From Sedimentisphaerales bacterium (GTDB taxonomy: Bacteria; Planctomycetota; Phycisphaerae; Sedimentisphaerales; SM23-30), in the NCBI GenBank assembly GCA_963663965.2, contig CAXXFK010000007.1, positions 128,001-192,000 on the forward strand: a stretch of 64,000 bases of DNA, given 5' to 3'. Position numbers and translations under genes: made by a program. Under the pieces are notes generated by a model. That model worked only from the letters and a program-made list of their open reading frames with translations, made no database searches and was not told the DNA's origin. Shown here piece after piece: positions 1 through 64,000 of this stretch. The first letter of the stretch is position 1. Each line of letters starts with the position of its first letter.

Positions 1-19
1 ATTAACGTTTCTGGTTGGT

Positions 20-1288
20 GTGGCGTGTCAGGCCGCTTTCGCCGATACGGTTGATGATCGCATCCAGAAACTCGAAACTGAGTTGCAAAAACTCAAAGAT
101 CAACAAATTAAAACCGCTGCTTATCAAGAGCAACTCAAGCAAATGGTCAGCGATACCCAGGAAGGCGAAGAATCCAGCCTGGCCGAAGGACTCAAAAATC
201 TGACCGACTTTTCCGTCGACATGCGGTATCGTTATCGCTGGACGGATGATGATGTCAATACCCGTTCAGATCATTCCAACATTGTGCGAGGCCGTGTGGC
301 CATGTTCGGCAAAGTCAATGATCAAATGGATTTGGTATTACGCTTAGCCGGCGAATCGACACTCAGTCAGGAAGATAGCGATTGGGGGGCCAGCCTCGAC
401 GCCATATACCTGGATTATCATCCCGGTTCCTATGAAATGATTCCATTCCTGGGTACTGGCGTTAAGTTTCTGGATGATGTGAATCCTTTCTATAATCTGG
501 ATGCGGTTCGGGGCATTCACATCCTGTTCGGTAAATTTGAAGATCCTTATTACCATCCCGGCAATTCGGATATGGGATTGGATTTTGATCCTGAAGGCGT
601 CGCCGGTGTTGGCAACATGGATGTCAATGAAGATTTGAACCTGTTTGGCACCCTGGGCGGTTTCTGGGTTGACGAGCGGGGCGCCGATGCCGATTCCGGA
701 CTCTGGGGCGCCCAGCTGGGCGGTACCTATGAACTGAAAGATATTTCGGAAGGTACCTATGTAACCGCCGGTGTATCTTATTATGATTTTACCCATGTTC
801 AGGATCGTGATTTTGGCGGAGATAACAATCCGCTCAACGCCGGCGCAACCGGGTTGGCCAGCGATTATAATTTACTGGAAGTATTCTGTGAATTTGGTAT
901 GCCGGTTCTTGAAGATATTCCGGTTAAATTCTTTGGCGATTATTTTGTCAATACCCAGGCCGATGAAGCTGATGATGATGCCTATCTGGTTGGTTTAGGT
1001 ATTGCCGAACATGCCAAACTGGGAAATATCCGCTTCTTCTATAACTATCAGGAAGTAGGAGCGGAATCCGTTTTAGGCGGCTATTCCGAGTCCAACTTTG
1101 GCAGTCCGGTTACTAACGGTCGTGGCCATCAGTTCACGGTTGGCTATAACCTGGCTCAACTGGATCTACCTAATGCGGCGTTCCAGATTGATTGGTATCT
1201 GGGCAAACGCGACGCGACGGTTAATGGCCTGCCCGAAAGTGCTGCCGACTTCCAGCGCGTTGATGCCAGTCTGGTTGTTCAGTTCTAA
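20..1288 (+). CDS. Putative outer-membrane beta-barrel porin; true start probably upstream of the window
   Basis: End of a signal peptide (AAFAD), a short coiled coil, amphipathic beta-strands and a C-terminal Phe (..VVQF). Confidence 0.7.
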   Translation: MACQAAFADTVDDRIQKLETELQKLKDQQIKTAAYQEQLKQMVSDTQEGEESSLAEGLKNLTDFSVDMRYRYRWTDDDVNTRSDHSNIVRGRVAMFGKVNDQMDLVLRLAGESTLSQEDSDWGASLDAIYLDYHPGSYEMIPFLGTGVKFLDDVNPFYNLDAVRGIHILFGKFEDPYYHPGNSDMGLDFDPEGVAGVGNMDVNEDLNLFGTLGGFWVDERGADADSGLWGAQLGGTYELKDISEGTYVTAGVSYYDFTHVQDRDFGGDNNPLNAGATGLASDYNLLEVFCEFGMPVLEDIPVKFFGDYFVNTQADEADDDAYLVGLGIAEHAKLGNIRFFYNYQEVGAESVLGGYSESNFGSPVTNGRGHQFTVGYNLAQLDLPNAAFQIDWYLGKRDATVNGLPESAADFQRVDASLVVQF

Positions 1289-1318
1289 AAATTTGTAAGC
1301 AAGAGAATTGAGTTTCAG

Positions 1319-1359
1319 GTCGGCAGGGCATTATTAGCCTTGCCGGCTTTTATTTTTTT
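1319..1359 (+). terminator. Intrinsic terminator after the porin gene
   Basis: GTCGGCAGGGC-attatta-GCCTTGCCGGC hairpin followed by TTTTATTTTTTT. Confidence 0.75.
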
Positions 1360-1399
1360 GAGGGATGGTGACAGGAAATCGCCAGAGAGATGTCGGCGA

Positions 1400-1870
1400 T
1401 TATATTGCCTGCACCAGGTGAATCGCCAGCGGATGGGATTCAATATCGACGACCATAACTCCGGCTTGATTAACAAAATATTGCCATTCTGCCGGACTTT
1501 GATACAAATTAGCTTGAGGAAGACTAACGTCAAAAATATCTGAAGGATCCCGGGTAATCAGCGGCAACATGACACCCAGTGTGGTATTAAGCATTTCTTT
1601 GAACGCGTCGATACTTTTTTCGTCGGCAAGTGGATCATCCGGGTCGATCCCCATTACGTTGGCGGCCAATTGGCGAACCAGATCGCGCCCGGCCAGCAAT
1701 TCGGCCCGGCCGGAAAGCGGGCCGGTAAAATCCATATGGACCATAATGCTTTCCTGGGGAATCGGTAATTCATCTTCCATTGGTAACGTTACCATAAAAG
1801 CCATCATTTCCAATGCCTGAGATACTGCGTTCGCCAGGATATCAACATTTAATTTGTCTGTAGTATTCAT
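1400..1870 (-). CDS. cheX: CheX-like chemotaxis phosphatase
   Basis: 156 aa, FTGPLSG and DAFKEMLN (ExxN) motifs; directly downstream of cheD. Confidence 0.7.
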   Translation of the reverse strand: MNTTDKLNVDILANAVSQALEMMAFMVTLPMEDELPIPQESIMVHMDFTGPLSGRAELLAGRDLVRQLAANVMGIDPDDPLADEKSIDAFKEMLNTTLGVMLPLITRDPSDIFDVSLPQANLYQSPAEWQYFVNQAGVMVVDIESHPLAIHLVQAI

Positions 1871-1897
1871 CTCGTTTATCCCTTACGGATTTTCTTT

Positions 1898-2374
1898 TCA
1901 AATAGGCTTGACATTTCCCCGGGCCTTAATGATTACAGCGCCATCGCTGAGATTTAAAAACATGGTGCGAGGCACATCGCCTCCAATATCCTCACCGTCG
2001 ATAAACAGGCCGTTCTTCCAGAGGATCTGTCGGATTGCGGCATAGTTGCGTTTACCGATCTGAAATATTCGGGCATCGTTCATCATCTGCGCGCCGCCGG
2101 CAATTTTGGTTTTCAATCGTTTGGGATTTGCCCCGCGCCGGGTCATTTCATTGATCAGCGTTTGCATACCGGAATCGGCGTACATAAAAGGATTTTTTCG
2201 GCTCTTTTCCAGGTCCTGACGCGAATCAGGCAATTGGTAATGAAGCATGCCGCCGATTTTTATGGCGGGATCATATAGCGCAACTCCGATGCAGGAGCCC
2301 AGCGAATAGGTAACCAGCACATCGTTTGGATCGCCAGTCACGCGGGCATCGGAAATTTCAACAATGATTTTCAC
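1898..2374 (-). CDS. cheD: Chemoreceptor glutamine deamidase CheD
   Basis: TYSLGSCIGV, GGMLH, KIAGGAQM, IGKRN and EDIGG motifs; GTG start at 2374 with GGAGA RBS. Confidence 0.92.
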   Translation of the reverse strand: MKIIVEISDARVTGDPNDVLVTYSLGSCIGVALYDPAIKIGGMLHYQLPDSRQDLEKSRKNPFMYADSGMQTLINEMTRRGANPKRLKTKIAGGAQMMNDARIFQIGKRNYAAIRQILWKNGLFIDGEDIGGDVPRTMFLNLSDGAVIIKARGNVKPI

Positions 2375-2458
2375 TCGTTCTCTCCATCTATTCCGCAATG
2401 GAATCTTCTCCCGGCCAAAGGGGACGGGCCAGTACGTGTCCTCACAGCCGGACGCTCA

Positions 2459-2494
2459 ACGGCAATTAACAAAACGTTTTCGGTTAATTGCCGT
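2459..2494. repeat. Perfect 12-bp inverted repeat upstream of cheD
   Basis: ACGGCAATTAAC (2459-2470) and GTTAATTGCCGT (2483-2494); the spacer holds the palindrome AAAACGTTTT. Confidence 0.8.
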
Positions 2495-2798
2495 ATTATC
2501 GCTATCGAATTACGATACATCGTGCTTTAGTAATATTGCCTGGCGGAAAGGATTATATCAAAACTGAAAGCCACGGCCCGATAATGATACAGGAACTATT
2601 GAAATTCTTGTTTCTAACGCACTGGCATTAAATACATTATCGTCTCGTTGCGGATAACAATATCCTTGAAAAAACCGGCAAATGACCCATTGAAATGAAC
2701 CAATTATAGGAAAAGGATTATTATAGGACAAAACACGGACGGATTGGATTCGTTCGGGTTTTGTCTTGGAAATCTGATTATTGACGGATCGGGGTTGT

Positions 2799-3608
2799 TT
2801 ATAGTTCGACTTTACTGCCTTTTAGAAAATCGACTACCGATTGGATATCCGAGCGACTGGACATATCCAGGCAGGCATCATTAACCGGAATCGCCCGGTA
2901 GCGAGTTCCCATCTGCTGCATGGTATATAATACCGCGTCCGGCAGTTCGAGTTCTCCGCGGGAGGAGGGCTGAATACGTTTGCACGCCTCAAAAATTTCC
3001 GGGCCGAAACGCCAGCAATTCATACTCAGGCAGACAGGATCAGCTAAAGCGGCCACTTGTTCCGGCGAGGGTTTTTCAATAATGCGTGTCATAAAGCCTT
3101 CGGCGTCGGTTTCGATGACGGCAAATTTTGTCACTCGATCAACCGGGATATTCCCCTTTTCAACCATCGCTTCGCGGATAAAACCGGCAAGACCCGGCCC
3201 CCCTAATTCGCGCAGACCTTTAAGCGCGTCATAAGGATAATAGTTGTCCGAATTAATCACCAGGATCGGATCGCCATTGGCAAATTGTTCTGCGGAAGCG
3301 ACAGCATCAGCAGTGCCCAGAGGTTTTTCCTGGATGGCAAAGTCAACTGATATTCGGCTATAACTCAATCCCTTGCCATAGTAATCACGCACCTGGGCAT
3401 GTTCGGGTCCGATGACCAGACAGATTTTGGTATAACCTGTTTCCGCCAGCAGGTGCATGACATAATCAAGGAAGGGACGATCGATCGGGATCATGGCCTT
3501 GATACCCGTTTCGGCAATGGCGGCTTGTTCTTTGCTTAACGCGGCATCGTTATCCGCCTTACGCATGCGGGTGCCAAGGCCCCGGGCCAGGATGACGGCT
3601 TTGTCCAT
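2799..3608 (-). CDS. Sugar-phosphate nucleotidyltransferase (NTP_transferase family)
   Basis: AVILARGLGTRM, QEKPLGTADAV, IIEKP and SRGELEL motifs. Confidence 0.88.
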   Translation of the reverse strand: MDKAVILARGLGTRMRKADNDAALSKEQAAIAETGIKAMIPIDRPFLDYVMHLLAETGYTKICLVIGPEHAQVRDYYGKGLSYSRISVDFAIQEKPLGTADAVASAEQFANGDPILVINSDNYYPYDALKGLRELGGPGLAGFIREAMVEKGNIPVDRVTKFAVIETDAEGFMTRIIEKPSPEQVAALADPVCLSMNCWRFGPEIFEACKRIQPSSRGELELPDAVLYTMQQMGTRYRAIPVNDACLDMSSRSDIQSVVDFLKGSKVEL

Positions 3609-3629
3609 TAATTTCAATCCTTATTATAG

Positions 3630-4028
3630 TTATTTCACGTAGGAATCAAACACCCGGACTTTAGCCCAGTTAGCTTTGTTGCGATCGATAAACTCAAGGT
3701 GTTCCGGTGCGGTTTGATAACGATCATGGTCGGCCTTGCTGGCAAAAACAACATGAAGCGCCACGCTGAAAGTGTTGTCGTTTACCGGTCGGACTAATTC
3801 AGTGGCGCGTGTGCCGGCCGAAAAATACACGACACCGTCATGATCTTTTAAATAAGCATAACACTCATTGACCAGTTCATCGGCTTTTGCCTGAGAATTG
3901 TCAGTAAGGTCAAAAAAGACCATATGGGCCAGTTTCATATCCATGGCATCTCCTTGTCGGTTTGCTATCTGATGACAACCGGTCAGCGCCAGCGTGGCGA
4001 GTAATAACAGTAGTTTGATATAGTTCAT
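3630..4028 (-). CDS. Dabb (stress-responsive A/B barrel) family lipoprotein
   Basis: Lipobox LTGC; HMVFF...YQTAPEHLEF...VRVFD pattern. Confidence 0.78.
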   Translation of the reverse strand: MNYIKLLLLLATLALTGCHQIANRQGDAMDMKLAHMVFFDLTDNSQAKADELVNECYAYLKDHDGVVYFSAGTRATELVRPVNDNTFSVALHVVFASKADHDRYQTAPEHLEFIDRNKANWAKVRVFDSYVK

Positions 4029-4038
4029 AAATGCTCCA

Positions 4039-6000
4039 TCATTCTTGAACAGGAGTCAGGCGGGCGACCCAGCCGCCGCCGGGCGCCAGCTTGATGGTTA
4101 ATTTATCGGCAGGGCTGACGACTTGCTCCAGCATTTTATAATCGCTGGCATATCGGGCGGCATTCACGCCATCCTGGAAGATCAGGGCGCTGAATTTGCC
4201 CGAATTGAGAAACGCTAGGTCAAGAACCTTTTCACGCGGGGTCCAGTCGGTCATGGCGCCAATGTACCAGTCATTGCCGTTCCGGCGGGCAATCGCAACG
4301 AAATCGCCGACTTTGGCATCCAGAACAACCGTATCATCCCAAACCGATGGCACTGGACCAAGAAACTTCATACAATCGGGATCACGATAGTATTGCGTCG
4401 GGCTGTCACATAACATTTGCAACGGGCTTTCAAAGACAACATACATCCCCAGTTGGTGGCAACGGGTGCCCTGGCTCATCGGACGATCAAAAACCGCGTT
4501 GAAATTCTTTTTCTGGGCGTTGACCATGGCGCCGGGGGTGTAGTCCATTGGCCCGGCAAACATGCGTATAAACGGCAGGGTCAGATTGTGGTCGGGAGTG
4601 ACCAGGTCGCACCATTTATTGTTTTCTGCGCCCTTAACCCCTTCACGTGTTATCACGTTTGGATAAGCGCGCCGCAGACCGGCCGGTTTATAGGCGCCGT
4701 GAAAGTCGACCAGCATTTTTCTGTCAGCGGCTTCACGAGCGATTTTTTCGTAGTAATTTACTATCGCCTGGTCATCACGTTGCATAAAATCGACCTTGAT
4801 ACCCTTACAGCCCCATTGAGCAAACAGATCCAGGGCCGGTTTTAACTGGTTATCGAGAGTTTTCCAGACCACCCAGAGGATAATGCCGACATTTTTCTCC
4901 TGGGCGTACTTGAACAGGCCCGGCACATCCATATCTGGATTCAGTTTAAGTAGATCCCCCAGTTGGTACCAGCCTTCATCGAGAATGATATATTCAATAC
5001 CATGTTGAGAGGCAAAATCGATGTAATATTTATAAGTCTCAGTATTGACCCCGGCCGGGAAATCGACCCCAAAGATATTGTTAGCGTTATACCAGTCCCA
5101 GGCGACCTTGCCGGGCTTGATCCAGGAGGTGTCTTTGATCTGGCAGGGTCTTGCCAGTTTCCAGATAATCTGGGAATTGATCAGATCGGCATCTTTCTGC
5201 GCCACCCCGACAACACGCCAGGGAAAACTGCGATGACCGGTGGTTTTGGCAATAAAATCGGCTCTTTTCTCAACTACCGGATCGCGGTCACTGCGCATGG
5301 ATTCTTCGAGAACATAATTGGGAAACGTCGTTTTTAATGCCGGCGAGGCCGTTCCCTGAAGGTAGAATCCCGGATAGTCATACAAATCGGACTCAGACAG
5401 GATAACTTTGGGGCCATTCGCGATGTCGACCAGGGCCGGAATTGAGCTGAATTGTTCTGCTGGGATTTTAGAAAGAGGTTGGTAGAAATATTCCCGTTCC
5501 TGATGGGTGATCAGGCTGTCTTCCCGCGGGAAATAGATGGCATGATCGGCGGCGAAATTAAATTCGAGCCGTTCACTTTTCACGATAAGCTCACCGTCGA
5601 ATCGGGTCACAAAACGGTAAGCCATTCCATCATCATAAGCCCGGAACTGCAAGTCGTAGCCCTGTTTAAAAGTAAGCGTCAGGGCGTTGTATTTATCGAG
5701 AATTTCTTTGCGTTTTTCAGGGACGACCGGATGAACCACTTCAGCGCTGGAGTTTCTGGACTGCCCTTCAGTCTCCGGCGATACCCCCAAGGTTCCCTGG
5801 CTGGTATCCATAGCGATGACAGAAGGTGATATGATAATCAGGTCGCCGGATTGGATCGTCCAGGTTATCCGATCAGTGACGCTGATAGTCGCTTTAAGAT
5901 TGCCGCCGGGCGAAACCAGATCGAAAGTATCGGCATAAACCAATCCGGACAATGCCGTAACTACTGTAATTGTAATAAAATATAGTCCAATTCGTTTCAT
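4039..6000 (-). CDS. Glycoside hydrolase family 97
   Basis: Signal peptide; WIKPGKVAWDW, GIKVDFMQRDDQ, REGVKGAE and GPMDYTPG motifs. Confidence 0.93.
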   Translation of the reverse strand: MKRIGLYFITITVVTALSGLVYADTFDLVSPGGNLKATISVTDRITWTIQSGDLIIISPSVIAMDTSQGTLGVSPETEGQSRNSSAEVVHPVVPEKRKEILDKYNALTLTFKQGYDLQFRAYDDGMAYRFVTRFDGELIVKSERLEFNFAADHAIYFPREDSLITHQEREYFYQPLSKIPAEQFSSIPALVDIANGPKVILSESDLYDYPGFYLQGTASPALKTTFPNYVLEESMRSDRDPVVEKRADFIAKTTGHRSFPWRVVGVAQKDADLINSQIIWKLARPCQIKDTSWIKPGKVAWDWYNANNIFGVDFPAGVNTETYKYYIDFASQHGIEYIILDEGWYQLGDLLKLNPDMDVPGLFKYAQEKNVGIILWVVWKTLDNQLKPALDLFAQWGCKGIKVDFMQRDDQAIVNYYEKIAREAADRKMLVDFHGAYKPAGLRRAYPNVITREGVKGAENNKWCDLVTPDHNLTLPFIRMFAGPMDYTPGAMVNAQKKNFNAVFDRPMSQGTRCHQLGMYVVFESPLQMLCDSPTQYYRDPDCMKFLGPVPSVWDDTVVLDAKVGDFVAIARRNGNDWYIGAMTDWTPREKVLDLAFLNSGKFSALIFQDGVNAARYASDYKMLEQVVSPADKLTIKLAPGGGWVARLTPVQE

Positions 6001-6226
6001 AATAGATATTCCTTCATTCCAAAGAACGTTAACAGCGAGTACAGGAAAATAAATATACACTTCTCAAGTACATATCGCAAATGAATTTGGAATTTAAGAT
6101 GGGGTTTGCACAATACTAAAATTGGTAGTATCCGGGTTATGAAATCAATAGCGAGACCCAACTTGACATTTTTAAGATGAGTGAAAATATGAGAAGTCTT
6201 GGATTAGTTTAATGATAGATGTGCTT

Positions 6227-7675
6227 TTAATTGTCTGAAATAAAATGACTTAGCATCTCCATATTTTTGCTGAACACCTCACTGGCGACATAGGCTTCAC
6301 CAGGCTTGAATTTGGGTTGCCCAATAAGTGGTTCGCCTTGATAAGTGCTTATCCAACGGCCCTGACTGTCAAGTTGATTGATAATGGCTCTAATGGAATG
6401 ATCCTGAGAATTTGTTAGTGATTTATTAAGGATAGCATTTCTGTTCTGTTTGAGCGCCTGGTAACTTTTTTCAATCTCATCAATGCGGGAATCGATTTTC
6501 CAGCCATAATGTGAAGGCAATTTCGAATCGTCATAAGTCAGGCTGTGGCTTTTCCCATCACGTACCATATATAGTGGGCGGTTAGTTTTAAGTTCATAAT
6601 ATCGCGCCAGTTTCCCCTCGGGCAGAACGGAGCGTTTCAGATAACTCAAGGCCCGTTCGAATGGTTCGAGATACCTGGTGTCACCGGTTACCCGGTAGAT
6701 CGTTAGCAACGTTTCGAGTGTCTCCTGCGTTTCATCGCTGGCAACAGCCGGCGGTTCAAACGCGCGCGCCCAGATCGGTTTCATCTGGTAGTTATATTGC
6801 TGGGCCCAGCCCGGTTGCGGTTCGGGCATCTGGGCCAGTAGAAAAAAATCACCCAGTCGTTTTAAGGCGGTTTGATAGCGGCCCTGGCGATATATATTAA
6901 CCGCGTCGATCAGAGTTTCGGCTACATAGCCGCAGACATTGTCGTTAAGGGTGTACAAATTCCAGTATTCCTTAATACGTCCCTCAGTACGCCAGTCATA
7001 GTCAGGATACGACGCTTTCATTACCGGCTGGGGTTTCACCGGCCCGGTCCAGACCTGGGGAAATCCGCCGTTGGGATACTGGGCCGCCAGCAGCGCGTCC
7101 AGCGCTGCCTGAGCGGATTGATGGATTGATGTGTTATTAAAATCAAGTGCCTGATCAACTTGTATTATCAGCCGAATTGCCGATGAGCTCTGCCCATCGT
7201 CCAGTGAAGAATTGTTTTTGCCGCGCCCGCGCCCATTTCGATATTGCGCGACTTGGCCTTTGGGGTCAAAATCGATACTGTTCGTCCAGCCGCCCGACTC
7301 CAACTGGCCATAGATCAGCGCCTCCGCCGCTTCCTGAGCCGCCTCTAGAAAAAAACGATCGCCCGTTGCTTCATACGCTTCGATAAACGCCATTCCTACT
7401 GTCGGCGTGCCGGGCGGCTGTACCCATATCTGACTGTCCGTCGCGACCCCTTCCCCCAATCGTTGCTTCAGATCCGGACTGTAGTAATAGACATACCCCC
7501 CATGAACCGCCACTTGCCACCGGTAATAACCTCCCGCCTTATATAAAGCCCCTACCGCTTCTTCGCGCAACGAAAGGCCTGCGGAAGCCGTTTGTCCGCA
7601 CAGAATGTTTGTCAAGATGCTCATCAGAAGAACTGTCCACATAAAGCAAGGATACTTGGCTTTTATATCTTTCAT
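6227..7675 (-). CDS. Pectate lyase, PL10 (PelA-like)
   Basis: SSLDDG, QYPNGGFPQ, TLNDN and GWAQQY...WARAFEPP motifs; signal peptide. Confidence 0.8.
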   Translation of the reverse strand: MKDIKAKYPCFMWTVLLMSILTNILCGQTASAGLSLREEAVGALYKAGGYYRWQVAVHGGYVYYYSPDLKQRLGEGVATDSQIWVQPPGTPTVGMAFIEAYEATGDRFFLEAAQEAAEALIYGQLESGGWTNSIDFDPKGQVAQYRNGRGRGKNNSSLDDGQSSSAIRLIIQVDQALDFNNTSIHQSAQAALDALLAAQYPNGGFPQVWTGPVKPQPVMKASYPDYDWRTEGRIKEYWNLYTLNDNVCGYVAETLIDAVNIYRQGRYQTALKRLGDFFLLAQMPEPQPGWAQQYNYQMKPIWARAFEPPAVASDETQETLETLLTIYRVTGDTRYLEPFERALSYLKRSVLPEGKLARYYELKTNRPLYMVRDGKSHSLTYDDSKLPSHYGWKIDSRIDEIEKSYQALKQNRNAILNKSLTNSQDHSIRAIINQLDSQGRWISTYQGEPLIGQPKFKPGEAYVASEVFSKNMEMLSHFISDN

Positions 7676-7747
7676 GGCGTGTTCCTTTGATGGTTTATTA
7701 CTGGAAGTCTGAATGGGCCTACACTATACACTTAATGCGAGGATATT

Positions 7748-9802
7748 TTAATTCTGGTGTCGCCGCTGATAAAGCGAATCTCCGATTTGACGTACCGCTT
7801 CAGTTGTTTCTGGATAAGGAGTATCACAGATATCAATCAATCCGATCTGGTAGTTTTCGCCATCGCCCCGGCCCGTAGTAGCCTGGTCGCGATACTGGAA
7901 CCAGTGAGTGCCGACAATACCTGGGTTATCCAGCGCCGATTTCAGATAAGCCTGGTAACAGGCGGCCCGTTCCTGTTGGCTTTCGGTTGGCACCAATCCG
8001 GTATGAAACATACCCCGATCCAGCGCGCCAAAATGGAATTCACCTATAATCATCGGCCGATCCTGACAGCCTTCCGGCAATTTCTGCTGATCGACCAGGC
8101 GGCGATAGCGGTTGTATGAAACAATATCGCAATATTTTGACGCCGCGCGGGCCGCCAGATCGTTGACATCGGAAAACCGGCAACCCAGATAAAGCTGGTG
8201 GGGAGCGGCTGCTTTTAATTCTTCATTAATAACACGAAAATAGGTTTCTGCCACTCTGGTATAAAATGCGGTTAAATCTGGCCGCGCCTTATCCCGGTCT
8301 GGTATCTTATTGGCATTCTGTTCAAAGTTATCCCAGCTTTTATAAGACTCACCCCACGCCCGGTTCAGGGCGTCGATCGTTTGATATTTGCTTTTCAAAT
8401 CCTGAATGAATGCCGCTCGTGCCGGTTGCTCGGTCGGACTGGCCAGGGTCGCTTCTGCCAGCGAGGTATCGCTGCCCCAGGTCAGTTCGTTTTGTACAAA
8501 AAATCCAATACACCATGGATCGCCGATTTGTTTGTTCATTCTGGCAACGCCCTGTCGCACGCCGGTTCGAAACGCCGGATCGAACACATCGTTGAATTGC
8601 TTCCAATAACCTTGTGAACCGGCAATGGATGGACTGTTAAAACCAACAGTTGCGACATAAGCCGTTTGTCGTAATAAGTAGATTCTCTGGTCAGACCAGT
8701 TGCCAATCGTATTCAAACCCCAGCTGCGCAGGCGGCGATGGGTAATGCTGGCAAAGGTGTCATAATAACCTTCTCCATATTTCCTGATCAGATTAGCATG
8801 TCCGAAATTAAATGTCTGATAGGGTGTTTTGTCCTGATAATACCCATGCGGCGCCCAGGATCCTCTATCCCAGCACGAAGCAAATTCACCGTTGCGTTCA
8901 CCCAGCCAACTGAAATAATTCTCCCGCAAGCTGACCGGAGTCGAACTGGTATTAGCCACACAATCAACGCCATGTGACCAGAACAATCGCCCCGCAGGAT
9001 CAACCAGCCACCAGACACCCTTGATTTTTTCCACCCGGAAATAACCGGTTGCCTCCAGTTGCGGCCCGGCTGTCCAGCCGCCATATTGATTCCAGTTTTT
9101 CGGACCGGTTTGTTCTTCCAGAACGTGTTGTTCTTTTTTTCTGCCTGCAATCAGATCGGCTTCGTTAGTAATTTTTCCCGGCCAGTCAGCATGGATGAAC
9201 TGACCAAACCGGTCAATAAAAGGCAGAAATGTTTTCGTGTCTAAAACCTGTACCCAACCTTCCGCGCGCAGATTTCTAATCTCAAGACGATGTGTTGACG
9301 CAGGATGAGCGAGAAAAAAGATAACCCGCACCACACGGTCCGTATCGATCCGTCCGGCCGAGGGATAGCCACGCATACCATTCAGTTCCAATGGTTCGCT
9401 CAGTGTCCATGGGCTGCGATACAGCGGCACGGTAATGGTTTGCCAGGTATGGCTGGAAGTCATGACCGATGCGGTAATACTGTGTGAATTACTGCCGTTG
9501 CCTTGTGAATCATCGATGCGCAGATGAGCTTGTACCGGCTCCGGATCCAGGCTGCGGACATCCAGCTTGATTGCCCGATAACCCGACAAATCCCAGTATG
9601 TATCGGATAACTCAATAGTAATTCCCGGCCAGTCCGGGTGCGCCCGCGTTTCAACAATCCAGCCTTCGGCCGTAGCCGTCATTTGACCATGGACCGCCCG
9701 TGCCTGATCGGCTGAGACGGGCAAACGGTAGCCCGGATTTGTTTGAGCCCCGAGTTGAAATGCAATGATTCCGCATACGATTAATGCCGGTTTGATATTC
9801 AT
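7748..9802 (-). CDS. GH50 family (beta-agarase-like) glycoside hydrolase with an N-terminal CBM-like domain
   Basis: IDRFGQF, WWLVDPAGRLF, GFFVQNEL and IIGEFHFGALDRG motifs. Confidence 0.8.
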   Translation of the reverse strand: MNIKPALIVCGIIAFQLGAQTNPGYRLPVSADQARAVHGQMTATAEGWIVETRAHPDWPGITIELSDTYWDLSGYRAIKLDVRSLDPEPVQAHLRIDDSQGNGSNSHSITASVMTSSHTWQTITVPLYRSPWTLSEPLELNGMRGYPSAGRIDTDRVVRVIFFLAHPASTHRLEIRNLRAEGWVQVLDTKTFLPFIDRFGQFIHADWPGKITNEADLIAGRKKEQHVLEEQTGPKNWNQYGGWTAGPQLEATGYFRVEKIKGVWWLVDPAGRLFWSHGVDCVANTSSTPVSLRENYFSWLGERNGEFASCWDRGSWAPHGYYQDKTPYQTFNFGHANLIRKYGEGYYDTFASITHRRLRSWGLNTIGNWSDQRIYLLRQTAYVATVGFNSPSIAGSQGYWKQFNDVFDPAFRTGVRQGVARMNKQIGDPWCIGFFVQNELTWGSDTSLAEATLASPTEQPARAAFIQDLKSKYQTIDALNRAWGESYKSWDNFEQNANKIPDRDKARPDLTAFYTRVAETYFRVINEELKAAAPHQLYLGCRFSDVNDLAARAASKYCDIVSYNRYRRLVDQQKLPEGCQDRPMIIGEFHFGALDRGMFHTGLVPTESQQERAACYQAYLKSALDNPGIVGTHWFQYRDQATTGRGDGENYQIGLIDICDTPYPETTEAVRQIGDSLYQRRHQN

Positions 9803-9903
9803 GATGGCCCCTTCAATACGATATTATGTTCCTCTGTCAGATGCCCTGTGCGCCTGATGAGGAAGCCAAGCGCTATTAAAGGTTTTTATCCAGTTATCAG
9901 GCG

Positions 9904-12900
9904 CTAAAAATGCATCAAGAATCGCCGCCAGAATGGCACACATTGTTTTAAACGCGTTTTCCATTCCAGAATTGCCCATTTTGTGTATTTATTTACAAAA
10001 CATTTCATCACTGCCTTATGTCCCAGTTTGATATGGTAATAATCTAATTCACCGGTCTCTATCAGGTATTTAAAATGTCTCAATAGAGGCGGGATCTGGA
10101 TATAGCTGCCAGGAATCCAGAATCGATCGCTGTCGTCGTTAATCAGGGATTCATACTGAAGATACGTTTCCAGAAATTCCTGATCATGTCCCAGCCGCAA
10201 GGCTCCTTCGCAAAGGACGCAAACCAGATATTTCATGGTATAGTCCGGTGCGATCCGAGCCAGGGTATCGTGCGCGGTCTGGTAGATTTCAGCTGTCTGA
10301 CGATGGCGGTTGCTGTCCTGGCGCAAACTGTTGATATATTGTACCAGCGCCCACATTTCGACATCATTTCTTTCGCGCCAATTGGTCATCCATTTCCGCA
10401 GGACTTTAACAGACTTTGGCCCACGTTTGGCCAGCGCGTAGCCGATCTGTTGCCAGACCGGGGTCCGTTCGTAACATCGTTGCTGATGCCGCGCCCAGTA
10501 GCGCAATACATGTTTTTCACAAAGATCGCCTGACAAACTCTGCATAACCGAGGCCAGATAGGTACCATTATCCCAGGGACAGGTCTCCAGGATGTTCATC
10601 AGTTCCATTCGCATCCTGACTCCTTTCGAACGCCATAGCTTCCGGCCCCATGGATGCCGTTGCCAGGCGGCTTCGCCCATCTGGATCATATCGAGCATCA
10701 TATCGAAAGCCGGTTTGCGTATCCTGATTCTCTGGCGCAGCAACACCAGGGCCGCTTCGACCGCGCGTTGATGGACTTCGCGTAATGATTCCCATACTGT
10801 CTGTTCCGGCCAGACCTCGTCATCCCCTGGCAGCTGCCAGACCTGCTGTGCCGCCTCGATGGCAGTGTCCCATTGGCCCCAGCGTGCGTAAAGCTGGACC
10901 TTGCGCGCCAGCACAAATGCAGAACGGGGATAAATCCGTTCAATGGCAGTAATGACTTCGCTTGCCTTGTCAGTATCTTTACGCTCCAGCAGGATATCGA
11001 ACCGGATCAAATGGACCGCTTCGTTTTCGGGAAAGTTGATTAATAACTGTTGCCATTCCCGATCCAATCGGCCCGTTTCAACGCCGGCCTGTGCCAGGAT
11101 ATGCAAACGCCGGGCGCATAGCACCGGATTGCCGTGTACAACCTCGGGTATCGCGTTGAAATATTTTTTGGCGCGTTTCCAGTCTTTATCCTGGGTAATC
11201 CAATCGATCAGGGTATCCCATCCCTGGAAATAACAGGGATGCTTTTGTAGCAGGCCGGCCATTTCATCAACGGCTTTATCGAGTTGGCCTTGTTGGCGAG
11301 TTATCGAGGCCAGTTGTCCATATATCTTTTCCGGCTCATCACAGATCGGCGCCTGTTCGTTTAAAAGTTGGCGAGCCTCCTTATACTGTCGTTTGTCAAC
11401 CATCAAGGAGGCCAGTTTCATGGCGGCCGGGGTAAAGGAGGCATTAAGCGCCAGCGCTTTGCGAAAACAGGATTCGATCCGGGCAATGTCCGAAGTTGAA
11501 GGACTTTGATAAAGTGTTTCGCCGTAAAGATACCATAAATATGCCCCGTCCGGGGCCAGTTCTGTTCCGAGGCGAGCCAGGTTAACCGCGTCTTGATGAT
11601 GCCCCAGGTCCATTAGCAAATGGATAGTCCGTTCGCGCAAATCAATACTTTCCGGGATTCTCTCCAATCCCTTTTGGGCGGCTGCCAGTGCCCGTGAATA
11701 ATCGCCCATCGAATAATACAGGTAGCCCGCATCCAGCCAGGATCGTTCATTAGCCGGATTCAGTTCGCAACCGGCTTCCATCAGTGCGACGGCCTGGTCG
11801 GCCTGTCCCTGACGCAACAGAACTTCGGCCAGTTCCAATCGGGCCCGGGCCTGGCGCGGTTGCTGTTGGATAATCTGTTTCAGAACCGGAACCTGTTTTT
11901 CGTCATCGGATAAAATGTCATAGGCCATGGCCAGCGACATTTTCAGGTCGAAGTTATTGGGGTATTTTTTCATTTGCGGCAAAATGATCTCGATCGCGCG
12001 TCGGGCATCCTGCCGGCCCTGGCCAAAATGCAGCAGCAAATCAATATTTGCTTCGATCAATGCCGGATCCTGCGGGGCGCGTTTGCGCCAGGGTTCGATG
12101 AGCGCCTCGGCCCGCTTCACGCCATGTCGGCGCGCTATATTCAAAATAACGGTACGCGCGTTCCATAAGAATCCAGTTGTCTTAAACAGGTTTTCTTCGA
12201 GGATTGCAATGATGCCGGCTTGTTTTTCCGCTGGTAAATGATCGTAGCAATCCCAGATGGCATGATAACACGCGGAATATTCCGGATTAATTGCCAGCGC
12301 TTGTTCTATCAACTTGCCGGCCTGGTTATAATCGCCTTTTGCCAGGGCCACCTGATGGCCGAAGAGTATGGTGCGTGAATTGTGGGGTGATAATCGAATC
12401 AAAGTCTGTTCGATTTGTTGAATCTCATCCATCAGGCTTTCGCGCTGATCAGGTGATGCCAGGCCAAACCGGTGCAGCAGTAATCGCCCCAGTTTTTCCC
12501 AACCCCAGCTATCCAGGGGATTACGTGCCGCGCGGTCGCGCAATAAAGCTTCGCCCCCTTCCGTTTCGAAGTTGTCGTTCAATTCATCCAGATAGATTTC
12601 TTCGTAGGTGTCGTTATGGGGATTATCTGCCAGCCACTGGGAAGCTACCGATAGGGTTGCCTTGCGTCCCTGTTCCTGCCGGAGTTGGGTAAGATATTCG
12701 CGCCGGGCATTCATATTATGCGGTTCTGTTTCCATCCACAACCGGCACGATATCAAGGCGTTTCGCCAATCGCCCTTAAGATCGTAATAATAAACCGCCG
12801 CTTCACAATAGGGTTCCATATCGCCTGTGGCGCGCAATTTTTCCAGGGTCGTTTCGGCCTGTTCCCACATTCCGTGCCAGGCTTGAAATCGTACCGCAAA

Positions 12901-15075
12901 CGATTCAATCCGGGTATCATCTGGCCTGACTTCGCGCGCTTGCGCCAAAACATTCAGCGCTTCTTCCGGATAGCCGTAATCCATCAAGGCGTCAATCCAG
13001 GTAATCCAGGCGCCGGCTCCCTTGACCAGTCGCCCGAGTTTTTCGGTCCGGTCAGACAGAAAGGCCAGGGCCTCCTGTTGTCGATTGGCCGAGCGCAAGG
13101 CATCGGCCAGGGCCCGGGCATAGTGGTCATTGGTGGGCTCCAGGTTGCAGGCAAGCCGCAGAAACAATTCGCTGCGAGCCTCCTGGCCCTGCCAGATATA
13201 CATGTCGCCCAGGGCGTGATAAAGTCCGCTGTTGGTAATTTCCCGGTTCAGAGTATCCCGCAGCATTCGAATGGCCTGATCCCGGCCTTCGTGAGAATAA
13301 CCCAACAGTTCCGCGTATTCCATGACGTAAAAGCCCGGAGGATACAACCATTGTTGGGCTTCCTGGGCACCGGGAATGCGACCTTGTTCAACAATTTCAG
13401 CCATGACTTCACGCATACGGGCGGAGTCACGCGTTAACCGTAAATGGAATAGCAACTCGTTGCGCACACTTATGCTATCCGGATATTCCGTCAATAAAAC
13501 CTCTTCCTGCTGGATAGCGCCATAGAGATTGCCCAGCTGCCCCTGATGATAAGCCTGCAACCGCCGGGCCATCGGCAGCCGGCCATAATCAGCAGTCAGT
13601 TTATCAATAATATCCTGGCAGGAACATGCGCCCTGGGTTTCCCTCAGTAGGCGATAGGCATTTGTCGCTGTTATTGGCGCGCTGTCTTCCTCTGGTATCA
13701 GATCCAACAAAGCGGCCTGATCCGCCGGAACGATTGCCAGCCCTTCCGGCCCGAATGGCCCATCGATTTCGTCCAGCATATCCTGTAGAATCAGATCCCA
13801 TCGTTCCTGCGAAGGATCGTGTGAAATGAAAAATCCGCACCGGTCATCATAGCCAATCATGGCGGTTGCGTGGGCAGAACCGATATATTGGATCATAATG
13901 ACGAAGGGTAATCCCGCGTCCAGCAGCTGGCGGGCCAGCCCGGCCCGGACAATAAATGATTTGGTGGCATAGCCTTTTTCCCGCAGCCAGTTGACGGCCA
14001 GCCAGGTCGGGGTACCATCGTAGGTCATGGCCCGGGCCAGTTCTTTTTCATCTAATTCATGGCCGAAGCGGCCCAAAACAGCGGCGATGCTGCAAGGCAG
14101 ACAGGTCAGGTGTTCCTGATAGACCGGACGGTATGAAACGATCTTTTGTTGCCCCTGCTGATTTTCCTTCAGATTGGCGGCCACTTTACGGTAGAATGGA
14201 TGGGCGATTTCACGTGAATAACGGGTCATTTTCTCATAATCGCCCGCCAGCATGGCTGCCCACATCTGGATATGACGGTACCGTTGTTTCGTTTCCCGGC
14301 AGGCCAGTGGAGCGAATGTGTCCAGTTGTTCGCAGCGGGTATCCATTGCGCTGGCAATTGCCCTTTTTTCATTGCCGCCCATACGTTCCGCGCGGATCGA
14401 CATGGTCCATAATGACATACCGCAGTTTTCCCAGCAGGGCGCCTCGTCTGCCAGCCTCTGAGCTTCCCGGCAGGCTTCATCCAGCCGGCCCAGCTTGACC
14501 AGGGCGCGGCCATATATGCTGACCAGGGCAGGAAAACGATGGCCGGTTGCGATTAATCCCGCCGCAAGTTCGTAAGCGCGATCCCATCGATCCAGATAAA
14601 AGTGGGCCCAGGATTCACAACAGTCTATCCATTCCGTTCGGGAAGTTTCTTTACGGGCCCGGGCCAGTTGATCCCAGGCCCGGTCACTGTCACGCACGCG
14701 CGCCCACAGCATGGCCTGGCCGGCCCGCCAACTGCTGTCCCAGTCCGGATTACCTGAATCCAGGCCGGGGTGCCGGGCCAGATATTCCAGGTCATCGATA
14801 AATTTATATTTTTTACGCCCACAATCCCGGCAGTATAACCGAACAACCGGATGTTCCGGTTCGCGCAGATAAGCCTGTCGAAACAGCCGGCGACTCAATC
14901 GCTGTCCACCCAGCCGGTTTCCCAGCCGCCCGGCGAACACCAGCTGTTCAACCGTCATTTGCTCCAGGATGGTTGCATCCTGCCACCATTCCCGCGTGCA
15001 CTCCCACGCCTCGAGATAACGACTCCGGTCATACAACCCCACCAGCTCGTTATAATCCAGTTCCGCAATTTCCAT
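9904..15075 (-). CDS. Large TPR-repeat protein with an internal C39-like (papain-fold) peptidase domain
   Basis: QEHLTCLPCS followed by HATAMIGYD; many TPR-like helices; ATG at 15075 with GGAG RBS. Confidence 0.72.
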   Translation of the reverse strand: MEIAELDYNELVGLYDRSRYLEAWECTREWWQDATILEQMTVEQLVFAGRLGNRLGGQRLSRRLFRQAYLREPEHPVVRLYCRDCGRKKYKFIDDLEYLARHPGLDSGNPDWDSSWRAGQAMLWARVRDSDRAWDQLARARKETSRTEWIDCCESWAHFYLDRWDRAYELAAGLIATGHRFPALVSIYGRALVKLGRLDEACREAQRLADEAPCWENCGMSLWTMSIRAERMGGNEKRAIASAMDTRCEQLDTFAPLACRETKQRYRHIQMWAAMLAGDYEKMTRYSREIAHPFYRKVAANLKENQQGQQKIVSYRPVYQEHLTCLPCSIAAVLGRFGHELDEKELARAMTYDGTPTWLAVNWLREKGYATKSFIVRAGLARQLLDAGLPFVIMIQYIGSAHATAMIGYDDRCGFFISHDPSQERWDLILQDMLDEIDGPFGPEGLAIVPADQAALLDLIPEEDSAPITATNAYRLLRETQGACSCQDIIDKLTADYGRLPMARRLQAYHQGQLGNLYGAIQQEEVLLTEYPDSISVRNELLFHLRLTRDSARMREVMAEIVEQGRIPGAQEAQQWLYPPGFYVMEYAELLGYSHEGRDQAIRMLRDTLNREITNSGLYHALGDMYIWQGQEARSELFLRLACNLEPTNDHYARALADALRSANRQQEALAFLSDRTEKLGRLVKGAGAWITWIDALMDYGYPEEALNVLAQAREVRPDDTRIESFAVRFQAWHGMWEQAETTLEKLRATGDMEPYCEAAVYYYDLKGDWRNALISCRLWMETEPHNMNARREYLTQLRQEQGRKATLSVASQWLADNPHNDTYEEIYLDELNDNFETEGGEALLRDRAARNPLDSWGWEKLGRLLLHRFGLASPDQRESLMDEIQQIEQTLIRLSPHNSRTILFGHQVALAKGDYNQAGKLIEQALAINPEYSACYHAIWDCYDHLPAEKQAGIIAILEENLFKTTGFLWNARTVILNIARRHGVKRAEALIEPWRKRAPQDPALIEANIDLLLHFGQGRQDARRAIEIILPQMKKYPNNFDLKMSLAMAYDILSDDEKQVPVLKQIIQQQPRQARARLELAEVLLRQGQADQAVALMEAGCELNPANERSWLDAGYLYYSMGDYSRALAAAQKGLERIPESIDLRERTIHLLMDLGHHQDAVNLARLGTELAPDGAYLWYLYGETLYQSPSTSDIARIESCFRKALALNASFTPAAMKLASLMVDKRQYKEARQLLNEQAPICDEPEKIYGQLASITRQQGQLDKAVDEMAGLLQKHPCYFQGWDTLIDWITQDKDWKRAKKYFNAIPEVVHGNPVLCARRLHILAQAGVETGRLDREWQQLLINFPENEAVHLIRFDILLERKDTDKASEVITAIERIYPRSAFVLARKVQLYARWGQWDTAIEAAQQVWQLPGDDEVWPEQTVWESLREVHQRAVEAALVLLRQRIRIRKPAFDMMLDMIQMGEAAWQRHPWGRKLWRSKGVRMRMELMNILETCPWDNGTYLASVMQSLSGDLCEKHVLRYWARHQQRCYERTPVWQQIGYALAKRGPKSVKVLRKWMTNWRERNDVEMWALVQYINSLRQDSNRHRQTAEIYQTAHDTLARIAPDYTMKYLVCVLCEGALRLGHDQEFLETYLQYESLINDDSDRFWIPGSYIQIPPLLRHFKYLIETGELDYYHIKLGHKAVMKCFVNKYTKWAILEWKTRLKQCVPFWRRFLMHF

Positions 15076-15304
15076 GCCGTCTCCTGTTGTTCTCGGATAT
15101 ATCGTTCCAGTTTTTAAGAAAATCTCCAGCATAAAACAACATTTTTTGGTCAATACCAATCTACCACGGCAGATAAAATAAATATTCCGGCTCAAAATAA
15201 CTCTACCGGGCAAAATCTATTTTAAGCTTTTTTATGACTCTCTCCAACTAGAAATAGTCATATTGTTTTTATTAAAATACACATTAACCTTCAATGTTTT
15301 ATGT

Positions 15305-15501
15305 ATGGGCCGCCCATTTTGTACGCTTATAATTTCATGTTCTTGACAAACCCAATTTGGAATATCTATCTTGTTATTATATTCGGTGAAATAAAATTGC
15401 CATCCGGCTCTAAACAAACCCAATTAACCCGTATTTCATGATAACTATAGCTTAACATTCGACTTATGAATGATTATCTGAGATAAATCAAACGAACCCT
15501 A
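15305..15501 (+). repeat. Conserved intergenic element, copy C
   Basis: ATGGGCCGCCCAT (15305-15317); TGACAAACCCAA (15344-15355); AAACAAACCCAA (15412-15423); TAA-N19-TTA (15442-15466); AAACGAACCCTA (15490-15501). Confidence 0.65.
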
Positions 15502-15693
15502 TGACTGAACGTCTATTACGATTTGGCTGGATTTTGCCGACACATCGGGTAAAATGAGAAAATAGAGTAACTATCGACGCGCTTGCCGGGTCAAAATCCG
15601 GGTAAGTGCTTTTGATTATTGAAAATTAAGGACTTATGGGACCCATACCTCCCCTGTGGGGTGTTGATGGATTCTCGATGGATAATTAAACCA

Positions 15694-18438
15694 ATGGCAG
15701 AAGATAAGCCTGAAGACAAAAAAAATGAGAAGAAACCAGTTGATATATCCAAATTGCTTGATGATCTGAGTTCTTCAATCGATACCAGTAATGAAGATCT
15801 GGAAAAGGTTGATATTAAATCCAAGCTGGTCAATCAGCCACGGCAGCCCATTGTCGTGCAAAATACCACCCGCAAAACGAATCCGACTGAACCTGAAACC
15901 AAGGCGCCCTCGCAAAATTCTACCAAATCGAATCATGAAATTCATGATGACGAGGAGGAAGGTTTCGAAATTCCCGGTGAGATCGGTATTATCGCCCTGC
16001 GTAATGTTGTGGTATTCCCAGGAACGGTGATGCCTCTGGCAATCGGCCGGCCGCGCAGTCGGCGCCTGATCAATGAACTGGCTACCGGTGTCGTTCGGGG
16101 CAATAGTGTGATGATCGAAAATCCACCGCAACACTCTTCCGACAAGATTGTTGGTGTGATTGCCCAGAGAAATCCCGAAACCGATGATCCCAGTTATGAT
16201 GACTTATATTCTGTGGGCGCCATTGTTGGAGTACTGAAGCGGCTCAAGCTGCCCGATGGTAATAATAGTGTTGTCGTTCACGGCCTGACCCGCTTTCGGG
16301 TGGTTGAATGGCTGGGCAAAGATCCGTATCTGCGTGCCCGGATTGAGGTAATACAATCCAATTTTACCCAGACCAAAAAAATGGATGCCCAGATTAACAA
16401 TATCCATTCGATGGCCCGAAAAATGATCGAGCTGTCAACCAATATCCCGGATGAAGTTCAGGTTATTTTGCAAAATATCGATGATCCCGGCGCCTTATGT
16501 GATTTTCTCGCGGCCAATATCAATATTTCGATTGCAGAAAAACAGGAAATTCTTGAGCTGACCGATGTGAACCGGCGACTCGATAAGTTATCCATCTCGC
16601 TGGCCAGTCAATTGGAATTGTTGGAACTCAGCGCCAAGATTCAGAGTAAGGTTCATAAGTCTATCGATAAATCACAGCGCGAATATTATCTTCAGGAACA
16701 ACTCAAGGCAATCCAGAAAGAACTGGGGGTTGCCGACCAGAAATCCGCCGAAATCGATGAATTGCGCGAACAGATTCTTGAAGCAGGGATGCCTGAGAAG
16801 GTGGAAGCCGAGGCCCTGCGCGAACTGGACCGGCTCGATAAGATACCTATGATGAGCCCGGAATTCAGTGTTCAGCGTAATTATCTGGAATGGCTCTGCG
16901 AATTGCCCTGGTCTCAATCGACCCAGGACAAGCTCAATATTGCCTCGGCTCGACGCATATTGAATACAGACCATTATGGATTGGATAAAGTTAAAAAGCG
17001 GATTCTCGAATTCCTTGCAGTTCGTAAGCTGAATCCGGACGGCCGCAGCCCGATCCTTTGCTTTGCCGGCCCGCCGGGAGTGGGCAAAACATCGCTGGGA
17101 CGGAGTATCGCCCGCAGTATGGGGCGCAAGTTCGTGCGAGTTTCATTAGGTGGCATACGCGACGAAGCGGACATTCGCGGTCATCGCCGCACTTATATAG
17201 GCGCACTGCCCGGTCGGATTATCCAGGAGTTGCGGAAATGTGAGAGCAACAATCCGGTATTCATGCTGGACGAACTGGATAAAATCGGCCAGGATTTCCG
17301 GGGCGATCCGGCCTCGGCGTTACTGGAAGTGCTCGATCCTGAGCAGAACTTTTCATTTACCGATCATTTTATCGAACAGCCGTTTGATCTATCCAGAGTC
17401 ATGTTCATCGGCACGGCGAATTATCTGGGCAATGTGCCGCCCGCGCTGCGCGACCGGCTCGAAGTTATCGAGATTCCGGGTTATACCGCTTTGGAAAAAA
17501 TGAATATTGCCAGAAAATATCTGGTTCCGCGCCAGATGAAGGAAAACGGTCTGTCCGAAAAACAAATTCAAATCAAAGATGATGCGCTTGAGACGATTAT
17601 CGAGTCATATACCCGTGAAGCCGGTGTACGTAATCTGGACCGCGAGATCGCTTCGGTGTGTCGAGCGATTGCCGCTGAGGTTGCTGAAGGCAAACGAAAA
17701 AGCGCAACGGTTACTGGGAACCAATTGGTCAAGATACTTGGGCCGGTCAAATACGAATCCGAGTTGGCGCTGCGTACCAGTGTGCCCGGCGTGGCTACCG
17801 GTTTGGCCTATACTCCCGTTGGCGGCGATATTCTGTTTATCGAAACTACGCTAACGCCCGGCAAGGGCCAGTTGATTCTGACCGGTCAATTGGGCGATGT
17901 GATGAAAGAAAGCGCCCAGGCGGCCCTGAGCGTGTTGAAGAGTCTGGCCTTGCAAAAGAACAAGTTCCGTGATGCGAATCTTCGTCGCTTGTCAGAAATT
18001 GCGGCTGACGAAAAAACACTGGTTCAAAATGATTTACATGTCCATGTTCCTGCCGGCGCGATTCCCAAAGATGGCCCTTCGGCGGGTATCGCGCTGTTTA
18101 CTTCAATTGCGTCGCTATTGCTGGATATTCCCGTTAACAAAGAAGTGGCCATGACCGGTGAAATCACCCTGCGCGGCACCGTTCTGCCTATTGGAGGCCT
18201 TAAAGAAAAAATCCTTGCCGCCAAACAAGCCGGAATCAAAACGGTTATTATCCCGGAACGCAATAAAAAAGACCTTATCGACCTTACCAAAGACGTTACC
18301 AAAGGATTGACTTTCGTTCCGGTGAGTAAAGTCGACAAAGTGATTCAAACGGCGTTACAGGCTGAAATTGCCAACCCGCTAAAGAGTTCTAAAAAAGCCG
18401 TAGAACGAAAATCTGGCAAAAAGAATAATGATACCTGA
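15694..18438 (+). CDS. lon: ATP-dependent Lon protease (endopeptidase La)
   Basis: LON N domain, Walker A GPPGVGKTS, LDELDK, catalytic PKDGPSAG; probable ATG at 15694 (ORF is open from 15619). Confidence 0.97.
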   Translation: MAEDKPEDKKNEKKPVDISKLLDDLSSSIDTSNEDLEKVDIKSKLVNQPRQPIVVQNTTRKTNPTEPETKAPSQNSTKSNHEIHDDEEEGFEIPGEIGIIALRNVVVFPGTVMPLAIGRPRSRRLINELATGVVRGNSVMIENPPQHSSDKIVGVIAQRNPETDDPSYDDLYSVGAIVGVLKRLKLPDGNNSVVVHGLTRFRVVEWLGKDPYLRARIEVIQSNFTQTKKMDAQINNIHSMARKMIELSTNIPDEVQVILQNIDDPGALCDFLAANINISIAEKQEILELTDVNRRLDKLSISLASQLELLELSAKIQSKVHKSIDKSQREYYLQEQLKAIQKELGVADQKSAEIDELREQILEAGMPEKVEAEALRELDRLDKIPMMSPEFSVQRNYLEWLCELPWSQSTQDKLNIASARRILNTDHYGLDKVKKRILEFLAVRKLNPDGRSPILCFAGPPGVGKTSLGRSIARSMGRKFVRVSLGGIRDEADIRGHRRTYIGALPGRIIQELRKCESNNPVFMLDELDKIGQDFRGDPASALLEVLDPEQNFSFTDHFIEQPFDLSRVMFIGTANYLGNVPPALRDRLEVIEIPGYTALEKMNIARKYLVPRQMKENGLSEKQIQIKDDALETIIESYTREAGVRNLDREIASVCRAIAAEVAEGKRKSATVTGNQLVKILGPVKYESELALRTSVPGVATGLAYTPVGGDILFIETTLTPGKGQLILTGQLGDVMKESAQAALSVLKSLALQKNKFRDANLRRLSEIAADEKTLVQNDLHVHVPAGAIPKDGPSAGIALFTSIASLLLDIPVNKEVAMTGEITLRGTVLPIGGLKEKILAAKQAGIKTVIIPERNKKDLIDLTKDVTKGLTFVPVSKVDKVIQTALQAEIANPLKSSKKAVERKSGKKNNDT

Positions 18439-18440
18439 CC

Positions 18441-18827
18441 ATGAGTAATGAAGCTCATTTAATTGTATCCCAGCATGGTAAGACTTCAGTCATCTCTTTT
18501 GATGATGCGGTTATTTTAGACGCGTTTCACATTGATTTAATCAGCCAGAGGTTTTTTGCCTTAGTTGAACGGGAGGGCCATCATCGACTGGCTATCGATT
18601 TATCTACTATTAAAATGATCAGTTCTCAAACCCTGGGAGTATTTATCAAATTGAAGAAAATCGCCGAAGAGCGCGGCGGGGATGTCGTTTTCTGCGGTAT
18701 TGATCCCAGGCTTTACAAAGTATTTAAAATTACCAGTCTTGATCGACTGTTCCGTTTTTTCGAGGATCGCCAGCAGGCGATGGAATTTTTTTTGACCTGT
18801 GATTCTCAAGAAGAGATCAACGAATAA
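18441..18827 (+). CDS. STAS-domain anti-sigma-factor antagonist
   Basis: IDLSTIKMISSQTLG and VFKITSLDRLF motifs; 128 aa. Confidence 0.85.
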   Translation: MSNEAHLIVSQHGKTSVISFDDAVILDAFHIDLISQRFFALVEREGHHRLAIDLSTIKMISSQTLGVFIKLKKIAEERGGDVVFCGIDPRLYKVFKITSLDRLFRFFEDRQQAMEFFLTCDSQEEINE

Positions 18828-18844
18828 AATTATGAGGTAAACAT

Positions 18845-19303
18845 ATGCAAGCAGAAATTCAATTTTCAGTTTTTCTGGTCAACAAACCCGGGATTCTTTC
18901 ACATGTATTGGACGCGCTTGCGAATGCCAAGGTGAATATTATTGCCATGACGATGATGGACTCGGTAGAGCATGGCGTATTAAGGCTGGTCTGTGCCCAA
19001 CCGGAACATGCCCGGGCAGTGCTCAAGGGACTTAATCTTCAAATCAACGAAACCGAGGTACTCTGTGTTACTCTGGCAAATCACGCCGGCGCATTGGCTG
19101 AGGTAGCGACCAAACTCTCGGCCGCGCATATCAATATAAATTACTGTTACGTTACCGCAGGCGCCCGCGGCGGCAAAACCACCGGGGTTCTCAAGGTGGC
19201 GGATCTTAAAAAAGCGATTAAAGTATTGAACGGCACGAGCGTCAAGGCGAAGACCGTAAAAAAAATAGCCCATCAGACCAAGCCCCGGGGCAAGAGCCGC
19301 TAA
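18845..19303 (+). CDS. Tandem ACT-domain protein
   Basis: FLVNKPGIL...VNI and LANHAGALA...ININYCY repeats. Confidence 0.85.
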   Translation: MQAEIQFSVFLVNKPGILSHVLDALANAKVNIIAMTMMDSVEHGVLRLVCAQPEHARAVLKGLNLQINETEVLCVTLANHAGALAEVATKLSAAHININYCYVTAGARGGKTTGVLKVADLKKAIKVLNGTSVKAKTVKKIAHQTKPRGKSR

Positions 19304-19640
19304 TCTTTTACATGTGAAAGTTTGCGCGCAATATTAAAGAAATCTTAATTGGGGGGAAAATACTGCCGGGATCCCCTGTTTGGCTCCGGCGTTGCCGGGT
19401 TAGGATTTGGAGGACACGAATTTCGATAATGTATCAAAAAAGAGAGAAGATAATAAGTTGTCGAGATAAAAAAGTGAGGACAATCGATCGGGGTATTTCT
19501 GAAAGAAGGATTTCCGTTTCATAAGAAAAATGTAGTATTTGAGCCATAGATTATTAAATAAGATAATGGCATAGCCATCCATCAGGAATGGTTCGTAGAT
19601 CTGTTAGTATTTTATGTTAGGGAAAAATAATGAATACGCG

Positions 19641-19669
19641 TTGGCCAAATATTTAAAGTCGTGTATAAT
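19641..19669 (+). promoter_or_regulatory. Sigma70-type promoter of the multiheme cytochrome gene
   Basis: TTGGCC-N17-TATAAT, about 200 nt upstream of the ATG. Confidence 0.55.
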
Positions 19670-19870
19670 TCAAGTGTGTCCATAAGGGCATCTGGTTTTG
19701 CCTTTTTCTATTCAGCGTGACCATGAAACATAACAATACGCATAAGAGGGTAGAGAATTCGTTCCATATTCGGGATAGTTATTCTAGCCGGTTATTCTCC
19801 GATCAGTATTTATCTGTTATTTGAGCCAGGTAGAACTTGTTAGAAGTTATTCAATAAGCGAGATGGTTTT

Positions 19871-22030
19871 ATGACGACCCAAACATATAATCCGTGCAGA
19901 GTTTTTATAACGGGATTTATGATTTTACTGGGCTGGGTTAGCCAGGGAAGGGGCCAAAACAGTGACAGCTACACTGTTTTGGGCTGGAATAATCTCGGGA
20001 TGCATTGTCTGGATGCGGATTTTTCCGTTTTCAGCATATTGCCGCCCTACAACAGTATTTTTGTCCAGGTGATCGATGCTCAGGGGCGCCTCGTTAATGT
20101 CCCAGGAAACCTGTCGGTAACTTATCACGCCGTGGCCGATCCGGACGGTTCGATCAATACCTCTTCTATCGGGAAAACCAATTTCTGGCAATATGCCGAT
20201 AAATTATTTGGCCTTCCGGCCCCCCTGCCCCTAGATACTGGTCTGCCGGTGCCCGGCCCCCAAGGATACGCCATGCCCGGTCAGGCGAACACCCCCCAGT
20301 CGATGAACTGGGAAGTCGGCATGAACTGGTTTGCGGCGTATGGCATTCCGATTGTCCCGCTGGACGATTCGTTACAACCGAATACATATCCCCTCATGCA
20401 GCTGACAGTTCAGTCGGGCGGCGTCACCCTGGGATCAACGGATATTGTCCTGCCGGTCTCGGATGAGATGGATTGCAGCGCCTGTCACGCCTCTGGTTCC
20501 GGCCCAGCCGCGCAGCCTGCGGCCGGATGGGTTTACGCGTCGGACCACCAACGGGATTACCGCTTGAATATCTTGCGCTTTCACGATGAAGAAATGGGGT
20601 CAGATTCGGATTTCCAGTCGGCGCTGGCGGCGGTTGGGTATAATTCAGAAGGTCTTTACGCGACGGTTGTCTCCGGCGGAACTCCGGTCTTGTGCGCCAG
20701 TTGCCACTTGTCAGAAGCGCTGCCCGGCAGCGGTCACGGCGATATCCCGCCCTTGACTCAGGCGGTCCATAATGCCCATGCCGGCGTAATTGATCCGACT
20801 AACGGGATGATACTCAACAGCAGCCTGAATCGTTCGGCCTGTTATCGCTGTCATCCCGGCTCTGAGACCCGCTGTTTGCGCGGGGCCATGGGCAAGGCGG
20901 TTGCCGCGGACGGCTCAATGGCCATGCAATGTCAGAGTTGTCATGGCTCGATGAGCGACGTCGGGAATCCCGGCCGGGTGGGCTGGCTGGATGAACCATC
21001 CTGTCAAAGTTGTCACACGGGCACAGTCACTCATAATAACAATCAGATTCGTTACACCACGGTTTTCACCGCACTCGGCATAATGCGTGAGGCGGTTGAT
21101 CAAACTTTTGCGACCAATCCCGATACACCTGCCAATGGTTTATCACTCTATCGGTTTTCCAAAGGGCACGGGGGATTATATTGTCAGGCCTGTCATGGCT
21201 CAACCCATGCGGAGTTTCCAACGTCACATCAGAACGATAATCTTTATAGCATTCAACATCAGAGCCACGAGGGGATGCTTGCCGACTGCCTGACTTGCCA
21301 TGCCTCGATGCCCAATACCGTAAATGGAGGCCCCCATGGCATGCACCCGATTGGACAGGACTGGGTGACCGAGCATCATGACAAGGTTAACGACAATAAC
21401 CGTGGCACTTGCCGGACCTGCCATGGCCTGGATTATACCGGGTCGGTACTATCGGTTGTGCAAGCAGGCCGCACCTTCGATCTGGGCGAGGAGCGCGGCG
21501 CCATTACCCTCTGGAGAGGGTACCAGATTGGGTGTTATTCCTGCCACAATGGCCCCGATGAAGGCGACCGGAATCCCAATACCCCTCCGGTCGTATCCAG
21601 TGCGACCGTACTGAATTGCGATAATTCCATCATGTCTATTTCCCTGTCTGCCCAGGATCCCCAATCCCAGGCCATGACCCTGCGGGTGATCCGCCAACCA
21701 GACCATGGCACGGTGAGTATATCAGGTAATATTGCCACTTATTATCCCGAATTACCCATGATGTACGGAACGGATTCATTCTATTTCGCCGCAAGGGATG
21801 GCCAGCTTGACTCTAATCTGGGTACGATAGTGATTAACGCCCGGCTTATAGACGATTTAAATTGCGACAATTTAGTAACGTTGCAAGATTTGACACAATT
21901 TACTGCCCAGTGGCTTGATTCTGCCTGTATCGTTCCCAGTTGGTGTGGCCGGGCCGATCTGGACCGCAGCAGCGCCGTGAACGCAAATGATTTCTCGATA
22001 TTCTCGCAATACTGGAATGAACAGAGATAG
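19871..22030 (+). CDS. Secreted nonaheme c-type cytochrome with C-terminal Ig/cadherin-like and dockerin-like domains
   Basis: Nine CxxCH motifs (CSACH, CASCH, CYRCH, CQSCH x2, CQACH, CLTCH, CRTCH, CYSCH); PDHGTV...YYP...GTDSF Ig-like segment; DLNCDNLVTLQDL and ADLDRSSAVNANDF Ca-loop-like pair. Confidence 0.85.
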   Translation: MTTQTYNPCRVFITGFMILLGWVSQGRGQNSDSYTVLGWNNLGMHCLDADFSVFSILPPYNSIFVQVIDAQGRLVNVPGNLSVTYHAVADPDGSINTSSIGKTNFWQYADKLFGLPAPLPLDTGLPVPGPQGYAMPGQANTPQSMNWEVGMNWFAAYGIPIVPLDDSLQPNTYPLMQLTVQSGGVTLGSTDIVLPVSDEMDCSACHASGSGPAAQPAAGWVYASDHQRDYRLNILRFHDEEMGSDSDFQSALAAVGYNSEGLYATVVSGGTPVLCASCHLSEALPGSGHGDIPPLTQAVHNAHAGVIDPTNGMILNSSLNRSACYRCHPGSETRCLRGAMGKAVAADGSMAMQCQSCHGSMSDVGNPGRVGWLDEPSCQSCHTGTVTHNNNQIRYTTVFTALGIMREAVDQTFATNPDTPANGLSLYRFSKGHGGLYCQACHGSTHAEFPTSHQNDNLYSIQHQSHEGMLADCLTCHASMPNTVNGGPHGMHPIGQDWVTEHHDKVNDNNRGTCRTCHGLDYTGSVLSVVQAGRTFDLGEERGAITLWRGYQIGCYSCHNGPDEGDRNPNTPPVVSSATVLNCDNSIMSISLSAQDPQSQAMTLRVIRQPDHGTVSISGNIATYYPELPMMYGTDSFYFAARDGQLDSNLGTIVINARLIDDLNCDNLVTLQDLTQFTAQWLDSACIVPSWCGRADLDRSSAVNANDFSIFSQYWNEQR

Positions 22031-22199
22031 CGGCCGATAAAACAGATTTGACCGCAACCGCTGAAGAATTAGCCCCCGCCCGGTTAATGATGTCATCATC
22101 CAAAAGGACGCGGCGGTCCTATAATATCCTGTTTTGAAATGATTTAGGATTGGGTTTTTCTTTGAACTTCGACGTTGGGTTGATTATCATAACTGGACT

Positions 22200-23681
22200 A
22201 TGGAAACAAAACCGACAATAAATGAATACGAAATGGCCCGGCGCAATAAGCTGCCGAAAATTAAAGAGTTAGGATACGACCCCTACGGAGGCCGATTTGG
22301 TGGGACAGAGTCTTGTCAAGCGATTGCGGCCAAGTTTGATCCGGAACGTGAAGATATTGAGGTATGCGGTGCAGGGCGAATTGTGCTGTTTCGCGATATC
22401 GGCAAATTGATTTTTCTGACCATGCGCGACTGGTCCGGTCAGATTCAGGTCGGATTGAGCAAAAGTCTGCTGAATGAAAATGAATGGAAGTTGGCAAAGC
22501 TGCTTGACCTGGGTGATATTATTGGGGTTGAAGGCATTTTGGGCCATACCAAAACTGGTGAGATTACTATTTGGGCCAAAAAGCTAACGTTATTAACGAA
22601 GGCTACTGTGCCGCCACCAGAGAAATTTCATGGATTGCAGGATGTGGAACAACGTTATCGTCAACGCTACGTTGATCTGTTTAGCAATCCGGAGGTAATG
22701 AATACCTTCAAAGAACGCAGTCAGATTATTCATTTTATCCGTAACTTCCTTCAGGATAAAGGTTTCATAGAGGTGGAAACACCCATGATGCAGACAATTG
22801 CCGGGGGCGCCGCCGCAAGGCCGTTCGTCACGCATCATAATGCGTTGGATATGCAGTTATACTTGCGAATAGCGCCAGAATTGTATTTGAAACGCCTGCT
22901 GGTTGGGGGTATGGAGCGGGTGTTTGAGATTAACCGCAACTTCCGCAATGAAGGCATCAGCACCCGTCATAACCCTGAATTTACCATGTGTGAATTGTAT
23001 CAGGCTTATGGGGATTACAATGCCATGATGGATATTATGGAGGAGATGACATGTGCCTTGGTAGCTCAGCGCAGCGAGAATATGAAGCTGCCATTCAACG
23101 GTAGAGAAATCGATTATACCCGGCCATGGCGCCGGGCTACCTATGCGGAGCTATTTGAAGAACATGTCGGATGCCCAATGGCGCAGGTTGTTAAAGTTCG
23201 AGAAATTGCCCGCACGATCGGCCTGGCTGACAAAGAATCCGGCATGGATGATATGGTTGTCATTAACGAGGTGTTTGAACATTTCGTGGAAGAAAAACTG
23301 GTCAATCCGACTTTTGTGATCGATTATCCAGCGCCATTGTGCGTGTTGACACGACGCAAAGCGGATAATCCGGACATTGCCGAGCGATTCGAATTGTTTA
23401 TTTCCTGTATGGAAATTGCCAATGCTTATACCGAACTGAATGATCCGATGATCCAGGAAGAGAATTTCCGCAGTCAGCTTAAAGGCCAGGATGAAACCGA
23501 GGCGCAGATGGATGATGATTTCGTCCATGCGCTTAAACATGGCATGCCGCCGGCGGGCGGACTGGGGTTTGGGGTTGATCGGTTGGTGATGCTGATGACA
23601 GATTCAGTCAGTATTCGCGATGTCATTCTGTTCCCGCTGATGCGTGCCGTGACAGAAAAGAATGATTCTATAGAACAGTAA
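22200..23681 (+). CDS. lysS: Lysine--tRNA ligase (class II)
   Basis: RYRQRYVDL, GGAAARPF, YLRIAPEL, FRNEG and HGMPPAGGLGFGVDRL motifs. Confidence 0.98.
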   Translation: METKPTINEYEMARRNKLPKIKELGYDPYGGRFGGTESCQAIAAKFDPEREDIEVCGAGRIVLFRDIGKLIFLTMRDWSGQIQVGLSKSLLNENEWKLAKLLDLGDIIGVEGILGHTKTGEITIWAKKLTLLTKATVPPPEKFHGLQDVEQRYRQRYVDLFSNPEVMNTFKERSQIIHFIRNFLQDKGFIEVETPMMQTIAGGAAARPFVTHHNALDMQLYLRIAPELYLKRLLVGGMERVFEINRNFRNEGISTRHNPEFTMCELYQAYGDYNAMMDIMEEMTCALVAQRSENMKLPFNGREIDYTRPWRRATYAELFEEHVGCPMAQVVKVREIARTIGLADKESGMDDMVVINEVFEHFVEEKLVNPTFVIDYPAPLCVLTRRKADNPDIAERFELFISCMEIANAYTELNDPMIQEENFRSQLKGQDETEAQMDDDFVHALKHGMPPAGGLGFGVDRLVMLMTDSVSIRDVILFPLMRAVTEKNDSIEQ

Positions 23682-25093
23682 TGCATGTTATATTCTTATG
23701 TCTGAGATTTCTTCATAAACGCCGTATCGCATTCTTCGGTACGGCGGCAGTGGCATTATGCGTCGCCTTGTTGATTGTGATTACCAGTTTATTTACGGGC
23801 TTCATTCAGGCTTATCGTAATTACTGGCAGAGTTATTATGGCGATTTCATGTTCATGCCGAATATATCTTTATCACAGCCAAATGATTTGGCGGATGCGC
23901 TGGAATCGATTGAAGGAATTCAGAATGCCATGCCGGTAGTTGATCATGGCGGCTTGCTCTATCTGGGAAAGGGTAATGTTCGTGCCGTTGAGTTAATTGG
24001 TGTCGATTTTGGACGGTGGCTCAGACAAAATAATAAACCCGGCGCTATTTTGTCCGTCTGGCCAGATGCAGGAGAGCTAACTACTGAATTGCCGCCAGCC
24101 ATAATTGATCGGGCAGAAGCCTGGCATCTGGAACGGTTTGGGCGTGCTATGCTTCCAGAGGAACGGCCGATCCCGGCGCTGGTTGGGATTGGCATACTGG
24201 CCAGGCCCGATGAGATAACTGACCAGTACCCAATCGAACAACTTTTGAGCGACTTGCGAAATCTGGACGGACCTTTGCCGGTGATTTCCGGCACGGTCCA
24301 GAAAGATGGTTCTGACAATACTATGAGTGGCTATAAGCGGATTAACCGATTATGCTGGCCCGTTGCGATTGTGCAAACTGGAACGGTTGAAATTGATAAT
24401 AACAAAATATATCTGCCATTTCAGGCCGTTTCTGATATGGTTGATACCGCAGGAACAGGCAATGTGAGATTTCATATAACTTGCGATCCTATGCGATCCA
24501 AGGATGAACTGGAGCATTTGTTGTTTCGGGCCTGGAAGCAATTTGCCATAGAAAAGCTGGGCGTTTCTGAATTTGCAGCGAATGGCGCGTCTATTGAGCA
24601 GACCGCGAATAATTATTCTTTGGTGGTCTTTACCCGCGAAATTCGCAAACAGCTTTACATCATGCAAATAATTCTCAGTTTTATTTGTATGGTAGCGGCC
24701 TTGCTGGTCTTTGTAATTATAATGATGATTGTTATGCAAAAGAAACGGGATATTGGGATTGTTCGGGCCCTGGGCAGTTCCAGACGGAGTATAGCGCTGT
24801 TATTTATATTCTACGGTGGGGGGATCGGCCTGGCCGGTTCTGTTCTTGGGGTGATATTGGGAATCTGGGCTACCTGGAAAATAGATGTCCTCGAATCGTT
24901 GGTCAGCCGTATACTCGGCTTTAAAATATGGGTTACTGATGTCTATCTGTTTAGTCATATTCCCAATCAGGTTGATTGGTCCTCTTTAATCTGGATTGTT
25001 GTGGCGGGAGTTTTAACCGCGACGCTGGGAGCGTTACTGCCAGCCTGGCGGGCAGCCCGTTTGCAACCCGTGGAGTCATTGCGCTATGAATGA
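23681..25093 (+). CDS. LolC/LolE-like (FtsX/MacB) ABC permease
   Basis: N-terminal TM, periplasmic domain, KKRDIGIVRALG, PVESLRYE. Confidence 0.85.
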   Translation: MHVIFLCLRFLHKRRIAFFGTAAVALCVALLIVITSLFTGFIQAYRNYWQSYYGDFMFMPNISLSQPNDLADALESIEGIQNAMPVVDHGGLLYLGKGNVRAVELIGVDFGRWLRQNNKPGAILSVWPDAGELTTELPPAIIDRAEAWHLERFGRAMLPEERPIPALVGIGILARPDEITDQYPIEQLLSDLRNLDGPLPVISGTVQKDGSDNTMSGYKRINRLCWPVAIVQTGTVEIDNNKIYLPFQAVSDMVDTAGTGNVRFHITCDPMRSKDELEHLLFRAWKQFAIEKLGVSEFAANGASIEQTANNYSLVVFTREIRKQLYIMQIILSFICMVAALLVFVIIMMIVMQKKRDIGIVRALGSSRRSIALLFIFYGGGIGLAGSVLGVILGIWATWKIDVLESLVSRILGFKIWVTDVYLFSHIPNQVDWSSLIWIVVAGVLTATLGALLPAWRAARLQPVESLRYE

Positions 25094-26442
25094 GAGGGCC
25101 TGGTATGTATAAACGATTGCTTATCTGGCGCTATTTTACCCACAAGCGAGTATCGATCATTGCGGTCTTGGCGGTCATGTTGCTGGTGATGACGGTGGTT
25201 GTGGTATTAAGTATCATGTCCGGGCTTCTGGAGGAAATACGGGATAGGAATCATCACTGGAGCGGTGATATTATCATCACCCGGGATTCTCTCGTAGGCT
25301 TTGCTTATTATGAGGAGCTGATGGCCCGTATCGGTCAGTTAGACACGGTTGAACTGGCAACGCCGGTCATTCGCACTTTTGGTCTGGTCAATAATAATCA
25401 ATCCACTCAAATATATGGCTTACGGCTGGAAGAATTTTGTCGGGTTACAAAATTTGCTGATACTCTGAAAGTTGCCCAGGATGTGCCTTCATTTCAAGTG
25501 CCTTACTATGAAAATCGCCCTGATTCGGCAGAATTGGCCCGGCGCGGATGTATTGTTGGGGTAATGGACAATCTGGCGCATGACTATTCAGGTTTGCGGA
25601 CAAATAGTGGTTTAAGCTGGGATTTGACCGTATTTGCGCTGAACAGTAAAGGGGCTGTGACTGGATCGGATATCGGCCAGAGTCAACGATTCTGGTTTGT
25701 TAATGCATCAACGACTAATCTGGTGGATATCGATGCCGCAGTTTTCTACGTGGATTTCGAGCTATTACAACACTTGTGTCTGATGGATGGTTTTGATGGC
25801 CGTCCGCCGAGAATTAATGAAATCCGTATCGGCCTGAAACCTCATGCCAATTCGGTCCGGGCGCTGGTGGAAATCCATACACTGTTGAAACAATTTGTTG
25901 GAGATTATCATGAACAGGTATCTGGAAATCTGTTAGAGGACCTCCGAGCGGCTACCTGGAAAGAATTTCGCCGGGCAATGATTGCGCCGGTTGAGAAAGA
26001 GCGCAGTTTGATGACACTGGTATTTGGTATGATAGGTATTCTGGCAGTATTTATCATATTTGCCATTTTTTATATGATCGTAACGGAAAAGATCAGGGAT
26101 TTGGGCATTATCAAAAGTGTCGGTGCCGGGAATGGAGCCGTAGCCGGCATTTTTCTGGGTTTTGGCGCTCTGGTTGGCTTGATTGGCGCATCAATAGGGG
26201 CGTTACTGGGCAGTTTGTTGGTTATCTACAGTAATCAAATCGAAGATGTTTTATATCTTTGGTTCAAATTTCGGTTGTGGCCACCAGATTTGTATGCCAT
26301 TGCCAAAATCCCCGATCAGATCGAGCCGGTATTTGTGCTGGGTATTGTGGCGGCGGCTGTGGCAGCGTCAGTGGCCGGGGCGGTTTTTCCGGCGTTGCGG
26401 GCTGCCCGGTTAAATATTGTGGATACTTTACGCGTTGAATAA
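25090..26442 (+). CDS. Second LolC/LolE-like ABC permease (alternative start 25105)
   Basis: VTEKIRDLGIIKSVG and PALRAARLNIVDTLR motifs. Confidence 0.85.
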   Translation: MRGPGMYKRLLIWRYFTHKRVSIIAVLAVMLLVMTVVVVLSIMSGLLEEIRDRNHHWSGDIIITRDSLVGFAYYEELMARIGQLDTVELATPVIRTFGLVNNNQSTQIYGLRLEEFCRVTKFADTLKVAQDVPSFQVPYYENRPDSAELARRGCIVGVMDNLAHDYSGLRTNSGLSWDLTVFALNSKGAVTGSDIGQSQRFWFVNASTTNLVDIDAAVFYVDFELLQHLCLMDGFDGRPPRINEIRIGLKPHANSVRALVEIHTLLKQFVGDYHEQVSGNLLEDLRAATWKEFRRAMIAPVEKERSLMTLVFGMIGILAVFIIFAIFYMIVTEKIRDLGIIKSVGAGNGAVAGIFLGFGALVGLIGASIGALLGSLLVIYSNQIEDVLYLWFKFRLWPPDLYAIAKIPDQIEPVFVLGIVAAAVAASVAGAVFPALRAARLNIVDTLRVE

Positions 26443-26457
26443 TTCTGAGACAATAGA

Positions 26458-27153
26458 ATGAAAGATAATCAGATAATTTTACATGCCAGCGGCCTGACAA
26501 AGTGTTACCTGATTGGCCAGGCTCGGCAACAGGTTCTTAACGGAGTTGATCTACAGGTTAAATCTGGCGAATTTCTTGCCATCATGGGCGCCAGCGGCAG
26601 CGGTAAAAGTACACTTTTGCATATTTTAGGGCTGCTAGATCGTCCGGATAACGGCACAGTTCAGTTTAACGGTCAAAATGTGTCAAAATTGAAATCAAAA
26701 CAACAAAACTATCTGAGAAACAGGGAATTTGGATTTGTATTTCAGTTTTATCATCTGTTGCCCGAATTAAATGTACGTGAAAATGTTACATTGCCCTTGA
26801 TGATTTCCAGCCCCATGGGCAAATGGTCTGCCATTCGGCAGGCATCGAAAGAAAGGGTTGACCATCTATTGGAATCTGTAGGCTTGCTGGACAGGGCAGG
26901 CCAGATGCCCAATACGCTTTCAGGAGGCGAACGGCAACGAATCGCACTGGCCCGTGCTCTGGTTTGTCAGCCCCGTGTCCTTCTGGCTGATGAGCCGACT
27001 GGAAATCTGGATTCTAAATCAGGAAGTGTTATTCTTGAGATTTTGCTGCAACTAAATCAAGCCGGCCAGTCGATTGTTATGGTAACCCACGATCCTGGGG
27101 TGGCAGAAAAAGGGCATAGAACCGTCCATTTAAAAGATGGCAAAATCGTCTGA
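26458..27153 (+). CDS. lolD: LolD-like ABC ATPase
   Basis: GASGSGKST, FVFQFYHLLPE, LSGGERQR and LADEPTGNLD motifs; follows two permeases. Confidence 0.88.
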   Translation: MKDNQIILHASGLTKCYLIGQARQQVLNGVDLQVKSGEFLAIMGASGSGKSTLLHILGLLDRPDNGTVQFNGQNVSKLKSKQQNYLRNREFGFVFQFYHLLPELNVRENVTLPLMISSPMGKWSAIRQASKERVDHLLESVGLLDRAGQMPNTLSGGERQRIALARALVCQPRVLLADEPTGNLDSKSGSVILEILLQLNQAGQSIVMVTHDPGVAEKGHRTVHLKDGKIV

Positions 27154-27226
27154 TTTATGTTACTTTGAACGAAATATGGACTTATGATAAAAAATGTTAA
27201 AATAGGCAACTTAGAAAAGGTGTTTT

Positions 27227-28084
27227 ATGGGCTTGAAAATCTGGCTCAATGACAAACTGGTGGATGAAGCGGATGCCAAAATATCGGTATTTGACCATGG
27301 ATTGCTCTATGGAGATGGTGTTTTTGAAGGCATCCGTGTTTATAATAATAAGGTTTTTGAACATCAGGCTCATATTGAACGGCTGTATCAATCCGCGCGG
27401 GCTATTCGTTTGCATATTCCGATGGAAATCGACCCATTAATGGAAGCCGTAGAGGCTACAGTAAAAGCCAATGGGATAAAAGATGGATATATTCGCCTGG
27501 TGGTTACGCGCGGAATTGGAACACTGGGACTTAATCCTCTGGTATGTAAGCAGGCTCAAATCATCATCATTGCTTCAACAATTCAACTTTATCCAAACGA
27601 ATTATATGAAAATGGACTTAAAGTAGTGAGTGCCAATACGATGCGCAACCATCCGCTGGCAGTCAGTCCTCAGATTAAGAGTCTTAATTATCTGAATAAT
27701 ATTCTGGCCAAGCTGGAAGCCTTGGATCATGGGATGTTGGAAGCGATTATGTATAATCATATGGGTTACGTCGCGGAAGCAACCGGTGACAATGTATTTG
27801 TTGTTAAAGACAACAAAGTTTATACGCCGCCCATCTATAATGGCGCACTGGAAGGAATCACCCGGGCAGTAGTCATCAAGCTGGCCAGGACATCTGGATA
27901 CGAAGTAATAGAATCCAGCCTGACTCGATTTGACCTTTATGCCGCAGATGAAGTGTTTCTGACTGGCACGGCGGCTGAAGTGATAGGCGTTATCGAAATC
28001 GATGGACGTGTTATCGGCAAAGGGCATCCGGGATCTGTAACTCGAGATCTGCTCAAAAAGTTTGAAACTTATACCAGACAGTAA
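27227..28084 (+). CDS. ilvE: Branched-chain amino acid aminotransferase
   Basis: DHGLLYGDGVFEG, KSLNYLNN, LEGITR and EVFLTGTAAEV motifs. Confidence 0.95.
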   Translation: MGLKIWLNDKLVDEADAKISVFDHGLLYGDGVFEGIRVYNNKVFEHQAHIERLYQSARAIRLHIPMEIDPLMEAVEATVKANGIKDGYIRLVVTRGIGTLGLNPLVCKQAQIIIIASTIQLYPNELYENGLKVVSANTMRNHPLAVSPQIKSLNYLNNILAKLEALDHGMLEAIMYNHMGYVAEATGDNVFVVKDNKVYTPPIYNGALEGITRAVVIKLARTSGYEVIESSLTRFDLYAADEVFLTGTAAEVIGVIEIDGRVIGKGHPGSVTRDLLKKFETYTRQ

Positions 28085-28162
28085 AATAATTGCGAATAAT
28101 TTGAACCAGATCCGGTCGGAGCTTGCAGGCCGGATTTCTTTTTCGACAATCAAAGAGCGTTC

Positions 28163-29113
28163 ATGACTATAAAAATCCTGTCTCAGGCGATTACGGATGA
28201 ACTCGAGCGGGTTCGCCATACAATTGAAAGCCAGTTGCAAAGCGGCATTTCTGAAGTGGATGATATGCTCAAATTACTCCTGAATTATCAGGGGAAAATG
28301 CTGAGGCCGATGCTGGTTATATTATCGGGCCGAATGGCTGGGCCGATTATTGAAGGGCAGATCAAGCTGGGCGCAGCAATCGAGATGATCCATTTGGCAA
28401 CCCTGTTGCACGATGATGTGCTGGATGACGCCGACCGGCGGCGTGGAAAGCCCTCCATCAACCATTTGCAGGGTAATGAGGCGGCAGTTTTACTGGGTGA
28501 CTTATTGTTGAGTCAGGCGTTTTATTTGAGCGTTGAGATTGGTTCACTCGAATTATTGGGATATGTATCCAGGACGACACAGTTAATCTGTGAGGGGGAG
28601 TTGTCCCAGGTGTTGCGCCGGGGGGATTATAATTTGGAGGAAGAAGAATATTTCAGAATTATCGCCGGGAAAACTGCCAGCTTGATGCAGTGTTGCTGTA
28701 TTCAGGGAGTCAAGCTGGGGCAGGGTAATCCGGATATTTGCCAGGCGGCAGAACAATTTGGATATAATCTGGGAGTGGCTTTCCAGATTATGGATGATAT
28801 TAAGGATATTGATAATGGCCAGGCGAGTTTTATTTCCAAGACACTGGGGACTGATATGGCCAAAGAGAAAATGACTCTGCCGTTGATTCATTATCTTATG
28901 CGCAGCGATTCCGCTACGCGAGATCAGGTACGTGATCTGCTTCGTACTGGTGACCAATCAAGTCGCCACCAACTGGCTGATCGTCTGGAACAATTTGGAA
29001 GTGTACAATATGCGCGTGACCGGGCCCGGGATTATATTGATCTTGCCAAGGCTGCGATCCGTCATCTTAACGATAGTGATGGATTGTGCCTGTTGGCCGA
29101 CAGTATCCTTTGA
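28163..29113 (+). CDS. Long-chain polyprenyl diphosphate synthase (IspB-like)
   Basis: GKMLRP, HDDVLD..RRG, GKTA and FQIMDDIKD motifs. Confidence 0.92.
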   Translation: MTIKILSQAITDELERVRHTIESQLQSGISEVDDMLKLLLNYQGKMLRPMLVILSGRMAGPIIEGQIKLGAAIEMIHLATLLHDDVLDDADRRRGKPSINHLQGNEAAVLLGDLLLSQAFYLSVEIGSLELLGYVSRTTQLICEGELSQVLRRGDYNLEEEEYFRIIAGKTASLMQCCCIQGVKLGQGNPDICQAAEQFGYNLGVAFQIMDDIKDIDNGQASFISKTLGTDMAKEKMTLPLIHYLMRSDSATRDQVRDLLRTGDQSSRHQLADRLEQFGSVQYARDRARDYIDLAKAAIRHLNDSDGLCLLADSIL

Positions 29114-29117
29114 TTCT

Positions 29118-31481
29118 TTATGGGGCCAAACGCTTTAAAGCATTTTGAGCGAATTGCTGCTCTTTTAATGACAGGCGCGGAACGATAATTGAATCTGAAC
29201 CGTGCATCAGTCTTTGCTGTTCCTGATATAACGACTCGATGTGTAATGCCTTTTGATATAAAGTAATCGCGGATTCTATCTGGCCGGTTTTCTCATACCA
29301 TTCTGCGAGTTTAACCATCAAATCGCTACGGATCGGATTGAGTTGTAAGGTTGTGCAAAGATAACATATGGCCTTGTTCTGGAGGGCGCTGTCTTCAGGC
29401 CTGACTTTCGCGGCGCGATCAAATATATCGGCCAGTAACGATGGATAACGAAAGTGGAATGGGTCTCGATCCTGTGCGGCCAGGCAATAATGTTCGGTTT
29501 TATCCAGGCCTTGAAGATCATGATTGTTTTGCCAGAGCTGGGCTTCGACCTGAGCAGCGATTAACAAACCGCTCGGATCGATTGGGTTCTGGTTCGCGCC
29601 GTTGATTGCCAGATCTAGCGCATCTTTCATAATCGCTTCTATTGGTTTTTCGGGAGCCTGGATCGCCAATTGTCCCAGCAGCACGCGGGCCTGACTCAGG
29701 CTTGTTTCTGATTTCCAGACCGGGATAAAAAGGAACAGCCAGTAACACCCGGCAAGAACTAAACCGGCAATGACTACCGGCTTCGCCGGTCCGTTGAAAG
29801 TCGATTGGAGTGGTTGGGTTGTTTTCTGCTTTTCGGCTATCAATGTTGCGCAAAGCATGAAGAATGTCGACAAAACGCCCGGTTGGAAAAATGCAAAATC
29901 TATCGTATTGTGCAGTAAAAAACCAGCCAGACCACATGAAATAAAACGCAGAATTACATTTTCTTTTGAATCAGCGCTTATACGGTCGGTTTCCTGACCC
30001 CCGAAGAAAGCGATTGCCAATCCGGTCAACCATACGATTCCCGGAACAATCAGCATGATTAAAATTACGCTGTCTTTGGATGAAGGATCCAGTGGCCCAA
30101 AATTACTGCATAAGTAGCGAATCCCAATAATTGTTGCCGTTGCCAGTATCAGGCCGGGCCAGATTTGAAGTCTGGTTAAAAGAGCTTCTTGGCGCACTTG
30201 ATTTTTGGGTTGGTTTTCATCGGGGCGAATAACTTTGATGGTGACAAGCAAAATTCCAGAAATTAATCCGGCCAGGCCCAGAATGCCCCATTGGCTCCAG
30301 ACCGATAATGGCAGAGAATGGGGATCCCGGATGACTTCAGAAGCGGCGGGATTCATATAACGCGGATAGTAATGGCCAAAATTTTCCGGGCCAACTCCAA
30401 AGAACCAGTGATCGGCAATCATGCCGGCTGTTGCACGCCAGTATTGCCAGCGGACCCAAAGAGAATTCCCGGGCAGGCGATTATGTAGTGTTCCATAAAT
30501 AATGATTATGGCGATACCGATGACAACAATGCCCAAGGCTACCGATAGAGCCATTTTCCAGTGTGGAACCAATCGTTTACGGAATATTTCGATTATCACT
30601 AATAAAAGAACCGCAGCTGAGAGCCCCAGGATGCCGCCATTACTTTGGGTAATCCACAAACCATACATCTGAAAGATCAGAACCAGTCCCCCCAGAATGC
30701 ACATTGTGGCATAAGAAGGCTCGTTGCGGATTTTTGTGCGTCCGGTTCGAATTAATCCGGCGAAAAGCGCGGTTCCAGCGGTGATCGATAAGATAAAAAA
30801 TGAGGCTGCGGTATTGCTTACATTAAAAAAGCCCCCGATATCCTGACTGCGCACCCGACTGAGAAATTGATGGGCTTTTAAGCTGCCCGGTTCAATCCCG
30901 TGTTTAGTTAAATAGGCATCCGGGTCTTTTTCGATCTCCTGTACTGTCTGGGGAATATCCCAATGTGCTTGTTCGTAACAGCGCCAGGTTAAGGCGATGC
31001 CGGTCGCGGCAATGGCGGCCAATACAAAACGGCGTTTCCAGCCCTGGTCGAGCCATTGAATCAGTTCCATGGCCCAGATCATCGGGCTCAGCCAGTTCAA
31101 GCCGCCCACTAGAGCAAGGTATTTGTCCGATGCCTGGGTGAGTGATAGGGCGAAACCTAAGACCAGTAAAAAAAGTGGTATTGTCAGCCAGGTAGATTTT
31201 CGATAGTTTGGGCAAGTCTGGGTTCGTATCGTAAAACTGATGGCAGCGATACTTAATAATATCCCGTTAAAGGCCAGCATTGCGGTAATTTCAGCAGTGC
31301 CGATCATCGCTCCACCAGAGAGCAAGTCGGCGGTTAAACCCATCGGAAACGATTCACCACACTGAGCCCGACCGGCAACCAGTATAATTCCGAACAGCAT
31401 AAGAAGATTTCGAATGCGATCCGTAACCGTATGTTGCCGGCTGGAAGGCAAATCAGATGACGGCTTGTTAATCGAATTCAT
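29118..31481 (-). CDS. O-antigen ligase (Wzy_C)-family membrane protein with a C-terminal TPR region
   Basis: Many TM helices; SLWVRWQYW...FGVGPENF...DPHS motif. Confidence 0.75.
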   Translation of the reverse strand: MNSINKPSSDLPSSRQHTVTDRIRNLLMLFGIILVAGRAQCGESFPMGLTADLLSGGAMIGTAEITAMLAFNGILLSIAAISFTIRTQTCPNYRKSTWLTIPLFLLVLGFALSLTQASDKYLALVGGLNWLSPMIWAMELIQWLDQGWKRRFVLAAIAATGIALTWRCYEQAHWDIPQTVQEIEKDPDAYLTKHGIEPGSLKAHQFLSRVRSQDIGGFFNVSNTAASFFILSITAGTALFAGLIRTGRTKIRNEPSYATMCILGGLVLIFQMYGLWITQSNGGILGLSAAVLLLVIIEIFRKRLVPHWKMALSVALGIVVIGIAIIIIYGTLHNRLPGNSLWVRWQYWRATAGMIADHWFFGVGPENFGHYYPRYMNPAASEVIRDPHSLPLSVWSQWGILGLAGLISGILLVTIKVIRPDENQPKNQVRQEALLTRLQIWPGLILATATIIGIRYLCSNFGPLDPSSKDSVILIMLIVPGIVWLTGLAIAFFGGQETDRISADSKENVILRFISCGLAGFLLHNTIDFAFFQPGVLSTFFMLCATLIAEKQKTTQPLQSTFNGPAKPVVIAGLVLAGCYWLFLFIPVWKSETSLSQARVLLGQLAIQAPEKPIEAIMKDALDLAINGANQNPIDPSGLLIAAQVEAQLWQNNHDLQGLDKTEHYCLAAQDRDPFHFRYPSLLADIFDRAAKVRPEDSALQNKAICYLCTTLQLNPIRSDLMVKLAEWYEKTGQIESAITLYQKALHIESLYQEQQRLMHGSDSIIVPRLSLKEQQFAQNALKRLAP

Positions 31482-32458
31482 TAGAATGAATTATGTTGTT
31501 TGAACAAGGGCGTATCGAGCGATTTAATGTAGTTGGTCCAGGAAGACATATTGCTGTCGTTTTTGATTTCGGTCAGAGTCAGCGCCATTTTTGAATCAAG
31601 ATTATCGAGAAAATGGACCATATAGGCTTCGGGGGTGGCGGGCAATATGGGGCAGCCGAACTCGCGTATCCCATGGTGGGAAACGATGATATGAATCAGG
31701 CAATCGGCCAGAGTGCGCGGGAAGCGCTCGGTTTTTTCATCGTTGAGCTGTTTGACTTTTTCTTCGATCATGATGGCGCCCTTGACGAGGTGGCCCATGA
31801 GTCGGCCCTGATCGCTGTATTTGAAGCTGATATCAAAGTCCAGTTCATTCGTTTTTCCGATGTCGTGCAGGAACAAGCCGGTCAGCACCAGGTCGCCGTT
31901 GATTTCGGGATAGAGCGGGATGATACGCTGGCCGAGTTCAAGAAGGGTCAGGGTGTGTTCCAGCAAGCCGCCGATATAGGCGTGGTGGAGGGCGATTGCC
32001 GCAGGAGCATCGCGATAGAGCTGCATCAAGTGTTGATCACCCAAGAAGGCTTTGATCAGTCGAATCAGGTGAGGATTCTTAATGGTCCCCAGGATTTCCA
32101 GCAAACGGTTCCACATGGCGGGGATGTCGTTTTTGGTTGTGGGCAGAAATTCACTGAGGTCGACTTCATCGCGTTCGATGGGTCGAATGGCTTCGACAAC
32201 CATCTGCAGCGAGTTCTGATACATTTCGGTGCGGCCCTTGACCATGACAAAACCTTCTTCCGGGAGGCTTTGATAAATTTCTTCGGTAGCCTGCCACATG
32301 CGGGCGTTGAGCCGGCCGGTAGCGTCACTGAGATAGGCGGCAATATAATAATCGCCGCGGCTGGTTGTTCGTAATTGGGGCTGGCTGATGAGAAAAACCT
32401 GGTTGATAATCTCGGCTGGATTCAAACGCTCGATCGGACAACGCGGGACAGTGGTCAT
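31481..32458 (-). CDS. yhaM: YhaM/Cbf1-like 3'-5' exoribonuclease (OB + HD)
   Basis: OB fold (LSDATG...VKGR), HHAYIGGLLEH, LHDIGK, SHHG; ATG at 32458 with GGGAG RBS. Confidence 0.85.
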   Translation of the reverse strand: MTTVPRCPIERLNPAEIINQVFLISQPQLRTTSRGDYYIAAYLSDATGRLNARMWQATEEIYQSLPEEGFVMVKGRTEMYQNSLQMVVEAIRPIERDEVDLSEFLPTTKNDIPAMWNRLLEILGTIKNPHLIRLIKAFLGDQHLMQLYRDAPAAIALHHAYIGGLLEHTLTLLELGQRIIPLYPEINGDLVLTGLFLHDIGKTNELDFDISFKYSDQGRLMGHLVKGAIMIEEKVKQLNDEKTERFPRTLADCLIHIIVSHHGIREFGCPILPATPEAYMVHFLDNLDSKMALTLTEIKNDSNMSSWTNYIKSLDTPLFKQHNSF

Positions 32459-32504
32459 GTCGTGTAACTCCCTGTTATTAAAAGATATAACTAATAAACG
32501 ATAT

Positions 32505-32533
32505 AGTATAGCCCTCGGATTAGACGCTGGCAA
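32505..32533 (-). promoter_or_regulatory. Sigma70 promoter of yhaM
   Basis: Minus strand TTGCCA-N17-TATACT. Confidence 0.6.
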
Positions 32534-32588
32534 GTCAAATTCGGTGTTTTTGACAGGTTGAGAATTTCTGTTAAGTAAATTGTAAAAA

Positions 32589-33022
32589 TTGGGTTCGTTT
32601 GGAATCGGCGATGGGTTTTGATCAAGGCCGACAGGGGCAACGCCTTTGAGTGTTCAGGCGTGATAGAGAAGGAACACCTCTGAATCTGACAGAGTCCATT
32701 TGTTGGATTGACAGGAATTTTTTTGTAAACGCTTCTCGAAAAAGCGTGGTATCTATTTGTTAGTTAATATGTTATGATCTGTTAAATTTTAATTGGCTTC
32801 GTTTCGCGCGGGCAGGTAAGAATGGCCCTGATACCTTATAATTGTGATTGCGGGTGGTCAATTGGGTTCGTTTTCAAGGGAGATAGTCGCCTTACAAATT
32901 AATGGGAGGCCCAGAATTGTGCAGTTTATTAAATTTTCAAAGAGCTTTTCGGATGAAATTAGTTTTGGGGAAACCACGGGTTAACCAATATTTATTATAG
33001 CAGGATGTTAATTATAAGTCAA
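32589..33022 (-). repeat. Conserved intergenic element, copy A (promoter, boxA-like motif, repeat boxes)
   Basis: Minus strand: TTGACT-N17-TATAAT (33022-32994); GCTCTTTGAAAA (32945-32934); TGGGCCTCCCA; AAACGAACCCAA/AAACGAAGCCAA at 32873, 32804 and 32600; 25-bp IHF-like site at 32750-32774. Confidence 0.7.
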
Positions 33023-33254
33023 ATATATGTTATTGTTTAGTGTGAATATTATTAGATTTGATTTGAGTATGTATAACAGAGGAGAATATCCTCTCAAGTA
33101 TTTATCTGATTTGAACTTATGTCATGTATGTTTAACCTTTCTCATAATTATTGTACGATTGTATTGTCGTACGATAAATTGGTTAATGAATGTTAAAGGC
33201 TAGAAAATCAGACCTCTTAATGCTCTGAATAAATTTTTGTGGTTGAAAATATTT

Positions 33255-35426
33255 TCAGGGTAGAGCCGGTTGGATGTGGCAGGCTATATCGGTGTTGAAG
33301 GGGGGGATAGGGGTGGAATTATTATTGCCGGGCAGGGTAAATTTGCCGGACGATGTGGGCTGTCCTGATTGGGTGTTCCACCATTGGATCTGGTAAGCGC
33401 CGGGAGGTAGGGTTGGGAGGGATAGTTGATAGTTGGTGAGCGTTGGTGGTGTTTGTTTATCGGTAACGGCGTGGCACCAGGCGGATTGGGTGTGGTAGAA
33501 CCAGAGCCAGGCGCGGTTGTTATCGGCCAGGCCGATGGGGATGATCTGGCCGGCAGGGGAGTTGTCGGGTGAGAGTACCCGGGCGTTTATGGATTGAAGA
33601 TGTATGGAGTTCCATGGGATGTTTTGGGTAAAGTCGGCCAGCGACTGGTAAAGGGGGTAATGATTGAGAGGGTCGACGCGGTCCCACCACCAGTAAAGTG
33701 CGGTGGCTGAGGAGCCGGAGAGCGCAGAGGCCCAGAGGGTGTGATGGAAATCGGCCAGGCTGGCGCTTTGTTTGAGTTCGTCGTTAAGGCGCCACTGGTT
33801 GTCGGCCAGGCCGAATTCGCCCAGAAACGAAGGGCGGTCGGGTGTCTGGCGGTGTAGGCGATCATAGCATTGCAGGTAAGCTTCGGCTTCATCTCGGTAT
33901 TTTGAGTAATCAGCGGGCCGGTAATAATAATGTTCCTGCGCGAAATCCAGCCAGGGCGATTGCCAGTCGCGGGGACAGGAACTCCAGGTGCTGGTGGTGC
34001 GGAGATGGCGATAAGGATCAATCTGATCGAGATAGCGGGCCAGTTCTTGATAAAAGCGGGTGGTTGGTTTGCCGGGATCGATTTCATTGAAATATTCCCA
34101 GGCGGCCAGACTGGTGGCATAGCCCCAGCGAGCCACGGCATAGCGCAGGGTTTTTCGAGCGGCATTGATGGCGCTTTGATATGGTGTTGATGATTCATCA
34201 GAGAGGTTTTTCATGTAGAGATCACGGGTAAGAAGTGTGAGCTGGATTTTAATATTATTTTTGCGGGCAGCCTCAATTACCTGATCGAGATAGAAGCAGT
34301 CAGGTTGATTGTAAGTTCCGAGCACAGGCCGGTTAGGACTGGCTTCCCATAACAATTCAGGGCCGCCACCGGCCTCGGTCAGAGAAATGGCATCGATCCA
34401 GGCCGTGCCGGGCTGGTCAAGTTGCAGAGAGGGATTGTCCAGCCAGTAGGTAGTAGGTAAGGTCTGGAAGGATATTTGCCAATCTGCCCAGGTATCAGGT
34501 GGGCTTTGGATGGGTTGGGCGAGAGACTGGCCGGAACAATGGACTTGAAAGCGGGCTCCGGATTGGGTGAGTACTTTGCCGCTGAGGATGTAGCGGGTGG
34601 ATGGTCGCAAGGCGATGGGATGCGAGGGATTGAGGTTGAGTGATTTTCCGGCGGGTCCAGATAGTTTGATCAATAAATGATCCGGGCGGTCGGGCAGAGA
34701 GTCGAAGGGCGGATTCCAGTTCCAGGATCGGCCGAAGGCGCTTTTACGGGCTTCGATCCCCAGGGCCCAGTCATCACAGCCGGACCAGATGCGGACATAA
34801 TTGGCGCCATGACGGGCGAGTTGGGCCAGGGTGCCTTCGGCGCGCAGCAGGGTTAGATACTGGGTTTCACCAATAAACGCCAGGTTCTGACCAATGGGGA
34901 AGAACGGTTTGCCATTGGAAGTGATAAAAGAACGGGGGTTGGTTGGGCAGACTCGCAGAAAACCGGGATCGTTGGAAGGCAGGCATTCGAAGCTGACCGG
35001 TCCGGAAAGTTGTTTGCCGTGGAGGTCGCAGAGGATAGCCCGGGCCTGATATTGGCCGGGAATGGAAGGGGCAAAACGGGCCAGCCAGATTGGCGGGCCG
35101 GAGGGGCAGATCCAGGTTTGGGGTCGGTTATTGTTTTTTAGCGTCTTGCGCTCGTAAGGTTGATAATAAAAAGCAGGCAGGCTCAGGGAATAGTTCTGTG
35201 GATCAGTCAGTTCGATGGTCAGGTTGACTTCGTTGGGATCGAAAGGATTATGATATTGGGTGGTCAGGTTAATATTGAATTCGATTTTGTCGTAGCAGGC
35301 AACTCGAGTGGCGTCTGACGAGAGTACAAGCGGGTCATTCTGTCCGGCAAAGAGGGCGGTGGAGACAATAACCAGGAAGATTGTGGTACAAGAAGAGATT
35401 CTGTGAGAAAAACCATGAGTGTTCAC
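33255..35426 (-). CDS. DUF5060-domain secreted glycoside hydrolase (GH5-like barrel with an inserted CBM-like module)
   Basis: NPFDP...AFY...WLARFAP N-terminal domain; RYAVARWG...AWEYFNE; FLGEFG. Confidence 0.65.
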   Translation of the reverse strand: MNTHGFSHRISSCTTIFLVIVSTALFAGQNDPLVLSSDATRVACYDKIEFNINLTTQYHNPFDPNEVNLTIELTDPQNYSLSLPAFYYQPYERKTLKNNNRPQTWICPSGPPIWLARFAPSIPGQYQARAILCDLHGKQLSGPVSFECLPSNDPGFLRVCPTNPRSFITSNGKPFFPIGQNLAFIGETQYLTLLRAEGTLAQLARHGANYVRIWSGCDDWALGIEARKSAFGRSWNWNPPFDSLPDRPDHLLIKLSGPAGKSLNLNPSHPIALRPSTRYILSGKVLTQSGARFQVHCSGQSLAQPIQSPPDTWADWQISFQTLPTTYWLDNPSLQLDQPGTAWIDAISLTEAGGGPELLWEASPNRPVLGTYNQPDCFYLDQVIEAARKNNIKIQLTLLTRDLYMKNLSDESSTPYQSAINAARKTLRYAVARWGYATSLAAWEYFNEIDPGKPTTRFYQELARYLDQIDPYRHLRTTSTWSSCPRDWQSPWLDFAQEHYYYRPADYSKYRDEAEAYLQCYDRLHRQTPDRPSFLGEFGLADNQWRLNDELKQSASLADFHHTLWASALSGSSATALYWWWDRVDPLNHYPLYQSLADFTQNIPWNSIHLQSINARVLSPDNSPAGQIIPIGLADNNRAWLWFYHTQSAWCHAVTDKQTPPTLTNYQLSLPTLPPGAYQIQWWNTQSGQPTSSGKFTLPGNNNSTPIPPFNTDIACHIQPALP

Positions 35427-35844
35427 GTGTTAGATTTCCTGCGTTGCGCGGGCCTTTGTATTAGCCGAGAAATACCTGTAATCATTTATGTATCAATGGA
35501 TATTATTGTGCCATTAAATCCGAATCACAGACAGTTTGTTTTTCTTCCGGAAAATGTAACAAAAAAATGAATATCATCAAATATAACGGATTCTATGCCC
35601 AATCGGTATAAAAATTCCTGGTCACCCGAAATTTAACTTATTACTCGTCAAATATTTATATCCCGGCGTAACGGGAAAATTCAATTGTAAAGGGCATAAT
35701 TGTGTTATTGACAGGGGAAGAGGTGAACTATAAAATTCTGTTTATTGTTGGTAATCATGGGAAATCGGATGACGCGTTGGCAATCTGCCCGCTTCCCATG
35801 GCAATATCGATTATGTTCTTTTAATCTATGAGTGAGGAAAAGTT

Positions 35845-36369
35845 ATGGCAAAATGCGATTTCTGCGGCACTACGATTTTATTTGGAGGCAAAAAAGAAGG
35901 GGCCTATCGATTTTGCGGCGACAAATGTCTGGCCAAAGGGTATGCCGTTCAGGTCGGCAATCAGATCCCACCAGACATTGTCGATGAACATACCCGGGCG
36001 TTACATGGCGGTGATTGTCCCAAGTGTTCCAGGCCGGGTCCGGTTGATATCCAAACTTCTCATACAGTCTGGTCCGCATTGTTATTGACATCATGGAAAA
36101 GTCATCCGGAGATCTGCTGCCGGTCATGTGGTGTGAAAAAGAAGCTGGGCGGTTTGTTTTTTTCATTGTTTTTCGGCTGGTGGGGATTCCCGTGGGGGAT
36201 CATTATTACACCGGTCCAGGTACTCCGCAATTTCTTCGGGCTGTTTTCCGGTCCGGATCCCTATACGCCGTCGAAAGCGTTGGAGAAGATCGTCAGAACG
36301 AACCTGGCTTATGCCGCTTTGCAGGAACAGGAATCGAACCCGACTGATGATGTAGTAACATTTCAGTAG
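35845..36369 (+). CDS. Cys-rich (zinc-ribbon) membrane protein, hypothetical
   Basis: CDFC, CGDKC, CPKC and CRSC motifs; hydrophobic GWWGFPWG segment; GAGG RBS. Confidence 0.65.
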   Translation: MAKCDFCGTTILFGGKKEGAYRFCGDKCLAKGYAVQVGNQIPPDIVDEHTRALHGGDCPKCSRPGPVDIQTSHTVWSALLLTSWKSHPEICCRSCGVKKKLGGLFFSLFFGWWGFPWGIIITPVQVLRNFFGLFSGPDPYTPSKALEKIVRTNLAYAALQEQESNPTDDVVTFQ

Positions 36370-36437
36370 TTTACAGCACATAACTCAAACAAGCCATCGG
36401 GCTGATCGATAAAAAACTTATCAAGCGGCCGACAGCC

Positions 36438-38780
36438 CTATTCCGAGGTTATCGGAGGCGCGGAGGTTCGGTATTTTTCGATGAATTCGTCGATCAGATC
36501 CTGATCCGGGCCGAGGCGGATCGAGTCATTGGGATCGTCCAAAGGGATTTCTTCTAATGAGTTGGGATCTTCGATCCATTGGCCGTCTTCGAGGTAGCGG
36601 CTGGCGAGGAGGCGATCGTTCTGATAGACCTCTACTGTGATGAGTTTGCCCTCTTCATACCATTTCCATTCGCCGTCGTAAAGACCCATGTTCCAGCGGC
36701 CTTCGCAGGTGATCTGGCCGTCGAGGTCGTAGCAGACATCACGGCCGTGGTACCAGCGGGCGTCGTCGGAGAGTTCGATTTCGTTTTCCAGGCTGGACAG
36801 GTACCAGGTTTTTTCCACAGGGCGTTCGCGGCCGGTGTCATCGGTTTCCAGCACGATTGCGGTACGGTAGCCACCATTGTGATGCCAGTTCTGCGTATGG
36901 CCGATCAGTCCGAATCCACCGAGCAAAGCAAAAGCCCAGCCTGCCAAGTACAGCGTAAGCAGGCCTATGGTGGCTGCGATGCCGGGAGGGCGCAGATGGA
37001 CCTTTTCCCAGATGGCCAGGACCCGCGTTGCCAGATCACGGGGCTGGATGTGGGATTTGCTGTGGTTAAAGATACCGGTGAGGATGTCGGCCAGGCAATC
37101 ATCGGGGATGTCCAAATCTTTGAGGTTGACGGGGGGCGTTAAGCGATCGGCGGTTTTTAGTTTTTGGCGGAGTTCCCGGGCGATACAGGCCTGACGCCAG
37201 GTGACGCCGGCCCCGGCGATATTGACAAATCCCAGGAAGCCGAATAAGAATGATTGCAAATGCCAGGCGAGAAAGAAAAACAGCAGGCCGTTGAGGACAG
37301 TGAGAAGCCATTCGAGATGGCGGCTACGGCTGAAGAGTACCTCCTGCATGAAGCGGCCGCCATCCAGCGGCAGGAAGGGCAACAGATTGAGGGTGTTAAT
37401 CAGTAGAAAGACCATTGCCCCCTCTCGATAAAGGATATTGTCGGTGCGATAAGCGGCGAAGATGAGTCCCAGTGCGATGAGGATACCGGGGACAGGGCCC
37501 AGCAGGGAGACGAGGGCTTTTTTATAACTGGGCGCAAAATGGGAGCGGCCGGATACGGCAGCGCCCATCATTGGCAGAAAGAACATTTTGATATCCTGAT
37601 AACCGAAAACTTTCATGCCGAAGTAATGGCCCAGTTCGTGAATGAATACGACCACAGTCAGCCAGAGAATGTAGTCGAGGCCCCAGTTGAACCAGCCAAG
37701 CTGGAAGAAAATAATGAGTGAAATGGCCAGAATGATCAGAGTTTTGATGGGATTCTGTTTGGGGACTTTCAGGACTTCGATCTGTTCCCGGACAGATTGG
37801 ATGTATTCCGGGTTCATGCCCTCAACTTGAAACGTGGGCGAGCCGGGTGTGGAAGAGGGGGAATCTGCCGGATCGATCAGTTCGGCGGCGGCATAGTCAT
37901 CATTGGCCGTGTCGACACTGGCCTGGGATTCATTTTGGGTTTGAGTGCGAGCAATAGCATCGTCATCCCAGTGGCCGCGTTCGAGCTGGACCTGGCGAAC
38001 AACTTCGAAAATTTTGCTGAATTCTCCGCGCAGGGGCTGGCCGAGCATGCGTTCGAATTCGCGTTGGCCAATCAAATAGCCCCGGTGTTTTACTTCGGCC
38101 TTGCGTAACTGGTTAGACCGATTTTGACTGGCTTGCATACTGGGGAAATCAGAGCGGGGGATCGGGTGTATAGTGGGGTTTTGATTGATAATTTCGGATA
38201 ATCTCTGACAATGGGCCTGAAATAAAGATTGGGCCGATGTCTGGCCGGGCAGACGCTGGACCTGTAATTTAGAATCCCACTGAAAGGCATTGGCCTTGAG
38301 AGGAAGCGCGTTGGTTAAAAGAAAACTGCCGTCGGAAAACTCGGTTTCAAACTCGATGGCACGTTGTTCAGACACCAGGCCGGCTTTTTGCTGTAATGCC
38401 GTTTTGCCTCTTGGCCTGATATGATAAATAATACAATGAATGGTATGATCCGGGCTGGTAAGGCAGCGCACAAAAGTGCGCAGATCGGGATAAATTTCAG
38501 ACAATGTTTCATCTTCAAAATCTGTTAAAAAGGCAAGGCCCAACTGCTCCGCTTCTCGCTGCGCGGAGCGGTAAAAATCCAGATCAAGATCGGGCATTTC
38601 ACGATCGCCATCGACCTGGACCAGTTGATGGGGCTCGAGGAATGCCCCTTCCATTTCGGAGACCATTTTTTCGGCGATTTTGCGGCGGCGGCTTCCGGCG
38701 GTGATCTGGCGGTAGATCAGGTAGATAACGACAACAACGACGACGAAAACGATGGGGTTTTCACCTTTTAACCAATCCAT
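36438..38780 (-). CDS. Site-2 protease (M50) fusion with an N-terminal soluble domain and C-terminal MORN-variant-like repeats
   Basis: IHELGH and NLLPFLPLDGG; C-terminal YHG...Y...GQITCEGRW...GLYDGEWKWYEEG. Confidence 0.82.
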   Translation of the reverse strand: MDWLKGENPIVFVVVVVVIYLIYRQITAGSRRRKIAEKMVSEMEGAFLEPHQLVQVDGDREMPDLDLDFYRSAQREAEQLGLAFLTDFEDETLSEIYPDLRTFVRCLTSPDHTIHCIIYHIRPRGKTALQQKAGLVSEQRAIEFETEFSDGSFLLTNALPLKANAFQWDSKLQVQRLPGQTSAQSLFQAHCQRLSEIINQNPTIHPIPRSDFPSMQASQNRSNQLRKAEVKHRGYLIGQREFERMLGQPLRGEFSKIFEVVRQVQLERGHWDDDAIARTQTQNESQASVDTANDDYAAAELIDPADSPSSTPGSPTFQVEGMNPEYIQSVREQIEVLKVPKQNPIKTLIILAISLIIFFQLGWFNWGLDYILWLTVVVFIHELGHYFGMKVFGYQDIKMFFLPMMGAAVSGRSHFAPSYKKALVSLLGPVPGILIALGLIFAAYRTDNILYREGAMVFLLINTLNLLPFLPLDGGRFMQEVLFSRSRHLEWLLTVLNGLLFFFLAWHLQSFLFGFLGFVNIAGAGVTWRQACIARELRQKLKTADRLTPPVNLKDLDIPDDCLADILTGIFNHSKSHIQPRDLATRVLAIWEKVHLRPPGIAATIGLLTLYLAGWAFALLGGFGLIGHTQNWHHNGGYRTAIVLETDDTGRERPVEKTWYLSSLENEIELSDDARWYHGRDVCYDLDGQITCEGRWNMGLYDGEWKWYEEGKLITVEVYQNDRLLASRYLEDGQWIEDPNSLEEIPLDDPNDSIRLGPDQDLIDEFIEKYRTSAPPITSE

Positions 38781-38992
38781 AGCAATACTCCTTAAGCCGG
38801 TCTCTTATTCTGGTTGAATGGTTATGGATGTTATTGTAGCAGCGAGCGGATCGGAAAGCAAAGGAATAATGATGGATGTATACCCAATGGGTGTGAAAAT
38901 TCCAGATTGCCCGCAAGATAAGTTTTTACTCGTGTAGAATTTATATCGCAGTCCAGCGGGCATTTTCGATTGTAAGCAGTATAATGGCAGAA

Positions 38993-40087
38993 TCAGGGTG
39001 ATGGTTCGATGGGTTTTTCGTGGCCGCAATGTTGGCAGTGGGGCAGGAGGGCGTGGCGAATCTTGTGGCAGGCGGGGCATTCTTCGTAGATGGGGGAACC
39101 GCAGGTGGGGCAGGTGTAGGGTTCATCTGGCGGCTGAGCCGAGCCGGGCGGGAGGTTTTTGTGGATAGTGCGGCGTTTCCAGAAGAGGAATCGGCGCGGG
39201 CCGGTGCGAATGGGGTATTCGCAGACCGGGCAGAGAAAATGCTGGTAGGCTTCGCGGTATTGACGGATGAGCCATTGCGCCCGGGGGAAGGCAACCACCC
39301 GGATAAAGTAAATGAGGATGCGGCCAACGACCAGCAGGAGTGCGACGATCAGGATATATTTGAAATACTGGGCGGGGAAATAGCGGTGCATGACCAGGAC
39401 AACGCGGACGAGGGTGGCCAGGCCGCAGCCCAGGATGAGCGGGAAGTAAATACTGGCGCGCTGTTTGATATAGAGCCAGGCGCCGATGGCGAGCAGGGGG
39501 ACCAGGATGGCCATCTGAATGCCAGCGAGAATGAGGCGATGACGGCGATCCAGGCGGTTGTATTCATTGAACGCCGGCTCTTTCTGATCGGCGACTTGTC
39601 TGTTGATAGTGGTGAGTGTTTCGTCGAGCTGGCGGCGTTCTTCGGTGAGTTGAGCGATGTCGGCGTTGAGGGCCTGGAACTGGCGCTGATGATCCAGGAA
39701 CTGCTGTAAGCTGGCGGAGATATTTTCCTGTTCGGTATCGGGAATTTCGATGGATTTCTGGACGCGGAGCTTCTGTAATTCGATGAGCTGGTTCATGGTC
39801 TCTTGCAGGTTGCGTGAGCCGGCAGCCAGGATTTCCAGTTCGCCGCGCTTGTTTTTAATATTGCGGTCGGTTGCTGCGATGGCGGCTTGCAGGTTGTCGC
39901 GTTGACGGATCAGATTGCTGTCAACATATTTCGTTTCGATATCAGTGAGCTGTGGTCCCTGGATGGTTTCGATATCTCTGACGATAAAACCAAGCACCCA
40001 GTAAAACAGAACCGCGAGTATGCAGGTGAAGAACCAGATCGAGAAACGATGGATCCAGGGGCCACGGGGTTTGTTTTGAGTGGTCAT
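38993..40087 (-). CDS. Membrane protein with a long coiled coil and C-terminal double zinc ribbon
   Basis: One TM, a coiled coil of about 150 aa, three TMs, then CPVC, CPTC, CPAC and CQHC. Confidence 0.72.
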   Translation of the reverse strand: MTTQNKPRGPWIHRFSIWFFTCILAVLFYWVLGFIVRDIETIQGPQLTDIETKYVDSNLIRQRDNLQAAIAATDRNIKNKRGELEILAAGSRNLQETMNQLIELQKLRVQKSIEIPDTEQENISASLQQFLDHQRQFQALNADIAQLTEERRQLDETLTTINRQVADQKEPAFNEYNRLDRRHRLILAGIQMAILVPLLAIGAWLYIKQRASIYFPLILGCGLATLVRVVLVMHRYFPAQYFKYILIVALLLVVGRILIYFIRVVAFPRAQWLIRQYREAYQHFLCPVCEYPIRTGPRRFLFWKRRTIHKNLPPGSAQPPDEPYTCPTCGSPIYEECPACHKIRHALLPHCQHCGHEKPIEPSP

Positions 40088-40223
40088 GGGCCGGCTCCTT
40101 GGTAAAAATCAAATTAAAAAATGTATGCCAGTTGTTTACAGTTATCTGATTATACGACCTTAAGAAGAGATAAGGCTATGAGAAAATAACATTGACGTTA
40201 AAGTGAATTTTGTCTGTACAGAC

Positions 40224-40517
40224 TCAAGGTGTTGAAAGAGAGAGGTCCGACAGGAGGGCTCCCGAGTAACTTATCATATAAAAGGTGTTTAGAAATATCA
40301 TATTGAACAACGTTAACCAGAGGCGATCGAATTGTTTATTTCGAACGATCCTGATAATATGGCTGATCAGGATAATATTGAATCCCATTAAGAACAGGTG
40401 CATGATGATCGATACCGGACCCGGGATGGAAAAGGGCCGTAAGATACACAAAATTGTGATTATGGGTAGCAACCATAGCTCAGAATAGAAATTGTGATCT
40501 GACAGTTGTTTTTTCAT
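40224..40517 (-). CDS. Small AT-rich three-TM hypothetical protein
   Basis: 97-aa hydrophobic ORF starting 6 nt after the recQ stop. Confidence 0.45.
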   Translation of the reverse strand: MKKQLSDHNFYSELWLLPIITILCILRPFSIPGPVSIIMHLFLMGFNIILISHIIRIVRNKQFDRLWLTLFNMIFLNTFYMISYSGALLSDLSLSTP

Positions 40518-40523
40518 TTTCTA

Positions 40524-42359
40524 TTAAAAATCAACATCCATGGCGAGTTTGTGTTTACGACAGTAATCGATGATTTGATCGACGAACTCGCGGCCGTACT
40601 GATCGAGTTTTTTCTGGCCGACGCCGTTGATTTCGAGGAAATTGGCGAGGGTGGAGGGGCGGCGGCGGGCCATATCGCGGAGGGCGGCGTCGCCGAAGAT
40701 GAGATAGGCCGGGAGATGGCGGTCCATGGAGATGGTCTGGCGGAGCAGGCGGAGCTCTTCGAACAGGCGCTGGTCGACACCCTTCCAGGAGTCCTGGGCG
40801 AGTCGTGGTTTTTTCTTTTGAGTTCTGGCCTGTTTGCGGTCGGGCGGCATGAGCAGGCGCGGGGTGTGTTGGCCCTTGAGAACCTGGTAACCCTGCTCGG
40901 TTATGGTGAGGGTATTGAATTCGCCGGTTTTGACCAGGCAGCCTTGCGAGGCGAGTTGTTCGATCCAGGTTCGGACGGCGTGTTTGGGCTGCTGGGCGAG
41001 CAGGCCCCAGGTGCTGAGTTCATCGTGCCGGGCGCTGAGGATGCGCTGGTCTTTGGAGCCGGCGAGGACGGCGGCGGTATAGTCGCCGCCGAAACGCTGT
41101 TCGAGCCGCCAGACGCAGGAGATGATTTTCTGGGCGACGACCAGCGAGTCGGGCATGGCGGTGAAGTCGCCGATACAGATATCGCAGGCGGCACAGTTGG
41201 GTTTGTCGAGCTGCTGACCGAAGTAATGGAGCAGGGCTTGATGGCGGCAGGTGAGACCGGCGCAGTAGTTGTACATGTCGTTGAGTTTTTGCCGGGCGAT
41301 ATTGGCGGGTTCAGGATCGAGGTCCTGCATGAGGAATTTCCAGATATTGAAGTCGTTGCCGCCGTAGAGCAGGCAGCATTCGGCTTCAAGCCCATCCCGG
41401 CCGGCCCGACCGGATTCCTGCTGATAGTGTTCGATGGATTTGGGCATACCGGTGTGGATGACGTAGCGGACGTTGGGCTTGTCGATGCCCATGCCGAACG
41501 CAACGGTGGCGACGACGATTTTGGCGCGATCGTTGATGAAGTCATCCTGATTGCGGCGGCGGTCAGGGTCGTCCATGCCGGCGTGATAGGGCAGGGCACG
41601 ATGGCCGCGGGTTTGAAGGTTGGCACACATTTCATCCACATCCCGGCGGCGGATGCAGTAGATGATGCCGGATTCGTTGGGATAGCGCTGGATGATGGCT
41701 TCGACCTGGCGGTTGAGATCGCGGCGGGATTCGGTTTTGTAGAGCAGGTTGGGCCGGTCAAACGAACCGACCAGGATTTCGGGATTATTGAGTTTGAGTC
41801 GTTCGACGATATCGGAACGGACCTGTTCGGTGGCGGTGGCGGTGTAGGCGTGGATCCCGACGTTGGGGAAGCTGGTTTTGAGTCGGTCGAGCTGGCGGTA
41901 TTCGGGGCGGAAGTCGTGGCCCCACATGCTGATGCAATGGGCCTCGTCGATGGCGATCATGGAGAGCGGCAACTGGCCGAGAAACTGGATGAACCAGTCG
42001 GAGACGAGGCGTTCGGGAGACATATAGAGGATTTTGATTTCGTGGTTGGCGGCGCGCCGGATTATTTCGCGATTGAGGTCGCCGGACTGGCTGCTGTCGA
42101 TACGGGCGGCGGAGATACCGCATTCGATGAGGGAGTCGACCTGGTCTTTCATCAGGGAGATCAAGGGCGATACTACTACGGCCAATCCATCCAGCGCCAT
42201 GGCCGGGGCCTGAAAGCAGAGCGATTTGCCCCCGCCGGTGGGCAACACCACCAGCGAATCACGGCGCCCGGCGGCGGCGAGCATGGCCGCCTGCTGCATG
42301 GGTCGGAAACTGTCGTAACCCCAGTAGCGTTTGAGGATGGTTTTGAGGGTGTCCAGCAT
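40524..42359 (-). CDS. recQ: ATP-dependent DNA helicase RecQ
   Basis: PTGGGKSLC, IDEAHCIS.WGHDFRP, VATVAFGMGIDK, QESGRAGRDG; Zn-RQC and HRDC regions. Confidence 0.96.
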   Translation of the reverse strand: MLDTLKTILKRYWGYDSFRPMQQAAMLAAAGRRDSLVVLPTGGGKSLCFQAPAMALDGLAVVVSPLISLMKDQVDSLIECGISAARIDSSQSGDLNREIIRRAANHEIKILYMSPERLVSDWFIQFLGQLPLSMIAIDEAHCISMWGHDFRPEYRQLDRLKTSFPNVGIHAYTATATEQVRSDIVERLKLNNPEILVGSFDRPNLLYKTESRRDLNRQVEAIIQRYPNESGIIYCIRRRDVDEMCANLQTRGHRALPYHAGMDDPDRRRNQDDFINDRAKIVVATVAFGMGIDKPNVRYVIHTGMPKSIEHYQQESGRAGRDGLEAECCLLYGGNDFNIWKFLMQDLDPEPANIARQKLNDMYNYCAGLTCRHQALLHYFGQQLDKPNCAACDICIGDFTAMPDSLVVAQKIISCVWRLEQRFGGDYTAAVLAGSKDQRILSARHDELSTWGLLAQQPKHAVRTWIEQLASQGCLVKTGEFNTLTITEQGYQVLKGQHTPRLLMPPDRKQARTQKKKPRLAQDSWKGVDQRLFEELRLLRQTISMDRHLPAYLIFGDAALRDMARRRPSTLANFLEINGVGQKKLDQYGREFVDQIIDYCRKHKLAMDVDF

Positions 42360-42462
42360 TGTGGGGTATTATCGGGGAAATGGATGGAGAAGTCAAATTA
42401 TGTGTGGAATCATTGAGGGCCGTGCATTGATATGCCTGTTGAACGGGATTAAGAGGTAGCCA

Positions 42463-42855
42463 TTATATTTTTTCAATTTTCGGGACGTTGCCGATGAATC
42501 TGACCTGGGAATTGGGTTGAAGCGGGACGCGCTGATCGAGGGTATCGGGCTGGTAGTTGTCGATGAGGACGTAGAAGTCGTTGTTGAGGAAGCAATTGAT
42601 GGTGTTTCTGATTTCCGCTTTCCATTCGTCTTTGGTGGGGCGGCCGGAGGCTGAAGGGGATTTGTGTTCGGCATCAGGAGTGGCGTCGCCGGATTGGTTC
42701 GACTGGAGAAGATGTTTCATCATGCGGTTTTCTAAATCCTGAAAGTGCCGTATTCGGATCAGATCACGTACGGTAGTTCTTTTGGAATCGAGATCCAGAA
42801 CGGTTTCGTGGATGAGCTGGCCGGAGGCGGTTTCGTCACGGATGGTTATGGGCAT
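42463..42855 (-). CDS. Ubiquitin-like (beta-grasp) protein paralog lacking the C-terminal GG
   Basis: Aligns end to end with 46618-47016 (ITIRDETASGQ, TVRDLIR, FLNN.F.VLID..QPDTLD) but ends VPKIEKI. Confidence 0.65.
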   Translation of the reverse strand: MPITIRDETASGQLIHETVLDLDSKRTTVRDLIRIRHFQDLENRMMKHLLQSNQSGDATPDAEHKSPSASGRPTKDEWKAEIRNTINCFLNNDFYVLIDNYQPDTLDQRVPLQPNSQVRFIGNVPKIEKI

Positions 42856-42986
42856 TGGGTCCTCTTTTCGGTTTTATTGTTTCGAGCGGCGCTTGCGATG
42901 CACGGAACGGTTGTTTAGACATATACGGTTTCATTGCCATGAAGGTGGTCTAAAATCGCATAACGGGTCGATATCTATCTGATTCT

Positions 42987-43015
42987 ATTATGGTCAAAAG
43001 AGGAGGCGATGTCAA
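42987..43015 (-). promoter_or_regulatory. Sigma70 promoter for the GG-less Ubl paralog
   Basis: Minus strand TTGACA-N17-CATAAT. Confidence 0.6.
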
Positions 43016-43048
43016 ACTGTTGGTGTTATCTATTTGCATTTTATAGGG

Positions 43049-46000
43049 TTAAGGCTTTATTTGTTGGGTGATGGTTGGGTCGGTAATGCGGGTGTCGTCC
43101 GCCAGCAGCAGGGCTTTGCTGATGATAATGGAGAGCAGGCTGTCGCCTTCGAAGGGCAGGAAGAGTTTATCCTGGCCGGTCTGGCTTTTGACGGTGACGA
43201 TACACAGATACTGATCGTTGGGCTCCATGAGGATATTGCCGCTGCCGAGGTGGATTTTGTAGGTACGCAGGTCGCCGCGCACGATGAGGAATTTGTCGCG
43301 GAATTCGCAGCGGTCGGCGATTTTGAGGCGGGGAATGAGGTTTTCGAGTACCTGTTTGCGGGTTTGGGCCGTTTCGCCCAGAGCGCCAAAGGAGATATCG
43401 TACCAGTAGTTGCGGTAGCGGCCGTCCGGGCCGCCGTCCTGCCATTGGGGATCGTTGCCGATGCTGGCGACACCGACAAACAGGTCGATATCGCGCATGA
43501 CTTCGGAAAAGGGCCGGGCCGGGATGGATTCGAGCGGGATGGGGGCGACGGTGTGGACCTGGCCTCCTTCGCCCCAGCCGTGCCCGGTGGCCTGGGGGGC
43601 GTTAATCGGGAAAAAGCGGACCTGATCGGTGGCCAGGTAGGGATAGGTTTCGAAATAGCTGTCATCGTTTTCATCATTAACGCCATCGGTCCAGAACTCC
43701 GCGCGGAGGTTCCATTGGGGTAACATGATCGTTGCGGGCGGAAAGTCCTGATCGACGGCGAGTTTGAGGGTGTTTTTCCAGCCGCGGGCACCGCAGAGCG
43801 AATTGAACTGGTGCTGTTTGACGATATGGGCGGCATAACGATTGGAATAGATGGCGGTCTGGCGTTCGGCATCGGTCAGAATATAAATTTCGCGGTGGGC
43901 CTGTTTGAAGGGCTGTTGGATCTGGTGATCCTGTAAGCATTGCCGCCATTGCATTATAGTATCCGCTTCATGGCCGATGGGGTGCCAGAGCCGCACGGGG
44001 GTTGTATCGGGCAAGGTAGGGAGGGATTGGCCGGAACTGTCGACAAGTTTGCCATCCAGCCATATCGCACTGAGCCATTGGTTGTCCTGTTGGAATTCCC
44101 AGATCAATCGCCGGGCCAGAAAGCCGACCAGGGGGTGATCGAGGTAACGTTCGCGCCAGATCGATAGCGGCCAGGTTGTTTCGGTCAGATAGATGCTTTC
44201 GATGCGGGCTTTCTGGGCCGGCAGCATCTGCTGCATTTCTTTGGCAGCGGTTTTGAGTTCTTTGAGTTCATCCGGGAAATCGGATTTGACGGCGGCCGGG
44301 ATGGATTTCTGGGTTTTGCCATCCGGCTTGAGCCAGGTTAATTCCGTTGTGTTGGTGCCGGTGATTTTGAGTTGAGCGGTGAAGTCGCCCAACGATTCTT
44401 CGAGCAGACCGACCTGTTCCATGCCATAGGCCGGCACGCTCATCTCTTCGAGTTCGGCGCGAGTAATGCCCTGTTGGGCGGCGGCTTCATTTAAGGCTTT
44501 GTCGATCAGTTTGAGCGCGGTACGGAAGCGAACTTTGGTATTGAGAATGGCCAGTTGGCGCAGACTTATATCATCGTTCATGGCGCCCAGCGCGTAGATG
44601 CAGGCGTTGCCGATTTTGACGGCGCGCGGGCCGATACCGGGAATTTTCTTATATGCGTCGATGGCCAGATTTCTCAGGGTTGTCGCCAGGTCACTGTTCT
44701 TGAACCGACTGCAACACCAGATCAAACCCTTCAGGATGTCGCCGTTGCATTCGCTGAAACCGTAATCAACCGAAATATCATATTGAATAATCTCTATCAT
44801 TCGGCTTTTATATTCCTGATTATCGCGGGCCGTGCTGCATCCACTACTGGCTCGTATTATCAAGGTTTTTCCGGGCGTCAGGTTCTTATCTTCCAGATTC
44901 ATTTTCCGAATCTGGCCTTTAAAGTCGGCTACGTCAATCGATTCAATTATTTCAAACGCTTCCTGGCTTACGGTTGTCAGATATTGCTTCTGATGAGCCA
45001 TTGTGGCCCAGTTCAGCCATTGAATGATGCGTGTAACAAAGTCACTTTCACCAATCTTTTGCAGGATTTCGTCGGTCTGTTTGAGCCATTTTTGAGAAGG
45101 CGAGCCAGTTTTAGTTGAAAGACAATGATCCAGTAAGGCGACCCAATTAGAAGCCCCTTTGTTTTTTATTATGGATAAATCGCGCATTACATTTTCTGAC
45201 CAGGCGCTTCCTAATTCAATTGGCAAAGATTTGCAATTTAAGATTTCTTCCAGTATTTTCTTTATATTAATTTGGCTCTTATTCAGTACCACATTTTTCA
45301 ATGGTTCCAGTATTGAAAGGAGGGCCTCCCTTACTACATCCGACATATTATTATTCTGATAAAATGCGACAATTTTTTTTAATAACCGCAATTCGATTTG
45401 TTTATCATGTGTTATGATAGACTTTAAGTATAATTCATAATATTCAGAATCATATGGCAACTTCTTTTTTTCTAAAGATTCTATTAGGCAGTCTAATTCG
45501 CTATTGAATAAGCTATACCATTTTCGATAAACAATATGATTATCCCATTCTGCTTTTTCACCTATTGAAGCATTATTATACCACTGAGTAATTTGAACCA
45601 ACCTAAAGTAATATGCCTTTAATATATTTAACCAATCAATCGGTGATGCCTTTAAAATTTTAATGATAGATTCAATTTTACACTCATCTTTATCGATTGA
45701 AAAGAATGTTTGCATACAGCGCATGTCTGAATAAGTAGTTCGGAATTCTTCTGCAACATCTTTAAGAAAAGCGCATCCGCTTGCCAGATACCCCGATATT
45801 CCATTATTCCAGTATATTGGATCAATTTGTTTCAGGTCAACAAGAAACATGCTGTCATATGTATTGTTAATTTCGTCTCTTTCGGGCATCTTGGCTTTGA
45901 AGCTTCCATCTAAAAAGCTTTCAATCAGTTTACAAAATCGCTTTAACTCGGGGTTTTGGGGATCTTGTTCATTAATTGCAAATATCACCGCTTCAAGCGA

Positions 46001-46552
46001 TGCTTGAATAGTTTGTGGCAAGTCGTTTTCCATAAGAAAGCGTGATAATGATTTAAGAAGACCATGTATTGGAACAGACGCCATTTTTCCCCAATATGCT
46101 GTAATAGGGGGATAATGGGAAAAGTTGGTTGGTCTTGATTTCGTAGATAAGCCAAGAAGATATTCGTAATCGTCAACCTGAAATGATATTTCGCGAGTAA
46201 AAATAAACTGCAATAGTATCTGAAAGAAACCGCACCAAGAAAATGCCAGAGTACCGTGTTTTAAAGGCCAGCCTTCCTGGTTCAGTCTTTCAACCAGCGC
46301 AAGTGCTACACTTGCTAGTTCGTCGGGCGGCATTTTTACGATAGTATCTCTGGCAGAATAATCATCAAGAACAAAATCGAAAGCTCCTTTAATCGGGCCG
46401 TTTTCCAGATAATGATTATACGCCTCCAAGGTTAATTCATCCAGAACTTGATGACCTGCTAAAGAACGAGAAGTATAATAATAATAAACAGTATCAAGTT
46501 TAATATCAGGCCGGTTCCCTCGAATCGTTTTCATCTCAATATCGTTTTGCAT
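43049..46552 (-). CDS. DUF4132-like protein with a variable AT-rich helical N-terminus
   Basis: C-terminal half WRERYLDHPLVG..ARRLIW, VRLWHP, QPFKQAHREIY, FSEVMRDIDLFV is typical of DUF4132 proteins. Confidence 0.8.
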   Translation of the reverse strand: MQNDIEMKTIRGNRPDIKLDTVYYYYTSRSLAGHQVLDELTLEAYNHYLENGPIKGAFDFVLDDYSARDTIVKMPPDELASVALALVERLNQEGWPLKHGTLAFSWCGFFQILLQFIFTREISFQVDDYEYLLGLSTKSRPTNFSHYPPITAYWGKMASVPIHGLLKSLSRFLMENDLPQTIQASLEAVIFAINEQDPQNPELKRFCKLIESFLDGSFKAKMPERDEINNTYDSMFLVDLKQIDPIYWNNGISGYLASGCAFLKDVAEEFRTTYSDMRCMQTFFSIDKDECKIESIIKILKASPIDWLNILKAYYFRLVQITQWYNNASIGEKAEWDNHIVYRKWYSLFNSELDCLIESLEKKKLPYDSEYYELYLKSIITHDKQIELRLLKKIVAFYQNNNMSDVVREALLSILEPLKNVVLNKSQINIKKILEEILNCKSLPIELGSAWSENVMRDLSIIKNKGASNWVALLDHCLSTKTGSPSQKWLKQTDEILQKIGESDFVTRIIQWLNWATMAHQKQYLTTVSQEAFEIIESIDVADFKGQIRKMNLEDKNLTPGKTLIIRASSGCSTARDNQEYKSRMIEIIQYDISVDYGFSECNGDILKGLIWCCSRFKNSDLATTLRNLAIDAYKKIPGIGPRAVKIGNACIYALGAMNDDISLRQLAILNTKVRFRTALKLIDKALNEAAAQQGITRAELEEMSVPAYGMEQVGLLEESLGDFTAQLKITGTNTTELTWLKPDGKTQKSIPAAVKSDFPDELKELKTAAKEMQQMLPAQKARIESIYLTETTWPLSIWRERYLDHPLVGFLARRLIWEFQQDNQWLSAIWLDGKLVDSSGQSLPTLPDTTPVRLWHPIGHEADTIMQWRQCLQDHQIQQPFKQAHREIYILTDAERQTAIYSNRYAAHIVKQHQFNSLCGARGWKNTLKLAVDQDFPPATIMLPQWNLRAEFWTDGVNDENDDSYFETYPYLATDQVRFFPINAPQATGHGWGEGGQVHTVAPIPLESIPARPFSEVMRDIDLFVGVASIGNDPQWQDGGPDGRYRNYWYDISFGALGETAQTRKQVLENLIPRLKIADRCEFRDKFLIVRGDLRTYKIHLGSGNILMEPNDQYLCIVTVKSQTGQDKLFLPFEGDSLLSIIISKALLLADDTRITDPTITQQIKP

Positions 46553-46617
46553 ATAGTCATTTTCCTCAAATCCAGATTATATTCGGGGTATCATATTAAT
46601 GATATTTCTTCATATTC

Positions 46618-47016
46618 TTATCCCCCAACCAGCGGCACCAGTCGAATAAAGCTGACCTGGGTATCGGGGCGGAGCTGGATGCGTTCATCGAGTGTGTCGG
46701 GCTGGCGGGCGTCGATGAGGATGAAGAAGCGGTTGTTGAGGAAGCCGTCGATGGCTTTTTCGAATTCGGCTTGCCAGTCGATTTCTTTCCGGTGGGATTT
46801 GCGGGGCGGGTTGAGTTGCTGTTCCAGGTGGGCCTGGGGGACAGGACCGTTGGCGGCGGGCTTTTCGGTTCGGAGTTTAAGGTTATGATCCTGCACTTCC
46901 TGATAGACCCGTTCGCGAATGAGTTCGCGGACGGTGATTTCTTCGGTGAGGAACTCAAGGACCATTTCATTGGTGATCTGGCCGGTGGCAGTTTCATCAC
47001 GAACAGTAATCTGCAT
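46618..47016 (-). CDS. Ubiquitin-like (ThiS/MoaD-type beta-grasp) protein with C-terminal diglycine
   Basis: Ends LDERIQLRPDTQVSFIRLVPLVGG; AGGAGG RBS; directly upstream of the DUF4132-like gene. Confidence 0.72.
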   Translation of the reverse strand: MQITVRDETATGQITNEMVLEFLTEEITVRELIRERVYQEVQDHNLKLRTEKPAANGPVPQAHLEQQLNPPRKSHRKEIDWQAEFEKAIDGFLNNRFFILIDARQPDTLDERIQLRPDTQVSFIRLVPLVGG

Positions 47017-47039
47017 TGTCGTACCTCCTGTTGATCTTC

Positions 47040-49379
47040 TTAATCTTCGGTAATTCGGGTGGTTTTTCCTGGCTGAGCGAGTTTCAGGTTGATTTTGCCG
47101 GTGTCGATCGTTGGCAGGGTAGCGGTTAAGGTGGTGTTGTTGGGTAATCTGGCTTCTAGTGTAAAACTGCCGGATTGGCGGGTGAGTTGAGTTTCGACTG
47201 GGATTGGTTGATCACCTTTGCCGATCCGGTATACTGTGATGAATTCCATTTGTTTATTTTTCTGCGGGGTGGAAGCTGTGAGGTGCCATTCGCGCAGGGT
47301 GACGCGTGGGCGCGGGTTGGGATCGTACTGATCGGTCTGGGCAAAGGTCAGGCCGGCGGGGTAAAGGAAGTCGATATCACAGCGAATCTCGTCGTTGCGG
47401 ACGATAATCTGGTGCTGATCGATGATATCCATTTTGTTGATGGCGTGGAGCCAGTATTGATATTCGGAAGGTTCGCGGGCGCGGAGCCGATCGTAGACGA
47501 TCATGAGGTCGGGTTTGACGAAGATAATGGCGCGGCGGAACTGATCGAGCGGAGTGAGGTAGGCGCTGCCGGCTTCGCCGATCACCAGATCCATTGCGGG
47601 CGTGGTCTGGAAAAATTCGATATTGCCCTGGGCCTTGCTGGTTCTGAAGCCCTGGCCTTTGCCATTAACGGTGATATTATTGACGGAACGGGTGGACCAC
47701 ATCCATTTGCTGTGATGTTCGCTGCCGTAGCTGTCGCGTTTACCGGAGCGAATAAGCAACCGCTTGCCGTAGGCGGAGAGCAGGAAGGAGTTGTTGGCTT
47801 CGTAGCCGTGGCTCTGGGTACCGAAGGGACTGGATTTGAAGGCGATTTGAGTTCCAGTCTGGGCGTCAAAGATCTGGGAATTGAGATAGGCCTGGCCAAT
47901 CCCGGCGAACAGGCGCGACGTGGGCAGGTCAGTTGGCGCAGCGGCTCGAACGGCAGGCAACGCGCCGCGGATAAAGCCGATATAGCCGCCGGTTTCGACA
48001 GGGCCGCCGTTCTGGTCCACCCACCATTGCCAGTTGGAATTGCCGGCCTGGGTGGTAAAAATAGTCATGATTTCACGGAAGCTACGGGAGGTTTTGTCGG
48101 CACAGAGATCGCCAAATCCTCCGCCAATTTTACCGGGGGGCATGAGATAGAGCATGTAGTAGCCAACCTGGGAATAGTAAGGTTTGTCAAACGCATCGAT
48201 TCCCATGGCTTCACGCATCACATCAGCCCACCAGGTAAAACGGGCCTGGTAGCTGGACCAATAGGATGAGCCTTCATGCCAGCCGCCATCATCATCACAC
48301 CAGACAGGGTAGGTGTTATAGAAGACATTCATGGCGAACCAGAGCCAGTCTTCGGCGCCTTCGATCTCACCCATGAAGGCGATGGCCACTTCGCCAAGAA
48401 AATGCCAGGCGCGGTTGGAGTGGCTGGAGTAGGGTTGCCAGAGGTGGCTAGGGCAGAGAAATCGGTACATCTCTTCGCCGCGAATTTTCATGACCTGGCG
48501 ACAAATGGCCTTTTCTTCATCAGAGAGCAGGTCATTAACGAATGAATAGGTGCGGGAGAAATAATAATTATAAGGCATGCCGGCTTCGTCGTTATAGCGG
48601 TAACCAGTGCTGCCCTTGGGATCCCATTTGGCACATTCCATCAAAATCCGCCGGGCTTCCTGGCCGTATTTTTCGGGACCACCCAACAGGCGAGTGAAGG
48701 CCAGGGTTGCGGCGCTGTCGAGCGCTTTGATGGTATAGGTACGGTTGCCCCACCAGATTTCGCGCCAGGGATCGCTGTTGCGAACGATGTCTTTGGGGTA
48801 CAGGGGCGGCTCAGTAGTGTCGGGTGGATTTTTGAGGAGATTGTCGCAGGTTCTGATCAGTTTGTCATATTGGGGTTTAAGGGAGCCCTGGGCCAGGGTA
48901 CGGAGTTTGTTGAGGTTTTCCGGTCGAAGGAAGAGGCGCGGGTGACCGGTGGGGATACGTCTGAGTAACTCCGCACGGGGGGGCATGGGCATGGCAACGG
49001 AATCTGGTGTAATGGTGAACGATCGAATCTGGCTCCAGTCGGAGGCGGCGCTGTTTTTGTCAACGGCCCGGTAGCGCCAATAGTAGCGGCCGGGATTGAA
49101 GGTTTGGGTCGGGCAATGGACATTGAACTCAAGTTGGGTGGCAGAATAAATTGCCGGCTGAAAATTAGTGTTGGGGCTGATTTGCAGTTCCCAGGTGACG
49201 TTTTTCTGTGGGCGCCAGGAGAATGATGGGGGATTGACTGCTGAAGTAGTCTGGTCAGCCGGCCGATAACCCCACTGGCCGGGTTGGGACGGGGATTGAT
49301 CGAGGGTGAGGGCGAAGGTCAATTGGACCAGCGATAAACTAATTAGCGCGATATTAAGCAGTTGACGGATACCAGACAT
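47040..49379 (-). CDS. DUF4962/heparinase II-III-like polysaccharide lyase
   Basis: Signal peptide; HPRLFL, DGGWHEGSSYW and SHGYEANNSF motifs. Confidence 0.75.
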   Translation of the reverse strand: MSGIRQLLNIALISLSLVQLTFALTLDQSPSQPGQWGYRPADQTTSAVNPPSFSWRPQKNVTWELQISPNTNFQPAIYSATQLEFNVHCPTQTFNPGRYYWRYRAVDKNSAASDWSQIRSFTITPDSVAMPMPPRAELLRRIPTGHPRLFLRPENLNKLRTLAQGSLKPQYDKLIRTCDNLLKNPPDTTEPPLYPKDIVRNSDPWREIWWGNRTYTIKALDSAATLAFTRLLGGPEKYGQEARRILMECAKWDPKGSTGYRYNDEAGMPYNYYFSRTYSFVNDLLSDEEKAICRQVMKIRGEEMYRFLCPSHLWQPYSSHSNRAWHFLGEVAIAFMGEIEGAEDWLWFAMNVFYNTYPVWCDDDGGWHEGSSYWSSYQARFTWWADVMREAMGIDAFDKPYYSQVGYYMLYLMPPGKIGGGFGDLCADKTSRSFREIMTIFTTQAGNSNWQWWVDQNGGPVETGGYIGFIRGALPAVRAAAPTDLPTSRLFAGIGQAYLNSQIFDAQTGTQIAFKSSPFGTQSHGYEANNSFLLSAYGKRLLIRSGKRDSYGSEHHSKWMWSTRSVNNITVNGKGQGFRTSKAQGNIEFFQTTPAMDLVIGEAGSAYLTPLDQFRRAIIFVKPDLMIVYDRLRAREPSEYQYWLHAINKMDIIDQHQIIVRNDEIRCDIDFLYPAGLTFAQTDQYDPNPRPRVTLREWHLTASTPQKNKQMEFITVYRIGKGDQPIPVETQLTRQSGSFTLEARLPNNTTLTATLPTIDTGKINLKLAQPGKTTRITED

Positions 49380-49452
49380 AATAAACTCCTGAGTTCGTTG
49401 TAAGTTGTTGACAGGGAATTAATTCATGTTGGTAAACGGAAAATCGAGCAGG

Positions 49453-52400
49453 TTATTTCAATGAATAGTCCAGGGTTTTGATCGTGACGGGCCCGATCAG
49501 GCCGGAGGGCAGCAGGGGGCTGTCGGGTGAATAGGTATTATAGGTGGTCCGGGTGATTCGCTGTTCTTCGGGCAGGGCTTTATCCCGGATCAGACGGTTG
49601 GGCCAGAGGTTGGCGACTTCGATTTCGAGATGATTGCGGCCGGGTTTGAGGGCGGAGGTGATATCAACGCGCCAGGGGTGGCACCAGAGGACGCCGAGGT
49701 CGTGGCCGTTGAGGGTAACGCGGGCGAGATTATGGACAACGCCCAGATCGAGCGCCAATTGGGTATTGCCGGGAGCCGGGTTGGTCAGTTCAAATTCTTT
49801 TGAATAGGTGGCACGGCCGGAATAATAGCGGATGTCGGGATCGGGGTGTTGGGTCCAGTCTTGCAGGGTAGTGAATGTTACCGGCTGATCAGGGCCGCCG
49901 TATTGAGGGTTATAGGCAACCTGCCAGGGGCCGGAGATCGATTGTAGGGTGGCGATATTGGGAAAGTCGGCCTTGTTTGATGGTGGTGGTGAATTCGCAG
50001 TATTTTTTGAGAATACAATAAAGAAGCTTTGATAGGGTTCAAAGTGGATTGGGATCGTTGTAATTGCGCCGTTGGTTTTGAACTGGTGGAGTGTACGTAT
50101 TGCACCAGTGAGTGGATTCCACAATTCGGGTTGGCGTCCGGCGACGCGGAACTGACAAGAGGCAGTGATTGATTTGTCGGTTTTATTGGCGATGAAATAG
50201 AGATCTCGTTCTGCTGTGCGCCGATGGGTATAACGGACGGGGGCGCCTGCCTGGAAATCGGGAACGATATTTTTATCGGCCAGGATGCGCGCGGTAATGT
50301 CATAATCGGGATAGAGCGGGGGTAGTTGCGGGCCGGGGGGCGTCAGGTTCCAGGGGGCCATGGCAAAGGGGCCCAGATCGAGAGCGGCCTGCCATGAATT
50401 GTTGTCGGGTCTGGTTTGCCATTGCGGAGCGACCGATTTCGTCGAGAGCCAATTGGCGTCGGTTACAATGGTGAGAGGTTCTCCTTCGGCGTAATCAACC
50501 TGAATGGCGGCGATCAGGCCGGCGGGATTGGGAGAGTCGCCCTCATTGGTGGCGGCGACCGCCAGGATATTGTTGCCGGGTTTCAACATCGATTGGATGT
50601 TGATGGTTTTGATGTCGTTAAAGTTGTCTCCGCTGCCGGCGGATTGCCCGTTGATCCAGAGTTCGAAGGTGTTATCCGCAGTGATATAGGCGCGCGCTGA
50701 ACGAACCGGGCGGCTGGGATCGATGTTCACCGGTCGACAGAAATACCAGGTGTCCGGCTCGATGGATTGAATGGGATTGCCTTTGGGGTACCAGATCCAG
50801 CGAGCGGATTTTAATAGTTCATACGATTGTGTTAATACGTTATCTGGATATAATGTATCAAAATAGATTATATTCTGTTTACCTTCGGTGTAAGATGCCG
50901 ATGATGGGCTTTCGCCCCAGAGCGATCGGGCCAGGTCGCGCACCTGGTTATCGCATTGTGGATAATCAGAAAGACTGGGTGACCGGTCGGGGGGCGGGCC
51001 GATGACAGTGGCGCCGGCTTTGACCAGGCGGGCGATCTGGCGCAGCAAGGCCGGGCGCATGGTCTGGCAATTGGGCAGAACCAGAACGGCGTATTCAACA
51101 CCTCCGGGAACGACCAGTTTGCCCTCGCGTACAATAGAATTCATGAGGGTATCCGGAGTGCAGCCATCAAAGTTGTAACCTTTGCGATCAGGGATAGCGT
51201 CCAGCCCGTCGAGGGCGGAGGCGGGCGGCCGAAAGACGTGGGGTGCCCCTTCGGGAATCAGGTAGCAGATATCGGCAACCGTATGGCCCTGGCGCAACAG
51301 GTATTGGCAGCGGGACAGGTAGCTGTGGTAGGCACCGGCCATGGGCCACCAGGTCTGGGTGCGGTCCCAGTGAACGCCATAGGGGCCCATAGTCATACCG
51401 GGTTGATCCGTCAGGGATGGTTTATGGGCGAAGGTATGAAAGACGAAACGGTTGATGCCGGCGCAAAAAGCCCAGTCGCCCTGGTTTTTCATGGAGCCGG
51501 GGTGCTGGCGCCAATATTCACCGGGATTGGCAGTAAACGCTTCGGCGGCGACCACGGGCCGGCCGAGAGTGTGGGCGATGGAGGCGGCTTCGAAACAACT
51601 GAAGGCGGCGTTAAAGCCATACCCTTTAGACCAGAATTCACACATGGGAACATCGGCCACAGAGCCCAGAACCAGGTCGGAGGTTGGGTTCATATCGTAG
51701 GGTTCGATAGAGAGCCCGAAACCATTTTGGTGAGCGAGTGTTTTGAGATGTTGGGCGTGATTTTCGATGACGAGTTCCTGGGCGGTGAACCGCAGATCCC
51801 AAAGGAATCTTTCGGAAATAGCAGGGCTTTGTATAATGCGGCCGGTAAGAATGGGTAGCCAGGGTAATGGATCGTATCCGCGTCGACTCTGGAATTCCTG
51901 GCGGAATTTTCCGGACCAGTTTTGCGCGCCCATTTCCCAACTGTCGATATGGAGCATGGTCCAGCCACTTTGATTGGTTGAGGGGGGCTGGTTGATGGCT
52001 TTAAGCAATTGGCCGATGAAATGATCAAAATGATAATTTAAAGCGTCAGTATCAAATTTGTCGCATTCGAAACCGAGTCCGGGCTGAGGCGCCGGGCGGG
52101 TATTGGCGCCGGTGTCGCGTCGACCGAAACGCAAAATGGTCCATTGGCCGGGCGGGGCCTGCCAAGTCAGGTGGCCATCAGGTTGCATTTTGCCGGTAAG
52201 ATCGATAATTTGCGTGGGATCAATGGTTGCAGCTGGATCAGAAGCCGTTTCGGGGGGCGGTTCGGGCAGGTATGCTTTGACACGGGGCGCCGAGGTATAG
52301 GGATCACGTTTGTAAAGTGCTTTTTCATCGATATCAGACAGGCGGGTGTCATTGACAGTAGGAATGGCCAGCACGGCGACATCCTGATAATAATCCTGAC

Positions 52401-52914
52401 GAGCCTGGAGCATTTGACTGGACAAGCCGCCATTGCCGAAATAGGGTGGTCTGGGTTGCGGTGTGGGCAACTGGCCGTCAAACCGGGCAGGGCCGGTAAT
52501 TTTAACTTCAGAGGCAACCAGATGCTGCATGGATCGGGCCGGATCAATCCAGGGGCCGCCACTGCCAGTCCAACCGGGGCCTGCGTTTAACGTGATGGCG
52601 ATACCCAGTCGTTTGGCTTCCTCGACGGCGTGTTTGAACAGCGCCTGCCAGGGTGGGCTCATGAATTCAACCGGGCCGCGTGGTACGCCGACATTAACTT
52701 CCAAAAAAATTAAATTACCGATACCGGCCTGTTGCATGGCTTCGAGGTCGGCGGTCATGCCCTCACGCGTGAGGTTGCCATCCATAAAATACCAGTAAAC
52801 TCCGGGCCGAGCCTCGTCGGGAGGATTGCGAAAATTTGCTTCGAGCGACGAGGCATGACTTATGCCGAAATTAAATACCAGGGCAAGAATGATCCAAAAC
52901 CGATGTCGTGTCAT
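49453..52914 (-). CDS. GH106 (alpha-L-rhamnosidase-like) glycoside hydrolase with an inserted CBM-like module
   Basis: FRNPPDEARP.VYWYFMDGN, HIDSWE, DVPMCEFW, AAEAFT; insert ARWIW...ITADNTFELWING; C-terminal LLPSGLIGPV. Confidence 0.85.
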   Translation of the reverse strand: MTRHRFWIILALVFNFGISHASSLEANFRNPPDEARPGVYWYFMDGNLTREGMTADLEAMQQAGIGNLIFLEVNVGVPRGPVEFMSPPWQALFKHAVEEAKRLGIAITLNAGPGWTGSGGPWIDPARSMQHLVASEVKITGPARFDGQLPTPQPRPPYFGNGGLSSQMLQARQDYYQDVAVLAIPTVNDTRLSDIDEKALYKRDPYTSAPRVKAYLPEPPPETASDPAATIDPTQIIDLTGKMQPDGHLTWQAPPGQWTILRFGRRDTGANTRPAPQPGLGFECDKFDTDALNYHFDHFIGQLLKAINQPPSTNQSGWTMLHIDSWEMGAQNWSGKFRQEFQSRRGYDPLPWLPILTGRIIQSPAISERFLWDLRFTAQELVIENHAQHLKTLAHQNGFGLSIEPYDMNPTSDLVLGSVADVPMCEFWSKGYGFNAAFSCFEAASIAHTLGRPVVAAEAFTANPGEYWRQHPGSMKNQGDWAFCAGINRFVFHTFAHKPSLTDQPGMTMGPYGVHWDRTQTWWPMAGAYHSYLSRCQYLLRQGHTVADICYLIPEGAPHVFRPPASALDGLDAIPDRKGYNFDGCTPDTLMNSIVREGKLVVPGGVEYAVLVLPNCQTMRPALLRQIARLVKAGATVIGPPPDRSPSLSDYPQCDNQVRDLARSLWGESPSSASYTEGKQNIIYFDTLYPDNVLTQSYELLKSARWIWYPKGNPIQSIEPDTWYFCRPVNIDPSRPVRSARAYITADNTFELWINGQSAGSGDNFNDIKTINIQSMLKPGNNILAVAATNEGDSPNPAGLIAAIQVDYAEGEPLTIVTDANWLSTKSVAPQWQTRPDNNSWQAALDLGPFAMAPWNLTPPGPQLPPLYPDYDITARILADKNIVPDFQAGAPVRYTHRRTAERDLYFIANKTDKSITASCQFRVAGRQPELWNPLTGAIRTLHQFKTNGAITTIPIHFEPYQSFFIVFSKNTANSPPPSNKADFPNIATLQSISGPWQVAYNPQYGGPDQPVTFTTLQDWTQHPDPDIRYYSGRATYSKEFELTNPAPGNTQLALDLGVVHNLARVTLNGHDLGVLWCHPWRVDITSALKPGRNHLEIEVANLWPNRLIRDKALPEEQRITRTTYNTYSPDSPLLPSGLIGPVTIKTLDYSLK

Positions 52915-52975
52915 AACGTTTACTCCCTGAAAATGTTATGAAATTGTCGTGTCTGACCGGTCTGGGGTGGAAAAT

Positions 52976-53458
52976 TTACCGCCTGCGAATTTCCCGTTTG
53001 ATATCCCGTTCGGTCTGTTGTTTTTTCATTTTATCACGTTTATCGTATTGGGCCTTGCCCTGGGCCAGGGCGATTTCGACTTTGGCGTAACCGTTTTTAA
53101 AATAGATTGCCACGGGGACCAAGGTAAGACCCTTTTGGGCCAGTTTCATTTCGATTTTGCGGAGTTCGCTTTTGTGAACGAGCAGTTTGCGGGGTCGTTT
53201 GGGTTCGTGGTTTTGTATGTTGCCGTGTTCATAAGGTGAGATATTGCAACCCAATAGAAACAGTTCGCCGGACCGGATGCGGCAATAGGCCTCATCCATG
53301 GTGACTTTGCTCTGGCGCAGACTTTTGACCTCGGTGCCTTCCAATACCAGTCCGGCCTCGAGTTTTTCGAGGAAATGGTAGTTGAAGGAGGCTTTTTTGT
53401 TTTTGATGCGCGGGCTGAAGGGCGAGCCGGGTTCATTGGCTTTTTTCTTTTTACTCAT
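52976..53458 (-). CDS. smpB: SsrA-binding protein SmpB
   Basis: NKKASFNY, EAGLVLEGTEVKSLR, RKLLVHK and GKAQYDKR motifs. Confidence 0.97.
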   Translation of the reverse strand: MSKKKKANEPGSPFSPRIKNKKASFNYHFLEKLEAGLVLEGTEVKSLRQSKVTMDEAYCRIRSGELFLLGCNISPYEHGNIQNHEPKRPRKLLVHKSELRKIEMKLAQKGLTLVPVAIYFKNGYAKVEIALAQGKAQYDKRDKMKKQQTERDIKREIRRR

Positions 53459-53464
53459 GAAACC

Positions 53465-53493
53465 ATGATACGTCAGGGGGCTTGATAAGTCAA
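53465..53493 (-). promoter_or_regulatory. Sigma70 promoter of smpB (leaderless geometry)
   Basis: TTGACT-N17-TATCAT ending 6 nt before the ATG. Confidence 0.65.
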
Positions 53494-53498
53494 TGGCA

Positions 53499-53529
53499 TA
53501 GAAAGGGCTGCCCGAAACCGGACAGCCCT
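53499..53529 (-). terminator. Intrinsic terminator of gene 53562-54836
   Basis: AGGGCTGTCCGG-TTT-CGGGCAGCCCT hairpin with a short T run on the minus strand. Confidence 0.6.
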
Positions 53530-53561
53530 AACGTGTTTACAACTTTGTGTATATTAATCCG

Positions 53562-54836
53562 TTAGTCTGTTTTTCGTTTGGCTTCCACTTCACGTTCGCC
53601 CCGTTCGGTAATCCACAGGCCTTTGAGGGTGTCACCATCGACCTGGCCTTTGAATTCCATGGTGAACTGGCGGTCGTTGAAGGATCGGGTGACTTTGAAA
53701 GCGACCTGGTTGCCATCAATGGTCAGCTCATCCACCGGGGTTTCGTTTTCGCGCATGGAATAGGTGGCGGTTTTATCGGGGTTGATTTTCAGAATGCTGG
53801 TGAAGGTGCCCCGATCAGAAACCCGGGTAAATTCCCAGGAACCAACGGCGGAGCCGGCCGACAGGATTTTTTTACCGGTGACTTTATTAGTGCCGCGGGA
53901 CGTGACCATTTCTCCGGTCATGGTTTTGCCGTCTAGTTTGCCGGAGAAGTTCATTTCGAAGGTTCGATCGCCAGTTCCAAAGACAATCTGGAAGGTGACC
54001 TGGTTGTCCTGGAGCTTGAGTTCGATGGGCATTTCACTGCCGAAAAATTCATAGCGGCCGGACAGGTCGGGCAGAACCCGAAGGTTCTGGGTACGGGGGC
54101 CGAATTCTGATTCTGTGGTCAGTTCCCAGTTGCCGATGAGATCCGCACCGAAACGGGCGCCGGTTACCGGGATTTCACCCATGGCGGTCTGGAGGGCGCC
54201 GGTTAAATCGTTGCCGTTAACTTTGGCAGTAAAAGTGGATTCAAATTCCTGGTCCTGGATTTTGATTTTACGGTTAATGGTGAGGGTGTCATTTTCGTAA
54301 GTAACCTTGGTGACGGTGCTTTCGCCATAATCGGCGACCCATTGGGCGTCGAGAGCGCCATCGGGTTTCTGGGAGACGACAGTTCTGGCGGTCATTTCGC
54401 GGTCGCGGATGTTGAACTTGAGGTCCCAGACGCCAACGGCGGGAGCGAGGGGTTTGGCGCGCGCGCCAGTGGCCTGCAATTCGCCTTGAGGAGTGGAGAA
54501 GGTGATATTGAGTTTGTCGCCGGCGAGGGTGGCGGTGTAGTTGGTGGTGAATTCGCGGTCGCCCATGGTGCGTACTATATCGAAGGTGAGTTTATCGGCT
54601 TCGAATTTGACATTGGACAGATCGGTCGAGCCCCACTGGCCGGCATAGGATCCGTCGCTGTTCTTAGCGATGGTCAGGGTGGCGTACATGGGGCGGCCGC
54701 CGAAGTCCATGGTGATGTCCCATGAGCCGGTGACGGACTGGGCGGACAGGTTGGTGGTAAGTCCTGCGAGGGTGGCGAGCAGGAGACAGATAAGACAAAA
54801 TTTTGTTACGGATTCGGGTCGGTGGGAATTCTGCAT
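53562..54836 (-). CDS. Secreted protein with four tandem ~95-aa beta-rich repeats
   Basis: Signal peptide; repeats begin VTGSWD, AVGVWD, LIGNWE and AVGSWE. Confidence 0.75.
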   Translation of the reverse strand: MQNSHRPESVTKFCLICLLLATLAGLTTNLSAQSVTGSWDITMDFGGRPMYATLTIAKNSDGSYAGQWGSTDLSNVKFEADKLTFDIVRTMGDREFTTNYTATLAGDKLNITFSTPQGELQATGARAKPLAPAVGVWDLKFNIRDREMTARTVVSQKPDGALDAQWVADYGESTVTKVTYENDTLTINRKIKIQDQEFESTFTAKVNGNDLTGALQTAMGEIPVTGARFGADLIGNWELTTESEFGPRTQNLRVLPDLSGRYEFFGSEMPIELKLQDNQVTFQIVFGTGDRTFEMNFSGKLDGKTMTGEMVTSRGTNKVTGKKILSAGSAVGSWEFTRVSDRGTFTSILKINPDKTATYSMRENETPVDELTIDGNQVAFKVTRSFNDRQFTMEFKGQVDGDTLKGLWITERGEREVEAKRKTD

Positions 54837-55013
54837 GATTTACGCTCCTGTGAGTGGGGGGCCGATTTGGTTGAGAAAAAACAGGTGACTAACCATTTAC
54901 CCTACTTTAAGGCGGGTATTGTGTCAATTGTGATTCATGTAAAAATAATGTAACGCACCATGGGCTGGGCAGACCGGGCGGCAAGGATGGAGTTGTTAGA
55001 TCGAAAGTGAACA

Positions 55014-55453
55014 ATGGCTTCGTTTGGCAACTGGCCAAGGGGGGGCAGGTGGGTAATATTGATGCTCAAGAAATATGGCGGCCCGGTTGGCGGCGGTGAT
55101 AGGTATTTTGAAGAGCAGTACAATACGGCATTTGCTGCAAATATTATTGAGGTAAAGGGAGGTTGTTTTCTAGCAGTAAGGTGTTTATTTACAGCTTATT
55201 GCGCGATAAAAAATTTGTAATGGGTTCGTTTGGTCTGGATGGGGGCAGGAAGGTACGGGGGGGGTTAGGTGAAAAGTGAACCATGGCTTCGTTTGGCGCT
55301 TGACCGGCTGGGTGTCGTGGGATGATTGATGTCGCTAATTGGGCGGCCCAATTATATTCATATTTCAAAGAGCAATTGAATTTTAATTTTTTGCAAACTG
55401 ATGGATTAAAAACAACCCGCTTATATTTTAGGGAATAATTTTGTAATAGTCAA
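55014..55453 (-). repeat. Conserved intergenic element, copy B, with an internal partial duplication
   Basis: Minus strand: TTGACT-N17-TAAAAT (55453-55425); TGCTCTTTGAAA (55374-55363); TAATTGGGC-n-GCCCAATTA (55336-55354); AAACGAASCCAT at 55294, 55231 and 55025; IHF-like site at 55177-55201. Confidence 0.7.
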
Positions 55454-55710
55454 ACATAATGATAAATATAATGATTTTGCAACAAAGTCTGGGCGGCCCT
55501 TGCGAAGGCAAAATAAGTTTGACGAGAGTGGGTTCTGAGGTAAACTTTTATTTCATATATGGTTTGATGAGATAATGTCTGGACTATTGATGGCCAAATA
55601 ACTTTGAGAGGAGGTGTGGCAATAAAGAGTATCGGGGTGAGAAGGCACTAGTTTTGAGATTATCCACTATTCGAGATGGGAAAATAACACTACATGACAC
55701 TATTTATGTC

Positions 55711-55812
55711 GAAACTAAAGTTGAAAAATTGATTATGAAATTACCGGAATACCCCACTGCTCTCATTTCGGCGGCGGTGACGGGGAAGATTGTTGCGAGG
55801 AACAACTCATGA
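55711..55812 (+). pseudogene. hsdS: 3' remnant of a type I restriction-modification specificity subunit
   Basis: Translates ETKVEKLIMKLPEYPTALISAAVTGKIVARNNS*, matching the common HsdS C-terminus L.EYR.ALISAAVTGKIDVR; in-frame stops upstream; stop overlaps the next ATG (ATGA). Confidence 0.7.
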
Positions 55813-57275
55813 GCGCAGGCCAATCGTGCATTTATCAAATTAGTCTTGTCGAAGAATTCTGCAAGTTGCCGAATGAAACCGAATGGCTGGAATTCAAAGT
55901 TAATAACTCTTCTCCGGATGAGATTGGCGAATATATCTCGGCCTTAAGCAATGCAGCCGCTCTGTATCAGAAAGCCAATGGTTATCTGATTTGGGGGATT
56001 GAGAATGGCACTCATCGGGTAGTGGGCACAACGTTTAATCCTCAAAGCGCCCAAAAGGGCAATGAGTCGCTGATAAATTGGTTGTCGCATATGCTGAATC
56101 CTCGTTTAAGAATAGCTTTTTTCGCATTTGAATATAAGGAGAAACCCGTAGTCTTATTAGAAGTGCCAAGGGCAACTGAAAAGCCAACGCAGTTTTCTGG
56201 AACGGAATATATTCGAGTTGGATCTTATCAAAAAAGGCTGAAGGATTATCCTAAGATTGAGCGTGATCTGTGGCGGATATTCGATACCAAGACTTTTGAA
56301 GACATGATCGCAAAGGAAAGGGTCGATGCGGACCAGGTACTCGCATTACTCGATTACCCTAATTATTTTGATTTATTGTCACAGCCTTTACCATCTGGTC
56401 GAGATAAGATTCTGGATAGTTTTGCCAATGACCGATTAATTATAAGAAATCCAGCGGGGAATTGGGACATAACCAATCTGGGAGCCATCCTTTTCGCCAA
56501 GAATCTGGATGCGTTTAAAGGTCTCGACCGAAAGGCTGTTCGCGTTATCTTATATGAGGGCGCAGGACGAATAAAAACCATTCGAGAGCAGGAAGGGCGT
56601 AGGGGGTATGCGTCCGGTTTTGAGGGATTAGTCGATTATGTTAATGCATTGTTGCCCAGGAACGAGGTTGTGGGCAAAGCATTGAGAAAAGATGTGCCAA
56701 TGTATCCCGAGCCAGCTATTCGCGAATTAGTGGCCAATGCTTTGATTCATCAGGATTTTTCTTTAACTGGATGCGGACCAATGATCGAGATATTTTCAGA
56801 TCGAATGGAAATTACCAATCCAGGTAATCCATTGGTAAGAACCGAGCGATTTCTGGATACTCCACCCCGTTCAAGAAATGAAACGCTTGCGTCTCTGATG
56901 CGCCGAGCAGGGATTTGTGAAGAGCGCGGCAGTGGTGTCGATAAAGTTGTTTTTCAAACAGAATTTTATCAATTACCGGCCCCGCTATTTGAGGCACTGG
57001 AGGATCATACCCGAGCAGTTCTATTTGCCCATAAGGAATTTAATGATATGGATAGTGCGGAGCGCATTCGGGCTTGTTATCTTCATGCTTGTTTGCGATA
57101 TGTTGGGCGTAATCCGATGACGAATTCAAGTCTGAGAGAACGATTTGGGATCGAAGAGCATAACAGTGCAATTGCTTCGCGGATTATTCGTGACACAATA
57201 GCGGCAAAACTGATTATGCCTTATAATCCAGATCAAGGAAAGAAATATGCCAAATATGTACCATTCTGGGCCTGA
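55809..57275 (+). CDS. Schlafen/AlbA_2 domain plus HATPase_c_4 (RecG C-terminal-like) protein
   Basis: NETEWLEFK, ISALSN...GYLIWGI, AIRELVANALIHQD, DRMEITNPG, CEERGSG. Confidence 0.85.
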   Translation: MSAGQSCIYQISLVEEFCKLPNETEWLEFKVNNSSPDEIGEYISALSNAAALYQKANGYLIWGIENGTHRVVGTTFNPQSAQKGNESLINWLSHMLNPRLRIAFFAFEYKEKPVVLLEVPRATEKPTQFSGTEYIRVGSYQKRLKDYPKIERDLWRIFDTKTFEDMIAKERVDADQVLALLDYPNYFDLLSQPLPSGRDKILDSFANDRLIIRNPAGNWDITNLGAILFAKNLDAFKGLDRKAVRVILYEGAGRIKTIREQEGRRGYASGFEGLVDYVNALLPRNEVVGKALRKDVPMYPEPAIRELVANALIHQDFSLTGCGPMIEIFSDRMEITNPGNPLVRTERFLDTPPRSRNETLASLMRRAGICEERGSGVDKVVFQTEFYQLPAPLFEALEDHTRAVLFAHKEFNDMDSAERIRACYLHACLRYVGRNPMTNSSLRERFGIEEHNSAIASRIIRDTIAAKLIMPYNPDQGKKYAKYVPFWA

Positions 57276-57289
57276 CAATAAGTTTTAAC

Positions 57290-57408
57290 TTATTTGACGG
57301 TTATTTGATGGGATGGGGTAAAAATAGAAGAGTTTTAAACCAGCTAAAATCACAACTGTATATATTAAAAGACGTTATGGCTTCAAATCTTATTTGATAG
57401 TTATTTGA
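57290..57408 (+). repeat. Two pairs of TTATTTGA direct repeats exactly 100 bp apart
   Basis: TTATTTGA at 57290, 57301, 57390 and 57401. Confidence 0.85.
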
Positions 57409-57570
57409 TTATGTCGCAGTAAATTAAATAAAAGTGTTTTGAGGCTCAAATTCGGAAGGCAATTAGCTAGAAGGGGTGATTGGGGGTGGAATTATCACGC
57501 TGGGACATCGTGCGGTGGTGATTATGGTGGGCATGGGACTTATGAAAGGGAATATTGGTGAAGATAGTTA

Positions 57571-59398
57571 GAGCCTGTCCGTAGCTTTAACCCTATAGAT
57601 TTCAAAAGATTATGTAAAAGAGTCGGAGTTATAGCGTGCTATTTTGGGTCAAAACCGTAAAATAGGTGTGTTATAAAATGTTTTGCGAATCATTTTTCCT
57701 TTAAAAAGGGAACACACCTATGCCAGAGATTTTACCCGTTCAGCAGTTGTTTGACAAAGGTATTCCGGAAGAATTTGGCTGTCTGGAGTATCGCCAGGAA
57801 CGCCAGCAGTTGCTGGCCATGGACCAGCTCATCCGCCACAGCGATCTGGAGCAGTTGTTTCTCCAGTATTTTCTCGACAAAGCTTACGCTGAAATGGCCA
57901 TCGAGCACTTTGGCACTGACACGCCGGTTAAATTAACCCATACGGATCGCATGAATATTCGTGCCCAGGCCGTTTGGGCGTTACGGATGTCGATCCTGCG
58001 TAAGCGGCTGGGTTTGTCGTTGCGTAAATTTGCCGTGGCCTTGTCTCATAGCGAACTGTATCAGTGGTTTTGCGGCATTAACCGCTTTGATCTGCCTCGG
58101 ATCCCCGGCAAAACCAGAATCAACGAGTTGGAAAACGCGCTTTCGCCTCAGTTAATCGCTCAGGCGGAAGAACTGTTTTTTCAAGTGGCCCAGGGTTCGG
58201 TTGTTTTGGAGGCCCCCCTGGATTTCAGTCAGGCTTATTTTGACTGTACCTGCATTGGCGCCCACATTCATTATCCGATCGACTGGCTGCTGTTTAGAGA
58301 TGCGACCCGTACCTTGATGAAGGCGACGGCCCGTATTCGTAAAGCCGGGATCCTGTGTCGCATGCCTTGCGAGCCGGCTAAGTTTATTTCAAACATGAAT
58401 AAGCTCTGCATGGAGATGACCTATGTTAACCGCAAAAAGGGCGCGAAAAAACTGCGTAAAGCGGTTTTGCGAAAGATGAAAAAACTGATCCGGCGGGTCT
58501 TGAATCATGCGGAAAATCATCTGAAAAACCTGGAAAACCACTGGAAAAAGGCCGATATCGCTCTCGGTTCCGTCCGGCAAATCGTCAAACAGATTACCGG
58601 CGTGACCTGTCAGTTGGCCGCCGTGGTCAGGCAGGCTCACGAACGCATGATCGGCGAACGCAAGGTTGCCAATCCAGACAAGATCTTGAGCCTTTACGAG
58701 CCGGATATCCATGTGATCGTGCGCCGCAAGGCCGGCGCGGAGACGGAATTTGGCAACCAACTTTATCTGGCCGAACAATCCAATGGCTTAATCATGGACT
58801 GGAAGTTATTTCGTCAGCAAGGTCCCAGCGATGAAAAAATGCTTAAAGCCAGCCACCGGCGTATGGAAGAGAAGCTTGGTAATCAAGTCAAGCTGTTGGC
58901 CGGCGATCGGGGCTTCGACAGCGCCGGGAATCGCCAATACATGGAAAGTCACGATATTTTTAATGCGGTTTGTCCGCTCAGCCCGGCCTTGCTGAAGGAA
59001 AGGCTTCAGGAAGAGCCGTTCCGGCAGGCTCAGACTCGCCGCAGTCAGACCGAAGCCCGAATCAGCATCCTGAGCCATGGTTTTTGCGGGGCGCCCATGA
59101 AACAAAAAGGCTTTGATCACCGCCAAGTCCATATGGGCCTGAGCATTTTATCGCACAACCTCTGGGTATTGGCCAGAATTAAGCTGGCTCAAGAGGAAGA
59201 ACGGGAAAAAGAACGACAAAAAGTGGCTTAAAACCACCCCGGCTTGCCCTGTTTATGGGGCTACTATGCGCAGAAATCGGAAAATCACCCGCTGAACGAA
59301 AATAACCTGGACACCAGCCGTCATCTACTGATGATACGATTCAAAATCAGTCCTCCCAAAACCGCGGCTCACAAAATCCAAGAATTGCGGACAGGCTC
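57571..59398 (+). mobile_element. Complete insertion sequence (IS5-like DDE), 1828 bp
   Basis: Terminal IRs GAGCCTGTCCG (57571-57581) and CGGACAGGCTC (59388-59398); TAGTTA direct repeats at 57565-57570 and 59399-59404. Confidence 0.9.
57720..59231 (+). CDS. DDE transposase (IS5-like)
   Basis: FDCTCIGAHIHYPID, KILSLYEP...KAGAETEFG, AGDRGF and RSQTEARISIL motifs. Confidence 0.88.
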   Translation: MPEILPVQQLFDKGIPEEFGCLEYRQERQQLLAMDQLIRHSDLEQLFLQYFLDKAYAEMAIEHFGTDTPVKLTHTDRMNIRAQAVWALRMSILRKRLGLSLRKFAVALSHSELYQWFCGINRFDLPRIPGKTRINELENALSPQLIAQAEELFFQVAQGSVVLEAPLDFSQAYFDCTCIGAHIHYPIDWLLFRDATRTLMKATARIRKAGILCRMPCEPAKFISNMNKLCMEMTYVNRKKGAKKLRKAVLRKMKKLIRRVLNHAENHLKNLENHWKKADIALGSVRQIVKQITGVTCQLAAVVRQAHERMIGERKVANPDKILSLYEPDIHVIVRRKAGAETEFGNQLYLAEQSNGLIMDWKLFRQQGPSDEKMLKASHRRMEEKLGNQVKLLAGDRGFDSAGNRQYMESHDIFNAVCPLSPALLKERLQEEPFRQAQTRRSQTEARISILSHGFCGAPMKQKGFDHRQVHMGLSILSHNLWVLARIKLAQEEEREKERQKVA

Positions 59399-59634
59399 TA
59401 GTTACTTGTTTATCGGCGGTTGTTGGGCTGGGCCGGCTGCGGGTATGGTTTGTAATCTATTGTAATAAATATAGTTATATGTTGTTTGGGCCGGTTATGG
59501 TGTGATTTGGGGGCAATGGGCGGGCAAGGGTGTTGGTGGATTAAAAGGGGGGGATTTTTGGAATTAACGAAAAATGGTTAACAAATGGGGGGTTGATTCG
59601 TCATAATAGATAGAAAGCCGTATAATAGGATATT

Positions 59635-60201
59635 ATGATTGCGAAATCGATAGCTCAGCAGCTCATTTTTGACCTGACCGGCGATGTGGAGTCGTCGTGC
59701 AGCCAGGGGTGGGTCTTGGTAGCGATGCATCAGCATGGCCGGGCATTGATCGATATGTTGTGGCGGATTCTGGGTAACGAAGAGGATGTCTGTGACGCGT
59801 ATCAGGATACGTTTTTCCGGCTGGCCCATGTGAAAGAGGGTCAGAAGCCGGATCATATCAAGGCGTATCTGTTTCGTACGGCCAGTAATACGGCGATATC
59901 GATTATCCGGCAGAAGAACCAGTTTAACAAGGCGCGTGAACGGATCGCGGACCGTGAACGGGGCCGAACGGTGATGGATGGAAGCGGGGAACTGGAACTT
60001 GAGGAGATCCGGGAGCGGTTGCGCGAACGGATCGCGCAATTGCCCGATCATTTGCGCGAGGTGGTTGTGTTGCGGGATCTGGCGGAGATTCCGTATCGTC
60101 AGATCAGCCGGATTTTAGGGATATCCCAGGGAACCGCGCGGGTGTACCGGCGCCGTGCGATCGTACAGCTTGGTACGATGATGGCGGATTACCGGACCTA
60201 G
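59635..60201 (+). CDS. ECF RNA polymerase sigma factor
   Basis: DAYQDTF, AYLFRTASN (region 2); LPDHLREVVVLR...YRQISRILG (region 4). Confidence 0.9.
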   Translation: MIAKSIAQQLIFDLTGDVESSCSQGWVLVAMHQHGRALIDMLWRILGNEEDVCDAYQDTFFRLAHVKEGQKPDHIKAYLFRTASNTAISIIRQKNQFNKARERIADRERGRTVMDGSGELELEEIRERLRERIAQLPDHLREVVVLRDLAEIPYRQISRILGISQGTARVYRRRAIVQLGTMMADYRT

Positions 60202-60242
60202 CCAACGGGAGAGTTAAGAGCGACCAGAACAGGATAAAAGAC

Positions 60243-60749
60243 ATGTTTAACGCAAAAATGAAACAGACCGATTACTGCAAGCAGATCCGAGACGGCCTGG
60301 CCGACAGCGCCGGATTTTCGACAAGCACCCCGAATGGCTGGCTGGCCGGCCATGTGGCCCGGTGTGCCCGATGTCAGGGGAGGCTTCAGGGCTTCAACCG
60401 GGTCTCGCTGGGATTATCCTTATTGAAGAATCAGCGCCATTCGGTTGATTTGCTGGCGCGCGCCAATAAGAAAACCCTGCGTTATCTGAAGAACAATGTG
60501 CGCGAGACGGCCAGCGCGATCGATTTGAGCCAGGCTATGCCGGAGCCCGGTCTGGTGGGGAAATTCCATCGCTATGGCAATGCCGTATCCAACGCGGCGG
60601 CCTGTCTGTTTATGGCGTTGCTGCTGAAAACGGGGATTTATCATTCCATTACCCAAACCCAGCGTGATGGGGATGAGACGATTAAAGGGCTTTATGCCAA
60701 GAATCTGGATGCCAACAGTCAGACGTTCAAGGATATTTTTAATTGTTGA
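60243..60749 (+). CDS. Putative zinc-binding (ZAS-like) anti-sigma factor
   Basis: HVARCARC (HxxxCxxC) plus one TM; directly after the ECF sigma gene. Confidence 0.6.
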   Translation: MFNAKMKQTDYCKQIRDGLADSAGFSTSTPNGWLAGHVARCARCQGRLQGFNRVSLGLSLLKNQRHSVDLLARANKKTLRYLKNNVRETASAIDLSQAMPEPGLVGKFHRYGNAVSNAAACLFMALLLKTGIYHSITQTQRDGDETIKGLYAKNLDANSQTFKDIFNC

Positions 60750-61000
60750 TTGAATAAGCGGTGAACTGAGGATAGAGAATGCAGGGCAGGGCGTGGGTGG
60801 TTTGCCGGTTGGATTGGGATTTTTCTCTGCTATGATCCTAAGGCGGCCATTGTTTCACCGAATTTGATACAAGAAAAAGAAGGCTTGAAAAAAATTATTG
60901 AGGATCGGGTTAACAGCGGTAATCTCATTTCGTCTTAGTTTATAGAAACGCGTCCTTGACAGGATCGCAGGAAATTTAAAGTTTACGGCAAGAGCTAAGT

Positions 61001-62161
61001 ATGTTGTTTAATAAATCCAATCCTTCTTCGGCCATTGTGGATATGACTCCGATCATCGGAGCGATTCTTGACCGGGCGATCGAAACCGGGGCCAGCGATA
61101 TCCACTTTGAGCCGACGCGCGGCGATATGCAGGTTAAATTCCGGCTGGATGGCTATTTAAATACGGTGGATACCATTGCGAAATCCTTATCGGAAAATAT
61201 TGTCAGTCGTCTCAAGGTGATGGCCAATCTATTAACGTACCGGCATGACATTCCCCAGGAAGGGCGGTTGGAGGCCGGTCAGGTCGCGCGGGACGATCTG
61301 GTCGAGGTGCGGCTCAGTGTGTTTCCAACCGTGCACGGTCAGCGGGCGGTATTACGATTGTTTTTTGCCGATGACCGGTACGAGCAACTGGGGCAACTGG
61401 GATTGCCGGCGCTGATTGTTGACCAGCTGGAAGCGATCGTTCAGCGGGCCCAGGGCGTGCTGCTGGTGACGGGTCCGGCCGGCAGCGGCAAGAGTACGAC
61501 GCTGGCGGCGTTGTTGCGGCTGATTGTCAACGGACCGGGCGGCAAGAGTGTGATCGCGCTGGAAGATCCGGTAGAGAGGCATATTGACGGGGTGACCCAG
61601 ATTCAGATCAACACGCGGGGGGAGTTGAATTATCCCACGGCGCTGCGTTCGTTGCTGCGTCAGGACCCGCAGGTGTTGATGGTGGGCGAAATTCGTGACG
61701 CGGAGACGGCGCGGATTGTGGTTGAGGCGGGGTTGACCGGTCATCTGTTGTTGTCGACGATGCATAGCGGGACGCCGGCCCGGGCGTTGCTGCGACTGCT
61801 GGAAATGGGCATTGAGCCCTATCAGCTGACTTCCAGTATCGGCGCGGTGCTGAATCAGCGGCTGGTCCGCAAACTTTGTCCGCATTGTAAACAGAGTGAC
61901 GATCCGGGCGGGGAATGGAAGGCCGCGGGCTGCGACCAATGTTTGAATACGGGTTATCGCGGTCGCCATCCGCTGGCCGAACTGGTTGAAATAGATGGTG
62001 AATTACGGCAGGCGATTCTGAGCCGGGCTGATGTGGATCAGTTTGAAACCCTCCTGGAACAGCGCGGACATATGAATTTGAAGCAAAACGCTCGGGCCCT
62101 GATGAGTCAGGGCATCACAACCAAGGCGGAAATTGAAGCGTTGCTCCAGGAGAGTCAATAA
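61001..62161 (+). CDS. GspE/PulE/PilB-family secretion ATPase (short form)
   Basis: ASDIHFEP, TGPAGSGKSTT, LEDPVE, LRQDPQVLMVGEIRD, TGHLLLSTMH and CPHC/CDQC motifs. Confidence 0.92.
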   Translation: MLFNKSNPSSAIVDMTPIIGAILDRAIETGASDIHFEPTRGDMQVKFRLDGYLNTVDTIAKSLSENIVSRLKVMANLLTYRHDIPQEGRLEAGQVARDDLVEVRLSVFPTVHGQRAVLRLFFADDRYEQLGQLGLPALIVDQLEAIVQRAQGVLLVTGPAGSGKSTTLAALLRLIVNGPGGKSVIALEDPVERHIDGVTQIQINTRGELNYPTALRSLLRQDPQVLMVGEIRDAETARIVVEAGLTGHLLLSTMHSGTPARALLRLLEMGIEPYQLTSSIGAVLNQRLVRKLCPHCKQSDDPGGEWKAAGCDQCLNTGYRGRHPLAELVEIDGELRQAILSRADVDQFETLLEQRGHMNLKQNARALMSQGITTKAEIEALLQESQ

Positions 62162-62254
62162 CCCCCCAGGAGTCATTAGCACTACTGTTTATATCAAGGC
62201 GTTTATGACGCCGGCGATCAGAAATGACTGGCATTTTAATGCAGGAGTACGGAT

Positions 62255-63448
62255 ATGGCCTTTTTCAAATATGAAGCACTGACCGAGAACGGACGCGTCA
62301 TGGAAGGGACGCTGGAGGCGGGCGATTTTGATCTGGCGCGCGCCGCCCTGGAAGCCATGAAGCTGTCGGTGAATAATCTGGAGAAAACCGACCGACAACC
62401 TCGGCCAACCGCGATCGGACGGGACGATTTTATCCTGTTCAATCAGCAGCTGGCGACAATCACCCAATCGGGCATCCCGTTGGAGAAGGCCTTGCGCGCA
62501 GTCGCCGCGGAGGCGGCCTCCGGTCAGGTCCGGCAATTGACCCGTGAGATCGCCGGCGATCTGGAAAAGGGTATTCCGGTGGAACAGGCGTTTGCCCGGC
62601 ACGAGAAAGCATTTCCGGTGATGTATGGCCGAATACTGAAAGCCGGTATCCAGTCCGGGCGATTGAGTGAAATGCTGGTGAGTTTGAATCATCATCTGAA
62701 AGTCGCCGGCCGCACCCGCTCGATTTTACTGGATACCCTGACTTATCCGGCGATCGTGCTTGTTGTTATCGCGGCGGTGACCATTCTGGTGAGTACCCTG
62801 GTGCTTCGGGTGACGACCGATATGTTCAGTGAGGATTTCGGAACGGATTTGCCTCAAGCCACCCAGGCCTTAATTTATATCGCGCAGCACATTATTCCGA
62901 TCTGGATTGGTGTTGCCGGATTGATGGTTCTAGCAACTATTTTTACGATAATATTGAAGCAAACGACTTCAGGCCGGTCATTTCTGGAGCGATTTTTGTC
63001 GGGCATCCCATTGGTTGGCCCGATCTTCCGATTTGGCAAGTTGAGTCATTTTTCCGATTGTATGGCCCTGTTGATCCGGGGCGGCTGCGACGGTCCTGAG
63101 GCATTAATCACCTCGGCGCGGGCGGTGAATTGTGAATCGCTCATTCAGGAGTCCGATCTGGTGGCCCGCCAGATTCAGCAGGGCGCCGGGTATATGGAAG
63201 CGGGTCAGATCTGCGCGTTCATTCCGAGATTGTTTTTTTATTCGCTGCAGATTGGGGCACAACGTAACGAGATTGAAACGAATTTATCTCATCTCAGTCA
63301 GATGTACCAGGACCGTTTGAGCGCACTGCAGAAACAGTTGTCGGCGTTTCTGGTTCCGGCGTTACTGGTCCTGCTGGGTTTTATTGTCGGGGGTACGTTG
63401 ATCATGCTGTTTGCTCCCATGATCAGCATGCTTGAAGGTTTAACATAA
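62255..63448 (+). CDS. GspF/PilC-family inner-membrane platform protein
   Basis: FKYEALTENG..GTLEA, QLATITQSGIPL, AGIQSGRL, TYPAIV; three TMs. Confidence 0.9.
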   Translation: MAFFKYEALTENGRVMEGTLEAGDFDLARAALEAMKLSVNNLEKTDRQPRPTAIGRDDFILFNQQLATITQSGIPLEKALRAVAAEAASGQVRQLTREIAGDLEKGIPVEQAFARHEKAFPVMYGRILKAGIQSGRLSEMLVSLNHHLKVAGRTRSILLDTLTYPAIVLVVIAAVTILVSTLVLRVTTDMFSEDFGTDLPQATQALIYIAQHIIPIWIGVAGLMVLATIFTIILKQTTSGRSFLERFLSGIPLVGPIFRFGKLSHFSDCMALLIRGGCDGPEALITSARAVNCESLIQESDLVARQIQQGAGYMEAGQICAFIPRLFFYSLQIGAQRNEIETNLSHLSQMYQDRLSALQKQLSAFLVPALLVLLGFIVGGTLIMLFAPMISMLEGLT

Positions 63449-63468
63449 GCGAAAGGAAGGCACCTGTT

Positions 63469-64000
63469 ATGATCTGGTTATCACATATTGCCATCTTTGG
63501 CATTCTCTTCTGGCTGGTATTTCGTAACCGGCCGGTCTGGGCCTTTCTGGGCAATCTGGTTCAACTGGCCATGATTTTCAAGGCCCTGTGTTTTGTGCCG
63601 GGCTACGAGTATCATGAGGAAGCGGCAGTTTTATCGGTTGCCGTAACAATCGTGATATTTTTTGTAATTAATTTATTACTGGCGGTGCTGCCGCCGGCGC
63701 CCGGCAAGTCGCGCTGGCCGGGGCAGCTGGCCAGAGTATTGCTTATTCTGAGTTTCTGGGGTTCGCTGATTCTTCTGTTTATCCTGACCTTAAAATTGTT
63801 TATTCTCTGGATTCTCGGGCTTATTATCTTTGCGAGTATGGAACGGGAGTATCGCAAACAGTGCCGCTATCAGCTTATTCTGGAAATTATGGGTATGATT
63901 CGAGGCGCGATCCGGCAGCAGTTGCCATTGGCCGAAACCCTGGAATCGGCCATTGACGGCACGAATCGTCATCGCGACCGGATACTGGGGAATATCGGGC
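63469..64000 (+). CDS. Multi-TM protein running off the window end, possibly entering a T2SSF-like domain
   Basis: ATG at 63469 after AAGGAAGG; frame open to the end; MIWLSHIAIFG...GAIRQQLPLAETLE. Confidence 0.55.
   Translation, partial: MIWLSHIAIFGILFWLVFRNRPVWAFLGNLVQLAMIFKALCFVPGYEYHEEAAVLSVAVTIVIFFVINLLLAVLPPAPGKSRWPGQLARVLLILSFWGSLILLFILTLKLFILWILGLIIFASMEREYRKQCRYQLILEIMGMIRGAIRQQLPLAETLESAIDGTNRHRDRILGNIG

Follow-up and report, generated by a model that had tools for sequence, protein, structure and literature searches.

What can a ubiquitin-like protein (Ubl) with a free Gly-Gly end do beside a very large DUF4132 protein when no E1 activator is encoded nearby? The question is raised by a 64,000-nucleotide stretch of Sedimentisphaerales bacterium DNA (the window), in which a first-pass annotation had described a 132-amino-acid Ubl, a DUF4132-like protein and a second Ubl paralog as a candidate conjugation or defense module. 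The three open reading frames, their coordinates and their shared minus strand were all as described, as was the strong ribosome-binding site of the Ubl gene (Table 1). A single Logan contig spans positions 41500-47817 with zero letter differences; it is probably from the source sample and hence not independent. A literature search found no paper describing the Ubl-partner pair as a Ubl system and no mention of DUF7737.

Table 1. Features of the Ubl locus, in window positions
Feature	Position	Strand	Basis or remark
Paralog P0003, 130 aa, ends PKIEKI	42463..42855	-	42% identical to the 132-aa Ubl
Sigma-70-like promoter TTGACA-17-CATAAT ahead of paralog	42987..43015	-	11/12 matches, highest of 18 sites; match to the consensus only
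DUF4132-DUF7737 partner protein P0002, 1167 aa	43049..46552	-	ORF and Pfam
DUF7737 domain, residues 1062-1165	43058..43369	-	Pfam, E 9e-43; loosely E2/UBC-shaped model
Cys1117 codon of partner	43202-43204	-	
TBP/KA1/YugN-like alpha-beta domain, about residues 900-1031	43460..43855	-	Structure match 2pww
DUF4132 domain, residues 745-925	43778..44320	-	Pfam, E 1e-50
Variable N-terminal cassette of partner, residues 1-440	45233..46552	-	AT-rich, no homolog found
Ubl ORF P0001, 132 aa	46618..47016	-	No Pfam, NCBIfam or PADLOC family matched
Gly-Gly codons of Ubl	46621-46626	-	
Gln105 codon of Ubl	46702-46704	-	
Ribosome-binding site AGGAGG of Ubl gene	47024-47029	-	Read from sequence; 7 nt before ATG

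The Ubl, its duplicate and the partner protein

The predicted structure of the 132-amino-acid protein is a beta-grasp (pLDDT 84), and structure comparison matched the model to ubiquitin-fold chains with Z scores of 8.8 (the best match; rmsd 2.6, 85 aligned residues), 8.4 and 8.0. The molybdopterin-synthase small chain was second best at Z 8.4, tied with ubiquitin-like chains. The insertion of about 45 amino acids that had been proposed is real: only 66–94 of the 132 residues could be aligned in these matches, and the predicted model has a long helix (residues 29–50), a loop of low confidence and one additional helix (residues 81–93). The C terminus reads VSFIRLVPLVGG, and Gly-Gly was terminal in all 120 homologs of one set and in 139 of the best 150 of a second, with the other 11 appearing truncated or frameshifted. 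The model and the homologs confirm the earlier view of the protein as a ubiquitin-like beta-grasp, with a helical insertion and a free, conserved C-terminal Gly-Gly.

The second small protein is a clear paralog, as the annotation stated, and is a local duplicate: its gene shares 76% DNA identity with the Ubl gene over 135 nt (dN 0.47, dS 0.88) and appears to be under some purifying selection. Its C terminus lacks Gly-Gly; therefore, it cannot be a C-terminal tag. The proposed role as a second working tag is unsupported for this reason and because no such Gly-Gly-less paralog was found in 79 other loci; it is possibly a decoy or a decaying copy.

The partner protein is of mixed composition, with GC of 0.35 and GC3 of 0.32 for residues 1–440 compared with 0.57 and 0.71, respectively, for residues 601–1167. 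Its N terminus is hypervariable and not conserved in the homolog alignment, and a homolog search with the N-terminal cassette among 7998 candidates of 641–2043 aa recovered only itself. We infer that the cassette is a swappable region and a candidate sensor or target selector. Polar residues of the DUF4132 core, among them E888, R1020 and D1023, are invariant in all Ubl-linked groups and differ in the one MoxR-type sequence. Structure comparisons of the model, including Foldseek, found no nucleotide-binding fold in residues 770–1167. The alpha-beta domain of the predicted model matched 2pww with Z 7.2 (rmsd 3.6, 102 aligned), a middling score for which the likeness may be just a common arrangement. 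A 969-amino-acid protein, P0186, was considered as a partner-Ubl fusion, but it reads as a frameshifted call that is missing the conserved C-terminal motifs.

Linkage, distribution and the search for an activator

The DUF4132-DUF7737 gene lies no more than 1.5 kb from the Ubl gene in 72 of 79 loci. Among 301 genomes, DUF7737 was present in 20, the Ubl in 18 and both in 14, and in all 14 the two genes were adjacent. This tight linkage bears out the suggestion that the large protein is the dedicated partner of the Ubl; the role, left by the annotation as activator, ligase or target, can be narrowed to a probable E2-like thioester acceptor. No third gene recurred in the 79 loci, whether biosynthetic or sulfur supplying, and no MoaE/ThiG/CysM-type gene was repeatedly found beside the DUF4132 gene. 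At a clustering level of 50% identity, the Ubl profile matches 2245 clusters. Members occur in Planctomycetota, Verrucomicrobiota, Cyanobacteria, Acidobacteriota, Gemmatimonadota, Bacteroidota and Deinococcota, and the module is absent from 40 relatives.

The anti-phage function that had been suggested is neither supported nor contradicted by the sequence evidence. No PADLOC model matched the module, 14 of 137 flanking proteins were matched (mostly by generic domains and with no baseline for comparison), and the genes flanking module loci gave no defense-island signal. Five LexA-type motifs were sought upstream of group I, the group to which the window belongs; four occurred in 0 of 82 sequences and the fifth in 10 of 82 compared with 6.0 expected, so DNA-damage control is not demonstrated for group I.

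The window contains no E1, as previously claimed, and three ThiF-family genes sit elsewhere in the genome, which has a MoeB/ThiF-like gene and carries its own ThiS on another contig. Neither a UQ_con E2 nor Prok-JAB was found in this genome (94.6% complete). No E1 was matched in 185 Ubl loci covering 2.1 Mb, and the same profile detected an E1 in 10 of 30 control loci with canonical E2s. A JAB regular expression found nothing in the Ubl loci and equally nothing in the control loci and is therefore uninformative. The pair thus has no linked E1, no canonical E2 and no other associated gene, and activation would have to rely on a factor acting in trans or on novel chemistry.

The C-terminal domain of the partner and its cysteine

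A 398-residue model of partner residues 770–1167 was used for structure searches, and the top 50 rows were considered. Model residues 281–398 were covered by 26 of these, 23 of which were E2, UEV, RWD or FANCL chains as judged by their titles; protease folds were not matched. The Z scores of these 23 were 4.3–5.0, in the range that the search tool calls common; UBE2S, for example, aligned with Z 5.0 (rmsd 3.6, 94 residues), and one chain from a bacterial E1-E2-Ubl complex with Z 4.3. For scale, BilB, a proven bacterial E2, was matched by human E2s at rmsd 3.2–3.4 over 93–99 residues in the structural comparison given in PMC10557695, which is about as loose as the match of the DUF7737 model to E2s. 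Sequence methods and other searches gave no E2 kinship: Foldseek against PDB and BFVD returned no E2 match to the partner model, hhalign of DUF7737 against 16 genome-derived canonical bacterial E2s gave a probability of 0.07 (inside the shuffled range of 0.07–3.8), no E2-family Pfam match occurred in 70 DUF7737 members, the HPN tripeptide is absent from the domain, and neither PDB sequence searches nor an ESM Atlas search with residues 1030–1167, its own two families skipped, pointed to an E2.

Cys1117 is kept in 197 of 204 distinct DUF7737 segments and lies past the last strand, ahead of the two closing helices. The model suggests that DUF7737 may be loosely E2/UBC-shaped and makes Cys1117 a candidate catalytic cysteine. 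The earlier statement that no E2 is present stands only for recognizable E2s, as the partner itself ends in a domain with a modeled E2 shape. We also considered C1117, H1101 and D1137 as a Cys-His-Asp triad but set this idea aside, since Asn replaces the histidine in 8 of the 13 group II partners that carry the cysteine. Asn1106 is not conserved in these partners.

Cysteine and Gly-Gly co-vary in one direction across the sequences. Group I contributed 81 pairs with both features, plus one with Gly-Gly capped by 13 residues (L063, which at first appeared to have lost Gly-Gly), and group II contributed 13 pairs with both, nine with Gly-Gly but no cysteine, nine with neither and none with cysteine alone. 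All 95 Cys-bearing pairs thus keep Gly-Gly (one capped), whereas 9 of 18 Cys-less pairs have lost it; the loci are related and partly redundant, so these counts overstate independence. On the tree, the cysteine is ancestral and was lost at least twice, and loss of Gly-Gly is confined to Cys-less branches. Ubl residue Gln105 follows the same pattern: within group II, all 13 Cys-bearing pairs have it, compared with only 1 of the 15 distinct pairs without the cysteine. Linkage persists in the Cys-less pairs of at least two lineages, with Ubl tails of GA, GRLW, GRMW or GSIW, and 18 of 31 group II pairs retain both genes without the cysteine; therefore, the pair has some activity that does not depend on a thioester.

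Modeling of the Ubl with the partner, which the annotation had suggested as a check on whether the Gly-Gly tail docks, yielded no interface. The complex model scored 0.37 compared with 0.00 for the best control, which was graded as weak support. In the reference sets, 116 of the 157 solved pairs and 2 of the 215 mismatched pairs reach this mark, but among those that do so with scores no higher than 0.60 there are just 18 solved pairs alongside both mismatched ones. The runs agreed in at least 26% of contacts with a partner pLDDT of at least 61, and one of the three scored 0.01.

A candidate mechanism, its rivals and known systems

We give a probability of about one half to a two-gene Ubl thioester or conjugation module with a built-in E2-like domain and a swappable target selector. 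In this scheme, the simplest candidate for adenylating the Ubl C terminus is a housekeeping enzyme of the MoeB/ThiF family working in trans. The Ubl would then be handed to Cys1117 as a thioester and finally attached to a lysine, either of a target or of the partner. Taking the place of an E3, the N-terminal cassette would choose the target or detect the trigger, which is probably stress or an invader. The Gly-Gly-less paralog would take no part in C-terminal conjugation and could at most be a local modulator.

The persistence of linked Cys-less pairs, the missing E1 linkage and the retention in the window of a Gly-Gly-less paralog under some purifying selection would also suit a non-covalent complex, in which the Ubl serves as a stable subunit or a regulator, its tail docking in a DUF7737 groove, or in which the thioester chemistry is vestigial. 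We consider this unlikely, since strict retention of Gly-Gly and Gln105 wherever the cysteine is kept is what covalent chemistry predicts. The co-variation of Gln105 with the cysteine, the lack of a linked E1 in 185 loci and the invariant polar core residues (E888, R1020 and D1023) could instead point to E1-independent chemistry by the partner, with the DUF4132 core activating the Ubl or Cys1117 acting on Gln105 as a transglutaminase or deamidase. However, residues 770–1167 contain no recognizable nucleotide-binding fold, the frequent Asn at position 1101 speaks against a Cys-His-Asp triad, and glutamine chemistry leaves the strict Gly-Gly unexplained; this proposal is very doubtful. Slightly less doubtful, although still a slim prospect, is a self-contained two-protein Ubl ligase with no ThiF-family E1, in which the DUF4132 core would activate the Ubl, DUF7737 would be a novel class of E2 and the N-terminal cassettes would be exchangeable, E3-like target selectors in stress or anti-invader responses, with one branch now non-covalent and Cys-less. 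Least probable of all is the reverse direction, with DUF7737 as a cysteine hydrolase stripping the Ubl from conjugates that a housekeeping E1 would form unaided: it would likewise tie the cysteine to Gly-Gly and fits a genome with no JAB protease match, but the domain resembles E2-fold chains rather than proteases and has no conserved catalytic histidine.

A sulfur carrier, thiocarboxylated by a housekeeping MoeB/ThiF enzyme and a sulfur donor and delivering sulfur via Cys1117 to a substrate of the large protein, is quite improbable, only a little more credible than the self-contained ligase. It is consistent with the tied second-best fold match to the molybdopterin-synthase small chain, a free Gly-Gly that needs no protease and the MoeB/ThiF-like gene in the genome; against it, no third gene recurs in the 79 loci, and a hypervariable N terminus and absence from 40 relatives are unlike cofactor pathways. 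MoaD/ThiS/CysO and SAMP/Urm1/TtuB proteins share the fold (Z 6.5–8.4; 5mpo, 4hro, 1vjk, 4n6e) and the free Gly-Gly, and SAMPs and TtuB use a shared MoeB-type activator in trans. The Ubl described here differs from them in having approximately 45–50 extra residues, no Pfam ThiS match, no linked biosynthetic gene and a dedicated cysteine-bearing partner. MolR/YehI-type WGR-DUF4132 proteins of MoxR-vWA operons share the DUF4132 core, but in the one MoxR-linked locus read, on a Streptomyces plasmid, the protein ends short of DUF7737, the neighboring genes encode AAA, DUF5682 and vWA proteins, and there is no Ubl; no MoxR AAA, DUF5682 or vWA gene lies beside the DUF4132 gene of the window or recurs in the 79 loci.

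Compared with the conjugation-type module that we favor, Bil (BilABCD) is alike in its beta-grasp Ubl, divergent E2 with a conserved cysteine and lack of an E3, but it carries genes for an E1 and a JAB-family DUB and its Ubl undergoes processing, according to the description of the system in PMC10557695. The module described here has neither an E1 nor an E2-family gene linked to it, its Ubl already ends in a free Gly-Gly, its E2-like domain terminates a protein of 800–1700 aa and PADLOC finds no match. Bub and CBASS Cap2 similarly apply diverged bacterial E2 chemistry to Ubl-like substrates, but have an E1 in the operon (PMC11601596 for Bub and PMC10557695 for Cap2); Bub also forms oxyesters and has a peptidase-E1 fusion in the account of PMC11601596, neither of which was seen in the module described here.

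Deinococcus radiodurans DRA0165-DRA0166 is a true distant member: the Ubl, of 134 aa, ends in ALAGG (profile E 1.5e-13) and lies ahead of a DUF5724-DUF4132-DUF7737 protein with the cysteine. Unlike the window partner, DRA0166 has the group II architecture, with 1626 aa and DUF5724. PMC8533742 and its preprint report induction of this operon by mitomycin C under DdrO/IrrE, and the papers treat its function as unknown. In PMC8533742, moeA and moeB were not induced together with it, a further point against sulfur transfer. The word "ubiquitin" occurs 0 times in the main texts of PMC8533742 and PMC9650054, and the co-IP file from a single Deinococcus study does not contain DR_A0166, a point against the conjugation reading.

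Because the module lacks the E1 of Bil, Bub and Cap2, it raises the question of how a Ubl can be charged when its operon supplies no activator. The conjugation reading is testable now: D. radiodurans offers a cysteine-bearing member with a known inducer, and the key residues (Gly-Gly, Gln105 and Cys1117) have been identified. If the conjugation reading is true, then the pair would represent a widespread new family of bacterial ubiquitin-like conjugation and provide the first function for DUF7737 and for a large class of DUF4132 proteins.

The two-gene module and its distribution

The two-gene module is real and widespread. All three minus-strand reading frames claimed in the first-pass annotation (132, 1167 and 130 aa; here Ubl, partner and paralog) are present, flanked by a heparinase-like gene on one side and recQ on the other. 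Neither Ubl nor paralog matched a family in Pfam, NCBIfam or PADLOC.

Positions of features in the window and in fetched loci (L numbers)
Feature	Position	Strand	Details
Ubl	46618-47016	minus	ends PLVGG; AGGAGG site 7 nt upstream
Partner (P0002)	43049-46552	minus	Pfam DUF4132 at residues 745-925, DUF7737 at 1062-1165
KKIPGIGPRAVKIG	44597-44645		P0002 ~636-651; conserved in group I partners only
Paralog	42463-42855	minus	ends PKIEKI; own promoter-like site
recQ	40524-42359	minus	behind paralog; own promoter-like site
Logan contig	41500-47817		one contig spans region, 0 differing letters; probably the source sample
L025	10397-20381		four DUF4132-DUF7737 paralogs of differing length after one Ubl
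L033	10406-19466		three such paralogs after one Ubl
L058	8471-11320		3 GG-ending Ubl copies, one a 67-aa fragment, then a single partner gene
L155	3634-4038		RefSeq DR_A0165, 134 aa, whole Ubl inside
L157	5459-8257		Acetobacter plasmid record; DUF4132-DUF7737 protein without cysteine, no Ubl gene
L254	1-7170		Fulvitalea plasmid record; group I and group II pairs, back to back, divergent; group II Ubl ends GSTY

The suggested linkage of Ubl homologs to DUF4132 was borne out in 79 genome loci, the best 79 of 561: a same-strand DUF4132 match lies within 1.5 kb of the Ubl in 72, with the Ubl first in 62 and second in 10. Of the other seven, three loci stop no more than 633 bp from the Ubl, one carries a DUF4132 fragment at a distance of 2 kb, and the remaining three are orphans. 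No third gene recurs in the 79 loci; shadow frames aside, the largest cluster covers at most 8. Within the window's phylum, 20 of 301 genomes had DUF7737, 18 the Ubl and 14 both, adjacent by coordinates in all 14. The module in the window looks recently acquired because no Ubl turned up in 40 close relatives, many of them incomplete genomes. Three or four partner genes follow a single Ubl in L025 and L033, much like an array of interchangeable receptors with one common tag. L001 likewise has a RecQ-like gene close to the module, probably by chance; recQ does not recur among the 79 loci. The L157 protein adjoins toxin-antitoxin genes on a mobilizable plasmid.

The paralog shares 42% identity with the Ubl (130-aa and 132-aa proteins), and the genes are 76% identical over 135 nt (dN 0.47, dS 0.88). 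It has lost several conserved helix residues and kept the conserved Gln105. None of the 79 loci showed a paralog without Gly-Gly, and the one in the window is a local duplicate and no core part of the module.

Fold of the Ubl and architecture of the partner

The AlphaFold model of the Ubl (pLDDT 84, 116 rows) shows the predicted beta-grasp order; its first helix is long, one loop is of low confidence, and there is an additional helix. A wide structural search returned ubiquitin-fold chains at all ranks, led by 8r7n_B (Z 8.8, rmsd 2.6, 85 aligned), with a molybdopterin synthase chain at Z 8.4, the next match at 8.0, SAMP1 at 7.0 and ubiquitin at about 7; Foldseek agreed, with weak E-values. The modelled fold does not tell a modifier from a sulfur carrier. 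Conservation of the terminal Gly-Gly (GG), also anticipated, extends to 120/120 listed homologs and, of the 150 top-scoring among 2245 profile matches, to 139; the remaining 11 look truncated or frameshifted.

Residues 1–440 of the partner show no conservation in the alignment, have 0 homologs among 7998 candidates, and are AT-rich, with a GC3 of 0.32 versus 0.71 in residues 601–1167. The gene is a mosaic in which a foreign cassette is joined to a conserved core. The KKIPGIGPRAVKIG segment resembles a helix-hairpin-helix DNA-binding motif; Pfam gave no such match in the partner.

The model of residues 770–1167 (pLDDT 82.5) carries two structural signals. Residues 900–1031 resemble TBP, KA1 and YugN folds (best Z 7.2). 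Residues 1059–1167 are covered by 26 of 50 structural rows, 23 of them E2, UEV, RWD or FANCL chains by title, including one chain of a bacterial E1-E2-Ubl complex. The E2-type matches are weak, although they were scored inside a 398-residue model (Z 4.3–5.0, rmsd 3.0–4.4, 74–97 aligned); the comparison of BilB with human E2s in PMC10557695 (rmsd 3.2–3.4, 93–99 residues) provides a scale. Foldseek found no E2 match in the partner model, and the DUF7737 profile gave no signal against 16 canonical bacterial E2s. Cys1117, retained in 197 of 204 distinct DUF7737 segments, is modelled after the last strand and ahead of two closing helices, and would be the counterpart of the E2 catalytic cysteine.

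Probable covalent chemistry and activation

The case for covalent chemistry is strongest from co-variation. A Ubl gene entered the counts only where a DUF7737 partner could be read no more than 1.5 kb away; most of the 80 metagenome loci, being too short for pairing, were left out, and some counted loci are near-duplicates. The window's module type (group I) gave 81 pairs with GG and the cysteine, plus one with Gly-Gly followed by 13 residues. Group II, with a distant Ubl and DUF5724-DUF4132-DUF7737 partners of mostly 1550–1800 aa, gave 13 pairs with both, 9 with GG and no cysteine, 9 with neither, and 0 with the cysteine and no GG. In a tree of 33 partners the cysteine is ancestral with at least two losses, and Gly-Gly losses fall inside Cys-less branches only. 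Gln105 is present in 120/120 and 137/139 of the group I sets and, in group II, in 13/13 Cys-bearing pairs versus 1/15 distinct Cys-less pairs; 25 of 27 Gly-Gly-less group II Ubls also lack it. DUF7737 genes without a Ubl in the locus lack the cysteine in 4 of 6 cases, and the single MoxR-linked DUF4132 locus that was read lacks both DUF7737 and a Ubl. Ubl-partner pairs nevertheless persist without the cysteine in group II, which keeps a non-covalent role alive. The most likely reading is a ubiquitin-like thioester or conjugation system, to which we give about an even chance.

Complex modelling, suggested in the first-pass annotation, gave weak support and no interface: partner 445–1167 with the Ubl reached a median of 0.37 (runs 0.01, 0.37 and 0.41; best control 0.00), contact agreement of at least 26% and partner pLDDT of at least 61. 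Of solved pairs 116/157 attained the mark, and of mismatched pairs 2/215; those attaining it at scores of 0.60 or below were just 18 solved pairs and both mismatches.

Across 185 Ubl loci spanning 2.1 Mb, searches for an E1 or a canonical E2 came up empty; as a control, the same E1 profile matched in 10/30 canonical-E2 loci. Bil, Bub and CBASS have an operon-encoded E1, which this module lacks, placing it outside those systems. The source genome has one ThiS and three ThiF-family genes (best models MoeB/ThiF, TcdA and ThiF, all under curated cut-offs), and neither UQ_con nor Prok-JAB was found there. The Ubl would most simply be activated in trans; the bolder proposal is that the DUF4132 core does so itself. 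Canonical E2 genes occur in 40 of the 301 genomes, with an E1 nearby in 10 of 30 fetched (L122–L151), and these genomes include just 4 of the 20 with DUF7737 (G054, G079, G126, G285).

A literature text search found no mention of DUF7737, PF24879 or PF13569; the titles and abstract openings listed for DUF4132 held nothing on Ubls. No description of the pair as a Ubl system was found in a search that stopped short of subscription papers and bioRxiv supplements, and operon tables in Bil/Bub supplements could list the genes.

Regulation and possible role

A GAAC-N4-GTTC palindrome, presumably a LexA box, lies upstream in 9/86 regions versus 1.0 expected, 8 of them from one group II clade; no such motif was found upstream of group I (0/82). 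A palindrome of the form AGAACA-N2-TGTTC is conserved upstream of the Ubl in eight loci (L187, L193, L194, L200, L221, L233, L237, L248); in most copies it closely follows a TATAAT-like hexamer, and it is likely a repressor site.

The Deinococcus radiodurans member is drA0165-drA0166. PMC8533742 gives a DdrO box for the pair, which we located ahead of the L155 Ubl gene, and reports IrrE-dependent upregulation of DRA0166 after mitomycin C. In the text and files covered, PMC9650054 reports that deleting DR_A0165 gives an antioxidant phenotype and that there is no DdrO box, and DR_A0166 is missing from the co-IP file. The UniProt entry there is 83 aa, compared with 134 aa for the gene, and lacks the N-terminal third, including the first two strands and helix, so a protein without these Ubl elements was probably used; the negative from that study carries little weight.

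Searches of viral contigs yielded no copy of the module. PADLOC models matched 14 of 137 flanking proteins (142 picked), mostly generic domains such as kinases and helicases, a figure with no baseline. The patchy spread and exchangeable N terminus are compatible with a role in conflict, and defence would be a candidate role for the module.
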